DNA of 64,000 bases from Polyangia bacterium (GTDB taxonomy: Bacteria; Myxococcota_A; Polyangia; JAAYKL01): positions 66,313 through 130,312 of the forward strand of contig JBNKCR010000025.1 in assembly GCA_050287845.1 (NCBI GenBank). The letters run 5' to 3'. The first letter of the stretch is position 1. Every line of letters begins with the position of its first letter. The notes below the pieces were generated by a model. That model searched no databases. It had not been told where the DNA came from and worked only from the letters and a program-made list of their open reading frames with translations. Below, in pieces: positions 1 to 64,000 of the stretch. The translations under genes were made by a program, and so were the position numbers.

Positions 1-1013
1 AGATGCAGCTCCGGATAACCGCCTGGCAGGTAGAGTGAATCACACGGGGGGAGCGTCGTGTCCACCAACGGTGAGAACGACACCATGGTCGCGCCAGCCT
101 GTTCCAGAGCTTCCAGGTTGTCCTGGTAAACAAACTGGAATGCGTCATCCTGAGCGATAGCGATGGTGAGTGTCGATGACGAAATCCCCCGAACCCCCTT
201 TGCGAAAAGGGGAACAATGCGTTGCTTTTGAATCTGATTTTGTGAAGAAAGTACTGAGCGCTCTTCTTTTTCCAAAGGAGGCGAAGGGGATTTCGTACCA
301 GCGGTTATCCCCAGCAACTTTTCCACATCAATCCGCTGTTCCATTACATCGGCGATTGTCTCAATCATGTGTTCGTGTTCACCATCCTGCTTACAATGAG
401 ACAATCCCAGGTGTCTGGACAAAATCGATGGCAGGGCATCTTTGGGAACAGCACCCAGTAAAGGCGGCAATCCCGCAGCTTTAAGAGATTCCCTCACCAG
501 TGCTTCATGGGTATCGCTGCCACAACGATTGCCGATGACCCCAACAATTCGGATTTTCTTTTCGAACGTACAGCAGCCGTGCACCACCGCCGCTGCAGAG
601 CGGCCCATCCCAGAAATATCGAGTACCAGCAATACCGGAATATTGAGCAGTCTGGCAACTTGCGCCGCAGTGCCGTCCTCACTGGTGGCAGATGCGCCAT
701 CAAACAACCCCATGGCGCCTTCAATAAACGATATATCGGCAGAGCTGATTTTGTCATTGAAGAGCGACTTGACATACTTTTTACCCATCATCCATGAATC
801 CAGATTGTAGCAGGTCCGCCCCGCTGCCTGTGAAAGATGCGAGGGGTCGAGATAATCCGGACCGCATTTAAACGGTTGAACAAACGCACCTTTGCGTCGG
901 AGTGCGCGAATCAAACCAAGAGTGATGGATGTCTTGCCGGAGTTGCTGCCAACCGCGGCAATCAAGTACGCCGGACATTCTTTGGGACGAAGACTCAAGA
1001 GATCACGCTCCAT
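1..1013 (-). CDS. cbiA: Cobyrinate a,c-diamide synthase CbiA/CobB (runs off the window edge, 3' partial)
   Basis: Manual translation from ATG 1013: P-loop AVGSNSGKT, FKCGPDYLDP, IEGAMGLFDG, then glutaminase-domain IAIAQDDAFQFVYQDN and LYLPGGYPELH in the same frame. Missing from the ORF track because there is no stop inside the window. Confidence 0.92.
   Translation of the reverse strand, partial: MERDLLSLRPKECPAYLIAAVGSNSGKTSITLGLIRALRRKGAFVQPFKCGPDYLDPSHLSQAAGRTCYNLDSWMMGKKYVKSLFNDKISSADISFIEGAMGLFDGASATSEDGTAAQVARLLNIPVLLVLDISGMGRSAAAVVHGCCTFEKKIRIVGVIGNRCGSDTHEALVRESLKAAGLPPLLGAVPKDALPSILSRHLGLSHCKQDGEHEHMIETIADVMEQRIDVEKLLGITAGTKSPSPPLEKEERSVLSSQNQIQKQRIVPLFAKGVRGISSSTLTIAIAQDDAFQFVYQDNLEALEQAGATMVSFSPLVDTTLPPCDSLYLPGGYPELH
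179..296. repeat. REP-like/MITE-like palindromic element inside cbiA
   Basis: 11-bp terminal inverted repeat ACGAAATCCCC (179-189) / GGGGATTTCGT (286-296), with internal CCCCCTTTGCGAAAAGGGG and a degenerate CTTCTTTTTCCAAAGGAG hairpin. Confidence 0.7.
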
Positions 1014-1825
1014 GCCTTCACCTTCTCTTCAGAAATCATTTCACGAAACCACATCATTTTTGAACGCAGATGGACCACTTCGCCCACCACAATGATTGCC
1101 GGACCATCTTCGATAATGCTGGATGTAAGCGATGTCAGTGTTGCAACAGTCCCGGTCACCGTACGCTGTTTCGCAAGTGTACCATTGTAAATGATGGCGG
1201 CAGGCGTCGTTTCCTTGCGACCAAACCTTACCAGACTGGTCATAATTTCGTCGCACCTTGTTCTGCCCATTAAAAAAATCAGTGTATCGGGACCATTGGC
1301 AATCCGACGCCATTGGATGTCATCAAAGGATAACCCACCACGGCGGTGGGCACTGTAGATACCAAAAGATGACGCTACCTCGCGGTGAGTAACCGGAATA
1401 CCTGCGTAGGCGGGTACCGATGCGATACAGCTGACGCCCGGAACAATTTCGAACGGAATCCCCTCTCTTTTCAGCGCCATGGCTTCTTCGGCGCCACGTC
1501 CGAAGGTAATCGGGTCGCCGCCTTTTAATCGGACCACTGTTTTGCCCTTATGGGAAAGTGAAATGATTAAAGCGGTGGTTTCCGCCTGGGTTCTATCGCA
1601 GTGGCCTTTTCGTTTGCGAACACTGATGCGCTCTGCCTCTGGTGCATATTGAACCATTATTTCGGGATTAACCAGTGCATCGAAAAGAACCACATCAGCC
1701 AGTTGCAGGCATTGCGCAGCTCGTACTGTAATCAGACCCGGATCGCCCGGACCGGCGCCAACAAGAAAAACCTTTCCACAGGAAAAAGGCAATAATGAAA
1801 TCGGATGGGTCAACGGCACCTCCAA
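995..1825 (-). CDS. cobA: Uroporphyrinogen-III C-methyltransferase
   Basis: VFLVGAGPGDPGLITVRA, VVRLKGGDP, GRGAEE, VPGVS and AGIPVTHR motifs. Confidence 0.93.
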   Translation of the reverse strand: MEVPLTHPISLLPFSCGKVFLVGAGPGDPGLITVRAAQCLQLADVVLFDALVNPEIMVQYAPEAERISVRKRKGHCDRTQAETTALIISLSHKGKTVVRLKGGDPITFGRGAEEAMALKREGIPFEIVPGVSCIASVPAYAGIPVTHREVASSFGIYSAHRRGGLSFDDIQWRRIANGPDTLIFLMGRTRCDEIMTSLVRFGRKETTPAAIIYNGTLAKQRTVTGTVATLTSLTSSIIEDGPAIIVVGEVVHLRSKMMWFREMISEEKVKAWSVIS

Positions 1826-1909
1826 AATACAATAAATTGCGAGATGCCGTATTTCATCTCAAGACAACGCCAACCCCAAAACCGAGAGTGAGCGTATAAA
1901 AATGTAAAG

Positions 1910-2055
1910 GTTCAGGTCTTCTGGCTTCCAGATCTCTCTATTCGCTGCGTCTTCCCGCCTCATCGGCAGTGACATATCTGCAGCTTTCGTCCCTGGTTAC
2001 AGCGGCGGTACCGCGACGGTGTTTCACCGTACTTCCCTTGGCCTTGCTGAGTGAA
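1910..2055 (-). ncRNA. Cobalamin riboswitch
   Basis: Minus strand reads AGGGAAGTACGGTGAAACACCGTCGCGGTACCGCCGCTGTAA ... GTCACTG ... GGGAAGAC ... AAGCCAGAAGACCTG (B12 box), directly upstream of cobA-cbiA. Confidence 0.9.
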
Positions 2056-2135
2056 TCTCATAAGTATTGGCAGGTTGTCAAGAGGACTCTTCAAGCATAG
2101 ACAAGTATGGCAGGATTTTACGTGTCGTCAGAGGT

Positions 2136-2321
2136 TCATGGTAATTTCATGACATTGAATCGAGTCATATCTGTTTCGTATCGGGACAGTTGTGCAGGCT
2201 GCTGAGTCTTACAGGATGCGGCGGATTCACAGCGAGCGAATCCCCCATGTATGAAGGCGATGCAGAATAACAAAACTGTGCAGATAGAGAAGACCCACTT
2301 GTGACAATAACCACTTTTCAC
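2136..2321 (-). CDS. Small hypothetical protein, possibly secreted or membrane-bound
   Basis: GTG start overlaps the TPR gene stop (GTGA); hydrophobic N-terminus. Could be spurious. Confidence 0.3.
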   Translation of the reverse strand: MKSGYCHKWVFSICTVLLFCIAFIHGGFARCESAASCKTQQPAQLSRYETDMTRFNVMKLP

Positions 2322-3505
2322 CTGGAAAGATACTTTTGGGCTTGTTGTTCAATAGAATTCTTTGTCTCCTGAAAGGACGCCTCGGTGATTGCTGACGCTG
2401 CATCCATCGCCGTTTCCCAGTCTTCCCGTTGCAGCGAGGCGAAGGCGAATCGCACCAGCCCCAATTGGTTCAAAGTGCGTATTTCGTAAAGGGGACGCAG
2501 TAATTCAGAAGCAGTATCAAACGCGTCTATCTGCAAATAGATAGCAGCCAGCTGGTCGATTCTTTGCCGCTCCCTGTCAATTTTATACCCCGTGCGAATC
2601 GCATCCTGAAAATGTCCAGCAAGACGATATTGCTCGGAAGCGGCAAAAGCTAGGTCCAAGCGCGTATTTAAAATGGAATCGAACAATTGTGCGGATGCAA
2701 GCGGCGCATTCTGCTCTGCGTAACTGTATGCCAGCCGAACCTTTGCCTCTGTGCTCTGGGGGCACTGCAGTGTGGCCTCCTCAAGTATCACTGTGGGTTC
2801 CTTGCCGTCTCCTGTATTTCGGCATGCTTCAGCGACATACAGATACGCCGCGTCACAGCTTTCCGTTTCACTGCGGGTGCGGGCATACTGCCTCGCAAAA
2901 TCGGTCGCTGTAACAAAAAATCCCTGACTCGAAAAAAGGCGCGCTGCCAGTAACAGCAATGTCGATTCTCCGGGAAAATGCCGCAGACCTTCATCGAGCG
3001 CTACCCGGGCGGATTCCATTTCTTCTGCGTGCATCAGCGACTGAACCCGCAATATATGCCAGGGCGCAAGCCTTTCTCCCATGGCTCTGGCATTATCAAG
3101 AGCCTGCGCGGCCATTCTATACTCCCCCAGCTGATACCGGGCCTGTCCCAGATAAAACCAGATAGCCGTTCTGTTCGGCTGCTCCCGGATAACCGATTCA
3201 AACGCCGCAACGGCTTTTTGGGGATATCCCATTTCCAGATAAAGAGCCCCGGACACAGACTGGTAATCCACAATGGGAAAACCGCATTGCTCAAAATGGA
3301 CCGACCAGCACTTCTGTGCAGCCACAACCATTTTTTTTGCCTGGCGGATATCCTTTTCCATTAAGGCCTGTTGGGCCAGTTCGATATATGGGGGCGCCAC
3401 AAACGGTTCAACCGCCTTTTGTCGAGGGTTACGTCCCCCAAGGGCGATAAGCGAACCCATGACGACCAACAGCAGCGTATTTATAAATAGAAGAATTCTT
3501 TTCAT
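2318..3505 (-). CDS. Periplasmic TPR-repeat protein of a TonB2-type cluster
   Basis: Signal peptide, TPR-like helices (AIWFYLGQARYQLGEYRMAAQAL), located after tonB. Confidence 0.8.
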   Translation of the reverse strand: MKRILLFINTLLLVVMGSLIALGGRNPRQKAVEPFVAPPYIELAQQALMEKDIRQAKKMVVAAQKCWSVHFEQCGFPIVDYQSVSGALYLEMGYPQKAVAAFESVIREQPNRTAIWFYLGQARYQLGEYRMAAQALDNARAMGERLAPWHILRVQSLMHAEEMESARVALDEGLRHFPGESTLLLLAARLFSSQGFFVTATDFARQYARTRSETESCDAAYLYVAEACRNTGDGKEPTVILEEATLQCPQSTEAKVRLAYSYAEQNAPLASAQLFDSILNTRLDLAFAASEQYRLAGHFQDAIRTGYKIDRERQRIDQLAAIYLQIDAFDTASELLRPLYEIRTLNQLGLVRFAFASLQREDWETAMDAASAITEASFQETKNSIEQQAQKYLSR

Positions 3506-3514
3506 CGTGGATTC

Positions 3515-4156
3515 CTAATGCAGTTTAAACACCACCCGCTGTGTCACCCATGCTTTCAGTGGCTTGCCCTGATACGTGGCCGGTGCAAATTTCCAGGAGG
3601 ACAGTGCCCGCTTCGCCGCGTCGTCAAACACCCCGGCAGGTGACGAAGTGACAATCTCCACCCGTGAAACAGAGCCATCCTTTTCAAGAAGAAGACGGGC
3701 CTCCACGTCACCCTCTATGCCCTGCCGTTCGAGCGCTGCCGGATACATAGGCGCGGTTTTTACGAGCGGTCTGGGGGATTCATCCAGAACATCTTCAGTA
3801 AGGATCATGTCTTTTTGCATCAGTGCATCCAGTGATACCGAACTTTCCGGATGAACCACTGGCATCTCCCCTGACTCATCTGCCACCTCAAATGCAGGAA
3901 TTGAAAAAGACGAAGGAATATTCGGCAATCCTACCGCCACCGGCTGCTGTGCGCTCTTCATCTTTTTTTGTGTTTGGATCATTTTTTTTGGACGCTTTCT
4001 GGGAGGCACGAATATATCTGCTGAAGTATCTGGTTTTTTTTGCGGGGGTGTTACATTTTCGGATGCAACTCCCCACAATCCCATGGCACCAAACATGAAA
4101 GCATTCACTGCGAGTGCGAATACCAGAGAGGTCAGTATTTTAATTATTCCATTCAA
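3515..4156 (-). CDS. tonB: Energy transducer TonB
   Basis: N-terminal TM helix, Pro/Lys-rich linker, C-terminal PMYP...GIEGDV...FDDAAKRALSSWKFAPA. Confidence 0.9.
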   Translation of the reverse strand: MNGIIKILTSLVFALAVNAFMFGAMGLWGVASENVTPPQKKPDTSADIFVPPRKRPKKMIQTQKKMKSAQQPVAVGLPNIPSSFSIPAFEVADESGEMPVVHPESSVSLDALMQKDMILTEDVLDESPRPLVKTAPMYPAALERQGIEGDVEARLLLEKDGSVSRVEIVTSSPAGVFDDAAKRALSSWKFAPATYQGKPLKAWVTQRVVFKLH

Positions 4157-4159
4157 TGC

Positions 4160-4573
4160 TTATGGCTTTCTCTGCACATCAACACCCACGTTTTTCGCGC
4201 CGGCAAGTTTGCACTGGTCCACCACATCAACCAACTTGCCGGTGGCGGACGCTTCGTCCGCGGTCACCAATACCGGTTTATCCGGATACCTGGAGAGGAT
4301 GGCCCGTACCTGCCCCTGCACCATCCAGGGGTGCACGTCTTTCCCATCCACAGTCACCTGTCCACTCCGGGTGAGCGTAATTCTGAGCGCGCGAACATCC
4401 GCAGTCGCGACACTGGATGCTCTGGGACGCTCAATTTCCATTTCCAGATTGCGAACAAAGGTGGTGGACACCATAAAAAAGATAAGAAGAATGAATACTA
4501 CATCAATCAATGGAGCAATATCGATGCCTTCGTCATCTTTGAAAAATGACGGAATCTCACGGAGACGTTTCAT
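4160..4573 (-). CDS. exbD: Biopolymer transporter ExbD
   Basis: IDIAPLIDVVFILLIFFMVSTTF motif. Confidence 0.92.
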   Translation of the reverse strand: MKRLREIPSFFKDDEGIDIAPLIDVVFILLIFFMVSTTFVRNLEMEIERPRASSVATADVRALRITLTRSGQVTVDGKDVHPWMVQGQVRAILSRYPDKPVLVTADEASATGKLVDVVDQCKLAGAKNVGVDVQRKP

Positions 4574-5127
4574 CTTGTACTTTCTTTTTCAGGTGACAGA
4601 CTTGTTGCCATCAGCCGAAACCGTTGCAGCTGTCTGTCGACTTTTCTGTTTAAAATGCGACTGAAAAAAAATGCGGGTATTGCAACCACCAAACCAGCCT
4701 GTGTGGTCAACAAGGCTTCTGAAATACCCCCGGCAATTCCTCCCTGCTGTGAAAAAAAACGCATGGTCGTCAATCCTTCGAAAGTCACTATCATACCGCT
4801 GACTGTTCCGAGCAAACCCAGAAGGGGCGCTGCAGCCACCAGTGTGTCTATCAGTCTGTCATAAGCATTCAGCTTCTGATGCAGCCAACGATTGGCCACT
4901 TCCCAACCGGATACCCGTTGAATCAATGTTCTCAGGTAGGTTTCATTTATCCTTTTCGCCTCCACCCAGTTGAAAAAACGAACCCCCAACAGCGTCCAAA
5001 TCAGAATTCCTACCATGAGTAATGGAATCATCACAAACCCACCTGCCTGCATCAGCAGAACAAATGCATCATACACCTTATTTGCCATCCCGAGCGCGCC
5101 CTGGTATTCACCTGAAGAAATGTTCAC
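4570..5127 (-). CDS. exbB: MotA/TolQ/ExbB proton channel (short form)
   Basis: APLLGLLGTVSGMI and GISEALLTTQAGL. Start placed at GTG 5127, which overlaps the upstream stop and follows an AAGGAG RBS. Confidence 0.88.
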   Translation of the reverse strand: MNISSGEYQGALGMANKVYDAFVLLMQAGGFVMIPLLMVGILIWTLLGVRFFNWVEAKRINETYLRTLIQRVSGWEVANRWLHQKLNAYDRLIDTLVAAAPLLGLLGTVSGMIVTFEGLTTMRFFSQQGGIAGGISEALLTTQAGLVVAIPAFFFSRILNRKVDRQLQRFRLMATSLSPEKESTR

Positions 5128-6470
5128 ACGTGCTCTCCTTTTTTCAGAACATTCATGGCGGCCAGACAGTAAATCTGCATATTGTCCATAATTTTTCTGG
5201 CCCACTTTGCAATGAGACTCCTGGCCAACAGAAAGGGAATCGCCACCGCCAGACCGATTTCCGTGGTAATCAGCGCCTCGGAAATGCCACCGGAAAGCAA
5301 CGCGGGGTTACCAGTGCCGTAACGGGTAATCACATCGAAGGTGGAAATCATCCCCGTCACCGTTCCCAGTAATCCCAGAAGCGGCGTGGCGGTGGTAATA
5401 ACTGTTAAAATAGTTAAAGATCGATCCATTTTGGGCAGGGTGCGAAACACCAGTTCGTCGACGCCGTTCTCCATCTCTTCTCTTTCGAGTTTCCGATTTT
5501 CGATCACGTATCGAATCCCCTTTCCCGCTGCCCCCATTCTTCTGCTCAGTTTCTGTGCATCCTGAAATCGATTTTCAGCTATCAAAACGGAGACCTTGTT
5601 AAAACTGGAAGGCACATAATCTGAATGCATCAGCAGCGTTCCGATACGCTCCAGTACGAGCAGAATCCCCAACGCTGCAATGGCCAGAATAACAAACGCC
5701 ACAGGGCCGCCGGCTTCAGCGGTCTGCCACAGATTTTTTTTGGAATCCTGAATGGAGGCGCCTTTTGGAAATGGAGAAATCAATATCGGGCCAATTCGTT
5801 TGCCCTCCTTCAACGCTTTGACTGCACCGGCTGAGATCTCGCCAACTGCCATCAGTTCTCCCTGGGAGGTTCGGGACAAAATATTTCCTTTGCCCTTTTC
5901 TAAACCCAGCGCCGCAATGTTCCCTATGCGCACTACCGTCCCCGAAATTTCCCTTGCGTCCGTGGAAAAATAGGTCGCCTTTTCTGAAACAACCAAACCA
6001 TGCTGTTTCAGCGTTGAAATCGCAGTTGTCATGCAATTGGAAAAAATCTCATTTTGAGATGCATTTAATGAATGCCTCCCGGAAGATGCAGTAGCAGATT
6101 CTGTTGCGGTGTGAAGCATCGCATCAAACAACGCGTTTTCGTCAGTGGTTTTCTGAGCCGATTCAAATGCAACCTCTCTGGTCTGCTCCAGTTGTCTCTG
6201 CTGTTTCTGCAATGATTCCAAATCATGGAGAGTCTGACTGATTTTCTGTGTCAATTCCTGTTTCTGCTCGTCGGCTTCGTGAATGGTTTTTTCCAGAGAC
6301 TGAGAAAGAGCATCCCGAGTGGCAGTCAATTCCCGAAGTTCTCGTCGAAACGCCTCTTCAAATGTGGGTACATTCGCGAATGCGCTGACCGGAAGGAAAA
6401 CAGAAAACAGACCAACGGAAAGATACCGAAGCAATCGAAATAATGGTTGTCGAATTCTGTGTGTTTTCAT
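5124..6470 (-). CDS. Long MotA/TolQ/ExbB family protein with periplasmic coiled coil (TtpC-like)
   Basis: Signal peptide, coiled coil, C-terminal PLLGLLGTVTGMI...GGISEALITT. Confidence 0.88.
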   Translation of the reverse strand: MKTHRIRQPLFRLLRYLSVGLFSVFLPVSAFANVPTFEEAFRRELRELTATRDALSQSLEKTIHEADEQKQELTQKISQTLHDLESLQKQQRQLEQTREVAFESAQKTTDENALFDAMLHTATESATASSGRHSLNASQNEIFSNCMTTAISTLKQHGLVVSEKATYFSTDAREISGTVVRIGNIAALGLEKGKGNILSRTSQGELMAVGEISAGAVKALKEGKRIGPILISPFPKGASIQDSKKNLWQTAEAGGPVAFVILAIAALGILLVLERIGTLLMHSDYVPSSFNKVSVLIAENRFQDAQKLSRRMGAAGKGIRYVIENRKLEREEMENGVDELVFRTLPKMDRSLTILTVITTATPLLGLLGTVTGMISTFDVITRYGTGNPALLSGGISEALITTEIGLAVAIPFLLARSLIAKWARKIMDNMQIYCLAAMNVLKKGEHV

Positions 6471-7258
6471 TCTGCGGTTTTCCCTGAAAACAGCGGCAAT
6501 AAATACTGTCCTCCGTTCATCTGTTTTTCAACCTCCGAAAACAGCCGTTCAATTTCCTTCTGTGTATTCCGATTCTGAATCTCCTCATATGCAAATGATC
6601 CGCTTGCATCCATCAGCATCGCTCCGAAATGCGTGTTATCGTATCGCGAATACATGGCCACCATTCCCAAGCGCACAACGGAAAGCAGCCTTCTGGGTTC
6701 GCCTTGTTTCACCGACAGTTTGATTCTTCCCATCTCTACGCTGGACGCAAGGTGCTGTTCGCCTTCTGTGAAGCGCCAGATATCAACGGCTGTTTCCCTG
6801 GGCGAAACCGTATCTGTTTCCAGATTCTGTCTCATCCGCTCCAGTGCGCCCAATCGTTCAGAAACCTGAAAGGGAAGACCTCTGCTGACCAGCTCTTTTA
6901 AATCGGTTATTGCGGAGACACACGACTGTTTCAATGCATCCTCCGTCTGGGAAGCTTCCGTCAGTGTTTCGGTATATCCCCTGATTTCTTCCTTCAACGT
7001 ATTACCCTGGAGTACGTGTTCGTCCCGTTGAATCTTCAATTCATTCAGCCGACTTTCCAGTCCGATCAACTCCGCACTTTTCTGACTTCGAAGGTCACGG
7101 AGCTGCGCATCCAGATCGTTGATTTCCACTCTGAGCCCAGCCAGTTTTTCTGGCGCATATTCGTTGGAACTCGTTTCAGCTGCAAACCCAGTGGTCATCA
7201 GCAGTATCACAATGAAAACTGCCCCCGGTTTTTTCCTGGAATCACACATTCTTTGCAT
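6467..7258 (-). CDS. DUF3450-like coiled-coil protein of TonB2-type clusters
   Basis: Signal peptide, coiled coil, GLPFQVSERL and VVRLGMVAMY; position before the long ExbB. Start uncertain. Confidence 0.7.
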   Translation of the reverse strand: MQRMCDSRKKPGAVFIVILLMTTGFAAETSSNEYAPEKLAGLRVEINDLDAQLRDLRSQKSAELIGLESRLNELKIQRDEHVLQGNTLKEEIRGYTETLTEASQTEDALKQSCVSAITDLKELVSRGLPFQVSERLGALERMRQNLETDTVSPRETAVDIWRFTEGEQHLASSVEMGRIKLSVKQGEPRRLLSVVRLGMVAMYSRYDNTHFGAMLMDASGSFAYEEIQNRNTQKEIERLFSEVEKQMNGGQYLLPLFSGKTAE

Positions 7259-7283
7259 TCCTTCCCTGCAAGGGACGCTACCA

Positions 7284-8204
7284 CTATAAATTTTTTGCAT
7301 TGCAAAGCCCAACACCGTTGAAATGAACCGAAGCCCTGGCTGCATATTGAACAAAGTGATACAGGGTCCATTCGTTCGGTGGCAGGAGGCCTCCATCGTT
7401 GTACACAACACGGTGTCCCGCTTCGTCCACCAGAGGTTCGCCGTTGTCATTCAGCAGATTGGTTAAATCCTGATTCTTCAATTCCTCTTCTGTTACCAGA
7501 CCATCATCCCCCGCCATAGCGGCAAACGCGTCAAATCTCAAATCTTCGTCACCGGATGCCAGTGTGTCCCAGAAAAGATGAATGGCATGTGCGTATATAT
7601 ACGCCCCGATGGTTTTTCCCGCTTCAATGGAAATGCCCTGAGTGGTGTCTTTTCCATTGATGCAGTTCGAATAGACAGCGGCGATGGGCAATCCGATTCG
7701 AAACTGCACGGTACGCCCTTTTTCTGGATTTACCGCTTCGCCGGCCACAAGAAATGACCAGCCATTCTGTACCATCAGGGTAATATCGTTTGCGCTCGCG
7801 CTGATACTGACAGTCTGAGCATTCGGCGCCAATAGACTGAATCCAAAATCCAGTCTTCGGGCGGGTAAATTGTTTACAGTGCTGAGCGTCTCGCTGCCAG
7901 TGGCGCTTTGGGCCAGATCCAGCACCATGGGCCCAGCCCATCTCTCCACTTCGCTGGTATCATCCTGCTGCGAAAAAACCACATCGCCAATAACAATCAC
8001 ATACTTCGTGAACTGCAGTTGCCAGCCGTCAACAAATGCTGTGGTAATGCCATTTTCCGTATAGGGAAATCCCGTCCTCAATGCCTCGCCGCCGCTTACT
8101 TCAAGGGTCAGGCTGCCTTCGCCCGCAGTATCCTCGCTGACACATCCGGCAGCAATAAATACAGACAACAGTGTCAGGAGACAGGTAATTGTGAATTTTG
8201 TCAT
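7284..8204 (-). CDS. Lipoprotein associated with the TonB-dependent receptor
   Basis: Lipobox IAAGC; FVDGWQLQFTK and HAIHLFW; ATGA overlap with the upstream gene. Confidence 0.75.
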   Translation of the reverse strand: MTKFTITCLLTLLSVFIAAGCVSEDTAGEGSLTLEVSGGEALRTGFPYTENGITTAFVDGWQLQFTKYVIVIGDVVFSQQDDTSEVERWAGPMVLDLAQSATGSETLSTVNNLPARRLDFGFSLLAPNAQTVSISASANDITLMVQNGWSFLVAGEAVNPEKGRTVQFRIGLPIAAVYSNCINGKDTTQGISIEAGKTIGAYIYAHAIHLFWDTLASGDEDLRFDAFAAMAGDDGLVTEEELKNQDLTNLLNDNGEPLVDEAGHRVVYNDGGLLPPNEWTLYHFVQYAARASVHFNGVGLCNAKNL

Positions 8205-9040
8205 TGTTGACTCCATATAAAATCATAGGAATACCGATTGCGCACTGCCTGAACCAGAGCAGTCATTGCCTGAGTGTCATTGGTGAACCGATACACACCA
8301 TCGGATTCGACTTCGGTAAGGGTAGAAAAGTCTACCCCATCCAACCATGCATCCAGAAAAACACGCGTCAGCAAACGCCCTGGCTTTTCGCTCTTGTCAC
8401 GCAATGGAACACTGCCTTCAATGTTCTGTACAATTCGCATGGTGCCTTCATCGGGAATGGTAACCCGCGCACTGAATGGGATGGCCCGGTCCGCATTGGA
8501 TGCGGTACCAGTTAATAAAATTGAATCGTTCTGAAGCACGTTTAAGAGCGCATTCTCATCAACCACCGCCAGTCCCTGGTCGCCTCTGGGATGATAGTGC
8601 AGCTCCATGGAAAGGCAGGTTCCTTTTTCGCCGGCCACCATACCTGTGGACGTCACGGTTGGTGCCAGCAAATTGACTGCCTGTTGTTGAAAAACTTCGC
8701 CAAGGACTGTGCCATAATCAAATTGCGAATGGGTGGAACAGGCGTTGGCGATGCCAGTGTGGAACCACAGACTGTTTTGAGTCATGGCCTCTCCACTGTA
8801 ATAATACATTGGCCCCATAAGGACAATCGCCTGAGTCAATTGCACGGTCCATCCTCCGCTGGTGGTGAATGACGAGATACTGCCTTTGGATGTAGCCCCC
8901 TGAACGCCGGTGGCAAATGTGATGGATTCACCTGCTGTGGTCGCATCACACGACGTGGTCAAAAGGGGGGCTGCGGCGACAAACAGTGTTGCCGAGACAA
9001 TGACCGACAACAGTTTTTGTATGAATTGGGTATTTTTCAT
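8201..9040 (-). CDS. Lipoprotein associated with the TonB-dependent receptor
   Basis: Lipobox LTTSC; GWTVQLTQA; internal ACSTHSQF segment. Confidence 0.75.
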   Translation of the reverse strand: MKNTQFIQKLLSVIVSATLFVAAAPLLTTSCDATTAGESITFATGVQGATSKGSISSFTTSGGWTVQLTQAIVLMGPMYYYSGEAMTQNSLWFHTGIANACSTHSQFDYGTVLGEVFQQQAVNLLAPTVTSTGMVAGEKGTCLSMELHYHPRGDQGLAVVDENALLNVLQNDSILLTGTASNADRAIPFSARVTIPDEGTMRIVQNIEGSVPLRDKSEKPGRLLTRVFLDAWLDGVDFSTLTEVESDGVYRFTNDTQAMTALVQAVRNRYSYDFIWSQQ

Positions 9041-9117
9041 TGAGGACCTCTTAAAAAATGATACATGCCTCGCACTGCCGGACAGTTCTTTTTTCAGCCA
9101 GATAGGCGGGCAAAAAG

Positions 9118-10059
9118 TTACTCTTCTTCTGCAATCTGAAATACGGTGAACTCAACCGTACCGCCTCCGGGTATCGGCTTGAATCGAATGACATATGGCA
9201 CCGGATCTGTGCCTTCGGTCTGGTCATCGTCGCCATCCCATTCCAGGTCCGCATGCCAGTGTTCCGGAATATTTTCAGCGCACAGCGTCACCGCCGTACC
9301 GCCGGAAGTCGTCATCAGAGTGCCGTCCCGGTGCTGTATCCCATCGAATATACCTGTCTGATTGAAGAAAACAGCGTACTCGCCACAGCTGAATACCGGA
9401 AAATGAATGTAACTTGCTGCATTATTCGGCAACGTGACACTGATTCTGGTCTCCTGGTCCGCATGATAGTCTTCAGCAAATACATCATCGAATACCGTGA
9501 CAACCCCTTTGAATTCGACCGCCTCAGCCAGAATTGCATCACAGGCACGTTGTGGATCAAAGGTCTCTTCCACCGCATTCTTTTCGCACAGCGCTTCGGA
9601 TTCACTCGCCTGACATGTGGCGGCGGTTCCGCACGGTTCGATGGCGATAGACAAGGAACCGTTGTTCATTACACAATTGTACGCGCTGTTGTTTTCGCAC
9701 TTGAATGTCCCCGCTGCACAGGTGGATGTCTCATCCAGACACGCCGCAGTTGACGCACTGGTTTCCACACAGGCATATCCAAGGGCAGCGCAATCCGCGC
9801 CCCAGTGAAAATGAGGTTCCATTCCCTCAACGATGTGACAGTACTGCACCTTGTTACCAACGCACTGCTCCCAGCCGTCTCTGTCAGTGGTGCATTCGTA
9901 GGAAATATCCTGGTTGTAAGAGTCTGATGGTGATGTATCGGACGCAGTATCCACCGTGCTGTCAGCGTCGTTGCTGTTATCGTCACAGGCAGAGATTGAA
10001 ACGAAGAGGATCGCACTGAACAGTGCCGCGAGTTTCGAAATTTTGAATTGATTTTTCAT
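9118..10059 (-). CDS. Cys/His-rich lipoprotein
   Basis: Lipobox ISAC, Asp/Ser/Thr linker, many Cys; HFHW and HWHAD motifs. Confidence 0.75.
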   Translation of the reverse strand: MKNQFKISKLAALFSAILFVSISACDDNSNDADSTVDTASDTSPSDSYNQDISYECTTDRDGWEQCVGNKVQYCHIVEGMEPHFHWGADCAALGYACVETSASTAACLDETSTCAAGTFKCENNSAYNCVMNNGSLSIAIEPCGTAATCQASESEALCEKNAVEETFDPQRACDAILAEAVEFKGVVTVFDDVFAEDYHADQETRISVTLPNNAASYIHFPVFSCGEYAVFFNQTGIFDGIQHRDGTLMTTSGGTAVTLCAENIPEHWHADLEWDGDDDQTEGTDPVPYVIRFKPIPGGGTVEFTVFQIAEEE

Positions 10060-10121
10060 TTTTGCTTTTCCTTAAAAAAAATTCTTCCTCATGTTGTTTC
10101 GAGGAAGTGTAAAATTGATTT

Positions 10122-12521
10122 TTATTCCCTTTCTGCGTTTGACATGTCTTTTATGGAATGAAACAGGTCTTCCAGATGCAGGGTAAGGGTTCCCATTAAA
10201 TAAAACGGTTCTCCGGCGACAAAATGTCTTTCTGGAACCCGTGAAGGAGCTGCATCGGCAGCCATGAAATTGGATGCGTAATTGAACTCGGCCTGCCGGT
10301 ATTTGAGATTGAACAGATTCCGTATCTCCACCCCCAGAGAAAAATGCCAGAGTCGAATATCACCGCCCGCATTCAGCAGATACATGGCATCTCCTTTTTC
10401 ATCGAGAGGCAAAGGCCGTCCCGGTACCCAGGTGTATCCCAGACCAAAACTTCCGGTCATGGGCACTTTTTTGATGGCGAGATTCCCAATCTGTCCGGAT
10501 ATTGCCACATCGGCACGCACTACCATGCGTGGAATATAGGGCAGAAGCTCACCTGTGGAATCAAGAGTGGCCTGTGTCCAACCCGCATTCAGGAGCACAT
10601 CAAAAAGAGAAATGATTCTGGAACGGACGCCAAACAAAATCGCATGTCTTGTTGAGGCACCCGCGAGAATGTTTCGTCCGTCGGTTTCGCTGAACACAAG
10701 GTCCTTGTCCACCCTGGTGAGGCTGTAACTCAGTTGAGAGGACAATTTCAGAGGGCCCTGTTCCTTTCCGTAAGTATAGGCAAACCCCGCATCAAACTCC
10801 TGCGCTCTGGCAAACGGTGCGGTTTCGTTGTCAGAGAGCGCAGCCGCATCAGTGGACCTGGTGCCCTGACCGTAAGATATCATTCCATGTAAACCGCGAA
10901 TAATTTTCATATCCACAGTCGCGCGGGGATTCAGAGAAAAACCCATACTCTGACTGGTTTGATTGGGAACACGAATTCCCTCGCGGTCAGAATCCGCCTG
11001 ATTCTGGTCAGTGACGCCGAAACTGAATACATCCAGTCGCAGTCCGCTCCTGAGGGTCAGCCGATGAAACATGCGAATCTGAGCGCGAAACCAGCCTGCC
11101 ACATTGACAACAGTGAAATCATTATCGAACACCTGCCCATATGGAATCGCGGTGACCGAACGCAACCGAAGCTGCTCGGAGCTGCCTGTATCCAGACGGA
11201 TAGCATACCCCACCGCCAGACTCTGTTTCTGATCAAACAACGATTCGGTAAGCGTATACTTTCCTCTGGCGCCAGCAGTGACCACCTTGTAACGCATCTC
11301 CATCCCATCGCCCCTTTGTACTTTTCTTGTTTCACCATTTTCATCCACCAGCGAATCGTTGAACCATCCCGTGAAATTGGTACGCAGCCGCATGGTTTTC
11401 AATCCCGCAAAAACAACCTGTTTGAATTGCGACCGTTCAGGTCCGGCAGTCAGGTCAAATGATGTCAGAATGCGATTACTTTCTCCTCCCTGGTTGGGAT
11501 CATATGTATCAAAAAATTCCATTATGCCGTTTTCGTAATCATCCTCACGCACTACTCCTGGCTGATCAAATCTGGCCGCATATCCATACACGCTGATGCC
11601 ATAGGTGAAGTTCTGTCCCTCCCAGTCATCGGTGAATCTGCCCAATGCAAGAACACGCTGCGCCGCACGGTTTACGCCGTACCCGTCGCTGGTGTAGTAT
11701 TCGAATCCACCGAACGTGCCACTGTTTTCCTCCTTTGGCGCCCAGGTGAAAAGAGTTCGCCGGGTATTCCATCTGCCAAGTCCCAATGATACATTCGCTC
11801 CCTTTTCTGGCGCGCCGAGTTTGTATTCCGCAGTTCCGGCAAAGGCGAAATCTCCCTGTTCCGGATCAAACGCGCCTTCCGTGACAGCCACACTCTGAAC
11901 CAGTTCAGGAGGAATGAAGTACAGGTCCGTATACCCATGATTATGAGGATTGCTTACCTCGTTCAAAGGAATACCATCCACCAAAAACGCGATGTCCTGA
12001 CCTTCATTGGAGGCAAATCCGCGCATATAGGTTTCCTGAGCGTGTCCTTCGCCGCCGTGATTGGTAGTCAGAACTCCAGGTGCCAGCATCAATTGTTCGG
12101 CCACATTTTTACGCGGAATCACCCGAAGGGTGCCAATTTCCAGACTGTAATGAGATGCGGAAGTCGCTTCTGTACGCTGTTCGCCAGTTACAGTGGTGTC
12201 CTCAAGCCGATATTCCGACACATTCCCTTGCGTCTTTTCATCATGAATGGATGGTCTGTTCAACGATGATTGCGCCATCGACGCTGCTTCTTCGTTGACC
12301 GACTGCGACACCACCTCCGGAGAGGTTGGACGGGGGGCCAACTCGAGGTCAGGCACCTGTGTGTCTGTACCCGTGTCTATACTCATGTCTGTATTCTGTT
12401 CTGTATCCATATCCGTTGCGCCAATTGCAATTGACACGTCTACGTGAAGTAAAATACACACGCCTGCCATACAGCACAATTTGCCTGTTTTGAACCGCAA
12501 AACGAATCTCCCGCGACACAC
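10122..12521 (-). CDS. TonB-dependent receptor with His-rich plug
   Basis: Plug motifs NHGGEGHAQETYMRGF, FLVDGIPLNEVSNPHNHGYTDLYFIPPELV and GDFAFAG; barrel C-terminus RNLFNLKY...GEPF. Start uncertain. Confidence 0.88.
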   Translation of the reverse strand: MCRGRFVLRFKTGKLCCMAGVCILLHVDVSIAIGATDMDTEQNTDMSIDTGTDTQVPDLELAPRPTSPEVVSQSVNEEAASMAQSSLNRPSIHDEKTQGNVSEYRLEDTTVTGEQRTEATSASHYSLEIGTLRVIPRKNVAEQLMLAPGVLTTNHGGEGHAQETYMRGFASNEGQDIAFLVDGIPLNEVSNPHNHGYTDLYFIPPELVQSVAVTEGAFDPEQGDFAFAGTAEYKLGAPEKGANVSLGLGRWNTRRTLFTWAPKEENSGTFGGFEYYTSDGYGVNRAAQRVLALGRFTDDWEGQNFTYGISVYGYAARFDQPGVVREDDYENGIMEFFDTYDPNQGGESNRILTSFDLTAGPERSQFKQVVFAGLKTMRLRTNFTGWFNDSLVDENGETRKVQRGDGMEMRYKVVTAGARGKYTLTESLFDQKQSLAVGYAIRLDTGSSEQLRLRSVTAIPYGQVFDNDFTVVNVAGWFRAQIRMFHRLTLRSGLRLDVFSFGVTDQNQADSDREGIRVPNQTSQSMGFSLNPRATVDMKIIRGLHGMISYGQGTRSTDAAALSDNETAPFARAQEFDAGFAYTYGKEQGPLKLSSQLSYSLTRVDKDLVFSETDGRNILAGASTRHAILFGVRSRIISLFDVLLNAGWTQATLDSTGELLPYIPRMVVRADVAISGQIGNLAIKKVPMTGSFGLGYTWVPGRPLPLDEKGDAMYLLNAGGDIRLWHFSLGVEIRNLFNLKYRQAEFNYASNFMAADAAPSRVPERHFVAGEPFYLMGTLTLHLEDLFHSIKDMSNAERE

Positions 12522-12574
12522 GAACTCGTCGCCGATTTACACAACCAAAAAGATTTCAGTTTACCAGGACTGGT

Positions 12575-12991
12575 TCATCCATGAAAGATGGGCGGTGAAT
12601 TGGAAGGAGATATAGGATAAACAGGTTTGCAGAAATACGTATCTTCTTCAAATACCCGAATATCCAGTTGGACAGAAAATATCTGTACCGTATCGGCATT
12701 TTCATTACTCTGAAATATCTTTGCCTGTTGCAGTAAGGCAAACACGTTGCATTCGCGGTCCGAATCGGAATCTTTGTTGTCTTTTGGAGTGGAACGACTG
12801 CTGTCATGGGTCGAATGAACTGTGGATGCCGAATGTTTATGAACCACTTTGCCAGTGTGAGGATCAACGGAATGAGACACCAATGAAAAATGCAGCGAAG
12901 AAACAATCATCGACAGCAGCATCAGCGAGATGAGTATCAATGCATTTGTTTTCTGCTGCCTTATCGTTATGTGGCTCTCCCGTCTTTTCAT
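12575..12991 (-). CDS. His-rich DUF2946-like leader protein
   Basis: Hydrophobic N-segment, HSVDPHTGKVVHKH, a Cys, and a C-terminal SPSNSPP; directly upstream of the receptor gene. Confidence 0.6.
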   Translation of the reverse strand: MKRRESHITIRQQKTNALILISLMLLSMIVSSLHFSLVSHSVDPHTGKVVHKHSASTVHSTHDSSRSTPKDNKDSDSDRECNVFALLQQAKIFQSNENADTVQIFSVQLDIRVFEEDTYFCKPVYPISPSNSPPIFHG

Positions 12992-13196
12992 TCTTATTCG
13001 ATCTATCCTCCCAGGTAACCTCACTGATAATCAGTTGGCCTTCGTTGTCAAGCAAAAGGCGCTGGTGCGTCTAATTTGTTGGTTATGTGAAACGGCTTTC
13101 ATAGTGGTCTTTTAATTTTTGTTATGTCTGTTGATGACTATCTGCCGTTCACCGCTTCTCGAATAATTACGGTAATGTTTCGCATATCTGAATTCA

Positions 13197-13405
13197 GAAG
13201 AAAACCTGCAGGGCTGCATGCACGGCTGAAAAGCAGAAAGTATCGCGCACAGCCATCCATTGGCAAATGGATTCCCAGACGTTACGGCGCAAAGAGACCT
13301 CTGGCCATACCGGCCCTGGAGGACAAGATAGTGCAAAAAACAGTATCGATGCTTCTGGGAGCGGTATATGCGCCCATGTTTCTGGACTGCTCCCACGGGT
13401 GTCGG
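13197..13405 (+). pseudogene. Internal fragment of a group II intron reverse transcriptase/maturase
   Basis: EENLQ/(frameshift)LHARLKSRKYRAQP...WIP...KRPLAIPALEDKIVQ...YAPMFLDCSHG resembles the N-terminal RT blocks; no YADD; truncated at both ends. Confidence 0.85.
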
Positions 13406-13494
13406 GGGTACCCCCGACTTCTACTCGGAAAAGGACACCGCAATCGCGCTGTCGCGTGGTCAGTCAGGCGCCCGTGAAGCAGGGGCGTTCTGCC
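13406..13494 (-). repeat. Partial attC-like site downstream of the cassette gene
   Basis: Right after the stop (TGA TAG) the minus strand reads GCAGAAC-GCCCC-TGCTTCACGGGCGCCTGACT...AGTCGGGGGTACCC, an imperfect hairpin. Confidence 0.55.
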
Positions 13495-13496
13495 TA

Positions 13497-14117
13497 TCAA
13501 AACGAAAATGTTACACCGATGAATTTTTGTGTGTCGCTGCCAATAAATGATAGTGATTGAAATTCGAAATGATAATTCTGTATAGTTTTCAATCTATGCA
13601 GCCTTGGCAAGATACTGTTTGACATTCTTATCTTTTTAACGCCAGATATCAGAAATATTGTGCCCGGGATTCCTGTCACTCCAGAAACTACAAAAGATCC
13701 TGCTGCGAAAAGGTATCCGATGCCACAGAAATTTGGGTTAAAATCATCATCCTCATCTTTGTCTGAATTCGCATCGTCTCTATTGCATTCATCAACTCCA
13801 GCCACAGACGCAATTCCGATTGCGGTACCTGCAATGCTGGTCGTATAAAAGATGAAGCCAAGTGTTGTTAAAATCTTTCCAGTTCGCTTTTGCTTTTTAA
13901 AATGGTGAATTTCAAAATCGACAAATGAAATCTGGCTTGAATTGGTATTCTCAAGATAGATTCCATAATCTTTGTAAAAGACATCCTCGTTGAGAATGAG
14001 TTTTAAAATTACTTCATCATCCTGAGACAATTTCTGTGAAATTTCATTGGCTTGACATTGGTACGAAACAGACATCAGGTAAATTGAAGAAACGACAAAA
14101 ATGGGTAAACTCTTCAT
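13497..14117 (-). CDS. AT-rich hypothetical membrane/exported protein, cassette-like
   Basis: Start placed at MKSLPIF (14117); hydrophobic N-terminus, two TM-like segments, C-terminal GVTFSF; visibly AT-richer than its neighbours. Confidence 0.7.
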   Translation of the reverse strand: MKSLPIFVVSSIYLMSVSYQCQANEISQKLSQDDEVILKLILNEDVFYKDYGIYLENTNSSQISFVDFEIHHFKKQKRTGKILTTLGFIFYTTSIAGTAIGIASVAGVDECNRDDANSDKDEDDDFNPNFCGIGYLFAAGSFVVSGVTGIPGTIFLISGVKKIRMSNSILPRLHRLKTIQNYHFEFQSLSFIGSDTQKFIGVTFSF

Positions 14118-14229
14118 CACATGCGTTGGTTGCAAATTGAGTACCAATTTTAAGGCGGAAAAACTGTATGGATGTGAAGTAACGAATGTGAAAGTTTCAT
14201 ACAGTGCTTTTTTTGAAAGTGTGAAAACG

Positions 14230-14249
14230 GGCAGAATAAGCGCTTGCTC
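14230..14249 (-). repeat. attC-like end upstream of the cassette gene (intron 5' exon)
   Basis: Minus strand GAGCAAGCGCTT-ATTCTGCC; TTCTGCC is complementary to GGCAGAA at the other end of the gene. Confidence 0.5.
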
Positions 14250-14683
14250 GTGCCGAGGAAAGCTCGGTGACGTTGGGATAGGGAATGACGACCCTTGAAA
14301 TCGTCTTTGTACTCCAGTGGGTGAGCTGAGAAGTGACTCCCAATGGAACAGGGATTGGTCATCCGGTCCGTAGCTGAACTGAGAGGCGATTTTTGAGAAA
14401 GGATGTCTGAAGCAGAAGTGAAGCGAAAATGCAGGCTGCGTAATTGAATCCCGAAATATGTACAGTGGCGGTCCAATTGGATAAGCGAGAGTAAGTGAAA
14501 GTCGACGACTGCAAGCATCGGAAGGCTGTAGACCCTGTAGCGTCAATGACACGTGACTGAGACACCGCGGGGAATCTGGAGCGGGGCATGTTTTAAAAAG
14601 GGGCACCCGGGAACCTCGGGAGAGCCTACTGTTTCCTCTGGTAAAACACCGATGTTGGGTGTGGCGGGACATCAAAAACACCA
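14250..14683 (+). mobile_element. 5' part (domain I region) of a group II intron, truncated
   Basis: Starts GTGCCG; contains GCGAAAATGCAGGCTGCGTAATTGAATCCCGAAA, GTCGACGA...TCGGAAGGC, CCGCGGGGAATCTGGAGCGGGGCATG and GGGAACCTCGGGAGAGCC, which resemble conserved bacterial group II domain I segments; no RT ORF or DV/DVI follows. 3' limit approximate. Confidence 0.72.
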
Positions 14684-14734
14684 AATGTTTCTGGTTTATG
14701 GGAATGCGATGCCCCCGGTCTCCCTGCGGATCGT

Positions 14735-15310
14735 CTATGGCGCGATTACGACCCCGCGCACACAGCGGGCGTGGAAGCTGTAGTAAATGCGGGGTTTGTA
14801 AATGAATCCGCCGGCAAACCCGATGGCCCAGGCGCGGTCTGAAACGTCCGGAACCCTATCTGCGGACCAGTAGTGCTCGCACGGCGCGCCCAGTTCCACC
14901 GCTTTGGCGTAGCAACCGTTCATGGGGCCATCACCGAAGGCGCATGCATAACAGGCATTTGTCTGGCAATCGTTTTCAATGCAGGTGTCATCCACCACGC
15001 ATTCCCCGCCAGTCACCGTGGGCGCACATCCGGCCAGCAGGGTCCGAAGCTCCGAAATATGGGGCAATCGCCAGTCCTGCTGACCGTTCAGGTTCAGGGT
15101 GTCGCAATAATCCACGGCCTGACGCCAGGTGGCGTAGGTCTCGGGCAAATCCGCCTGCCATATCAGCCCGGTCTGAGGATCGGTCCATACGGACGCCACC
15201 ACCGGTTCTGTCGCGCATTCCGTTGAATCGTCGGCGCAGGCCGTCAGGGTGAGCATCAGTATACCGCACAGCACAGGTGGAATCTGAAGTCGCGTGAATA
15301 ATGATTTCAT
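14735..15310 (-). CDS. DUF1566 (Lcl-type) domain lipoprotein
   Basis: Lipobox LTAC; WTDPQTGLIWQ, TWRQAVDYC, DWRLPHISELRTL, YWS and ARCVR. Confidence 0.85.
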   Translation of the reverse strand: MKSLFTRLQIPPVLCGILMLTLTACADDSTECATEPVVASVWTDPQTGLIWQADLPETYATWRQAVDYCDTLNLNGQQDWRLPHISELRTLLAGCAPTVTGGECVVDDTCIENDCQTNACYACAFGDGPMNGCYAKAVELGAPCEHYWSADRVPDVSDRAWAIGFAGGFIYKPRIYYSFHARCVRGVVIAP

Positions 15311-15670
15311 TCCATAGGACATACTGTATTCATCACCATCCGGTCAATGACTCTGATGATACGAATTTTCCCGACACCCCCAATGCTTTCCCCGGGGCGA
15401 TTCCCGCGGACGCCTGCACCATGTCTCCGGTGGTGGTCCACAGGTGATCTGGCACAGCTGGCACACTGATGCCGTGTCGAGCAATTTCGCAATAATACGG
15501 GCAATTCCAATGATTTATTGTGTTGATTCGCAAAAATATCGTCGCGGACACAATGGTATGAATGTTGATAAGTACACCCGGAAGCAGCCGTTGAAATGAG
15601 CTGTCAACGAACGCCATTGCATTTTCGTTTGAGAGCCGCGTATAGTACGCCGATGATTGAAAGTACGCCG

Positions 15671-16786
15671 ATGACCGAACAACCTTTTTTTCCGCCGCCA
15701 CGCCGTGTTCTCTGGGAAATCACTGCCCACTGCAATCTGCGTTGTGCCCACTGTCTGGTGGATGCCGGCGGGGGTAATGTCGCCCGGGAGTTCAGTACCG
15801 ATGAGGCGCTGGCGCTGGTGGAAGATCTGGCACAACTGGGACCGACGGCCGTGTCCCTTACCGGAGGCGAACCGCTGCTGCGTAAAGACTGGTTTCAGAT
15901 TGCAGAGAAAATCCGCGCCCGGGGCATGGGGCTTCGGATGTCATCCAACGGGCATCTGCTGACCGAATCGATGGTGGAATCCCTCAAGGCCCTGAAGCTG
16001 GAGCTGTTTACCCTGAGTGTTGATGGCGACGAAGTCATCCACAATCGGCTTCGTCCCTATGCCCTTGGAAATGCGACGAAGAATTCGTTTCAGGATGTGC
16101 TGCAAGCCATCCGGTTGCTCAACCGGCATGGGATTGAGACCCACGTGATCACATCGGTGAGTCAGGAAAACCTGGGCGAATTGCCCCGCATTCACCAGTT
16201 GCTTAAACAATTTGATATCGCGCGCTGGATTCTGCAACTGGTGCATCCCACCGGCCGGGCCGCCCATTCAACCCCGTCCCGGGGGCACATGGAAAATGCG
16301 TGCACGCCCATTTTGCCGCAGCAATTGCCGGCGGTGGCCGATTTTATCGTGGCCCACGCCGATGATCCCGTGCTGCAACCCACCGCGTTCAACTCCATCG
16401 GCTATCTGAGTCGCCAGGAACCCGTGCTGCGCAAAAGCGGCAAACGTGCCCGCCGGCCCCTCTGGCAGGGATGTCAGTGCGGTATCGAGGTAATGGGCAT
16501 TGAACCCGACGGCGGCATCAAGGGCTGCGCCAATCAGGTGGGGGCGCCATTTGTGGTGGGCAACGCCAGAGAAGAATCGGTGGTGAACATCTGGAACGAT
16601 CGTCGGCGCTGGCACTGGCTTTCCCCCCGCCCCGCGGATGCCGGAGGAGACTGTGCGGAATGCGCCCTGTTTCACCTCTGCCGTGCCGGCTGCACCGCCG
16701 TGGCGTACCAATCCACTGGCGAACTGTACAACAATCCCTATTGTCTGCGGCGGGTGGCAGCGGCCGACTCCGATGCACCACATTAA
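15671..16786 (+). CDS. Radical SAM/SPASM domain protein
   Basis: WEITAHCNLRCAHC, LTGGEPLLR, CQCG...GIEPDGGIKGC and CAECALFHLCRAGC...YC. Confidence 0.92.
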   Translation: MTEQPFFPPPRRVLWEITAHCNLRCAHCLVDAGGGNVAREFSTDEALALVEDLAQLGPTAVSLTGGEPLLRKDWFQIAEKIRARGMGLRMSSNGHLLTESMVESLKALKLELFTLSVDGDEVIHNRLRPYALGNATKNSFQDVLQAIRLLNRHGIETHVITSVSQENLGELPRIHQLLKQFDIARWILQLVHPTGRAAHSTPSRGHMENACTPILPQQLPAVADFIVAHADDPVLQPTAFNSIGYLSRQEPVLRKSGKRARRPLWQGCQCGIEVMGIEPDGGIKGCANQVGAPFVVGNAREESVVNIWNDRRRWHWLSPRPADAGGDCAECALFHLCRAGCTAVAYQSTGELYNNPYCLRRVAAADSDAPH

Positions 16787-16797
16787 AAGGAAATCCC

Positions 16798-18090
16798 ATG
16801 AAAGTCGTATTTATTGTCGTTGACAGTTTCAAGAGCACCGCGCCGGGGTTTGGGGGTGGACCGGATTCGCCGTTTCTCGACCATCTCGCGCAGAATGGCA
16901 CCGTGTTTGAGCAGATGTTCGCCAGCGGCGCCTGGACCACGCCCTCCCTGATGGCCATGCTCACCGGATGCCTGGGTCATCGCATCGGGATAGCCCGGTG
17001 GCGTCATCCGTTTCCCGCAAAAATCCCCACCCTGCTCACCGCCTTTGCGGAAGCGGGGTTTGAGGTGAACTGTTTTCATCCCTATCCCAGATGGGGCTTC
17101 CTGACGGTACCGGACACGGGAGTGGTGAAAAACAGTCAGGACCCGGACGACATTGTGCGCACCCTCAAAAGCGCCCCGGGCAGCGATCAGTTTGTCCTCA
17201 TTCACCACTGGTGGACCCATCTGCCATACGCCAACCGGGAACTTTCGCTGGAGGCGTGGCACCGCCTGTGCGATTTTCAGTTGCGCTCCCTGGAAAAGTA
17301 TCCCCGGCAAATCCGGCCCAAACTGAAACAGTCCTACCTGAAAACGGTTCAGTATTTCTCGCAGCAGTTGCTCAATCGATATCTCGATGCCGCCACAGCC
17401 GGTGGCGATGATGTACTGCTGGTGGTTACCGGTGACCACGGGGAAACCTGGGGGGAATCTCATCCGGCGGGATACCGGGTGCAGAATGTGTACGATTTGC
17501 ATGGGCGATGGATCAGCGACGAAACGGTGCAGGTGCCCCTCCTCTTTTACGGCAAGGGCATTCCCGCGGCCCAACGGATTTCGGGGTTCGCCCGGGGGGT
17601 GGATTTGGCCCCCACCATCTGTGCGCTTTCGGGCATTCCCTGGCCCGGCCCGGCCCACTCGGCGGTGGGGGAAGAAACCATTGTCCGGGATATTGCCGGA
17701 ACCGATCGACTGGGCGTTTCTCTTTCGCCGAGCATCCTCAGCGGCGAAGCGACCATGTGCGAAAGTGCGCCCACCGTGAGCAGTCACAATGCATTTGTTC
17801 CGAGAACCTATCCGGACAGCGGCCCGGCCCTGTGGCGCATGCTCGCCGAACGCACCAGGGACGGATGGCACATCTGGGATGGGGTTGACCAAATCCGATC
17901 CACCTGCCAGGGCAAGGTGTATACCCAGCACGCCGAAGCCACGGACGATGCCCTGTTTGCGCGTCTGGAAGCGCAAAGGCTGCGGGCGGTGGACCCCGGT
18001 GCGCTGGTGAGCGATGCTGCCGTGGAGGAGCTTCGAAACAGCGATGAACTGGTGGCTGCGCGACTCCATTGTCTGGGATATCTGGAGTAG
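16798..18090 (+). CDS. Sulfatase-like hydrolase/transferase (alkaline phosphatase superfamily)
   Basis: FIVVDS, ASGAWTTPSLMAMLTG, THLPY, GDHGE, VDLAPTI and C-terminal LGYLE. Confidence 0.85.
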   Translation: MKVVFIVVDSFKSTAPGFGGGPDSPFLDHLAQNGTVFEQMFASGAWTTPSLMAMLTGCLGHRIGIARWRHPFPAKIPTLLTAFAEAGFEVNCFHPYPRWGFLTVPDTGVVKNSQDPDDIVRTLKSAPGSDQFVLIHHWWTHLPYANRELSLEAWHRLCDFQLRSLEKYPRQIRPKLKQSYLKTVQYFSQQLLNRYLDAATAGGDDVLLVVTGDHGETWGESHPAGYRVQNVYDLHGRWISDETVQVPLLFYGKGIPAAQRISGFARGVDLAPTICALSGIPWPGPAHSAVGEETIVRDIAGTDRLGVSLSPSILSGEATMCESAPTVSSHNAFVPRTYPDSGPALWRMLAERTRDGWHIWDGVDQIRSTCQGKVYTQHAEATDDALFARLEAQRLRAVDPGALVSDAAVEELRNSDELVAARLHCLGYLE

Positions 18091-18092
18091 GA

Positions 18093-19163
18093 ATGACCGA
18101 TTCGTTGACCATGCCGAAAAGATGTTACTGGGAACTTACCCGACGCTGCCTGGGCGCGTGCGTGTTCTGCCGCAACGGGGGCGCAACAGACATGGCGGAG
18201 CTGTCGTTGGCACAGTCCCTTCAGGTGGCCGATGAACTGGTTCGTCTGGGCATCCGGCGGGTGGTGCTCACCGGCGGCGAGCCGGTACTCTACGATGGGT
18301 GGGAAATGATTGCTGCCCGGCTGACCGCCAACAGCGTGCGCGTCTGGCTGTTTACAAGTGGCATGGGCATGACCGATGAACTGATTGATTCAGCGCGCGG
18401 GGCGGGTATCTCCCGGGTGCTGATTCCCCTGGACGGGGATGAGGCCACCCACCGTCGCCTGCGCCCAGCCGCTTCGGACCGGGGGATGGGTTCGTATGCA
18501 GCCGCCGTCAGCGCCATGAAGAAGTTCGAAGAGGCGGGGATGCCGGTGATTGCGGTCACGGCGGTCAATCATATCAATGCACGGGTGCTGAACGGGATTT
18601 ACGCCACGTTACTGAACCTGGGCGTGCGGGACTGGCAGGTGCATCTGGGCCAGCTGACCGGACGCGCCAGTGAACATCGCCTTGAACTGATGTGTACCCA
18701 CGACGATATGGAAGCCATTGTGGACATGTTGAAACGGGTGGCTGTGGAAAACCGAATCCATGCGCCCCTGCATTGCACCGTAGGCTACATGGTGCCGGAA
18801 GAAGCCCTGCTTCGAAGTCCCAATGCCTCCGGGCAGCCCTTTTTTGATGGATGTCCGGCGGGCATTCGCACCTTCGGCATCACCCCGTCGGGAAAGGTGA
18901 AAGGCTGTACCGCCATGGAAGACGAGTTTGCCACGGCGAGTCTGAGGCAGGAATCGCTGGAAACCATTCTCAAAAACGACACACATTTCGCGGTGACGCG
19001 GATGGATGAAAGTCACCGGCACCTCGAAGGCCCGTGTGCCACGTGTTCGTTTGGCGGCGTGTGCCGGGGCGGGTGTCCGGCGGTGGCCTATGGGCTCACC
19101 GGCGCAGTCGGCGCCAACCCGGCGTGTCTGCACATCCTGCGAAATCGTTCTGCAAACCAATGA
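18093..19163 (+). CDS. Radical SAM/SPASM domain protein (paralog)
   Basis: WELTRRCLGACVFC, LTGGEP, CPAG...GITPSGKVKGC and CATCSFGGVCRGGC...AC. Confidence 0.92.
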   Translation: MTDSLTMPKRCYWELTRRCLGACVFCRNGGATDMAELSLAQSLQVADELVRLGIRRVVLTGGEPVLYDGWEMIAARLTANSVRVWLFTSGMGMTDELIDSARGAGISRVLIPLDGDEATHRRLRPAASDRGMGSYAAAVSAMKKFEEAGMPVIAVTAVNHINARVLNGIYATLLNLGVRDWQVHLGQLTGRASEHRLELMCTHDDMEAIVDMLKRVAVENRIHAPLHCTVGYMVPEEALLRSPNASGQPFFDGCPAGIRTFGITPSGKVKGCTAMEDEFATASLRQESLETILKNDTHFAVTRMDESHRHLEGPCATCSFGGVCRGGCPAVAYGLTGAVGANPACLHILRNRSANQ

Positions 19164-19337
19164 AACCATGGATGATGGCACAGTTGGCACAAATGGTGGA
19201 AATGGGCATAACCTCCTGTAATTACAGCGCATATATATTAAATGCCAGGCTGGTGTCTTTTTTGCACTATCCGGAAATAACAATTCTAACGTATGCATAG
19301 GGCAACGGGAGATTGCCTGAGGCAACGGAGGTTCATC

Positions 19338-20027
19338 ATGGAAGCAACACAAACACCGCTTGTGGAGATTCGAACATTTTTAACCCGTCATCGGGCGCCG
19401 GTGGCGCCGTGGACATCTGCGGAGGGAACGGTGGAAGCGTTGTATGCCACGCTGCAAACCCATCGGGACGATTCGGAATTCTGGTTGGCCCTCAAAAAGT
19501 TGAGCATCCGTCTGGAGGGACACATGATTTCTCCTTCTGCGGCGGTCAATTGCGACGTACTTCGGCATGCCACCGTCAGCCAGCTGCTCGATGACCTGCA
19601 ACGGGAGCTTCAGCAGAAAAAACCGACGGGCGGGGTTCAGATGTGGATCAGGACTCCCATTGTGGTGACTGCCCTGGCCGGATTTCTGTTTCTGGGATGC
19701 GTCGCATCCGATGACGACGGGACAACCAACGGGTCCGGAATCACTGCGCTCACCGATGACGAACTGAATACGTGCGATGAGGATGGGGTGGAGACAGGGG
19801 ACTGCGCTGACTATGTGGAGTTGCTGGAGGTGGTGAAGGAAGCGGAAATCTGGGAAGGAACCCTGGACGATCTGCTGACTTGCCTGCCGAATCTGGATGC
19901 GGCGTTTCGCCGGGAAATGCTCGACGCCTTTGACAACTTCAACGACGATGAAATTGCTTCGTACCTTGCCAACCTGACCGACAGTGGTCAGGTGTGTTTT
20001 GATGATGATGACATCGGCGGCCACTGA
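19338..20027 (+). CDS. Hypothetical protein with internal lipobox and acidic Cys-containing C-domain
   Basis: GGAGG RBS; about 100-aa helical N-region, then IVVTALAGFLFLGC, then a D/E-rich region with 4 further Cys ending DDDDIGGH. Confidence 0.75.
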   Translation: MEATQTPLVEIRTFLTRHRAPVAPWTSAEGTVEALYATLQTHRDDSEFWLALKKLSIRLEGHMISPSAAVNCDVLRHATVSQLLDDLQRELQQKKPTGGVQMWIRTPIVVTALAGFLFLGCVASDDDGTTNGSGITALTDDELNTCDEDGVETGDCADYVELLEVVKEAEIWEGTLDDLLTCLPNLDAAFRREMLDAFDNFNDDEIASYLANLTDSGQVCFDDDDIGGH

Positions 20028-20042
20028 GCGATTTATCACTGT

Positions 20043-21389
20043 ATGAATCCCTCCCGCGTTGTCATTATTGGACTGGACTCGGTTGCGCCGGCACTGGCGT
20101 TTGATCAGTATCGCAATGAAATGCCGAACCTTCGCGCCCTCTGCGATGGTGGTTGCTTCGGTCCCATGCGTTCCACGGATCCCCCCATCACCATTCCCGC
20201 CTGGATTTCGATGACCAGCGGACGCTCTCCCGGACAACTGGGTATTTACGGCTTTCGACACTATGCCCCTTTGGACCCGCCGGAACTGGTGAACTCCACG
20301 GATGTGCATTTCCCGCGCATCTGGGATTTGGCTGCGGAGGCCGGGATGAAGAGTGTGGTGGTGTCGGTGCCGGGAACCTATCCCCTTTCCCCCCGACCCC
20401 GGGTGACCATGACCACGGATTTCACCACACCGTCCGCAAGGAGCCGTTGGATAGCGAAACCGTCGCTCCGGCAGGAGCTGACCTCCCTTTTCGGACCGTA
20501 CATCGTGGATGTGGCAAACTTCCGAAACGACGATACGTCGAGGGTGTCCGCCGAATGCGCGGCCCTGACCCGCCAGCATTTCGGCATTTTCAGACATCTG
20601 ATTCAAAAAGAGCAGCCCAGGTTCGCCATGCTGGTGGACATTGCCCCGGACAGATTGCACCATGCGGCGTTGCATCGCATATGGCGGGACCATCCCGCGT
20701 TTGAAGACAACGCACCGGGCATCGAATATTACCGGCTTTTAGATGATGAAATCGGAAAAACCCTGGCGCTGCTGGACAGCGATACCCTGGTGATGGTGGT
20801 CTCGGATCACGGGGTGAAGCCTCTTTGTGGTGGCATCTGTCTGAACGAAATTCTGATTCGGAGTAGACATCTGGTGCTCGCCGATAGCTATCCCGATAAG
20901 CCGGTACCGTTGAACGGGCTGAATATTGACTGGAAGCAGACCACCGCCTTTGCCCATGGCGGCTACGTGGGTCGGGTTTTTTTCAATCGAATGAAAGAGA
21001 TGTCCGCCGGTGATGCGCAGCGCCTCGGCGAAGAACTGAAAGATGTGCTGAAAACGGCGGGCATGCGCAATGGAGAAGCCCTGCAGCATCAGATATTTTC
21101 CCCCGGGGAGTTGTACGGACCGGCCGCAGGAACCCCACCGGATTTCACCGTCTACCTGGACAATCTCAATTACCGGGCCATCGGCAGCGTGGGCCATGGC
21201 GCCATTCAGATTCCCGGCAACGACCAGGGCCCGGACCGCGCCAACCACGACCTGTTCGGCATCTTCGCCGCCAACATTAAAGGCAGCACCCTGCGCACCT
21301 CGTTCAACATCTGCGATGTTTTCGCCTCGGCAGTGAGAGCACTCGGGATAGCGCCACCTGAAGGCACTGCCGGCGAATCGATTTTATAG
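20043..21389 (+). CDS. Type I phosphodiesterase/nucleotide pyrophosphatase family protein
   Basis: IIGLDS, STDPPITIPAW, DRLHH, VVSDHG and ANHDLFGIF. Confidence 0.85.
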   Translation: MNPSRVVIIGLDSVAPALAFDQYRNEMPNLRALCDGGCFGPMRSTDPPITIPAWISMTSGRSPGQLGIYGFRHYAPLDPPELVNSTDVHFPRIWDLAAEAGMKSVVVSVPGTYPLSPRPRVTMTTDFTTPSARSRWIAKPSLRQELTSLFGPYIVDVANFRNDDTSRVSAECAALTRQHFGIFRHLIQKEQPRFAMLVDIAPDRLHHAALHRIWRDHPAFEDNAPGIEYYRLLDDEIGKTLALLDSDTLVMVVSDHGVKPLCGGICLNEILIRSRHLVLADSYPDKPVPLNGLNIDWKQTTAFAHGGYVGRVFFNRMKEMSAGDAQRLGEELKDVLKTAGMRNGEALQHQIFSPGELYGPAAGTPPDFTVYLDNLNYRAIGSVGHGAIQIPGNDQGPDRANHDLFGIFAANIKGSTLRTSFNICDVFASAVRALGIAPPEGTAGESIL

Positions 21390-21653
21390 CGCAAACGAAT
21401 CCTCGAAAAGCGGACATCATCGTGGCGTGCTTTAAAAAATTATGTTTGATGTAAGCCTTCCAAACCCAGCTCCCTGATTCTTTTTTTCTGGTCAATGATG
21501 TCTGAACTGTAATATTCTGCTGTTTTCGAAGTGGACGAAACCTGAATCACCGTTTATTTTTATCGAACTTATCATTGCTGTTGGGGTACCGTTAATTTAA
21601 CGGGTTCAACGAATCGGACCGGTGAAGCGATTGACTGAAGGGAAGGACATATA

Positions 21654-23282
21654 ATGGTATCATGGACAAAATTAATTAGTTTGGCGATGTTACTGATGCT
21701 TGCATCATGTAACGACCCCATTTCTTCCGACGGGGACTCCAGCGGGCCCAGCGACAGCGATACAGATACTGATACGGATTCCGATAGCGATACGGATGCG
21801 GACAGCGACAGCGATACCGATACGGACAGCGATACCGATACGGACAGCGATACCGATACGGACACCGACACCGACAGCGATAGCGATACGGATACGGATA
21901 CAGACAGCGATAGCGATACGGACAGCGATAGCGATACGGACTCCGATACAGACACCGATACAGACACCGACACCGATACGGACACGGACACCGATACAGA
22001 CACCGATACAGACACCGACGTGGAAACATTTGTGCGGTTTGAACCGTCGTGCGAGGGCTCCGGCACCACCCATTACGCCAGCCCTTCCGGCAGTGGCAAC
22101 GATTGCAGTGAAGCGAGTCCATGCTCCCTGCAAACCGCTGCATCCAGACCCAAGCCGGGGGATATTGTCTGTCTGCGTGGCGGAACCTACCAGGGGCCTC
22201 TTGAAATCAGCGGCAACATTGCCGGTACCCAGAACGGCTGGATCACGTTCTCCACCTATCCGGGAGAATTACCCATCATCAATGGGGGGGTCACCATGAT
22301 GGACTCCGCCTCCACATATCTGCGATTCAATGGCATTGCCTCCATTGGTGGGGTTTCCGGGTTTGAAAATGCATTGGGATTCAACCAGAATGGCAATCTG
22401 CAGTTTTATAATTGCGTCGCTGACATGAACACCATGAACGGTTTTGGGCTGCATGGTGCCAGGGGATTCCATGTGGCCCAATGCATTGCGGCTCATACTG
22501 GCAGTGACGAAGAGTTTTCGTGGTCGAGTGGTATGGATTTCTGGGGCATCAATGGTACCCCTGCGGACAATCTGGTGGAGAGTACGGTGTCGTTTGAAAA
22601 TGTGGATATGGAGTGCCACAGCGATGGCAACGGTTTTATCACGGACATCGGCAACATGGGGGGCGGCGGGACCGGCGCAACTTTTATGAACAATATCGGA
22701 TTCCGCAATGGGGGCTCGTGTTTCCGGGTGACGGGCTCTTCCAATACCGTGATTATCAACAATACCTGTTTCGGCAATGGGCTCGATCCCGCTGCGGGCA
22801 TTGTGCCTACCAACCATCGCTGCGGTGAAATGGAGATTCCGCCTCCAACGGAACCTGGCGAAATTTATTTTAATGATGACGGTGAATGTCTGGCCGGTGC
22901 CAGGCTGTACAATAACCTCGCGGTTTCCCGCGGTCCCGGTCACCCCGCCATCAATCTGAAGCCCACGGAAACCGGCAACAATGTGGGGATAAAAGACAAT
23001 GATGGGACAGAAATTTTCACCAATCCGCCCCTGGATTTGACCGTTCTGCCGGACGCGGGCGCGGAAATATTCGGAAAGGCCAATCCGGATGAGGCCCCCG
23101 AATACGACATTGGTTTTGACCCCGGATGCATTAAAGAAGGCGCCCCCAGTGGACAGGGCGTTCAACCGTGGTGGCAGTACTCAATCGACTACGAATACAT
23201 CGAAAGCGTTGGCGGCATTGTCGGATGTTTCAATCCCAGACGTCGCACCAGTTCCACCGACGTCGGCGCGTACGCCCACTGA
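21654..23282 (+). CDS. Lipoprotein with DT/DS linker and right-handed beta-helix domain (polysaccharide lyase-like)
   Basis: Lipobox LASC; (DT/DS)n; YASPSGSG...[24 protein letters not shown] and NNTCFGN. Confidence 0.8.
21751..22019 (+). repeat. Coding low-complexity (Asp-Thr/Asp-Ser)n repeat
   Basis: Mosaic of GACACC/GATACG/GACAGC hexamers, about 90 codons. Confidence 0.95.
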
Positions 23283-23297
23283 ACATCACTCCTCATT

Positions 23298-23329
23298 TCC
23301 ACCGAATTGTTGCTCCACCGAATTGTTGC
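23298..23329. repeat. 16-bp perfect tandem duplication
   Basis: TCCACCGAATTGTTGC twice, intergenic. Confidence 0.85.
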
Positions 23330-23356
23330 AAATTCTTGAACTCTGGCCATAGTTCC

Positions 23357-23384
23357 TGTAGACAAATCTTTTAGCTTGTCTACA
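23357..23384. promoter_or_regulatory. Inverted repeat, candidate operator or terminator
   Basis: TGTAGACAA-N10-TTGTCTACA, about 70 bp upstream of the ATG at 23457. Confidence 0.4.
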
Positions 23385-23456
23385 ATTATTCGTTCGGGCT
23401 AAAAAAAATCAGTTGGCGCACATCTGTGCAATTATAAGGAGAAAGGGAAATAAAAC

Positions 23457-24089
23457 ATGAAAAATGGAAATTGGCTTCTCGCAATACTCTCGCTTGGACT
23501 TTTTGGCATGCTGTTGTTCTCTTGTAACGACGAAACGGATGATGAGGAAGTCGTGGACACCGGTGTGGACACCGGTGTGGACACTGGTGTGGACACCGGT
23601 TCGGATACGGGGCTTGATACCGGAACAGCCGTTGCGGCCTGTGGTGGTAGTCAGGAGGACTGCTGCGCCGGAAACACCTGCACTGGTGCGGGGCTTGATC
23701 CGGTGATTGGCGCAGGCTCCTGTACATGTCAGGAGCCCTGTGCGGCGACTCCATGCACCGCCGGAACTATGGAGGGATCCTGTACGAATCTTTTTGGCTT
23801 GATGCCGATTTACGCGTGTTACAACACAACAGATTTTCCGATGCCGGTGGTTGCCAATGAATGCACTGCGGGGGCGGTATGCACAACCGATTCCGGAGAC
23901 GCGGCAGGGACCTGTTCCATGTTGATGGATCCCACCACCGCGACCCTTGTGAATCGGTGCCTCAAAACATGTACGCCAGCTGCCTCGACCTGTCCCGTTG
24001 GATTACTCTGTTCTCCGGCAGCCGACCCCAACACTTTCGAGATGGATTTCACCAATTCCCATTGTGCGCCGGCGATGGGGACGAAGTAA
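23457..24089 (+). CDS. Cys-rich lipoprotein with DTG repeats
   Basis: Lipobox LFSC; DTGVDTGVDTGVDTGSDTGLDTG; many Cys. Confidence 0.8.
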   Translation: MKNGNWLLAILSLGLFGMLLFSCNDETDDEEVVDTGVDTGVDTGVDTGSDTGLDTGTAVAACGGSQEDCCAGNTCTGAGLDPVIGAGSCTCQEPCAATPCTAGTMEGSCTNLFGLMPIYACYNTTDFPMPVVANECTAGAVCTTDSGDAAGTCSMLMDPTTATLVNRCLKTCTPAASTCPVGLLCSPAADPNTFEMDFTNSHCAPAMGTK

Positions 24090-24465
24090 CTGTCGCCCTG
24101 CGAATTCTCCGTTCTGCGCCATCCGTCATATTAGCGGATATCATTGATCCCAGCGAAGAGATCCCCATGAAACTCTCGAAAAATGAACGGTTGCGTTTCG
24201 GTTAAAAATCTGTTTACTCTGAAAAAATTGGACCTTGTTGAAAAAAGTGAGTAGAATTCTGGCATTCTCTTACGTTTTTAATCGCGACGATACTTAGGCG
24301 CCCAAAGCATTTTTTTTCATTTTTCGTCCATTACGATTGAATGGTTCTGTTTTATTCGAGCTCATTGGGAGAAATATGCATGTGTTGAAAAGAGGGCCGT
24401 TGTTGCAGCTGATTGGATATCGGTTATTCTTACCAAATCTATTTGAACTGAAAGGAGATAGCTGA

Positions 24466-24894
24466 ATGCGAGCCATGATGACAATTTTATGCACAGTTTG
24501 GGCCGTGGCGCTCATTTCGTGTATCGATGACGATGATCGCTGTGGGGACCTGGAGTGGCAGGAAGCGAATCTGTGGTGCCAGGGCGCAACCGATACGTCG
24601 GTTGTGGATACGGGAACCGGGGCAGGCACCGATACGGCGACAGACAGCATGTCGACGCCGATTCTGGGCGAAGCGTGCAATTCGGATGCGGATTGCACCC
24701 AGTACAATGCGGACTATTGTCTGGTTGCGCCACAGGGGGGTAATTTCTGTACATTGAAAAACTGTTCTGCGACGCCGGACAACTGTCCCGACGGATACAC
24801 CTGTTGTGTGATGTCCCCTGACTCAGGCTTTGTAACCCACTGTATGCCCAATGAATTTTATGCGGCAATGGGCACGCAGTATTGTCAACAGTAG
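24466..24894 (+). CDS. Small Cys-rich lipoprotein
   Basis: Lipobox LISC; LGEACNSDADC...CPDGYTCC. Confidence 0.78.
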   Translation: MRAMMTILCTVWAVALISCIDDDDRCGDLEWQEANLWCQGATDTSVVDTGTGAGTDTATDSMSTPILGEACNSDADCTQYNADYCLVAPQGGNFCTLKNCSATPDNCPDGYTCCVMSPDSGFVTHCMPNEFYAAMGTQYCQQ

Positions 24895-24902
24895 GAGGAT
24901 AT

Positions 24903-26429
24903 ATGAATGCTAAAATAATAATTCTGATTTTCCCCATATCTCTTCTGCTGGTGGCAGGTTCGGCCTTCGGTCAGGTAGAGGAACCCCCCGAAGCAGGTCC
25001 GGCTGCCGCAGATGCAGCCCCGGTTGCAGAAGATGCAGCAGCACCCGCGTCGGAAGAGAATGCCGAGTCCGCGGATGCGACGGCCACCGACGAAGACGGG
25101 GTTGATCCGCAGACAGAAATTGAGGCCCTGAAACAGCAGATGTCCGAAATGAAGGAAGACTTCGATGCCCGGCTTGAAGAACTGGAGTTCGGCGCTATCG
25201 AGGATGTAGCTTCTGAAGACCTGGCGCACAGATTCGATATTTTCGGGTTCTACGACATGGCTTTCATGTGGCGTGGTATTGACGATGAGTCGTTTTTTGT
25301 GGAGGGACAGGGCTTTGTGAATACATCTCCCCAGTTTCTGCTGCAGCATCTGAATCTGTATTTTTCCAGTCAGATGACCAGTTCATTGTCATTCCTGGCT
25401 GAAATCCAGTTCACGTTTTTACCCAATGGTGCCATGGATGCGGGATTTTACAATCCCCAGCGAACCAGTACTCTGGTGGTGGATCCATACACCCAGCAAC
25501 AATTTTCCTGGGGGAGCATCATGATTCAGCGGGCATGGCTCAAATGGGAGCCCGCCCAGTTCTTCGGGGTGAAAGCCGGATACTTCCTGACACCATATGG
25601 TATCTGGCATGAAGACCACGCCAGTACTGTGCGGTTATCCATTTTGCCTCCGTTTGAAAACGACACCGTGACGCCCCCCAAACTGGCGGGCAGGAAACCC
25701 ATGCCGCCTGCACAATTGGGTCTGCAGTTATTCGGCCGGGTTTTCCCCGGCGATCACCTGCAGTTCGACTATGCATTTACCGTATCCAATGGTCGGGGCG
25801 GCGCTGAAGGCGTAGTGGATTACGACGACAACAAGGGATTGGGATTGCGACTCAAGCTCACCTATTCCACCCCGGATGTTGAAGTTTCTCTCGGTGGATA
25901 TGGCTATTATGGGGAAGTCACTGATAAATGGATGGCGGCCTGGAATGAGCAGCTACTTGAAAATTACAAAGAATACGTGGTTTCCGGCGATTTTCTCCTG
26001 TCTCTTTTTGGGGTGCGACTGCAGTCCGAATATATTCGCAACATGAAACGCTACAGTGAGAATGGGAGAACCTCTGCCTTTCTTTCCAGTTCCGATGACC
26101 TGCCGAACTATACACCGGACACGGTGGCCAGCCTGTTTTATGTGATGCTGGCCTATCAGCTGCCCCTCGACAGATGGTTGAACGGAATGACGATTACCCC
26201 ATATGTGGGGTTTGAGTATGACATACCGCGGGACGAGATGAAATGGTCTGCGACAGCGACCCAGGAAAAGGGAAAATTCACCAATACCGTGTACAATGCC
26301 GGCATTAATTTCAAACCGTCATCGTTTGTTTCACTGAAGCTGGAGGGCTCCTATCTGAAAGTGCACTTTCTGTCAAACATGAACGCGGAAATCTGGACAG
26401 CCGCAGCCCAGGTGGCTGTTTCGTTTTAA
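24903..26429 (+). CDS. Outer-membrane beta-barrel (porin-like) with acidic linker and coiled coil
   Basis: Signal peptide, A/E/D-rich linker, GYFLTPYGIW, DYDDNKGLGLRL and terminal QVAVSF. Confidence 0.75.
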   Translation: MNAKIIILIFPISLLLVAGSAFGQVEEPPEAGPAAADAAPVAEDAAAPASEENAESADATATDEDGVDPQTEIEALKQQMSEMKEDFDARLEELEFGAIEDVASEDLAHRFDIFGFYDMAFMWRGIDDESFFVEGQGFVNTSPQFLLQHLNLYFSSQMTSSLSFLAEIQFTFLPNGAMDAGFYNPQRTSTLVVDPYTQQQFSWGSIMIQRAWLKWEPAQFFGVKAGYFLTPYGIWHEDHASTVRLSILPPFENDTVTPPKLAGRKPMPPAQLGLQLFGRVFPGDHLQFDYAFTVSNGRGGAEGVVDYDDNKGLGLRLKLTYSTPDVEVSLGGYGYYGEVTDKWMAAWNEQLLENYKEYVVSGDFLLSLFGVRLQSEYIRNMKRYSENGRTSAFLSSSDDLPNYTPDTVASLFYVMLAYQLPLDRWLNGMTITPYVGFEYDIPRDEMKWSATATQEKGKFTNTVYNAGINFKPSSFVSLKLEGSYLKVHFLSNMNAEIWTAAAQVAVSF

Positions 26430-26444
26430 CCAAGGAGAGCAACT

Positions 26445-26927
26445 GTGTCACATTTTATATCAAACGTGTCCACACGTAAAAAAGTACTTGGCGTATTTGC
26501 TGCTCTCCTGATGTGTTGCTTTCTGTTGCAGCAGGAAGAAGCGTCCGCCAGTGAAACTGAAAATCCGATGGATATTCTTGTTATCGTCAATAAAAACGTT
26601 CCAGTAAATTCCATAAATGAAACCGTGCTCAGAGGTATTTTTCTGAAAGTACGTAAGGATTGGCCCGGGGGACAGGCGGCGATGCCAGTTAATGCCAAAG
26701 ACGAAACCCTGCGCGCCGCGTTCCGCAGCAGAGTGCTGCAGATGGATGCCTCAGCGGAAAAACGGCATTGGGAAGAGGTGAAGGTGAAATACGGTCAGAG
26801 CGAACCGCCAGCGCTGTCCAACAACCTGAAGGCGGTGTTCAGTCTGAAAGGATCGGTGAGTTACGTGTACCGCAAAGATTTTACCGAGGGAATCGCCAAG
26901 GTGGTCATGGTCATTCCCGCTTCCTGA
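26445..26927 (+). CDS. Small periplasmic protein, phosphate-binding-protein-like
   Basis: Signal peptide; ILVIVNKNVPV...LRGIFL...W, GSVSYV; follows the porin gene. Confidence 0.6.
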   Translation: MSHFISNVSTRKKVLGVFAALLMCCFLLQQEEASASETENPMDILVIVNKNVPVNSINETVLRGIFLKVRKDWPGGQAAMPVNAKDETLRAAFRSRVLQMDASAEKRHWEEVKVKYGQSEPPALSNNLKAVFSLKGSVSYVYRKDFTEGIAKVVMVIPAS

Positions 26928-27245
26928 TCTGTTCTCATAAAAATATTGGTGTTTTATCCAGTGCCAGATAGGCGACAGGTACAGCGAGCGACTCGGTAAA
27001 ATCGTTGGTTTCGTCATATGCATAAAATCGATGGGAGGGTCAGCGGAACTTTAATGGATGCGTCGCCATTTTCGCTTTCACCGGATTGGTATCCGCATAG
27101 CGCATTCGCGGCGAAGCGTCATTCCGGGACAGTCGCATGGCGGTGGGTACCGGGTTCGCCTCCTTTTATGATGTGATTCTCAATGCATTGATGGTATTCT
27201 CCGGCATTCATGATTGCAGGATTCATTGACCAAAAAGGGGATCAC

Positions 27246-28016
27246 ATGCTCGGATACGAATCAATCGGCTCTGGACGGCAGGGCGTCATCGTTCTTCACG
27301 ATTGGCTTTGCGACACTTCAACCTGGGAGAGCGTTCGGCTATTCCTGAACACCGATGCGTTCTGCTGGGTATTTGCGGATATGCGCGGATATGGAAAATC
27401 CATAGACCTGAAGGGCGCGTACACACTCGAAGAAACCGCTGCGGACGTTATCGCGCTGGCAGACCATCTTGGCTGGAACCGATTTGTTGTGATTGGACAC
27501 TCCATGAGTACGCTGGTGGCTCTTCATCTGGCCCAGACGGCCGCCAGCCGCATCGAAAAGGTAGTGCTGGTGTGCCCGGTGCCCCCGCAGGGAATGGGCG
27601 CCGATGATGCCATCATAGCTGCCCTGCAAGGTGTGGCGGAAGGCGACGATGTCCACCGCGCGCAGGCGGTGAAGTATACCGTTGGAAACAGGCTGTGCGA
27701 CGGATGGATTCGCTACAAGGTGGCGCAATGGAGAGCCACCTCAACACCCGAAGCGGTACGCAGGTATATTTTTCCCTTTGCCCGGGATGGGGTTCCCAAT
27801 CCACAGGCAACGGTATCTGCGCCGCTGCTGGCAGTGACTGGAGAACAGGACGATGTTCCCATGCGTGGCGATAACGTCAGAGGGGTTTATTCCCCCATCT
27901 GCAGTAGTCTGACCATTGCCCCCATTGCCGAATGCGGGCACTATCCCATGCAGGAAACCCCACCCCATCTCGCCACCCTCATCGAACGCTTCCTGCTGCC
28001 CTCCGAATCGATGTAA
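27246..28016 (+). CDS. Alpha/beta hydrolase
   Basis: DMRGYGKS, nucleophile elbow GHSMS, GEQD and CGHYPMQE. Confidence 0.88.
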   Translation: MLGYESIGSGRQGVIVLHDWLCDTSTWESVRLFLNTDAFCWVFADMRGYGKSIDLKGAYTLEETAADVIALADHLGWNRFVVIGHSMSTLVALHLAQTAASRIEKVVLVCPVPPQGMGADDAIIAALQGVAEGDDVHRAQAVKYTVGNRLCDGWIRYKVAQWRATSTPEAVRRYIFPFARDGVPNPQATVSAPLLAVTGEQDDVPMRGDNVRGVYSPICSSLTIAPIAECGHYPMQETPPHLATLIERFLLPSESM

Positions 28017-28045
28017 TCCATTCAGGGCATACCGTAAAATTTCTC

Positions 28046-30052
28046 TTACTCCATATATCCCAGGGCTTTGAGTTGTTCGCGGGCTTCGTCGCTGAGTTGA
28101 TTTTCGCTTTTACCGCCGCCTCTGGCAGAGTTGCCTGCGCCGCCGCCGCCGGTGCCGCCAATTTTCGGTGGGGCGTCCAGCCCGGGAAGCTTCAGGACGA
28201 GCTCCCAGTTTTTGAGCTCTGCTTCAATCTGCTTCAGTACCGTTGCCGAATTGGGGTCCTTTGCCAGGTCAGTCATTTCACCGGGGTCTTCGGCAAGGTC
28301 AAACAGGTGACTGGAGAATTTGCCATCGGCATAATGTCTGGCGAGTTTATAGTCGCCCACGCGATACACCCGATATCTTCCCCTGGGGTCCAGCAGTGGG
28401 CCAACACCGTTGGATGTGCCGGGTTTGAAGCGGCTGGAGAGCAATTTCTTTTCGAATCGTTCGGCCATCACCGGACGACCGAAGGGCGCGCTGCCCATCT
28501 GGCCTGGCTGCAGGGCGGGCATCAGCGATCCGTACTGCACGGTTCGGGGAAGTTTCAGACCGGTCAGTTCAAATACAGTGGCAAAAATCCCCAGTGTGGA
28601 TACCTCCTGGGCCACTCTTCTGCCGGCCGCGATTTTGCCGGGATAACGGAACATGAACGGTACGTGCAAATCTTCCTGATACACCGAGGTGAGATGCCCG
28701 AACATATCATGTTCTCCGGAATGCTCGCCATGGTCACCGACTACCACGAAAACTGTGTTGTCCAGGGTGCCGCGCTTTTTCCAGATGTCGATGATTTTGC
28801 CGAGCAGGTAGTCGGTGTACTTCACACCGCCATCATACAAATCCAGAATGATTTGATGAATCTGCTTTTTCTCGTCATCGGTGAGCAGTCGTCCCATCTG
28901 GGCGCCGAATGCCAGCTGACCGGCGGTTCGCAAATCAGAAAGCGATTTCCTGGTGTACGCGTCACGAAACTGGCTGGGCAACTGATGGAAGGGAAAGTGG
29001 GCTTCCAGGAAGTTCACAAAAATAAATGCGGGGGGGCCGTCCTTGGGTCGCTGGGCCATCCAGTCTGCCACATTCCCGGCCACGTTGGCGCCACCTTTGT
29101 CCTGGGCGGTATTCAGCCCCAGTGCATCGACCAGTCGATAAATAAACGTGAAACCGCGACCACCGGCGCCGGTAATCCAGGCGTTATCAGTCCAGCCAAA
29201 TCCCCGGGTGAGTCCGAATCCCGGTGTAATGTGGGGATTGGCGGTGAAGCAGCGGGTGTCATATCCCGCTTTGGCAAATGATTCGGCAATGGTGGGGATG
29301 TCTTCGCTCAGAAAATTGGTTTCCGCGTGGGCCCCATGGGCAGAGGGCAGCATCCCGGTGAACATGGATGCATGGGATGCCAGCGACCATGTGCCGGGAG
29401 CCATGGCATTTTCAAACAGGGTGCCTTCCTTTGCAAATTCATCAAAAATGGGCGTCGTCTTTCGTTCGTACCCATATGCCGACACATTATGGGCCCGCAC
29501 CGTATCCATCACCAGAAATACCACGTCCGGGGCGTCTTTGGGGGCATTCTGTTCTTTTTTCACCGACTTCATCTGATATCCGTCGCCCATTTCGTAGTTG
29601 ATGACAGGCACGGATAGCAGCACCGGTGGTAACAGCACGATGACCGCAATCACCGCCACGAAACGCCTGTGCCATATCCAGCGAAACAGAAAAAAGAATC
29701 CGGCGGCCAGAACCGGGGGCAAAAGCCACATGGCGGGTTTGCTGGGGTCTACCGCCACAAACAATTCCATGGCCAGCCAGACGAGCGCCAACGCCGCCGG
29801 ATGAAGCCATTTTCCCTTTGGTAACAGAAAAATGGGGGATAACAGCAGTCCCATCAGGACCGCCAGTGGGATTTCGTATATCAGGGTTTTGGCGGAAAAC
29901 CATGTGAGGGGGGGCATCCCCATGGACATGATAAGGATCATCCCCATAGCCAGGTGAACCATGCATACCGTATAGCCATATCCCGCGCCGCCGATGGCAC
30001 CGCGTTTCAGTACGTCGGTCAATTTTTTTCCCAGTTCTCTCTTTTCAGTCAT
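28046..30052 (-). CDS. Membrane-anchored sulfatase-like protein
   Basis: N-terminal TM helices; VMDTVRA, APGTWSLASHASMFTG, EAHFPF, GDHGE, FDLAEDPGE and LKALGY. Confidence 0.87.
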   Translation of the reverse strand: MTEKRELGKKLTDVLKRGAIGGAGYGYTVCMVHLAMGMILIMSMGMPPLTWFSAKTLIYEIPLAVLMGLLLSPIFLLPKGKWLHPAALALVWLAMELFVAVDPSKPAMWLLPPVLAAGFFFLFRWIWHRRFVAVIAVIVLLPPVLLSVPVINYEMGDGYQMKSVKKEQNAPKDAPDVVFLVMDTVRAHNVSAYGYERKTTPIFDEFAKEGTLFENAMAPGTWSLASHASMFTGMLPSAHGAHAETNFLSEDIPTIAESFAKAGYDTRCFTANPHITPGFGLTRGFGWTDNAWITGAGGRGFTFIYRLVDALGLNTAQDKGGANVAGNVADWMAQRPKDGPPAFIFVNFLEAHFPFHQLPSQFRDAYTRKSLSDLRTAGQLAFGAQMGRLLTDDEKKQIHQIILDLYDGGVKYTDYLLGKIIDIWKKRGTLDNTVFVVVGDHGEHSGEHDMFGHLTSVYQEDLHVPFMFRYPGKIAAGRRVAQEVSTLGIFATVFELTGLKLPRTVQYGSLMPALQPGQMGSAPFGRPVMAERFEKKLLSSRFKPGTSNGVGPLLDPRGRYRVYRVGDYKLARHYADGKFSSHLFDLAEDPGEMTDLAKDPNSATVLKQIEAELKNWELVLKLPGLDAPPKIGGTGGGGAGNSARGGGKSENQLSDEAREQLKALGYME

Positions 30053-30361
30053 AAGTCCTCTCCGTCACAATTTCTCTTTTCGCACAGGAACATCGGTTCT
30101 GACCCATTTTATAAGCATTCCACTTTCCATTATCATACCCGGGCAGCGGTCGCACATTTTTGTACTCTCCGTAACCGCGAACCACTGGAATGGGAAGGTA
30201 CTATCGTTTGATGATGTTTATATCGCCGAAAACCACGTGCCTATGTAAAGTCACCGAAGGGTCGAAATATTCCCGGTCAATCCGGTTGCACTCCTTTTGC
30301 CGGGTTTTTGAAGCGGGAGAGATTCCAGGGTAGAGTTCGTCAGAATCCAGTATGGACACCA

Positions 30362-31174
30362 ATGAAAAGGACGCCACGTATGGTAAAAAAAACGCAGCAG
30401 GGAACCTCACGTCCGGTGGTGACAACAGATTCCTCCCCGTTTCTATGCGCCCCGGTGGAGGTGGCTGATACAACCTATGAATTTTCACCCCGGTTCATTA
30501 ACAGTGATGGGCCTCAGTATATACAGCCCTGGAGTGGATATCATCCGGAATGTACCCTTGAAAACCCGGAGGCGTGCCACAGCGTCCCGGTGCAGAAAGC
30601 CAATATCAAGGCCAGCCACATATATGCCGGCATCGAGGTGGAGGGTGACGAATGGATGCGCATGGCCTGCGATGTAGCCCGGGCGTCCGTTGGTCGCAAG
30701 GGCGGTCCATTCGGCGCGGTGATGGTGCAGATTGACAACGACACCAACCGGATTCTGCGATACTGGTGCAATCAGAACCAGGTCACCACCATCAATGATC
30801 CCACTGCACATGCGGAGGTGATGACCATTCGCAGCGCCTGCGCCTCTCTGGGAGTATTCAACCTGGGCTGCATCCCCAAAGACCAATCAGAGCTGCCTCA
30901 GCCCGGCGCCACATCCCATTGTGTGATGTACAGCAGCACCGAACCCTGTCCCATGTGTTACGCGGCCATCTGCTGGGCCAATATTCCCATGCTGATGTTT
31001 GCGGCCACCCGGTTTGATGCGGCGGCACCGGGGGTTCACTTTTCAGATGAAGATATTTATCGGGAGCTGGCGCGCCCCTATGCTGAACGGAAGATGCGGG
31101 TGTACCAATGCACGGTGGACAATTCTCTCGATGCCTTCAATCTGTGGAAGCGATCTGAAAAGACGCCGTATTGA
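30362..31174 (+). CDS. Zn-dependent nucleoside/guanine deaminase (CDA fold) with N-terminal extension
   Basis: GGPFGAV, DPTAHAEV and STEPCPMCYAAICWA. Start uncertain. Confidence 0.85.
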   Translation: MKRTPRMVKKTQQGTSRPVVTTDSSPFLCAPVEVADTTYEFSPRFINSDGPQYIQPWSGYHPECTLENPEACHSVPVQKANIKASHIYAGIEVEGDEWMRMACDVARASVGRKGGPFGAVMVQIDNDTNRILRYWCNQNQVTTINDPTAHAEVMTIRSACASLGVFNLGCIPKDQSELPQPGATSHCVMYSSTEPCPMCYAAICWANIPMLMFAATRFDAAAPGVHFSDEDIYRELARPYAERKMRVYQCTVDNSLDAFNLWKRSEKTPY

Positions 31175-31415
31175 ATTTTGTTTTCTGATTCATCCCTTCG
31201 ATGGTACGCTACTCAGAATCACGAACAATCACATAAACCAGTTGCAGCCACCCTTCGTCGAAATCCAGCGAAAAGAAGCGGTCCTGACGAAGCGCGAGGG
31301 ATGGGGCACTGGCCAGTCGGGTGGGGCGGGACTATATTTACCCTCGGAATCACAGATGACTGGCGGGATTGAGAGAATAGTGGGTGAACCGTGTGATTCA
31401 ACACGGAGGTGTATC

Positions 31416-32546
31416 ATGAATAAGTGGATGTTTGCCATTGGGGCCATTGGGCTGATGTATGTAACGGGGATGGGATGTGGAAAAGGAAGTTCGGACAAGG
31501 CGGCGGGCACGGATTCCTCCGGGGATACGGCGACCGGAATTGACTCCAACATCGGCGGTGGGACCGAAACGGACACTGGAACCGGCAGTGACACGGATAC
31601 CGGCAGTGACACGGATACCGGCAGTGTCACGGATACCGGCAGTGTCACGGATACCGGCAGTGACACGGACACGGACACGGACACCGACACCGACACCGAC
31701 ACGGACACGGACACGGACACGGACACGGACACGGACACGGACACCGACACCGACACCGACACCGACACGGATACCGACAGCGATACGGCCGGGGCGGCGG
31801 ACTCCTGGGTATTTCTGCTTCTTGGGCAATCGAATATGTCGGGCACCAGTAATGAGTCCATCGCGTCACAGGATGTAAATACCGATTCCCGGATTCAGGT
31901 GCTCGCCTACGACAACTGTTCCAATCTGAATCGGGAATACAATGAGTGGTACACCGCCACGCCGCCGCTTCACGGGTGCTTTGAAGGTCTTGGGCCCGGG
32001 GACTATTTTGGACGAACCATGGCGGAGGCATTCCCCGATAAAAATATTCTGCTGGTGCCCTGCGCCATTTCCGGCATTTCCATTGACTGTTACGAAAAGG
32101 GCAATGACGATGATCCCTGCGATCCGTACGAGATTCCGCCGGATGACCCCAACACCGGTGGGTATCGCTGGATTCTGGAGCGGGCCAGACTGGCGCAGGA
32201 GTCCGGCGTGATTCGGGGAATTCTCTTCCACCAGGGGGAGACCGATACCGGTAATTCCCAGTGGGTGGGCAAGGTGCAAACACTGGTCGAAAATCTGAGA
32301 GCCGATCTCGAAATCGGTGATGTGCCGTTTATTGCGGGAGAACTGCTGTATAACGAAAACGGCGGCTGCTGCGGCACGTATCACAATCCACTGGTGAACG
32401 ATTTGCCAGACGAAATTTCAAATAGCTTTGTGGTGTCCGCAGAAGGACTCGAAGGTCAGGATGCCGCGCACTTTACCCACGCTTCCCGCCGCATTCAGGG
32501 AACCCGCTATGGGGAAATCATGATTCAGGCGTTGTCTGGCAAGTGA
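31416..32546 (+). CDS. Lipoprotein with DT linker and SGNH carbohydrate esterase (CE6/SASA-like)
   Basis: Lipobox GMGC; DT repeat; LLGQSNM, GILFHQGE and DAAHF. Confidence 0.88.
   Translation: MNKWMFAIGAIGLMYVTGMGCGKGSSDKAAGTDSSGDTATGIDSNIGGGTETDTGTGSDTDTGSDTDTGSVTDTGSVTDTGSDTDTDTDTDTDTDTDTDTDTDTDTDTDTDTDTDTDTDTDSDTAGAADSWVFLLLGQSNMSGTSNESIASQDVNTDSRIQVLAYDNCSNLNREYNEWYTATPPLHGCFEGLGPGDYFGRTMAEAFPDKNILLVPCAISGISIDCYEKGNDDDPCDPYEIPPDDPNTGGYRWILERARLAQESGVIRGILFHQGETDTGNSQWVGKVQTLVENLRADLEIGDVPFIAGELLYNENGGCCGTYHNPLVNDLPDEISNSFVVSAEGLEGQDAAHFTHASRRIQGTRYGEIMIQALSGK
31561..31787 (+). repeat. Coding (GSDTDT)n/(DT)n repeat
   Basis: 18-bp GGCAGTG(A/T)CACGGATACC units, then runs of GACACG/GACACC. 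Confidence 0.95.
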
Positions 32547-32598
32547 CTTTGCTTCGAAGGAGGGGCGATTGCATTGCCCGATTGTCCTGAGAGAACGA

Positions 32599-33342
32599 TC
32601 AATCGGGGTTGACGGTGAGGATGACTTCGGTTCCCGCAGCCACAATTGATTCGGCTTCGGGCTCCTGGGAGAGGATGATGTTGGTGTCGGCCCAATCCGA
32701 ATACTTCCATTTGAGTTTACCCACTTTAAGTCCGGCGTCCTGCAGGGTTTTTTTACCTTTGCCCACATACATGCCTTCCACCTTGGGAACGGTGATGCCT
32801 TTAGCCACAATCAAATCCACTGCGGAGCCCGGGTCGATGGCTTCCCCGGCCTTGGGCGCTGCCCCCATGACCGTACCCGGCTCGCCGGTGTCTGATTCGG
32901 TAATGGCGCCAACCTTGAATCCGACCTCGGTAATCAGCTGTTTCGCTTCGTCCAATTTCTTGCCCACCACATCGGGCACTGGTTTGGAATCGGGGCCGGT
33001 GGAGATGACCACAGACACCTCGCCGCCAATGTTGAGCACGGATTCTGCCAGCGGATCCTGGGCACAGATTTTTCCGGCAGGTACTTTGTTGTCGGAGCGT
33101 TCTTCCTGAACCACCAGACGCAGACCACGGGATTTGAGCACATCGGCCGCCACGGAGGTGGTGACGCCCACCAGGGACGGCGCTTCAATGGTTTCCGGTT
33201 CGGGAGGCGGGGCCTTCTCTTCTTCTGAACCCGGTAATCTCAAATTTCCTGTAAAGTACAGCATCCCGCCTGTGACAAGCGCGGACGTAAGTATCGCCGT
33301 AAAAAAGCTGACAGCAAAAATGCTGGAAACCGAATTTGACAT
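32599..33342 (-). CDS. Membrane-anchored protein with three PASTA domains
   Basis: N-terminal TM; APSLVG, VPDVVG and VPKVEG repeats with QDP/QEP...V.L.VS-like ends. Confidence 0.85.
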   Translation of the reverse strand: MSNSVSSIFAVSFFTAILTSALVTGGMLYFTGNLRLPGSEEEKAPPPEPETIEAPSLVGVTTSVAADVLKSRGLRLVVQEERSDNKVPAGKICAQDPLAESVLNIGGEVSVVISTGPDSKPVPDVVGKKLDEAKQLITEVGFKVGAITESDTGEPGTVMGAAPKAGEAIDPGSAVDLIVAKGITVPKVEGMYVGKGKKTLQDAGLKVGKLKWKYSDWADTNIILSQEPEAESIVAAGTEVILTVNPD

Positions 33343-33463
33343 ATGACATCTCCTCCGTTGGGTTGTTTTGCCCGGTAGAATGACATATTTCCTGGTCGGA
33401 ACAAAGCGGTTTTCATTTTACTGCTGCTGATTTTGCACCCGATTGAAACGAGGGATGAAATAT

Positions 33464-34120
33464 TTATTCCGGTCCGGCGGTGGTCAACCGCAGTCTGGCG
33501 GAATATCGGGCCATGTTATCCCGGTAGACGGTCCGCTGGTCCTCAATCACTACCCGCCCGGGCAGCATATTGGTGGTGACCGGTACACTGGTCAGGGTGT
33601 ATGTGGCGCCTCCGTTCCGGAGGAGTCTCTGCGCTCTGGCAATCCATTTGGCCGGTGGAAACACCGCCTGGGCGGTTGCACCGTCAAAATGCAGTTCCTT
33701 CAGTTCCCGATCCTGGGTGGCCAGTACCGTGGCGTTCAATTGAAAGGCATCGACCACCTGCCGGAGAAACGCCGCTCGTTTCTGGCGCGGCTCCACCAGA
33801 GTCAGCGCCATGTCCGGTTTCAGAATTCCCAGGGGCACAGCGGGCAACCCGCCGCCGGAGCCGATATCCACCAGTCTGCCGGTGGTGGTCATCACGGACA
33901 TCAGGGTCAGTGCGTCGAACAGGGGACCGGTAATAAACGCGGGAATATCTCTGGCGCCGGTAATATTGGCGCGGGGATTATGAGCCAGCACCATCTGGCT
34001 GTAGCGCTCGAGGGCCTCTATCTGGCCGCTCGAAGCAGATATTTCGAGACGAGAAAGAACCTGTTTCACCAGGGCAAGTGGCGCCGGCGTTCCCGGCGTC
34101 TGTGTCAACGAATCAGACAT
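33464..34120 (-). CDS. rsmG: 16S rRNA m7G527 methyltransferase
   Basis: NITGAR, LVDIGSGGGLPAVPL and LVEPRQKRAAFL. Confidence 0.82.
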   Translation of the reverse strand: MSDSLTQTPGTPAPLALVKQVLSRLEISASSGQIEALERYSQMVLAHNPRANITGARDIPAFITGPLFDALTLMSVMTTTGRLVDIGSGGGLPAVPLGILKPDMALTLVEPRQKRAAFLRQVVDAFQLNATVLATQDRELKELHFDGATAQAVFPPAKWIARAQRLLRNGGATYTLTSVPVTTNMLPGRVVIEDQRTVYRDNMARYSARLRLTTAGPE

Positions 34121-34197
34121 GGTGTATTCCCTTGCCAGTCCGACTTCGTTCCGGCAACCGTTTTTTGGATCCAACGTTTTTTTTTGGTTTTTCAGCG

Positions 34198-35298
34198 ATG
34201 GCCGGATACACTGAACGGGTGTTTAATCGCGATTCGCTCAAGGAGGTACAAGTGACACTGCAGCATCTCGTCCGCGAGGCATTCGGTCAGGAAACCAGCG
34301 TGGCCCTGCGCCAGGAAATGGAAAAAGGGGCATCCAGTCGCCGCTACTACCGGCTGACACTGAATGGGGCATCCCCGGCGGTTCCCGGCCGAATTGTGCA
34401 GATGGCGCTGCCGGATGATGCCATGAAAAGCGACGAGGCGTCCGCCAATGAGCTGTTTGATGAGCTGCCGTTCGTCAACGTGCAGCGGCACCTGAAAAAC
34501 GCAGGCCTGCCCGTTCCAGAGATATTTCTGGATGCCACAGCACACGGACATCTGTTGCTCGAAGATCTGGGCGAGCTCACATTTAACGCCAATCTCCAGG
34601 GAAAAGGGCCGGATGAGGTTCTGGCGTGGTATGAGGCGGCCGTGGATTTGCTCTCCACCATGCATGACACCATGTGGCCGGTGGCAGGCAACTGCTATGC
34701 GGGGCGGCGCTTCTTTGATTACGCGCTGCTTCGCCGGGAGCTGGATCATTTTCGGGAATGGGGAGTGGAGGCGCGTCTGGATTGCGTGTTGCCGCCCCGA
34801 ATCCGCGAGACCCTCGATGGGATATTCGATGTCTTTGCCGCAGAAATTGATCAGTTGCCCAGAGGGTTTGTGCACCGGGATTACCAGTCCAGAAATCTGA
34901 TGGTGACACACCATGTACCTTCTCCCGATAGCCTGGTCATCATTGACTTTCAGGATGCGCTCAGCGGTCCGCGCACCTACGACCTGGTGGCATTGCTCAA
35001 TGATTCCTACGTGGATTTGGGCACCGAAGTGCAGCAGCGACTCATCGAAAGATATGCGCGCAATCGGCGGCTGCCCGCGGATGAGATTCAGCGGGAGTTC
35101 GATTTGATTACAGTGCAGCGGAAACTGAAAGATGGGGGCCGCTTCATTTTTATTGACCGGGTAAAAGGAGATTCATCGTTTCTGCCGTTTGTGGACAAGT
35201 CGTTTTCCAGGGTGAAATCCGCGTTGTCGCGGATTGATGGGCATCGGGACCTGAAGGAAATTCTGGCCCGGGTGGCGCCGGAAAGCTTCGGGCGATGA
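34198..35298 (+). CDS. Aminoglycoside-phosphotransferase-fold kinase, AmgK-like
   Basis: GASSRRYYR, LLLEDLG, HRDYQSRNLM, IIDFQDALSGP.TYDLVALL and VQRKLK. Confidence 0.8.
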   Translation: MAGYTERVFNRDSLKEVQVTLQHLVREAFGQETSVALRQEMEKGASSRRYYRLTLNGASPAVPGRIVQMALPDDAMKSDEASANELFDELPFVNVQRHLKNAGLPVPEIFLDATAHGHLLLEDLGELTFNANLQGKGPDEVLAWYEAAVDLLSTMHDTMWPVAGNCYAGRRFFDYALLRRELDHFREWGVEARLDCVLPPRIRETLDGIFDVFAAEIDQLPRGFVHRDYQSRNLMVTHHVPSPDSLVIIDFQDALSGPRTYDLVALLNDSYVDLGTEVQQRLIERYARNRRLPADEIQREFDLITVQRKLKDGGRFIFIDRVKGDSSFLPFVDKSFSRVKSALSRIDGHRDLKEILARVAPESFGR

Positions 35299-35903
35299 AC
35301 GTCCCAGCCACAGTCCACCATATTCGGTGGATGGCAATTCTGCTCCTCTTCGGGCATCTGTGGACTTTCGGATGCAGCGCCGCGCCGGTTCCCGGGGAAC
35401 AGCGTCCGGACACCTGGGCGAAGCCGATAGAAATCAATGGCATCGCCAACACCTGGCAACTCACCGATACGCTCTTTCGCGGGGAACAGCCCACGGTGGA
35501 AGGGTTCCGGTCACTGCATCGGATGGGCATCCGAACCGTTGTCAATCTGAGGCGGTTGCACGATGACACCGATGAACTGAAAGAGGCCGGACTCGCGGGC
35601 AATATCAATCTGGTGCACATTCCCATGAATGCCTGGGATGTGTCCGAAGAAGAGATTGTGGCGTTTCTCCAAATCATCACCGACGACGCCCGGCATCCGG
35701 TTTTTTTTCACTGCAGGCACGGATCGGACCGCACAGGCACCATGGCGGCGGCCTATCGCATGGTAGTGGAGCACTGGACCGCCCCAAAAGCCATCGATGA
35801 AATGAAACACGGGGGATTCCGCTACCACACTATCTGGCGTGGCCTGCCCCGAACCCTTGAATCCCTCAACGTCCGGCGGGTGAGACAGCAACTGGGAAAA
35901 TGA
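35295..35903 (+). CDS. Exported protein-tyrosine/dual-specificity phosphatase family protein
   Basis: Lipobox-like TFGC; RGEQP and HCRHGSDRTG (CX5R). Confidence 0.85.
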   Translation: MNVPATVHHIRWMAILLLFGHLWTFGCSAAPVPGEQRPDTWAKPIEINGIANTWQLTDTLFRGEQPTVEGFRSLHRMGIRTVVNLRRLHDDTDELKEAGLAGNINLVHIPMNAWDVSEEEIVAFLQIITDDARHPVFFHCRHGSDRTGTMAAAYRMVVEHWTAPKAIDEMKHGGFRYHTIWRGLPRTLESLNVRRVRQQLGK

Positions 35904-36058
35904 CCGCCGGGTTCAGACGCACAATCCAGACACTGCAATAAGGTGCCATTGTTCGGATGGGCATCTCCGCAGAAGCGGTCCAACCCAAAGGATCGTATTC
36001 CCCGGTGGGGATGGTTCTTTTTTGACACATTTACGTTGTAAGATGATATATTTTTATT

Positions 36059-37537
36059 ATGTCACAGAAAAATTACAGTAATAAGCGAGAGGTTCGTCGG
36101 ATTCTTCTGGTCCAGCCCCCCATTCACCCGGATTCTCTGGTGCTGGGTCACATGGAACCGCTGGGGCTCGAAACCCTGGCGGCGGCGATTCCTGAAGAGA
36201 TTGAAATCCGCATTCTGGATCTGCGGGTCGAAGCGCAACGGCGCATTGACAGGGGGTTAACCGGGGAACTGCTGCGGTTTTCGCCGGACATGGTGGGGGT
36301 AACGGGTATCACCATCGATTTTCCCAAAGCGGTGGATGTGCTGCGTACCGTGCGGCGGGTGCTTCCCGGGGCGTTGACTGTGGCCGGAGGTCATCATGCC
36401 AGCGTGTGTCCGGAAGACTATTTTATTCCCGAAGTGGATTTCATTGTGCGGGGGTCCGGCGTACGGGCATTTCCGCTGCTCCTTGATGCCATTGTCAACG
36501 GTTCGGACTTTTCGGGTATTCAGGGGCTGGCCTTCCGCAAGGACGGTGAGTTCCACCCGGCATCGGATTTTGCCGAACCGGTGCAACTGGCCCGAACCCC
36601 GCTGCCGCGACGGGAACTGGTAGAGAGGTATCGAAAGAAATATTCTTTTTATGGAACCACCATGGGGTTGATTACCACTTCCCAGGGATGCCCCAATCGC
36701 TGCACATTCTGCGCCTGCTGGATTATCCTGAACGGCAAATACACCGCACGGCCGGTGGAAGATGTGGTAAAAGAGCTGGTATCAATTCCGGAAAAACACG
36801 TTTTTTTTGGCGATGACCATACTTTTGGCAACGTGAAGCGCGCCTACCATCTGTACGAAGCCATCCGCGACGCGGAGCTGGATAAAACCTTCGAAGCGTA
36901 TTCCCGGGCGGACACCATTGTGAACAACCCGGACCTGTTCAGAAAATGGGCGTCCATCGGCCTGACCGGTCTGACGGTGGGGTACGAAGCCCTGAACGAT
37001 GATTCACTTGATGTGTACAACAAGGAAGGTTCGGTGGAAATAAACCGAAAAGCCAATGACATTCTGCTGGCGTGTGGCATTACCAACTTTGCGCATTTTC
37101 TCATTCGGCCGGATTTCACCGGGACAGACTTTCAGGCCATTACGGATTATGGACGGGAGCTGGGCATCATTCATCCCATTTACGCGGTACTGACACCGTT
37201 GCCCGGCACCCCATTGCATCGTCAGTCGCCAGAGATTCATCCCGATATGCATCCGTACTACGACCTGGCCCACCCCCTGTTGCCGCGTAAGTTGTCTGCA
37301 CAATCCTTTTACAGAGAGTACCGCGCATTGTACGCCCGGAACTACTCTGTGGGCCGGCTGCTGACCGTGTGGAAAAGAAAACTGGTGAATCTGTTCACCG
37401 GCAAATACCGAAACACCCCAGCCAGACTCATGACGCCGAACCTCTTGTCCATTATCGTCACCAGATGGGTTCTGGCCAGGCAGTTTCGCAGAGGTTCAAA
37501 ACAGCTGAAAAAATTTATCGAACGGTGTGAGAGCTGA
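36059..37537 (+). CDS. Cobalamin-binding (class B) radical SAM protein
   Basis: EPLGLETLAA, AGGHHAS, SQGCPNRCTFC and LTPLPGT. Confidence 0.88.
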   Translation: MSQKNYSNKREVRRILLVQPPIHPDSLVLGHMEPLGLETLAAAIPEEIEIRILDLRVEAQRRIDRGLTGELLRFSPDMVGVTGITIDFPKAVDVLRTVRRVLPGALTVAGGHHASVCPEDYFIPEVDFIVRGSGVRAFPLLLDAIVNGSDFSGIQGLAFRKDGEFHPASDFAEPVQLARTPLPRRELVERYRKKYSFYGTTMGLITTSQGCPNRCTFCACWIILNGKYTARPVEDVVKELVSIPEKHVFFGDDHTFGNVKRAYHLYEAIRDAELDKTFEAYSRADTIVNNPDLFRKWASIGLTGLTVGYEALNDDSLDVYNKEGSVEINRKANDILLACGITNFAHFLIRPDFTGTDFQAITDYGRELGIIHPIYAVLTPLPGTPLHRQSPEIHPDMHPYYDLAHPLLPRKLSAQSFYREYRALYARNYSVGRLLTVWKRKLVNLFTGKYRNTPARLMTPNLLSIIVTRWVLARQFRRGSKQLKKFIERCES

Positions 37538-37590
37538 ATAACGCGAACTGCCGGAGTGCTTCATGGAAGCGAAAGGCACAGTTCGAAGGG

Positions 37591-40326
37591 TCAATCGAGC
37601 ATGTCGCCGTAGAGGATGCCGAAGCCGTTGGTGCCGAAGTAGACACGGCCGTAAATGCGGGGGTCGCCGGTGATGCACTGGATGGTGGCGAATTTATGGG
37701 TGTCGTCGGTGACTTGATTCCAGCTTTCGCCCATATCGTCGGAACGGTAAATTTCGTGGGCGCCATCCACCACACCGGAGATGAAGATGGCCGGGTAGTC
37801 GGCATCGGGAGCTGCCTTGCCAAACCCGAATGTGGCGCAGAGTTCCACATTGGCTGCTTTGGTGAAACTGTCTCCACCATCAGTGGAATACCACAGCCCG
37901 TTCAAATCCGAGGCACTGGAACCACCGGTCACCTGCGCGCCGCCGGCCAGCCAGACATGTCCTTCAAATCCGGGCACCGCGTGAATTTCACCGGTGGTTG
38001 GCAGATCTTCGGTGACTGTGGCCTCAAAGCTGGCGCCACCATCGGTGCTCACATAGAACGTTCCCTCGCCAAAGGCGTACATTCTGGATGCATTCACCCG
38101 ATCAGATGCGACCGAAGCGCCATTCGGAACGCCACCGGTTACCGGCGACAGAGAGCTGAACCCATTGTTGGCCGAAACCGAAACCGGACCATCCCCGGGG
38201 GCCCACACGACGGAAGCACCATCGGCGGTGATGGCCACCTGACCATTGGTGCCGGGCAGTTCACTCCAGCTTTTATTCCAGGTGGCGCCGCCGTCGTTCG
38301 AAGAGGCAAATCCCTGTCCCACCCGCACCATGATGTCAGGGTCGGCTTCGGCAAAGTCAATACCGGTCATAGTGCCGCCGTCGGGAATGGTGTGCCGTTC
38401 ATCCGCGGAAGGTGCGAGGTCCAAATCATTGTGCACCCAGCCGCCGATGTCGCCCACCACGCTGATGAGGGGGGCGCCTTCCGGCGGACTGATAAGACCG
38501 AGCACCGATGTCTCTTCAATGCCCACCGCTTTGGATTCGATGGTAATGACCCCGCCGCTATCCCATTCGGAAAGATTCTCTACAGCGTAGAGAGTGACTC
38601 CTGTACCGTACATCATTCGGTCGGAATCGAACGGGTCGATGTTTAGGCCTTCCATCATCCAGCCAATCTTAACGGGCTGGTCCGGTTCAGCGTGTTCGTT
38701 GTTGATGTTGAAGTTGGGATTGAAAATCCAGGGCGCCGACGACAAATCGAATTCGTGGTACTGGGTCATTTCCGGGTATCCCGCCCATTCCCAGAGGGGC
38801 CGCCAGCTCTCACCGCCATCGGTGGTGCGGAACATCACGCCATCGGGCCACCAGGAGTTCACACCGGCCACCACCAGGGTGCCCGGATTCTGCATGTCCA
38901 CGCCCAGACCGCCATACCCCCAGTATGCATCGCTGGGATTGGTGACGCCGTCAACCGGGGTAATCTTTGTCCATGTTTCGTCTGCCGGGTCGAATTTCCA
39001 CACGTCGCCTTTGTTGCCCCGATAGGGACCGGCCCAGTTCGAGTAGGTGAGATACAGAATGCCGTCTGCATCCAGTTTGCCCTGTTTGGGCATCAGGCCG
39101 GTATAGGGACAGGCCAGTGTACCATCGTCGTTTTCCTCGGTCGTATCCCAGGTGAGGCCGCCGGTCATGGTGACGGTGGTGCCTTCCAGACTGCTCTGGG
39201 GCTGGCCGGGAACCGCTTCCCAGCTTTCGCCGCCATCGGTGGTGCGGAACAGATTGGGCTCTCCCGGCTCCACATGGGCGATGCCCACGTAAATGGTCTG
39301 AGTGGCAGAACCAGCCGAACCCGTCGCCGGATCAAAGGTCACCCAGCTGATGCCCGGAGTGTGATTGTCGTAATTCGATGGGTCGTCGGGATTGGTGGCA
39401 AAGGTGCCGGTGGCCGGAAAGTTCGTTACCTGGGCCCAGGTCTCTCCGGCGTCTTCGCTGCGCCACAGACCGTAGTCCTCGCGGCCTGCAAAATAAAGAA
39501 TGTTGCCATCATTGGGGTCCACCGCCAGACGCTCACCCATGCCGCGGCCACCCATGTTGCCCCCCATCTTGAATGGCATGTTGGTTTTTTCAAAGCTGTC
39601 TCCCCGGTCGCTGGAGCGCCAGATGACACCGTTGGTGCTGGCCCATTCGTTCGTGTAGGTGCCCCCGGCGATGTACAGTTTGTCCGGATCGGATGGATCC
39701 ATGGCCACCGACTCGGGGCCGGTCCAGTTCCAGTTGTCCGCATCGACAAAGTACAGGAGCTGTTTCCATGTTTCCGTTTCGGGAACCCAGCGATAAACGC
39801 CCCCCATATCGGTTTTGGCATAAATCAAATCCGGTTCGGTGGGATGAAAAATCACGTTCACAATAAATCCGCCGCCGGCGCCGGTGCGCACGCTTTTGAA
39901 TCGGTACGTGCCATTGGGGTCCACATCCAGATTGTTGTACACTTCAGTATCCACCTCCACTTCGGTGTCAATTTCCGTGTCAATCTGACCGTCTGTGTCC
40001 GAATCGCTGTCGGCGTCTGAATCAGTATCGGCATCCGAGTCGCTGTCGGTATCCGAATCGGTGTCGGCATCGGAGTCGGTGTCGGTGTCCGAATCGGCAT
40101 CAGAATCGGTGTCGACATCGGAGTCGGAGTCGGAGTCGGTGTCGGTGTCGGTATCTGAATCGGCGTCGGTATCCGAGTCCGAATCGCTGTCTGAATTGTT
40201 TTCTGAATTGTTTTCTTTGCTGTCATCAGAACATCCGATAGTCCCCATGAGGCACAGACTCCAGAGAATTGTCAGAAACAGTCGTTTTAAGATGTCCAGC
40301 GGGACGCGAAAGCTGCCTGGGATCAT
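37591..40326 (-). CDS. GH74 xyloglucanase-like lipoprotein with DT/DS linker
   Basis: Lipobox [36 protein letters not shown]-like (S/T)xDGG repeats, GDIGG and [10 protein letters not shown]. Start at 40326 follows an AAGGAG RBS. Confidence 0.92.
39995..40192 (-). repeat. Coding (Asp-Ser/Thr/Ala)n repeat
   Basis: [17 protein letters not shown]... linker, about 65 codons. Confidence 0.95.
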
Positions 40327-40664
40327 GATACGTGTTTCTCCTTGCGTGATAATTAACACGTTTTTTAAACGCGGTTTCATTTCAGCAGTCTGGTATCCCT
40401 GAGTTTTTTTACAGTGAGGTCCAGATGTCAAGATGATTGTTGAATGATCAGCAATGGAATGCGGACTGGATTGACATTTGTCTGATGAACCCGGGCATAT
40501 CTCCCGTCATTCCATCGAAAAGCAACGGAGTGCGCTATTTACGGGGAGGAGACGAATTGATGTTTTTCTGGCGATGGGGAGGTGAGACCATTCTGATTTT
40601 TTGATTTGGCAGGACAATGGGGCCTGTATCGATTCACTGTAAATGGGATGAGTGGGTATGAGTG

Positions 40665-42632
40665 CTATGGGGTGTCGCTGTCCGGTGTGTGCGATGTGAA
40701 GACGACGTTGTCAAGCAGGGCGGCCAGATCTTCGAATCGGTAGGGTTTGCTGATGCTGCCGTTGAAACCGAAGTCCGCGGGGTTTTTCATTACCGGCACA
40801 TCCATGTATCCGCTGGCCACGAAGATGGGGATGTCAGGGTTCAGTTTTCGGATTTCGGAAACGGTCTGCATGCCGCCCCATCCCCCCGGTACGGTGAGGT
40901 CGAGAATTACCGCATGGTAGGCATCCGGTGTGCCGGACTTCCGGCAGAACAGCTCGAACGCCTCTTTTCCTTCCTTTACACAAGTGACCGTGTATCCGAG
41001 CCGTTTTATCATGGCCTGGGTGGCCTTGCGGATAACATCGTCGTCATCCATGAACAGTATCCGACCCTCCGGATGGGCTGTGGTTTCCGGCTGTGGATGA
41101 ATGCTTTCGAAGTTAACTGCCGGCAGGTAAAAATGCACTGTCGTACCCTGCAGTGGAACCGATTCGATTTCGATGGCGCCTTCGTGGCGCTGCAGTATGG
41201 AATAGCAGGTGGAAAGCCCCAGGCCCCTGCCCGTTTCCTTGGTGGTGAAGAAGGGGTCGAAGACTTTGTCAATATCCTCCGCGGCAATGCCCACCCCGGA
41301 ATCGACAACGGAAATCCGAATGTATCTGCCCTGGGGATGAAGAATCGGTGAGTGACCGCTTTTCCAGTTTCGTGCCCGGATTTTCAATACGCTGTTCGGT
41401 TGCATGCTTTCAACGGCGTTGGTGACCACGTTTTCCATTACCTGAGAAATCTGCTCGCAGTCGAAACTGGCCTGTTTCAGGTCATCGTCGATATCCAGTT
41501 GTACGGTTACCCCGGTTCCCTCGCTGCAGCTCATCGCCACATCGGCCAGCAGCGGAAACAGGTTTCCGGGGTTTCGGTTGGGTGTGCCTCCCTGGGAGAA
41601 GGTGATGAGTTGACGGGTGAGCAGCCTGGCGCGATCGATGGTACGGATGGAATTCTGCAGCAGTTCAATGATGGCGGGTTCGCTGCTTTCCGCGATGGCG
41701 AGATCAACATTGCCATAAATGCCACCGAACAGGTTGTTGAAATCGTGAGCAATGCCACCGGCCAGATAACCGAGCGATTCCAGTCGCTGATGTCGCTGGA
41801 GCTGGGAGTCCGTCTGTTTGCGATGGGTATTGTCCACAGACATGATCAGCATGCCCTCTTCCATCGGTTGAATGCTCCATTGGAAAATGCCAATGTCTCC
41901 GTCGGGGAATTGCAGTTCCTGCTCGAGTTGTCTGGCTTTTCGGTCAATGAAGCACTGTTCAATCGATTGAAAGATGGCCGAGCCGCGGGTTTCCGGCCAT
42001 TCGTCCATATATCTGCGGCCAAGAAGTTCTTCGCGGGGACGCCGATTGTGCAGCTCCGCCGAATGATTGATGTACAGATAGCGCCAGTCATCGTCGAGAA
42101 TCTGAATGCCTTCGAGCAGGTGATCGAGCGTTGTGCGGTAGCGCTGTTCACTCTTGCGCAGGCGCGCACTGTTTTCGATTTCGCCGGTAATGTCGCGGTT
42201 GATGGCAATGGCGCCAATGATAACCCCCTTTTCATCCCGCAGCGGCATTGCGGAGTTGGAAATAATTTTTTCCGAGCCATCGAAGCATTTGATGCGAATC
42301 ACTTCATCGGAGGAGGTCTCTCCGTTACGTATGGCGCGGCTTCCGGCCCATTGATGCGCTTCAATTTTTTTACCGGTTTCGTGCCACCACGCCTCATATG
42401 CACAGAATTCTTCAGGGCCAACATACCTGATGCCCTTCCAGATTTGTTTTCCGGCTGGATTGCCATACACGATGGTGCCGGTTTTATCCATGATGTACAC
42501 GGCAACGGGCAGCGCCTCAATGACATGGTACAGCATATCCAGGTTCAGCATATCCCGGGGCGTGCCAGATACACACTTTTCTGTTTCTGTGGTTTGATCC
42601 TGGTTGGGGGACAGTGGTCTATCCTGGCTCAT
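40665..42632 (-). CDS. Cytoplasmic PAS-PAS hybrid histidine kinase
   Basis: Two PAS domains, GIAHDFNN, NAVES, DSGVGI, FFTTK...GLGL and a C-terminal receiver (MDDD, LDLT, KP). Confidence 0.92.
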   Translation of the reverse strand: MSQDRPLSPNQDQTTETEKCVSGTPRDMLNLDMLYHVIEALPVAVYIMDKTGTIVYGNPAGKQIWKGIRYVGPEEFCAYEAWWHETGKKIEAHQWAGSRAIRNGETSSDEVIRIKCFDGSEKIISNSAMPLRDEKGVIIGAIAINRDITGEIENSARLRKSEQRYRTTLDHLLEGIQILDDDWRYLYINHSAELHNRRPREELLGRRYMDEWPETRGSAIFQSIEQCFIDRKARQLEQELQFPDGDIGIFQWSIQPMEEGMLIMSVDNTHRKQTDSQLQRHQRLESLGYLAGGIAHDFNNLFGGIYGNVDLAIAESSEPAIIELLQNSIRTIDRARLLTRQLITFSQGGTPNRNPGNLFPLLADVAMSCSEGTGVTVQLDIDDDLKQASFDCEQISQVMENVVTNAVESMQPNSVLKIRARNWKSGHSPILHPQGRYIRISVVDSGVGIAAEDIDKVFDPFFTTKETGRGLGLSTCYSILQRHEGAIEIESVPLQGTTVHFYLPAVNFESIHPQPETTAHPEGRILFMDDDDVIRKATQAMIKRLGYTVTCVKEGKEAFELFCRKSGTPDAYHAVILDLTVPGGWGGMQTVSEIRKLNPDIPIFVASGYMDVPVMKNPADFGFNGSISKPYRFEDLAALLDNVVFTSHTPDSDTP

Positions 42633-42836
42633 TGACTCTGGCCTTTCTTCCTTTTCGAGGTCGGGAAAGAGAAACAGAGATGGTGCGTAAGGTGTTGTTG
42701 ACTCGGGTTTTTTGTGTTTTTTTATTCTACACTTTAATGGGCCGGCTGCAATGGGGATTGCTCCCTTTTATGGCGGTTGTCTCCGGCGAGAGGTCGGTTA
42801 TGGGAATACAGTGTGGTTGTGATACGACAATCGATA

Positions 42837-43601
42837 TCAATCCAGGCAGGCGGGGCCGGCTGAGGTGCCGATGACATCCGCGCCGGCCGCGATCAGTTGT
42901 CGTGCAAGGATGGCGTCTTTGATGCCACCGGAGGCTTTGATACGCATGGTGTTTCCCACTGCGATTTTCATGATTTCAATGTCGCGAATGGTGGCGCCCC
43001 GGTCGGCAAACCCGGTACTGGTTTTTACAAAGGCGGCACCGGCCATTCCGGACAGGGCGCACCCGACGACGATTTCGCTTTCGGTGAGACAGGCGGTTTC
43101 CAGGATGACTTTGAGGGGCAAAGGTGCGATGGCTTCGGCAACCATGGCGATTCGGTCAAGGGCCGCTCGCAGGTTGCCCGTTTTGAGGGATGGTACATCA
43201 AGAACCATGTCTATTTCATCGGCGCCATCTGCGACGGCGCTCTGGGCCTGGGCGACCACATCTTTCGGTGTGGCGCCGCAAAGGGGGAAGTCAACAACGG
43301 AAATTTTAAGAATATCGGTGTTTTGCAGGATGTTGGCGCATGTTTTTATATGGCGGGGCAGACAGCACACGCCGCGAAAGTGGTATTCAAGGGCCTCATG
43401 GCACAGCTGCTCAATCCGGGATGTGGTTGTACTGACCTTCAGGGCAGTATGTTCAATCCTTTTTGATATTTTCTCTAAAATTGTTGGCATTCTGGCCGTT
43501 TGGACTCTTGAATGCTGAACGCTGTGAAGGGTTTGGGTGAAAATGGATTGAATTTCCGCCGCTGTCAGCGAAGAATGAACTGTATTGGTTTTGTCTGACA
43601 T
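42837..43601 (-). CDS. deoC: Deoxyribose-phosphate aldolase
   Basis: IEHTALK, GADEIDMV, LKVILET, FVKTSTGF, IKASGGI and IGTS. Confidence 0.93.
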   Translation of the reverse strand: MSDKTNTVHSSLTAAEIQSIFTQTLHSVQHSRVQTARMPTILEKISKRIEHTALKVSTTTSRIEQLCHEALEYHFRGVCCLPRHIKTCANILQNTDILKISVVDFPLCGATPKDVVAQAQSAVADGADEIDMVLDVPSLKTGNLRAALDRIAMVAEAIAPLPLKVILETACLTESEIVVGCALSGMAGAAFVKTSTGFADRGATIRDIEIMKIAVGNTMRIKASGGIKDAILARQLIAAGADVIGTSAGPACLD

Positions 43602-43686
43602 GATGAATATTTCCGTTTTGTAAAAATTTGAGGTACATTATTTCATTTGAAAAGATCAATAGCGAATGAGTTTCGGGAAGAGAAAA

Positions 43687-44619
43687 ATGAGTTCAGATAG
43701 ATCAGAAGCCACAACACAGCTCACGATCCAGTTGGATCGGGAAACGCTGTCCATGATGAAGGAGCAGGCCCGTGAAAGCATGAAGCCATCACTGGTGGTG
43801 GTGCAGGGCGTGGACCGGGGAGACGCGTTTGTTATCGAGACGACGCCGCTGATTCTCGGACGCGGGGATATGTGTGACTACGTGATACGGGATGACGGGA
43901 TTTCCCGCACCCATGCACAGATAGTAACCTCCCCGGACGGGGCCTATATGATTGAGGATTTGGACAGTACGAACGGGATTTTCATCGGTCAGAAACGGGT
44001 GAAGCGCCATTTGCTCGAAGAAGGCGATAAGGTGCTGCTGGGCCGGCGAACCATATTGAAATTTGTTTATCAGGATGCGGTGGATGAGCGCTATCAGAAG
44101 CAGATGTATGAGTCTGCGGTGAAAGATGGTCTGACGGGTGTCTATAATCGGAAACATTTCAATGAGCGCATTCACAGCGAGCTGTCGTTCGCACACCGGC
44201 ACAAATCCAGTTTGAGCCTGTTGATTTTTGACCTGGATCACTTTAAACAGGTGAATGATACCTACGGGCATCAGGCGGGGGATGAGGTCCTGACCGATGT
44301 GGCTGCAAAAATTCAGTACACATTGCGGGAAGAGGATTTTTTTGCCCGCTACGGCGGAGAGGAATTCGCTGTTCTGGCGCGGGATATCGATGATCCGGGC
44401 GCTCGGGCACTGGGCGAGCGGATACGTCAGATTGTACAGGATTTGCGCGTTGTCACGCCCATGGGAATTCGCATCCCGGTCACGTTGAGCATTGGTATTG
44501 CCACGTTGAACGATGGGTTGCAGGTGTCCGCCGAGCAGCTCATCAAAGCGGCAGACGACAATCTGTATCGCGCCAAGCAGGCGGGCCGAAACCGGGTGTA
44601 TGCCACTCTGATGCAATAA
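43687..44619 (+). CDS. FHA-domain diguanylate cyclase
   Basis: FHA (LGR, ISRTHA, DLDSTNG) plus DGLTGVYNR, DLDHFK and REED..ARYGGEEF. Confidence 0.92.
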   Translation: MSSDRSEATTQLTIQLDRETLSMMKEQARESMKPSLVVVQGVDRGDAFVIETTPLILGRGDMCDYVIRDDGISRTHAQIVTSPDGAYMIEDLDSTNGIFIGQKRVKRHLLEEGDKVLLGRRTILKFVYQDAVDERYQKQMYESAVKDGLTGVYNRKHFNERIHSELSFAHRHKSSLSLLIFDLDHFKQVNDTYGHQAGDEVLTDVAAKIQYTLREEDFFARYGGEEFAVLARDIDDPGARALGERIRQIVQDLRVVTPMGIRIPVTLSIGIATLNDGLQVSAEQLIKAADDNLYRAKQAGRNRVYATLMQ

Positions 44620-44843
44620 CCTGCACCCATCTCGCTGCGTTCTTTTCTGGCGCACTGCATTTTACAACTTCAGCTGTTGCAATTTCGTTATAAATTCGAT
44701 GTAACTCCAATTCTGACAAGCGGTGTCGGTAATTGCGATTTCGAAATGAAAATCCAGATGGAACGCGTTTTCCTGACAATTCCGGCGTTTCCCTTCCGTG
44801 GCAAATATGGTAGAGCAGGCGATGCAAAAAAGAGGAAAAGTAA

Positions 44844-45194
44844 ATGAGTGATACAGAATTTGAAGTTGGTTCTCTGCTTGGGAAAGGAGCGTCTTTTAAA
44901 GGGACGCTGACGTTCTTCGGTACAGTTCGTATTGAGGGCGAGTTTGAAGGCGAAGTGATTTCCGATGATACCCTGGTCATCGCCCCCGGGGCGAAGGTGC
45001 AGGGGGTTGTCAACGTCGGTAGTCTGGTGGTGACCGGGGGGGTTGTGGAAGGCGAGGTGAATGCCAGAGAATCGGTTGAAATCATGGCGAATGGAAAACT
45101 GATTGGTGAAGTGACTACCCCATCGTTTCAGATTGAAAAAGGGGCTGTCTTTATGGGGGCCAGTAAAATGATTTCGCTGGACCCCGAAGAGTGA
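44844..45194 (+). CDS. Bactofilin (polymer-forming cytoskeletal protein)
   Basis: LLGKGASFKGTL.F.GTVRIEG.FEGEV...IEKGAVFMG. Confidence 0.9.
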   Translation: MSDTEFEVGSLLGKGASFKGTLTFFGTVRIEGEFEGEVISDDTLVIAPGAKVQGVVNVGSLVVTGGVVEGEVNARESVEIMANGKLIGEVTTPSFQIEKGAVFMGASKMISLDPEE

Positions 45195-45228
45195 TTGTCC
45201 TGACGGCTGAACAGGAAAGGAAGTACAC

Positions 45229-46494
45229 ATGCGTGTTATGAAAAACAGACCTTTAATCGTTGTTTTGTCGCTTTTGCTCAGTATGGCGATGGCTGCTACG
45301 GTGGCTGCGGCGGAGAAGCGTGCGAAAAGTGCTGATGACGAAAAAGCGGCGGTCGGCGCGTCGGCTGCGGTTGAAGCGGATGCCCCGTCGACTCCGGAAG
45401 CTGCGGATGCGACCGGTGCCTCCGGGGAAGCCGACATACAGGCGGACACATCCACATCGTCGGTTGCCGGCGAATCGGCCCCGGCCCCTGAAACCGGCAC
45501 GCCTGCCCCGGAAGACGAAGCAGCTGCTGCGTCGGCGACATCCGATGCCGGTGCGGTTGGGTCATCGACGGAGAAGGCAGGCGACAGCGCGGATGCGGCC
45601 GTACAATCCGATGCGGCGGTGGCGGCATCTGCAAAGGCGAGCGGGGCCGGTCAGCAGGGGGATGGCAAAGGGCAGGGCAAGGCTGCTGTGGCGCCGGAGG
45701 TCATTGCATCGCCCGTCCCCGTGGGCAATTTCATGGCCAAAGGGGTTCCGAGAACCGACCGGATTGTAAATGTTCTCACCGCCCAGACCGTTCGACCGGG
45801 GGCTATGACACTGACCGTGGACCATCGCGCCTACAAATCATTCTGGTCCGGGGAGGATGCCTGGTTCGATTACCTGGGGCTGGATTCCGGAAATCTGAAA
45901 ATCGGCATCGGTCTCAGGGTGGGGTTGAAAGAATATATGGACGTGGGATTTTATCGTCTGAGCAATGGCCGGGATTTGTTTGATGTGTACGAGTTCGACA
46001 CGAAAATGCGGTTTCTCTCCCAGGACGATGCCTTTATCAATGCGTCGTTGCGGGTTGGGGGCACCTGGTTCGTTCAGCAGAATGCGCCGGACGCCGCAGG
46101 GTTTCTGGGGCAGGTGAATGTTGATCGGCGCCTGTTCGGCACGCTGCTCATCGGTACCGGATTCGCGTTCCATACAGATTCCAGCAACGACCGGAAGTAC
46201 TATGGCGATCAGGACCCCTCCGCCGCGGTGCTCGGATATCTGGAGTGGCGTCCGATTCGACGGTTTTCACTCAATGGCGAAATGGCCGCCGCAGTGGCTG
46301 GATATAAATCCAAATATCCCAATTTTGCGTTTTCAACCCGGTTTCTCACCCACCGACATTCTTTTGCCCTGGTGGTGTCCAACACCCAGTACATGAGCGC
46401 GGATGGCATCGTGACCAATTCGTGGCGGGGATTCGGCCACCTGGTATTCGGTTTCCAGATTGTGCGGGAGTTTCAACTGGTGGACGCCCGGTAG
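45229..46494 (+). CDS. Exported beta-barrel-like protein (DUF5777-like) with Ala-rich linker
   Basis: Signal peptide, low-complexity linker, TVDHR, YLGLD, THRHSFALVVSN and FGFQIVR. Confidence 0.6.
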   Translation: MRVMKNRPLIVVLSLLLSMAMAATVAAAEKRAKSADDEKAAVGASAAVEADAPSTPEAADATGASGEADIQADTSTSSVAGESAPAPETGTPAPEDEAAAASATSDAGAVGSSTEKAGDSADAAVQSDAAVAASAKASGAGQQGDGKGQGKAAVAPEVIASPVPVGNFMAKGVPRTDRIVNVLTAQTVRPGAMTLTVDHRAYKSFWSGEDAWFDYLGLDSGNLKIGIGLRVGLKEYMDVGFYRLSNGRDLFDVYEFDTKMRFLSQDDAFINASLRVGGTWFVQQNAPDAAGFLGQVNVDRRLFGTLLIGTGFAFHTDSSNDRKYYGDQDPSAAVLGYLEWRPIRRFSLNGEMAAAVAGYKSKYPNFAFSTRFLTHRHSFALVVSNTQYMSADGIVTNSWRGFGHLVFGFQIVREFQLVDAR

Positions 46495-46632
46495 TCCTCT
46501 TTCTGTGCCCCTTCCAGCCATCGTTGATCGGTTCCATTTCGGGTAGAATCTGTGTCGGACGCAGACCGATTGGCTGTCACCAAATGGGATGCATCCATTG
46601 CGTCCGTCGGACTCTTCGGCTAAGAACGTTAT

Positions 46633-48834
46633 ATGGCAATGCTGTCGCTTATTCAGCTGTTCAGTTTTTTTACCATTCTATTTGTGTGGTCCCATATCTG
46701 GGCCTCTCCGGGGGGGAATACGCCGGTGAAACGTGCGTTGCTCTTCTTTGCGTTTCTGGACATCCCTTTTCTCGGGTTTGAACTGCTCACCCTCGTGCCC
46801 CTGTTCAAATCCTGGGTGGGAGTGTTCTTTCAGATGATGATGCCTTTCTGGATGCTGCTCGGTTTCGGTTTTCTGAATTTTGCCTACAGATGGACTGAGC
46901 GACGAAATGATTTGATGTATTACGCGGTTCTGGCGCTGTCTCTTCTGGCAATGCTGTACTTTGTGGTTTCGGGCAAGGTGTATCTGGGGCACCGATTCAC
47001 CCCGCAGGGGGTAGTGGACATTCGGAACGAATTGCTGCATGCACTGGTGGCCGTGCCATCCATTGCTGGAGGCATCATTGGTATTTATCTGCTCTGGCTC
47101 AGCAGACGTCGTGAATCCGCTGAAACTCCCCGGCGCATTCAGGATGTGATTCTGTTCGGAGCCGTCATCACCCTCAGCGCAATTGTGGTGTCCGACGTGG
47201 TGCTTCCGGATTTTTTCAATGTCAGTCATTTCACCCGTCTGGGCTCCAGCATGTTTGTGGTTTTTATTCTGCTGGTTTTTTTTGCAGTGCGAAAATACCG
47301 GTTTTTGCACTTCGGGATTGATGAAGTGGCCGTCCCGTTTTTTGAGAATATCAACGATGCGGTAATATGGGTTGTGGACGGCGCCCGTGTCCACCAGATG
47401 AATCCCGCTGCCCGGGAGTGGTTCGGCGTGGGTAAGGCAGAAGAGGGTGTCCCAATCACGACGTATTTGCCCTTTCCGGAAAAGCAGCGTCTTCGGCTGG
47501 AGCTGGGGGGGCAGGTGCGATGGGTCCGGAATACATCCTATTCCATCCGTAAAAATAATCTGGAGATGATGCGGGTATTTGTGCTTCGGGATGAAACCGA
47601 GGTGCATCACGCCCGGGAGGTGCTCCGCACAGCGCGAAACGAGTTGGAGAAGGAAGCGACGACCCGAAGTGAACGCCTGCTTCAGGCCCAGCGGCTTGAG
47701 GCGCTCGCATCGTTGAGCGGCAGCATTGCCCATGAATTCAACAATCTTTTAACCACGGTAATGGGGTATTCCACCGCTGCACTCGATGATGTGACCGAGG
47801 GGGACCCCGTGCGGGAAGATTTGCTGGAAGTGCTGAATGCCGCGGAGCGTGCCAGAGACATTGTAAAGCAGATGCTGACGTTCAGTGATGCGGGCAATCG
47901 GGAACAGATGGTGCTGGATGTGGTGGGTCTGGTTCGAGAGGCGTTGAAACTGGTGAATATTTCCATTCCAGGGAATGTGACAGTGACGTTTGAATTTGAA
48001 GAAAATCTGTTTACCCGGGGGAATGCCACGCGGTTGCATCAGGCGGTGATCAATCTGCTGACCAACGCCATTCATGCCATGGATCAGGGCGGTGGGGAGT
48101 TGCGGGTGAGGTTGTGTCAAAGCGTGGAGACGACGCCGATTCAATGTATCAACGCCAGCCTTCCCCCCGGGGAGTATGTGCGGGTGGCCATTGGCGACAC
48201 CGGATGCGGGATTCCGCCGGGACATATCGGGAAGATCTTCGAACCGTTTTTCACGACACGCAAACAGGGCAAGGGAACCGGCATCGGTCTGGCTACCGTA
48301 TTCCGTGTGATGGCGGAAAGTTCCGGGGGGATTCTGGTGAACTCCACGGTGGGAGAAGGCACTATCTTTGAATTGCTGTTTTCCCGGGCGGAACAGGGAC
48401 AGCCGCAAAGCGCCAGAACGCCTGCTGAGACTTCGCAGAAGGAACAGACCGGCACCATTCTGGTGGTGGACGACAATAATCTGGTCATCAATGTGATTCG
48501 ACGAATTCTGGAACCGCTTGGCTATCGGGTGATTTCCTTCGGACATCCCGTTTCGGTTCTCGATGCATTGAAAGAGAACCGCCGGATGTGTGATCTGGCA
48601 CTTCTTGATTATAGATTGCCGATGATGAACGGTCTGGCACTTGCTGAACGGATTCAGCAGATGTCGAATGACCTGCCGATAATTCTGTTTTCCGGAAAGA
48701 TGACGGACTCGCTGGAGAGTGAGGCAAAAGCGCAGGGGATAGCGCGATGTCTCTCCAAGCCGCTCTCCAAACAGCAGTTGGTGTCGGTGGTGATGGATTT
48801 GCTCGCGAAGGAGGGAGGGAACGGGCGAACATGA
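46633..48834 (+). CDS. Membrane (about 7 TM) hybrid histidine kinase
   Basis: Multi-TM N-terminus, PAS-like region, SIAHEFNN, NLLTNA, FFTTR...GTGIGL and a receiver domain. Confidence 0.92.
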   Translation: MAMLSLIQLFSFFTILFVWSHIWASPGGNTPVKRALLFFAFLDIPFLGFELLTLVPLFKSWVGVFFQMMMPFWMLLGFGFLNFAYRWTERRNDLMYYAVLALSLLAMLYFVVSGKVYLGHRFTPQGVVDIRNELLHALVAVPSIAGGIIGIYLLWLSRRRESAETPRRIQDVILFGAVITLSAIVVSDVVLPDFFNVSHFTRLGSSMFVVFILLVFFAVRKYRFLHFGIDEVAVPFFENINDAVIWVVDGARVHQMNPAAREWFGVGKAEEGVPITTYLPFPEKQRLRLELGGQVRWVRNTSYSIRKNNLEMMRVFVLRDETEVHHAREVLRTARNELEKEATTRSERLLQAQRLEALASLSGSIAHEFNNLLTTVMGYSTAALDDVTEGDPVREDLLEVLNAAERARDIVKQMLTFSDAGNREQMVLDVVGLVREALKLVNISIPGNVTVTFEFEENLFTRGNATRLHQAVINLLTNAIHAMDQGGGELRVRLCQSVETTPIQCINASLPPGEYVRVAIGDTGCGIPPGHIGKIFEPFFTTRKQGKGTGIGLATVFRVMAESSGGILVNSTVGEGTIFELLFSRAEQGQPQSARTPAETSQKEQTGTILVVDDNNLVINVIRRILEPLGYRVISFGHPVSVLDALKENRRMCDLALLDYRLPMMNGLALAERIQQMSNDLPIILFSGKMTDSLESEAKAQGIARCLSKPLSKQQLVSVVMDLLAKEGGNGRT

Positions 48835-51050
48835 TTACCGTGGCGGAATTCATTGTGTTCATGGTGACCATCTGCGCCCATGTGGCGTTTCTGGGCATTC
48901 TGTATGCCTGGGAGAGCTCCCGCACCGTCAGAACCCTTCGGACGGCTTTTGTGTTTTTTCTTATCTGGCTCCTGGGGGAGTTCGTGGCGGCGCAGACGGC
49001 GGATGCGTCGTGGCGGCTATGGATTCAGCGCATGTCGGGTGGTTTCGGGATTGCCACCTCTTCCATCTTCATGAGATTTGTGTACGCCCTGCGGTATAAA
49101 AAATACGATCTTATTTTCTACGTGATGACAACGGTAATCGGGATATCGTCGATTCTGTATGTCACAACGGGGCTGGGGCTGAATTCGGTTGCCAACCTTG
49201 GAAACATGCATGTGGTGCAGTTCGGGATTCTGTTCTGGGCAATGCTGTTTGCGGTGGTTGGCAATTGGGTATTGATTGCGTGGGTGATGTATCGGGCAAA
49301 GCGCGAATTGCCCGACTATGAATCCGCACGGCGGAAGTCCATTGTGTTGCTGCAGATTGCCACCACGGTGCTGTCGTTTCTGGGGATTTTCGGGTTCATC
49401 TGGAGTTCGCTGTTCTGGGAAAAGAGTTTATTTTTCCGATATATCACGCTGCTATCAACTGTGTTCATTCCCTTTTTTATGATTGCGTTTTATCGCTACG
49501 GATTTTTAACCACGGGAATTGAAGGTCTGGCGCGGGATCTCTTTGAAAATGCGACGGATGGCATCATCGTGACGGACGAAGCCTACATTGTTCGGGAGAT
49601 CAATCCGGAAGCATTGCGATTTCTCAATTGCACCAGAGACGCTGCCGAAAGCGTGCCACTTCGGCAGTTGCTGAATCTGCCGGCCCATGAAGCGTTGAAA
49701 CCGAGGTACGAGTTGCGCCCCGGTGACGTGCCTGGGCTGCAGAAATATCTGGCGGTGTCGGTGACACCGGTGACGTCCCATGTGGGGGTTCGATTGAATC
49801 TGGTGGTGCTGCTGGACATGACCGACGAAAAGGCGGCGGAAGATACGGCGAACAGATCCAGAGAGGATTTTGAAAACGAAATATTGCTTCGCACCGAAGA
49901 ACTGATTGAGCTCCAGGAAAAGGAAGCGGTGGGCGCCATGGCGGGGAGTATTGCCCACGATTTCAATAATCTTCTGGCGGCGGTACTGGGATTTTCAACT
50001 GCGGCGCATCAGGATGTGCCGGACGGCAGCCCGCTGAAACGGGATCTGGAGGAAATTCTGGCATCTGCCCGGCAGGCGAGGGCGCTGGTGCAACAGCTAC
50101 TCCTGTACAGCAGACGGCAGAAATCCCGCCGGGTGAAGATGGATATGGCCGAAATGGTGACGTCATCCATTCCGCTCATCCGGTCTTCTCTGCCGCCCAA
50201 TGTGGTGTTTTCCTGTGACATTCCTTCCGCGCCCACCTTTGTCATGGCCAACAGAACCGATCTGGCCCAGGTGCTGATGAATCTCTCCACCAACGCCGCA
50301 CAGGCCATGGAAAAATTGGATGGCGAACTCCACATCACGCTGGAGGTCGATGCGACGCTGGCGGACAACGTGTTTTATGTGGGGCATGCGGTGGGAGACA
50401 ACAACCTCCGCCTGACGGTGCAGGATATTGGCACGGGAATTGGTGAGGATATCCGGCCCCATGTATTTGAGCCGTTCTTTTCGACAAGAAAAAATGCCAT
50501 CGGCTTCGGGTTATCCACTGCGTATCGGATTGTCACCGAGAATGCGGGAGGCATTTCCATTGAGGACAACCGGCCTGCAGGGGCGATGGTGTCGGTGTGG
50601 TTGCCCCGTCTGGCTGCGGACCAGGTGGATGAGCGCGACCATGGCATTGAATTGACCGGGGGGGAGCATATTCTCGTTGTGGACGATGATGAACGCATGC
50701 TTCGACTGATTGTGCGTCTGCTTACCAGCGTGGGATATCGCATCACCACCTTCAATGATCCCGGCCGGGCGCTGTCGGCATATCGACGGACCCCCGGCGC
50801 CTTTGATCTGGTGATTACCGATTTCGCCATGCCGCGGATGTCCGGCGCCGAACTGGGGCGGCTTCTGCTCGAAGAACGGAGCGACATCCCCGTGCTGATG
50901 GTCTCCGGGAATGCGTCGGTGGAGAATGTGGTGCAGGCTCAGGACGAAGGGATTGGGTATTATCTGCCCAAGCCATTCAGCCGCGAGGAACTGCTGGTGA
51001 TGGTCCGGCGCATTCTCAACGACCACAGGAGACCATCCATCATCCCCTGA
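48831..51050 (+). CDS. Membrane (about 7 TM) hybrid histidine kinase (paralog)
   Basis: ATGA overlap with the previous gene; SIAHDFNN, NLSTNA, FFSTR and receiver VVDDD...TDFAMP...KP. Confidence 0.92.
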   Translation: MITVAEFIVFMVTICAHVAFLGILYAWESSRTVRTLRTAFVFFLIWLLGEFVAAQTADASWRLWIQRMSGGFGIATSSIFMRFVYALRYKKYDLIFYVMTTVIGISSILYVTTGLGLNSVANLGNMHVVQFGILFWAMLFAVVGNWVLIAWVMYRAKRELPDYESARRKSIVLLQIATTVLSFLGIFGFIWSSLFWEKSLFFRYITLLSTVFIPFFMIAFYRYGFLTTGIEGLARDLFENATDGIIVTDEAYIVREINPEALRFLNCTRDAAESVPLRQLLNLPAHEALKPRYELRPGDVPGLQKYLAVSVTPVTSHVGVRLNLVVLLDMTDEKAAEDTANRSREDFENEILLRTEELIELQEKEAVGAMAGSIAHDFNNLLAAVLGFSTAAHQDVPDGSPLKRDLEEILASARQARALVQQLLLYSRRQKSRRVKMDMAEMVTSSIPLIRSSLPPNVVFSCDIPSAPTFVMANRTDLAQVLMNLSTNAAQAMEKLDGELHITLEVDATLADNVFYVGHAVGDNNLRLTVQDIGTGIGEDIRPHVFEPFFSTRKNAIGFGLSTAYRIVTENAGGISIEDNRPAGAMVSVWLPRLAADQVDERDHGIELTGGEHILVVDDDERMLRLIVRLLTSVGYRITTFNDPGRALSAYRRTPGAFDLVITDFAMPRMSGAELGRLLLEERSDIPVLMVSGNASVENVVQAQDEGIGYYLPKPFSREELLVMVRRILNDHRRPSIIP

Positions 51051-51159
51051 CTTTTTTTTAGAATCGTTTTTCATAAGAGTATGAAACGTTGCATTTTGTC
51101 AACTTGACGCTTGCGGGATTGCTGATGGATGAATAAACCGGGGGCTGAGGAGTAGCGGA

Positions 51160-52296
51160 TTGAACATATATCTGGATAACAATGCGACCACCCGACTGGA
51201 TCCCAGGGTAAAGGCGGCCATGATGCCGTTGATGGAAACGGTGTACGGAAACCCGTCCAGCATCCACGCCCACGGCCAGCAGGTTCGTCATGCCGTTGAT
51301 ACCGCCAGAGTCAGGGTGGCATCCCTAATCAATGCCGAGCCGGAGGAGATTGTCTTCACCTCCGGTGGCACCGAGTCGTGCAACACTGCCATTCTGGGAC
51401 ATTGCCGGGTGAAAGGAGATCGGGCCCGGATTCTGGCAAGTCGGGTGGAACATCCGGCGGTACTCCGATGTGTCGAGTATCTGGCGTCGTCCGGCGGGGC
51501 CGCGGTGGATTGGGTGGACGTGACACCGGATGGTGTCATTGACCCGCAGGATTTGACCCGGAAAATGGCGGCAGGTCCCACGCTGGTGTCGGTGATGACG
51601 GCCAATAATGATGTTGGCGCCCTGATGCCTGTTTCCGACGTGGCGGCAGAGGCGCACGCGACAGGAGCGGTGTGTCATACGGATGCGGTGCAGGCGGTGG
51701 GAAAGATTCCGGTGGATGTGAAGGGTTCAGATGTGGACATGCTGTCGTGTTCCGCTCACAAGTTGCACGGCCCCCCCGGCGTCGGGGCGCTGTATGTGAA
51801 ACGGGGGACCCGGATATTGCCCACGCTGTTTGGCGGTCATCAGGAATATCGGCGCAGACCGGGAACCGAAAATGTGGCGGCGATTGTGGGGTTCGGTGTG
51901 GCGTGTGAACTGGCGGGGGCGCAGATGGCCACCCGCACGGCCCATGTGCGGTTCCTGAAAGCGCGACTTGAGAACGGATTGAACCAGATAGACGGAATTC
52001 AGATATATGGCAGGCATGCGCCAAGATTGCCGGGCACCTGTTACGCGGGGGTTTCGGGGGTGGAAGGGGAAACCCTGCAGATGGCCCTGGACTTGCGCGG
52101 TTTTTCGGTTTCAATGGGGTCTGCATGCAGTTCCGAATCACGGGACCCGTCCCATGTGCTGACCGCGATGGGCGTATCGGCCAGGGATGCGGTGCGGGCA
52201 GTGCGTTTTTCTCTGGGCCCGGAGAATACAGAAGAAGAAATTGATTGCGTATTGGGTGCGCTTCGGGAAATCATCCCTGCCCTGCGTCGGGGATAA
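51160..52296 (+). CDS. Cysteine desulfurase (IscS/NifS family)
   Basis: YLDNNATT, GNPSS, FTSGGTE, HTDAVQ, SAHKLHGP and SMGSACSS. Confidence 0.93.
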   Translation: MNIYLDNNATTRLDPRVKAAMMPLMETVYGNPSSIHAHGQQVRHAVDTARVRVASLINAEPEEIVFTSGGTESCNTAILGHCRVKGDRARILASRVEHPAVLRCVEYLASSGGAAVDWVDVTPDGVIDPQDLTRKMAAGPTLVSVMTANNDVGALMPVSDVAAEAHATGAVCHTDAVQAVGKIPVDVKGSDVDMLSCSAHKLHGPPGVGALYVKRGTRILPTLFGGHQEYRRRPGTENVAAIVGFGVACELAGAQMATRTAHVRFLKARLENGLNQIDGIQIYGRHAPRLPGTCYAGVSGVEGETLQMALDLRGFSVSMGSACSSESRDPSHVLTAMGVSARDAVRAVRFSLGPENTEEEIDCVLGALREIIPALRRG

Positions 52297-52371
52297 ACCG
52301 CAATGGGGCCATGTCGGCTCTCATCGCCCTTCGCCGGGCATCGTCGGGTGCCCCACTGAAAAGAGGATAGT

Positions 52372-53460
52372 TTGACGGGTGCGGCAAAAAAAGAAACGGT
52401 CTTTGTGGCCATGAGTGGCGGTGTGGATTCCAGCGTGGCGGCCGGGTTGCTGGTGAAGCAGGGATATGATGTGGTGGGGGTGACCCTGATATTCCGGCCC
52501 TGCGACGATGCCGACAATGTGAGCTGGTGCTGCGGGCGGGGCGCTCAGGAAAATGCCCGGGCGGTTTGCCAGTCGCTGGGAATTCGCCACTATGCCATTG
52601 ATTGCGCAAAGGAATTCGAAGATGCGGTGCTTCGACCCGCGTGGGACACTTATCGTGCGGGGCGCACCCCGAGTCCCTGCATACTGTGCAATTCGGAAAT
52701 CAAGTTTCAGATCATCATGGAGAGAGCAAAGGCTCTCGGCGCCACCAGACTGGCCACCGGACATTATGCCATCATCGAGCACGGTGAAGCGCCCCGCCTG
52801 CGACGCGGAGAGTATTCCCCAAAGGATCAGACGTATTTTCTGTTTTCGCTGAATCGTGAACAGCTCAATTTTACCCTGTTTCCCCTCGGGAGATTGAAGA
52901 AGTCCGAGGTTCGGGAACTGGCCAGGGAGATGGGGTTCGTGAATGCGGAACGCAAAGAAAGTCAGGACGCCTGTTTCGTCACCGCCGAAGGCAAATTTCA
53001 GGATGCGCTCCGGCAGCGATTCAATGCGCCAGAGACCCCGGGTAAAATCGTTGATCCCCGGGGGCGGGTGCTGGGGCAGCACAACGGTGTCTATAACTAC
53101 ACTGTCGGTCAGCGCAAAGGGTTGAATGTGGCGCTGGGCAGGCGTGCTTTTGTCTCCCGGATTGACGCCGCAACAAACGAGGTGGTGCTGACCACCGATG
53201 AATCGGATTTGCTGGCGAAAACGGTGACTGCGAACCGGGTGGCATGGACCGGGGACGTGCTGCCAAAGTTTCCATTGCCGTGCCAGGCGCAAATCCGATA
53301 TCGCAGCAAACCGGCCAGTGGCACCGCATCCCTGATAGCGGATGGACGATTGCAGGTGGTGTTTGATGTCCCCCAGAAAGCGGTGGCACCGGGGCAGGCC
53401 CTGGTTCTTTTCGATGGAGACCGGGTGCTGGGTGGCGGTTGGATTGAACTCGCCAATTAA
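52372..53460 (+). CDS. mnmA: tRNA 2-thiouridylase MnmA
   Basis: AMSGGVDSS, PSPCILCN, ATGHY, KDQTYFL, ESQDACF, YTVGQRKGL and APGQ. Confidence 0.95.
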   Translation: MTGAAKKETVFVAMSGGVDSSVAAGLLVKQGYDVVGVTLIFRPCDDADNVSWCCGRGAQENARAVCQSLGIRHYAIDCAKEFEDAVLRPAWDTYRAGRTPSPCILCNSEIKFQIIMERAKALGATRLATGHYAIIEHGEAPRLRRGEYSPKDQTYFLFSLNREQLNFTLFPLGRLKKSEVRELAREMGFVNAERKESQDACFVTAEGKFQDALRQRFNAPETPGKIVDPRGRVLGQHNGVYNYTVGQRKGLNVALGRRAFVSRIDAATNEVVLTTDESDLLAKTVTANRVAWTGDVLPKFPLPCQAQIRYRSKPASGTASLIADGRLQVVFDVPQKAVAPGQALVLFDGDRVLGGGWIELAN

Positions 53461-53579
53461 GACAATCCGTACAGATCATAAAATACTTTCCCATTATCAA
53501 CCAATGAAGTGTTCACAACAGGTTGGATGAATATCTGTAGACGAATTGGCGTGTGCCAGCGCTCGGAAAGGAGCAGACA

Positions 53580-54851
53580 ATGAGACGAACCATATGGATT
53601 CTGACTGGTTGGATACCCATGTTTGTGTGTGTATCATGTTCGACATCTCACAATTCGGATGTCGATGATGACGATGGAAAAACCAGGACTGACCAGAACG
53701 ATGAAGAGCTCGTGGCCGGAGATGAGTCGCTGTTCGGCGATTCGGCGTTTAATTTTTCGCCGATCGGCTGGAACGACATCACCCCACTGGGGTCGCCGGC
53801 GGTAACGTTCGGAGATGCCGCCGGAACATGCACCGCACCGCTGATTCTGGAAACCTCCAGTGAGAGCCTGACGCCGACAGCGGCGCAGACGGAAGTGACG
53901 GTGACACTGATTGTGGATGAATCTTCCGCGGTGTATGGGACCCGGGAAAGTGTTGCAGATACAGAGGATGAGTATGCGACAACCGCACTGGCGGTGTCGG
54001 GTACGGTGAAACTGGCAACCGCTGATGGCGTGCTGGTGGACGAAGGCCCCGTAACGCTTACCGTTTTCAATATTTCCGGCGATGAATTGTTACATCTGGA
54101 AGTTCCATTCGAGAGTATTGGTGGCACTTTGGCGTTCACCCCCGAAGATGAAAATCATACCGCATTGAGTCTGCAGTACCGGATGAGTCCTCCGGGACGT
54201 GAATGTGCGGGAGAAGTGATGTTCATGGAACACTGGACCATGATTGATCATTCGGAGCAAACGGATTCCGACGTGAACGTGGCGGCTATGGGAATGGGGC
54301 GCATCGCGGTCTGGTCTGATACCGGATGTGAGGCCGGTTCAGAACCGGTGGATATTGCTGCCACATATGGCGCGCAGATGATTCAACAAATCGAGGAAGA
54401 CTGGACTGGATTGATGCTTGAGGGTGCGTGGGACAGCGGCACCGACGACGCGCTCTCATTGACTGTGGCACTTTCCGGCACCGTGGGCTGCAAGCCAGTG
54501 GGCGCCAGAAACATTGTGATTCCTGCAACGGCGACATACGGCACCCGGTCGGGGATGCTTCCTGAAACAACCCTTGATGCACAGGAGTTCAGTGTGATCA
54601 TTGACGAGAGCGGCGTGTTGGAGCAGAGCCGCCTCGATATTGATGACAGACGGGAGTGCACCACGGGAAACGAACTGGATGGGTACGGGTTCGGGACGTG
54701 TGACACCCTCTCGGGAATAATTGTGCAACTGGGGTTGAATCAGAAGGACGGTACGTTCAGTGTGAGCGATGAGGGCCTGATGGTGTTTGAATATGCCGCG
54801 GATACGCCATTCGGCGGCATGGCGACCAACAACAGAGCCTTCGAATTCTGA
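53580..54851 (+). CDS. Acidic hypothetical lipoprotein
   Basis: AAGGAG RBS, lipobox-like CVSC, long acidic ORF with no recognised domain. Confidence 0.7.
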   Translation: MRRTIWILTGWIPMFVCVSCSTSHNSDVDDDDGKTRTDQNDEELVAGDESLFGDSAFNFSPIGWNDITPLGSPAVTFGDAAGTCTAPLILETSSESLTPTAAQTEVTVTLIVDESSAVYGTRESVADTEDEYATTALAVSGTVKLATADGVLVDEGPVTLTVFNISGDELLHLEVPFESIGGTLAFTPEDENHTALSLQYRMSPPGRECAGEVMFMEHWTMIDHSEQTDSDVNVAAMGMGRIAVWSDTGCEAGSEPVDIAATYGAQMIQQIEEDWTGLMLEGAWDSGTDDALSLTVALSGTVGCKPVGARNIVIPATATYGTRSGMLPETTLDAQEFSVIIDESGVLEQSRLDIDDRRECTTGNELDGYGFGTCDTLSGIIVQLGLNQKDGTFSVSDEGLMVFEYAADTPFGGMATNNRAFEF

Positions 54852-54894
54852 GCCGTGTCAGCGTGAGCCGTGTCGGCGTGGGCCGTGTTGACAT
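54850..54894. repeat. 15-bp degenerate tandem repeat, three copies
   Basis: GAGCCGTGTCAGCGT / GAGCCGTGTCGGCGT / GGGCCGTGTTGACAT. Confidence 0.7.
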
Positions 54895-54897
54895 GGT

Positions 54898-54934
54898 AAA
54901 TAAAAAAGGCGACGTTCCCCAAAGAGCGTCGCCT
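54898..54934 (-). terminator. Intrinsic terminator of the RNA-binding protein gene
   Basis: Minus strand AGGCGACGCTC-TTTGGG-GAACGTCGCCT followed by TTTTTATTT. Confidence 0.8.
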
Positions 54935-54964
54935 CAATAATTTTTCAACTGTAATATCTTCGGC

Positions 54965-55357
54965 TTACCACTCGTTGTCGCGATTTCCGCCGCCGAATCC
55001 GTTGCGATTTCCGCCACGGAATCCACCGCGTCCTCCGCCACCGCCGCCGCCGCCGAATCCACCACCGCGGCGTCCGCCGCCACCGCCGCCACCTTCGCGA
55101 CGTTTTTCACGTGCCTCAGTAACGGTGATTTCACGGCCGTCAAGGGTAGTGCCATTCATTTCGGCAATGGCTTTCTCTGCGGCTTCGGCTGCTTCGAATG
55201 TAACGAAGCCGAAACCGCGGGAGCGGCCGGTGTTGCGATCTGAAATCACTTTGGATTCAGTAATTGCACCAAATCCTTCAAAAGCAGCGAGCAGATCGCT
55301 GTCGGTTGTGTTCCAGGATAAACTTCCGACGAATATTTTATTCATTTTCTTCTCCAT
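54965..55357 (-). CDS. RRM RNA-binding protein with Gly/Arg-rich tail
   Basis: RNP2 IFVGSL, RNP1 RGFGFVTF and an RGG-rich tail. Confidence 0.93.
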   Translation of the reverse strand: MEKKMNKIFVGSLSWNTTDSDLLAAFEGFGAITESKVISDRNTGRSRGFGFVTFEAAEAAEKAIAEMNGTTLDGREITVTEAREKRREGGGGGGGRRGGGFGGGGGGGGRGGFRGGNRNGFGGGNRDNEW

Positions 55358-55802
55358 TCGGGCACTTCACTGCCCCTCTATAAACGACTGCTTCTTGCCA
55401 GCCGTTTGTCATATCTTTTTGCGTGCCGAACTGAACTTTGCGAATTAAATACTCGACGGAGGAACATTTCGGACAGATTGTCAGGAGGGCTACTGCCGCA
55501 CCTTTTCGTTGACCTTTCAACCTTATGAGAGGTTCAATTTCTAACAACGACACCACACAATTGTGGAAACGTGCATAAAACGTTAATTTGGATTCGGGCA
55601 GTTGTCAAATGCTAAATTGGGATGTGACGAAAATGACACTTACTTATATTGATTTTTTTTCATTTTTCAAGCCAGATAGTAATTTTTGTACCAATTTCAG
55701 GCTCGTGGACCTCAACTATCGTCATTTGGTTTATCTGAATTGGCTGAAAACAGAAGCCATCCGTCCATTATTTTGATGATTATCGGGAAATACAATTGAA
55801 AT

Positions 55803-55878
55803 TGGTGGAGCCGAAGGGACTTGAACCCTCGACTTCCGCATTGCGAACGCGGCGCTCTCCCAACTGAGCTACGGCCCC
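55803..55878 (-). tRNA. tRNA-Ala(CGC)
   Basis: GGGGCCGTAGCTCAGTTGGGAGAGCG-CCGCG-TTCGCAA-TGCGG-AAGTCGAGGGTTCAAGTCCCTTCGGCTCCACCA; 76 nt with encoded CCA. Confidence 0.97.
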
Positions 55879-56180
55879 AATTCTGAATGATTGCTCCTCG
55901 TCAAAAGAGCACCCCGGATTATGAATCTCTTTTGTTTTCGCACAAGCTTTTTTTGAACGAAATGCACCAGGTGGGTTCGATTGTCATCGAAGATGTGTTT
56001 TAAAGAGCGAAAACGGCAATCCAGAGATCAATTGGGGGACCATGTGATGGAAACATTGCTGAAGCTGGGTTGGTTTTCCGGTTTTAACGTTTCAGACGAA
56101 TTTCCCTTCTGGCGCTGATTTTCCTCAGACAGTATTTGCTCAAAAGGATATATTGCCGATATTCGGGTGCGATTAAAAGC

Positions 56181-57110
56181 TTACAGCCGGGTCCGATATC
56201 CGGCTTCATCCCGGGCGATTTTTCCCAGAATGCCTTTCATGGTGACATCGAGAAGGCTTCCCTGCCGGTAATCACCGGGGACCACATAATGTGCGCGGTC
56301 TTCCGCGATGAGGTTGTACACTTTTTCCTGATGGCTGTCGTTTTGCCACGTATCCAAATCAAACACGGCCACGGAGTGCCCGCCCTGATGCCGGACCATC
56401 TTCATCGACGGAATATCGGTGTCGCCATCTCCCAGATAAATGATGCGCGAAAAAGGAATGGGTCTCTCTCCGGGCGGCATCCAGCGATTGACGCCTTCAC
56501 TGTTCCAATAGTTCAGAATGCCCTTGTTGATGCGAAACAGAAACTGGGTCTTGCTGGTGTAATTGATGGAAGTGGCGGGCCATATGGCAACGCCTTGATC
56601 ATCGTACAGATATCTGGATGCAAAAATACGGATGAATCTGGAGGCAATGGGGGAACCTTCGATGATTTCTCCGTTTCCGGAGGAGATAATGTAGTGTTCC
56701 AGAGCGAGTCCGCGCTCAGCGGCGAAGGCATTGATTCTATCAAACCAGCGGTCGACCCCGATGAACAGGGGAATGGTTCGGCCGTGTTCCCGAAGGAGTT
56801 GTCTGGTGATGGAAACGCCTCTTTCCGCGGCCAGTTTGAGCATAAGGTATAAAAAGATGAGGTTTTCATCCGCATTGTGTTTTTCTTTACTGTCGCGAAC
56901 TTCATTCCAGAAATCTGCCTTCCGGATATTGAGCAACTTTGGAAAAAAACTGTGTTCCTGGGCATTGCCGTGAGCAAGGGTGCCATCGAAGTCATATACG
57001 AGCGCGGTGCGCAGACGGGCTTCCGGTTGTACCGCTTTTTTTGGGGGGTATTCGCGGCTGCAACCTTTAAACCGACGACGCATTCTGTTGCAACTGGATG
57101 GGTTTTTCAT
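56181..57110 (-). CDS. HAD-superfamily hydrolase
   Basis: YDFDGTL, IISSG, KTQFLFRINKG and YLGDGDTDIPSM. Start after an AAGGAG RBS. Confidence 0.88.
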   Translation of the reverse strand: MKNPSSCNRMRRRFKGCSREYPPKKAVQPEARLRTALVYDFDGTLAHGNAQEHSFFPKLLNIRKADFWNEVRDSKEKHNADENLIFLYLMLKLAAERGVSITRQLLREHGRTIPLFIGVDRWFDRINAFAAERGLALEHYIISSGNGEIIEGSPIASRFIRIFASRYLYDDQGVAIWPATSINYTSKTQFLFRINKGILNYWNSEGVNRWMPPGERPIPFSRIIYLGDGDTDIPSMKMVRHQGGHSVAVFDLDTWQNDSHQEKVYNLIAEDRAHYVVPGDYRQGSLLDVTMKGILGKIARDEAGYRTRL

Positions 57111-57570
57111 GCTATCAACTCCTTGTGTCCGTTCCATTCGGCGCATGCCATGATTCGGTCCGGATAATCCGTTCATCTCTGCGCGACGGGATTAGACGCT
57201 TTTTGCCGCATTCTTTCCGGATGGGGGAAATTGGCAACAGGAAAATGAGATGCCTGTTTTTCCAGGATGAACTGACAAGTTCATTCGGAACCGTGGAAAG
57301 GGAACCACATCGCTGCGAATCCTGCTTCATATCAGAATGGCGAGGAACAAATTCGGCCCAACCGCGTCCATTTTCGGAATATTGGGAATTTTATGAGATG
57401 TTTATCCGTGCTGGTTGTGGCGACGGGCATCGTCTGTTGTTCTAAGGGCAAATTTGAATGATTCGTGTTTTGGTTCCTGGACGATGCCTCACTTGCTACT
57501 AAGTTTACCTGTCTAATCAGCAGTATCAAACCAAGGCCGCCTTGCGGCACAGATGCAATTGGGGGATTTT

Positions 57571-60500
57571 ATGGGTCAATTGATAAAAAGGTTTGTCATG
57601 GTGATGCTGGTCCTGGGGGCGATGGCCGGCTTCAATGGATGCAAAAAGAAAACCGAAGGCCCCAGTCCAACACCGCAGATGGTCTCACCGGCGGCAGTGT
57701 GCAGTGAACAGCTCAATACCTGGGTAACCGTTACCGGTGGCGGTTTTTCTCCTTCGCCCAAAGACGGGCTGACGGACAATCCGCTATTGGCGTTGCCCCA
57801 GCTTTCCATTGTTCAGACCCGGCAGTTGAACGGAACGGAGGCGAGTGCGCCGCCAGTGGTGTTGAACGCAGACCCCACAGATCCCGCCACTGGCCGGGTT
57901 CGCTGGACCAGTCAGCGCGAGATGTCGTTTCTGGTGGATCAGACGCCGCCCCTGTTATCGGGAATTTACAATCTGAACATGAAAAATCCAACTGGCGGAA
58001 TGGGAACACTGGCAGATGCGCTGGTAGTGGTGCCGCCGCCGGTGCTCAGTAGCGTGCAACCGGATGAAATCTGTTCGGCACAGCTTGAGACAACCGTCAC
58101 CCTTTCCGGCACCGGGTTTCTGGTGCTCGAAGGACAGATGCCCACCGTGACAATTACGGCCGGGGGGGCGTCGGCGGACGCGACCGCGGTGGCGCGGGTG
58201 GACGGTGCATGCGAAGCCATTTTTGGCCTCGCCGATTCGTTCATCTGTACGCAATTAACCGCTACCCTGGGTGCGGGAAGTGTGGTGGATGAAGGCATTT
58301 ACACCGTATCGCTGACCAACCCCGGAACCGCCAACTGCACATCGCAGGCGACGGTTCAGTTTACGGTGGTGCCGGCGCCGGTGGTGTTCAGCCTGGACCC
58401 TCCGGCGGTGTACAACGGTATTTCGATTCGGGAGACCATTTACGTGGCCGGACTGGATACCGCGCCCCAGGGGGTGAATCTGATTCCCACCGGCGGCGGC
58501 ACGGCAACGGCCCTGACCAATGTGATGTGGGACCAGTCAGACCCCAACGAGGTAACGGCCACGGTACCCGCGGGAATGGCGGCTGGCACCTACGATGTGG
58601 TGATCGTGAACGATGGATGCAATGCAGTGCTGACAGGCCAGTTCACGGTAGTGGCGTCGCCCACCATCGCGCTGCTCAATCCAGCGGTGGAACAGCCGTT
58701 CGGGCAGGAGCAGACCCGGGTGGCGGTGAATGTCGTGGCAAAGGAGGACGCGAATCTGGTGGGGGACGAAGTGAATTTCTCGCCAACGCCCCGGGTGTAC
58801 ATTTCGAACGCCACCATGACCGAAGCGATTCCCATGCGGGCAGTTTCCTTTGAAAGCTCGGCCCAGCTCTCGGCGGTTGTTCCCGAGCTGCCTGCAGGGC
58901 AATACGATGTCACCGTGATGAATATTGTACCGGGGGTAGCGCCTGCGGTGGGATTTTTGCAGAATGCGTATCGGGCCACGGTGGTGGCCCCGCCCATTGT
59001 GGAGGAGGTATCGCCAACGCTGATTGGTACTGATGCCGGACAGCACGTGACGGTGAAGGGACAGAATTTCAACAACCCGCAGGTATCCCTGGAATGCCGG
59101 GATGGTTCCACCCCGGTTGCGGTGATTTCCACCGAATCTCTGACTTCCCTGGATGTCACCATCGATGGCAGCGGACTCAATACCGGGGTCACCTGTCTGG
59201 TCCGGGTCACCAATTCGGTGGACACCACCTGGGATGAATGGTCCGCCATCAGTGCGGCGAATCCCGCCGCCAACATCGAGCCGTTCATCGCTGGTACGAA
59301 TATGGCTACCCCGAGAAGGGCGCCGGCCCTGGCATTCGGACCAGCCACCCGCAAGGCCAGATTCCTGTACGCCATCGGGGGAGACGACGGAAGCACAGCC
59401 AGCGCCATGACCTCGATGGAGGTGGCGTCTCAGGGACGGTTCGGTGATATCAATGCCTGGCGAACCCTGCAGACGGCATTGCCCGCCGGGCGAACCATGG
59501 CCCGGGCCAAACGCTACGACAACTTCATTTACCACATGGGGGGGATGGGGACCGATGGGGCGGCAACTGATGAGATACTGCGGGCGGAAATCCTCGATCC
59601 TCTCAATGTGCCGATGATTGACGATGTGGATATTTCGTTCGATCCCGATGGCAGTTTCAACGGACTGACCACCGGCTCGTGGACCTATGCGGTGGCCCCG
59701 GTGTATGCGGCAACGGACGCCAGCAATCCGGGGGGCGAAGGGTTGCCCAGCGAAACCTTCACCCTGTACACGCCGGATGTACCGGGGGGCGTGTATGTGA
59801 ATCTGTCGTGGGCCACGGTGTTTGGCGCCGATGGCACCATCCCTGCGGTGCAGTACCGCGTGTATCGCACCACCACCGTCAATCAGATTGCGTCAGAGAT
59901 GCGACTGCTGGCTACGGTGGATGCAGTCACCGGTGGCGCTCAGAGTTATGAAGACCAGAACCAGACCATGGCTGATACCGCCAAAGCGCCGCTGTTGACT
60001 GGTGCCCTGGGCGAATGGCACAGCACCGGTACCACCCTGAACACGGCGCGGGCCGGGTTCGCATTTACCGACGCCTCGGAAACCGGATGTGATGATCGCT
60101 GGATTGTCTTTGGTGGAATCACGGATGCGGCCACCGAAAGTGCGACCTATGAGGTGATTGATCCGACAACGATGACCACCGTTGAATTCACTGCCACCGG
60201 TGTGTCCGCAAGGCGGGAAGCGGGTATCTGGGTGGCCAATAATGAAAATTCAACGGCCGGCCTGCTGAATACCGCATGCGAGTATTACCTGTATGTGGGT
60301 CCGGGGGCCAGCGGAGCATTGAACGCTCCTGCCGACGAAGACAACGCATTTGTCGCAACGGTGTCGAGTATCGCTTCGGGAGAAATGGGGACGTTCGCCG
60401 ATGCCATCGCGTCGGGTTCCAGACCCTCGCTGTACGGATATGATGCGTTCTGGAGCGGCGCCAAAGTCTACGTGATGGGGGGCGTGAATACGGGCGCCAC

Positions 60501-60687
60501 AGCTGTGGTCAATGACGGAGAGTGGTCTGATGAACCGGTGATGCAGAATCTCAACAACGCATCGCAGCCCCTCACTCAAGCTCGCTATCTGTTTGGCTTT
60601 GCGCGGTATGGGGCGTTCGCCTACCTGGCGGGCGGCGTGGATGAAACCGGCAACGTGACTGCCACAACCGAGTACAACGTGCGATAG
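57571..60687 (+). CDS. Large surface lipoprotein with IPT/TIG-like and Kelch repeats
   Basis: Lipobox FNGC; repeated SP...V.G.GF/G.Y.V.VTNP Ig-like units; Kelch-like LYAIGG, IYHMGG, IVFGG, VYVMGG and AYLAGG. Confidence 0.8.
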   Translation: MGQLIKRFVMVMLVLGAMAGFNGCKKKTEGPSPTPQMVSPAAVCSEQLNTWVTVTGGGFSPSPKDGLTDNPLLALPQLSIVQTRQLNGTEASAPPVVLNADPTDPATGRVRWTSQREMSFLVDQTPPLLSGIYNLNMKNPTGGMGTLADALVVVPPPVLSSVQPDEICSAQLETTVTLSGTGFLVLEGQMPTVTITAGGASADATAVARVDGACEAIFGLADSFICTQLTATLGAGSVVDEGIYTVSLTNPGTANCTSQATVQFTVVPAPVVFSLDPPAVYNGISIRETIYVAGLDTAPQGVNLIPTGGGTATALTNVMWDQSDPNEVTATVPAGMAAGTYDVVIVNDGCNAVLTGQFTVVASPTIALLNPAVEQPFGQEQTRVAVNVVAKEDANLVGDEVNFSPTPRVYISNATMTEAIPMRAVSFESSAQLSAVVPELPAGQYDVTVMNIVPGVAPAVGFLQNAYRATVVAPPIVEEVSPTLIGTDAGQHVTVKGQNFNNPQVSLECRDGSTPVAVISTESLTSLDVTIDGSGLNTGVTCLVRVTNSVDTTWDEWSAISAANPAANIEPFIAGTNMATPRRAPALAFGPATRKARFLYAIGGDDGSTASAMTSMEVASQGRFGDINAWRTLQTALPAGRTMARAKRYDNFIYHMGGMGTDGAATDEILRAEILDPLNVPMIDDVDISFDPDGSFNGLTTGSWTYAVAPVYAATDASNPGGEGLPSETFTLYTPDVPGGVYVNLSWATVFGADGTIPAVQYRVYRTTTVNQIASEMRLLATVDAVTGGAQSYEDQNQTMADTAKAPLLTGALGEWHSTGTTLNTARAGFAFTDASETGCDDRWIVFGGITDAATESATYEVIDPTTMTTVEFTATGVSARREAGIWVANNENSTAGLLNTACEYYLYVGPGASGALNAPADEDNAFVATVSSIASGEMGTFADAIASGSRPSLYGYDAFWSGAKVYVMGGVNTGATAVVNDGEWSDEPVMQNLNNASQPLTQARYLFGFARYGAFAYLAGGVDETGNVTATTEYNVR

Positions 60688-60704
60688 GAAGAGGAGGCAC
60701 CACA

Positions 60705-61511
60705 ATGAAAAGCAAAATGATTGTACAGATGTTTTTTTGGGCGACCCTCCTCTGGACGGTACAGGCGATGGCAAACGAAGATACATCCGACACGGGCGGT
60801 GCGACGGCGGTGTCCACAGACCCGGCCAGTGGGCTGGAAGATGCAGGTCCGGCTGAAGACGCGGCGGATGTCACGGCGAATCTGGACGACATTGCCACAG
60901 CGCCGGTGATGCCCCCTGAAGACACAATGCCCCGGGAAGAACCGGTGCGGAACACCTCAAAGCTGGGGATTGCCGCCGCAGTGAAAGCCGGGGCAACCTT
61001 TCATACCCTCTTTAATGAGTTGTCTCCCATGTTACTGCTGGAGGTGGAAGCTGGTGTGCTGCTGATGGAAAGACATCTGGAGCTCGATGTGGCGTTGGCC
61101 TGGGCCCGGCCTAAATCAACCGCATCCGAAAATGATCCCCGGCTGGTGGACGGCAGCTACGACTGGGAAATCAAACAGGACTTCCTGTCGCTGGGATTGA
61201 TGATTCGCTATCGTATCTTCGACGGTGCGTCCCGGTTCAACGGGTATGGTGAGTTGGGCCCGCGGCTGCTGATGCTGCACACCAGAGCCGACGGGGAATC
61301 ATCGGGAGGCGCCGATTTCGGGACCAACGAACAGTTTGAAACCCGGTTTGGCGGATACGGCGCGTTGGGCGGTGAGTTCAATATCGGCCCCGGGGCCATA
61401 TTGCTCGAGGTGGGAATGACGTTCGGTGATCTTAATGGGTACATCACCGGAGATACCAGTTCCGCCGCCCTCGATACCTACCTTGGATATCGCTTCATGT
61501 TCGATTTATAG
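60705..61511 (+). CDS. Small outer-membrane beta-barrel protein
   Basis: Signal peptide, acidic linker, amphipathic strands and C-terminal LGYRFMF. Confidence 0.7.
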   Translation: MKSKMIVQMFFWATLLWTVQAMANEDTSDTGGATAVSTDPASGLEDAGPAEDAADVTANLDDIATAPVMPPEDTMPREEPVRNTSKLGIAAAVKAGATFHTLFNELSPMLLLEVEAGVLLMERHLELDVALAWARPKSTASENDPRLVDGSYDWEIKQDFLSLGLMIRYRIFDGASRFNGYGELGPRLLMLHTRADGESSGGADFGTNEQFETRFGGYGALGGEFNIGPGAILLEVGMTFGDLNGYITGDTSSAALDTYLGYRFMFDL

Positions 61512-61697
61512 ACCGGAATCTCGGGCTTTCCCCACATATGCTTTTTTCCCTGCCGTCTGGCGGATTGGCCGCAATTATTTATGCGGGTTTAAAATGGGGT
61601 TGGTTCATCCCATGGAGCTGGTACACTGCGCGGGAACCGGCGGGGCGCGGGCAGGCGTTTCAACCTGAATCTGCGCGACGCAGAAACGAGAAACTCG

Positions 61698-63653
61698 ATG
61701 GATACTGCAAAGACAACAGAGGTGGTGACCACCTGCACCCGGGATTGTCCCTCTGCCTGCGGGGTGGTTGCCACGGTGGAAAACGGCCGGGTGGTTTCCC
61801 TTGAAGGTAACCCGGCCCATCCGGTCACCGGTGGGCATACTTGTGCCAAGTTACGACGATATATCGACCGGGTGTACAGTCCTCATCGGATTGCGCATCC
61901 CATGAAAAAAGACGGAGGGGGCACCTGGCAGCAGATATCGTGGGAGGACGCACTGGATGCAGTGGCAGCGCGTATGACCCAGGTGCGCAACGCCTTTGGA
62001 CCGGAGGCCATTCTGTATTACCAGGGATTCGGGACGCGAACCGCGCTGCAGCTTCTGAATCGCCGCTTTTTCAATCGTCTCGGCGGGTGTACCACGTTGA
62101 AGGGCACTCTGTGTGGCGGGACCGGGGAGGCGGCGCAGAATCTGGATTTGGGTTGCCGCATTTCCCATGACATACGGGATCATCTGAACTCTGAGACGAT
62201 GATTCTATGGGGACGCAATCCCGCGGCAACCCATCAGCCCCTGATGCCCGTTGTGCAGCAGGTGCGAAAGAATGGCGGAGAAGCCGTGGTGATTGACCCG
62301 GTGCGCACTGCAACCGCCCATGGGGTGAACCGCCATATTCAGCCTGCTCCGGGCAAGGACCTCTGGCTGGCGCTGGCGGTGGCGAAAGAGGTATTAAAAC
62401 AGGGATGGGAGGACCGGCACTTTGTTTCGAGCTACGCCGATCATTTCGAGGAGTTTGTTGCTCTGGTTGAAAAATGGCCGTTCGATACTCTGGTGCAGGC
62501 GGCTGGGGTGGACGCATCGGATGTACGGTATCTGGCCGAACGTCTGTGTCATGGGGGGCCGGCGTCCATTCTGCTGGGATGGGGGTTGCATCGCTGGGTA
62601 TATGCCCATGAAGCCATTCGCGCGATAGATGCCCTCTCAGCCATGACCGGGAATATCGGAATTTCCGGTGGCGGCGTGAGTCAGGGATTTGATGAATGGG
62701 GGCCATTTGATTCTGCGGTGGCAGCAGATGATCTGGCGCCGGGTGCCCGACAGCTGCTGATGCCGAAGATCGGGGAAGAAATTCTCGCTGCGTCCAGTCC
62801 GCCCATTGAAATGATTCTGGTTACCGCTGGCAATCCGGTGACCATGGCCCCGGATTCGACGACGGTGAAAGCCGCCTTTGAACGCACTCCGTTTGTGGTG
62901 TACTGCGGACACTTCATGGACGATACCGCGGCGACAGCGGATATTTTTCTGCCGGCGACTACCTGGCTGGAGGAAAGCGATGTGGTGGCGGGATACGGTC
63001 ATGATGTGGTGGGACCGGTCAACCGGGCCATTGCGCCAGTGGGAGAAGCCCGGAGTCATTTCGACATATTTGCCGGTCTGGCCCGGCGACTGGGTCTGGA
63101 TGATTTCGAGAGGGGACAGGATGCCTGGCTGGAAACCATTATTCAGCCGCTCAAACAGAAAGGCATCTCATTTTCCCGGCTGCGCAGCGGACCGGTACGA
63201 CAGGGGCTTCCCGGGGTGCCGTATGCGGACCGTAGCTTTCCCACGGTTTCGGGGCGGTTTCAGTTTATACAAACCCTGCATGGCGTCCCGGATGAAAAGT
63301 CGGATACCCACTGGCCGTTTGCATTGCTCAGCATCAGTCCCGGACGAACCCTCTGTTCCGAATGGTTGCCGGAAGACCATCCAACGCTCCCTCAAGTGAT
63401 TCTGAATCCCACTGCTGCGGCGACGGCGGGGGTGGGTGATGGCAGCACCGTTTTTGTGGAAAGCAAAAAAGGGCGTGTGCTCGCCCGACTGAAGGAGGAC
63501 CCCACCCAGCGTGGGGATGTGGCGGTGATGCCCCGTGGCGGCTGGTCCATCCGGCGACACGGCGTGAATATCCTCACCGAAAGCCTGGTGAGCAAAGTCG
63601 GCAACGGCACCGCCTACTATGAAACCCGGGTCCGAGTGATCCCCGCCCGGTGA
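61698..63653 (+). CDS. Molybdopterin-dependent oxidoreductase with N-terminal 4Fe-4S site
   Basis: TCTRDCPSAC...GHTCAK, ISWEDALD, WGRNP, VIDP, ADIFLPATT and a C-terminal molydop-binding-like domain. Confidence 0.9.
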   Translation: MDTAKTTEVVTTCTRDCPSACGVVATVENGRVVSLEGNPAHPVTGGHTCAKLRRYIDRVYSPHRIAHPMKKDGGGTWQQISWEDALDAVAARMTQVRNAFGPEAILYYQGFGTRTALQLLNRRFFNRLGGCTTLKGTLCGGTGEAAQNLDLGCRISHDIRDHLNSETMILWGRNPAATHQPLMPVVQQVRKNGGEAVVIDPVRTATAHGVNRHIQPAPGKDLWLALAVAKEVLKQGWEDRHFVSSYADHFEEFVALVEKWPFDTLVQAAGVDASDVRYLAERLCHGGPASILLGWGLHRWVYAHEAIRAIDALSAMTGNIGISGGGVSQGFDEWGPFDSAVAADDLAPGARQLLMPKIGEEILAASSPPIEMILVTAGNPVTMAPDSTTVKAAFERTPFVVYCGHFMDDTAATADIFLPATTWLEESDVVAGYGHDVVGPVNRAIAPVGEARSHFDIFAGLARRLGLDDFERGQDAWLETIIQPLKQKGISFSRLRSGPVRQGLPGVPYADRSFPTVSGRFQFIQTLHGVPDEKSDTHWPFALLSISPGRTLCSEWLPEDHPTLPQVILNPTAAATAGVGDGSTVFVESKKGRVLARLKEDPTQRGDVAVMPRGGWSIRRHGVNILTESLVSKVGNGTAYYETRVRVIPAR

Positions 63654-63792
63654 GCGTTTTCGGGGACGCAGCACCACGTGCCTCCACGCTGACCTCTATC
63701 AACGCGTTACCGGTGCAACTCAGCGTTTTCGGGGACGCAGCACCACGTGCCTCCACGCTGACCTCTATCAACGCGTTACCGGTGCAACTCAG
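63653..63792. repeat. 69-bp perfect tandem duplication
   Basis: AGCGTTTTCGGGGACGCAGCACCACGTGCCTCCACGCTGACCTCTATCAACGCGTTACCGGTGCAACTC at 63653 and 63722. Confidence 0.95.
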
Positions 63793-63884
63793 AACAAACG
63801 ACAGGCAGTTGGCCGAAGGTGGCCATTTCTGACCATTGGCCAGATTGCCCGCTTATATTCAACGGAAATTATTCAATACGGCAA

Positions 63885-63900
63885 TTGGCCCGGTTTCTGC
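63885..63900 (+). promoter_or_regulatory. Sigma54-like -24/-12 promoter
   Basis: TTGGCCCGGTTTCTGC with exact GG-N10-GC spacing, then AGGAGG and ATG 63927. Confidence 0.5.
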
Positions 63901-63926
63901 CTTCCCCTCCCGCCAGGAGGACGCGT

Positions 63927-64000
63927 ATGCGAAAATCAAGGCAACTTCAACTGGCCGACACCGGCATCTTTCACAAATTCTTCAGAGGACACAATGGAGA
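63927..64000 (+). CDS. N-terminus of a probable Y1 (IS200/RAYT-type) transposase, partial
   Basis: MRKSRQLQLADTGIFHKFFRGHNG resembles the R..R......H...RG.N start of RAYT-like proteins; only 24 codons are visible. Confidence 0.55.
   Translation, partial: MRKSRQLQLADTGIFHKFFRGHNG

Follow-up and report, generated by a model that had tools for sequence, protein, structure and literature searches.

An integron cassette of a Polyangia bacterium whose two attC sites are probably split by remnants of a class E-like group II intron

Group IIC-attC introns such as S.ma.I2 and Kl.pn.I3 belong to class C and insert into R'' at TTGT/T, on the bottom strand of attC, according to the available parts of PMC3001079 and PMC7923331. 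This position (bottom strand, TTGT/T) was confirmed here at the plasmid locus L256, whose name Kl.pn.I3 is taken by inference from the accessible text of PMC5027574, the record itself reading ltrA only. One IIC intron in an attC top strand is also cited in the portion of PMC7923331 at hand. Introns outside IIC have been described within cassette arrays as well. UHB.I2 (IIB1/CL1) follows an attC, is co-oriented with the cassettes and has the non-consensus ends UUGCG...GU, and the class E fragments H.ha.F1 and H.ha.F2 lie within a CALIN (Sonbol and Siam 2021, PMC7923331, available sections). The locus described here resembles the IIC-attC introns in that a group II retroelement occupies a fixed point of attC and parts cassette genes from working recombination sites. 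In contrast, its reverse transcriptase (RT) is not of class C (28% identity), it lies on the attC top strand, it breaks L'', and a 6-bp EBS1 pairing is possible. With UHB.I2 and H.ha.F1/F2, as they are presented in those sections, it shares being a non-IIC intron within a cassette array; however, UHB.I2 is a CL1 intron that sits just past attC, and H.ha.F1/F2 are 5'-truncated and have no defined insertion point. Neither an L'' target nor UCGYG...GA ends are reported for these elements in the same sections of PMC7923331. No class E lineage inserting in L'' and no UCGYG...GA ends were found in the titles and abstracts searched, most subscription papers lying outside that search.

The window, which is the whole stretch of 64,000 nucleotides that was analysed, lies on contig C25, and its features are collected in Table 1. 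A first-pass annotation of the letters had proposed that both attC sites flanking a cassette were invaded inside the arm by a non-IIC, different attC-targeting lineage, and this proposal is supported by the class E-like RT and by a recurring junction in L''. We consider it quite probable that the two attC sites of the cassette are split in L'' by remnants of a class E-like intron, from a lineage that likely homes to the top strand by RNA-DNA pairing and would inactivate the sites that it enters. Judged from the sequence comparisons below, the locus is a genuine relic of a separate lineage that homes to attC and whose insertion site and termini are both unusual, and its intron copies are to all appearances dead.

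Table 1. Positions of the features in the window, with the basis of each assignment.
Feature	Position	Strand	Basis or remark
Cobalamin riboswitch	1914-2038	-	RF00174, 71.9 bits
TonB-receptor-like gene immediately preceding the relic; neighbours lipoprotein-like and His-rich	7284-13024	-	
Class E-like group II intron RT fragment (about RT1-RT2)	13197-13405	+	blastx, tree with P0001/P0122
Intron domain VI and 3' end (ends GGA)	13401-13429	+	Same end in G003:C111; copies in other flanks; gamma = U
Upstream attC, right part: rest of L'', variable stem, L' (13472-13479), R' (13487-13494)	13430-13494	+	nhmmer, alignment with G003 site
Cassette ORF, 206 aa	13497-14117	-	ORF list
Weak sigma-70-like promoter match (9/12), upstream of the inverted gene	14163-14192	-	Lead only
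The cassette's own attC, left part: R'' (14230-14237), spacer, start of L'' (14243-14247)	14230-14247	+	Matches intact attC left arms
IBS1	14242-14247	+	6/6 pairing with EBS1
Intron 5' piece (domain I), starts TCGTG, cut off before J2/3	14248-14683	+	RF02005; five aligned 5' ends
Candidate EBS2 core	14459-14461	+	3-bp candidate
EBS1	14511-14516	+	Exact complement of 14242-14247, 6/6
Lcl C-terminal domain protein, downstream	14735-15322	-	PF07603, E 2.6e-20
Radical SAM-like and sulfatase-like genes, downstream	15596-19163	+	By eye
tRNA gene	55806-55878	-	RF00005

The upstream remnant contains the 3' part of an intron. By blastx, 13214-13405 matches residues 66-129 of the group II intron RT P0001 (426 aa) with 86% identity, and the likeness continues by eye for a few further codons back to about 13197, across a frameshift near 13211; the RT fragment annotated at 13197-13405 therefore stands. 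This fragment is joined by an internal deletion to domain VI, and domain V is lost. The segment 13401-13429 forms a stem-loop followed by a bulged A, with the putative branch A at 13423, and then by GGA, and the 3' splice site is 13429|13430. In G003:C111 the matching 3' end stands after an RT C-terminus and domain V. Therefore, 13401-13429 was assigned to the intron as its domain VI and 3' end, and it is not attC, although a hairpin remnant of attC had previously been read from 13406.

The downstream remnant is the 5' part. Rfam family RF02005 (group-II-D1D4-6) matched 14334-14583 with 41.5 bits (E 9e-10), which is below the gathering score of 49, and the homology of the piece to its relatives reaches 14646, one short common piece extending to 14682. 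Since its EBS1 is the exact complement of the six nucleotides ending at 14247, the 5' splice site was placed at 14247|14248. Such a domain I EBS1 loop pairing with an IBS1 that abuts the 5' splice site is the same motif as in control introns, and one contig of run X3 starts exactly at 14248, which is a weak hint to the same point. The intron 5' end annotated downstream of the cassette is thus real as an RF02005 piece, but it begins at 14248 with TCGTG and not at 14250. Likewise, the insertion point GCTTGC(A/T)C|GGG has to be replaced by a break at TGC|A, because it was 2 nt off at the 5' end and rested on domain VI misread as attC at the other.

The intron termini are UCGYG...GA in normal register, compared with GUGYG...AY in class E. 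A total of 164 loci were examined for 5' ends and 39 distinct ends were assigned; outside the clade of the window intron there are 37 such ends, beginning with GTGCG in 30 cases, with TTGCG in 4, with GTGTG in 1 and with AAGCG in 2 that were probably misassigned. Both clade members that retain J2/3 have TTA there, where most relatives have GGA, and TTA allows the gamma U to pair with the A at the intron terminus. We also considered that the first 2 nt might be a 5' extension, or that the intron had arisen in permuted form by way of an intron circle, and rejected both, since TCGYG aligns base for base with TTGCG and GTGCG and the 3' end lies at the normal distance from the branch A. The likeness to 5'-shifted introns (C.te.I1 and fungal rRNA introns), which carry extra bases before a GUGYG-like motif in the accessible text of PMC4024640 and PMC4424553, is therefore superficial. 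The TCGYG start is in the canonical register without any shift, so that it gives no counter-example to the speculation made in the available part of PMC4024640. The G of a GAA loop was tried as EBS3 and discarded because this G is invariant whatever the +1 base is, and no EBS3 was found.

For the attC halves, a profile of the genome's own attC family was made from six seeds and gave 30 matches in the genome, 28 of them at E<=0.05, with arrays on C143, C141, C27, C150, C81 and other contigs. No attC family came up in Rfam scans. Against this nhmmer profile the right part at 13430-13494, whose variable stem contains a 4-nt duplication, scored E 1.4e-9, a value that is partly circular because the seeds were found with the same half. 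A full left arm could be parsed by a regular expression in 11 of the 28 matches, the other 17 being left out. In all 11 parsed intact sites the L'' pentamer is followed by A and never by TC, whereas at the left attC half in the window TC and intron sequence come next, and A is the first base of the right attC half. Both breaks in the window lie in the L'' box of attC, between C and A, just past the extrahelical base and on the attC top strand. The complementarity of the cores 14230-14237 and 13487-13494 was confirmed (7/8 Watson-Crick). Joined at the corrected breaks, the two halves scored 45.2 bits over model positions 8-73 and contain the boxes R''-L''-L'-R' with an extrahelical base in L'', as in the genomic attC profile; alternative joins scored 41.3 and 39.6 bits, the latter being the join of the first-pass annotation, which matched through its right part only. 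The fold of the joined halves gave a z of -1.5, in comparison with -4.8 to -7.4 for three intact sites. With the corrected join the reconstructed site scores as an attC against the profile, and its fold agrees with an attC only weakly. Joined halves from other genomes gave a z of -3.0 for G662 and of -0.05 to -0.8 for G001/G003, which do not fold as a whole attC. Contig C25 has one attC profile match only, the window's own, and an integron integrase is found elsewhere in the genome, on C81 (TIGR02249, 385.7 bits, over the cut-off). The earlier description of the locus as a CALIN-like relic was therefore given up.

Between the two attC halves in the window one of the three spacer positions pairs, whereas all 11 intact sites have two or three paired. 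Together with the weak fold, this suggests that the halves come from two different attC sites, as they would in a tandem array. Two tandem copies of the intron had been proposed from the order of the pieces, and two tandem insertions are probably what the remnants represent, being the likelier history. The same order would also arise if one excised circular cassette with one intron in its attC had been opened inside the intron and integrated here, a course of events that we regard as unlikely and that, like the further alternatives below, partly overlaps with the main reading. It would agree with intron pieces that do not overlap (5' RNA on one side, RT residues about 60-129 and domain VI on the other), with the complementary cores, with outer ends that both lie inside the intron and with the lack of a second attC on the contig. 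However, the poor spacer pairing and the poor fold of the joined halves speak against it, ordinary array neighbours also show core complementarity by eye, and a similar tandem order occurs on a Desulfosarcina plasmid. No empty site was seen, and the flanks match those of relatives only in the upstream receptor gene.

Identity of the window 5' piece amounts to 67% with the 5' portion of a G662 relative (412 nt) and to 66% with a full-length copy (254 nt). Two full-length relatives of 2269 and 2270 nt, which are 99% identical and lie in unrelated flanks, are present on the plasmid NZ_CP087953.1 of Desulfosarcina sp. BuS5. Their identity runs from TCGTG to GGA and the next base is A in both, and such copies in unrelated flanks point to recent mobility. 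Different copies in G662 supply a 5' end, a 3' end and a head-to-tail joint, and these fall on the same two points. At this joint (L297/L322, G662:C425) two clade introns stand head to tail, the first being broken by an insertion element, and the joint probably represents a second insertion at an exon-intron junction. Because a single element, both at the G662 locus and in the plasmid copies, combines the 5' RNA homologue with a GGA end and an RT from this clade, the RT and RNA fragments of the window can be ascribed to one intron class, as the earlier reading had supposed. By these comparisons, all the intron pieces of the window are assigned to one class E-like lineage.

The trees were quick or FastTree trees. 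A clade of 17 rows, with support 100, contains the four rows linked to these junctions; 13 of its 17 rows have no DNA context, and the 22 rows with other ends fall apart from it. P0001 is 28% identical to the RT of the IIC-attC control, which is on a separate branch, and 34% identical to the C23 RT of this genome. In a tree without a named class E reference the RT is placed among introns of the RF02005 type, apart from class C, and P0001 resembles H.ha.F1 in its motifs by eye. The label class E is thus provisional and is taken from RF02005, from the position in this tree and from the likeness to H.ha.F1. As far as bacterial class E (IIE) is covered in the available part of PMC3753933, the window clade shares with it an RT without an endonuclease domain, and an EBS1 loop and an EBS2 bulge in domain I. 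The window 5' piece also belongs to the same Rfam family, RF02005, as the C1 intron of this genome. On the other hand, the class E relatives start with GTGCG or TTGCG (34/37), mostly end with AC or GC and have varied targets, whereas in the window clade the intron starts with TCGYG and ends with GA, the triad is AAC, J2/3 reads TTA and the preferred targets are attC left arms. In L258, L322 and L317, the domain V triad AAC was seen together with a changed J2/3 (TTA or TCA, not GGA).

No full-length clade intron was found in this genome, and a DNA search of 401 own-phylum genomes gave no convincing further copy. An alignment search of the same 401 genomes returned 30 loci, only relatives with ordinary ends, and 1 of 24 loci from a further sample, 401 genomes of the phylum of G478, belongs to the clade (G662). 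Pattern scans for close relatives gave 27 loci on genome contigs and 80 retained of 125 on metagenome contigs, all with <=50% identity. In viral contigs nothing was found with P0123, and 44 pattern matches had no intron sequence behind them; in phages the best identity was <=41%. The junction pattern was dropped as a search tool for the 401 genomes, since it matched 198 of them and control matches were common, and a looser EBS1 script returned no match. Sequence look-ups with the window piece and P0001 gave no relevant look-alike.

The junction between C and A of L'' recurs in two congeneric genomes (G001 and G003), in G662 and on the Desulfosarcina plasmid. Ten 5' ends were available, five from three of the 21 family genomes, two from G662 and three from the plasmid; one of the ten follows another intron copy. 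All five in the family genomes come after an attC left arm in the same register, and they need not be independent events. AAY stands 13-11 nt upstream (-13..-11) in 9/9 5' exons, compared with 2/37 class E-like relatives outside the clade, and eight of the nine exons resemble an attC left arm, two plasmid copies among these sharing a duplicated flank. Six 3' ends were seen, and one is the head-to-tail joint, which leaves five exons; A is the first base in all five and the attC right arm continues in four. The break lies 10 nt past AAC/AAT of R'', and in three attC sequences that differ from one another it stands one base past the extrahelical base of L''. EBS1 varies along with the exon, pairing at 6/6 positions in the window, 5/6 in G003:C15 and 5/6 in G662 (partly by eye); the plasmid EBS1 pairs with its own exons at 3/6 and 4/6 only, also by eye. 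The EBS2 bulge has a conserved UGU, and the EBS2 register varies among 28 controls. This UGU core might read AC-A at the edge of R'', which is a weak inference from the sequence.

Across four other genomes the introns differ widely, with RTs 51-86% identical to P0001. This diversity has to be weighed when asking if the lineage is specialised on attC at all, because it might instead recognise a loose AAC-N10-A motif, with attC as frequent and harmless carriers, or one old insertion might have been spread by cassette copying. We find both versions improbable. For one of the two full-length plasmid copies the target is not an attC (fold z +1.1) and shows the identical AAC spacing, so that targeting probably depends on sequence and is not confined to attC; the expectation that full-length copies would not lie in unrelated targets thus held in part, failing for this copy. 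Furthermore, this genome contains 221 matches to the motif AAY-N5-YTTGCA, most of them outside attC, and 5' junctions reveal attC left arms only and not whole hairpins. Against this, four of the five 3' exons are attC right arms though attC makes up a small share of the motif matches, and the attC sequences and the introns differ widely across the four other genomes, EBS1 varying with the exon. The attC-like site on the plasmid was recognised by inspection and a fold z of -2.5, and no integron integrase was found on NZ_CP087953.1. The plasmid region L261 (NZ_CP087953.1:1488-5644) was observed to contain a full intron, an attC-like right arm and two genes, followed by a 240-bp flank that is duplicated and bears the 5' stub of an intron, truncated close to an IS4; this order resembles that in the window. 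Lastly, structure-guided targeting as in IIC-attC, in which the protein would read the folded top-strand hairpin by its extrahelical base and EBS1 would be secondary, is quite improbable, for the register fixed to the extrahelical base across dissimilar attC sequences and the weak EBS1 pairing in the plasmid copies are outweighed by the non-attC copy without a hairpin, by the full or near-full EBS1 pairing in three members and by an IBS1 that would lie buried in the L-box stem of the folded site.

Under the favoured reading, homing by RNA-DNA pairing, the ribonucleoprotein would find the attC left arm by base pairing and reverse-splice at C|A. In P0001 the sequence stops at the maturase region and no endonuclease domain follows, and its priming is therefore probably dependent on replication, as is established for introns lacking this domain (PMC4424553, accessible text); an RT of this kind would be expected to carry out replication-linked reverse splicing. 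An insert of 2.2 kb in L'' would block the bottom-strand hairpin needed by IntI, and the cassette would be frozen. After two successive attC sites had been hit, later deletions ending inside both introns may have left the relic away from the integrase.

The cassette gene itself is inverted relative to the attC top strand. The AT-rich minus-strand gene noted earlier was confirmed (ORF 14117-13497, 36.5% GC). Its 206-aa protein has a hydrophobic N-terminus and C-terminal hydrophobic helices; it had no Pfam match and no homologue at E<=0.001, and in the ESM Atlas it reached a feature score of 0.95 to unnamed hypothetical clusters. The promoter pattern occurs at 7 sites in the region versus 2.6 expected by shuffling. 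The intron is indeed antisense to the cassette gene, as had been stated, but only because the gene is inverted; the orientation is not that of a IIC-attC intron, since the intron lies on the attC top strand, which is the opposite.

The same arrays hold a second array intron, presumably of CL1-like class, judged from a motif. Three of its 5' ends are found directly past attC R' (GTTAY|), and ORF-less or shortened CL1-like introns lie past R' on the top strand at G000:C150:2984-3965, C27:40713 and C141:6514. They end with GGA, as the class E-like clade does. Eight CL1-like domain V/VI ends were seen, mostly at cassette starts (C27, C32, C89, C150), and several survive as 3' ends only. In chimeras at G000:C32:32000-32330, L015 (G001:C507) and L179 (G001:C407), a class E-like 5' piece is fused to a CL1-like 3' piece; these chimeric elements occupy the attC position and some hold REP-like repeats. 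Toxin-antitoxin-like gene pairs were seen by eye as cassettes at G000:C27:38900-40200 and C150:2360-2900. Other introns of the genome include a class E-like one with an ordinary GTGCG start at G000:C1:1414-3084, at the end of a recurring unit that is intron-free at C1:170-230 after an attC-like GTTA, a class C-type intron outside attC by eye (G000:C23:13250-15254), and a further one of another Rfam family on G000:C3. The CL1-like lineage resembles UHB.I2 as described in the available sections of PMC7923331.

A more ambitious proposal is offered tentatively, and we lean somewhat against it. It holds that a dedicated and still mobile class E clade with rewired UCGYG...GA termini cuts attC at the extrahelical base that IntI needs, EBS2 reading R'' and EBS1 reading L''. 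Together with the CL1-like R' lineage it would form chimeric mini-introns that replace the whole attC, and in this way cassettes might become locked in place and be lost from the integron pool.

In the textbook view, attC targeting is confined to a single lineage, of class C, which recognises the hairpin of the bottom strand. A class E-like clade at the top-strand L'' would add an independent, sequence-programmed route to the same safe haven. An insertion in L'' would strike attC at its functionally most sensitive point. It would silently take cassettes out of IntI shuffling and hide attC from integron detectors.
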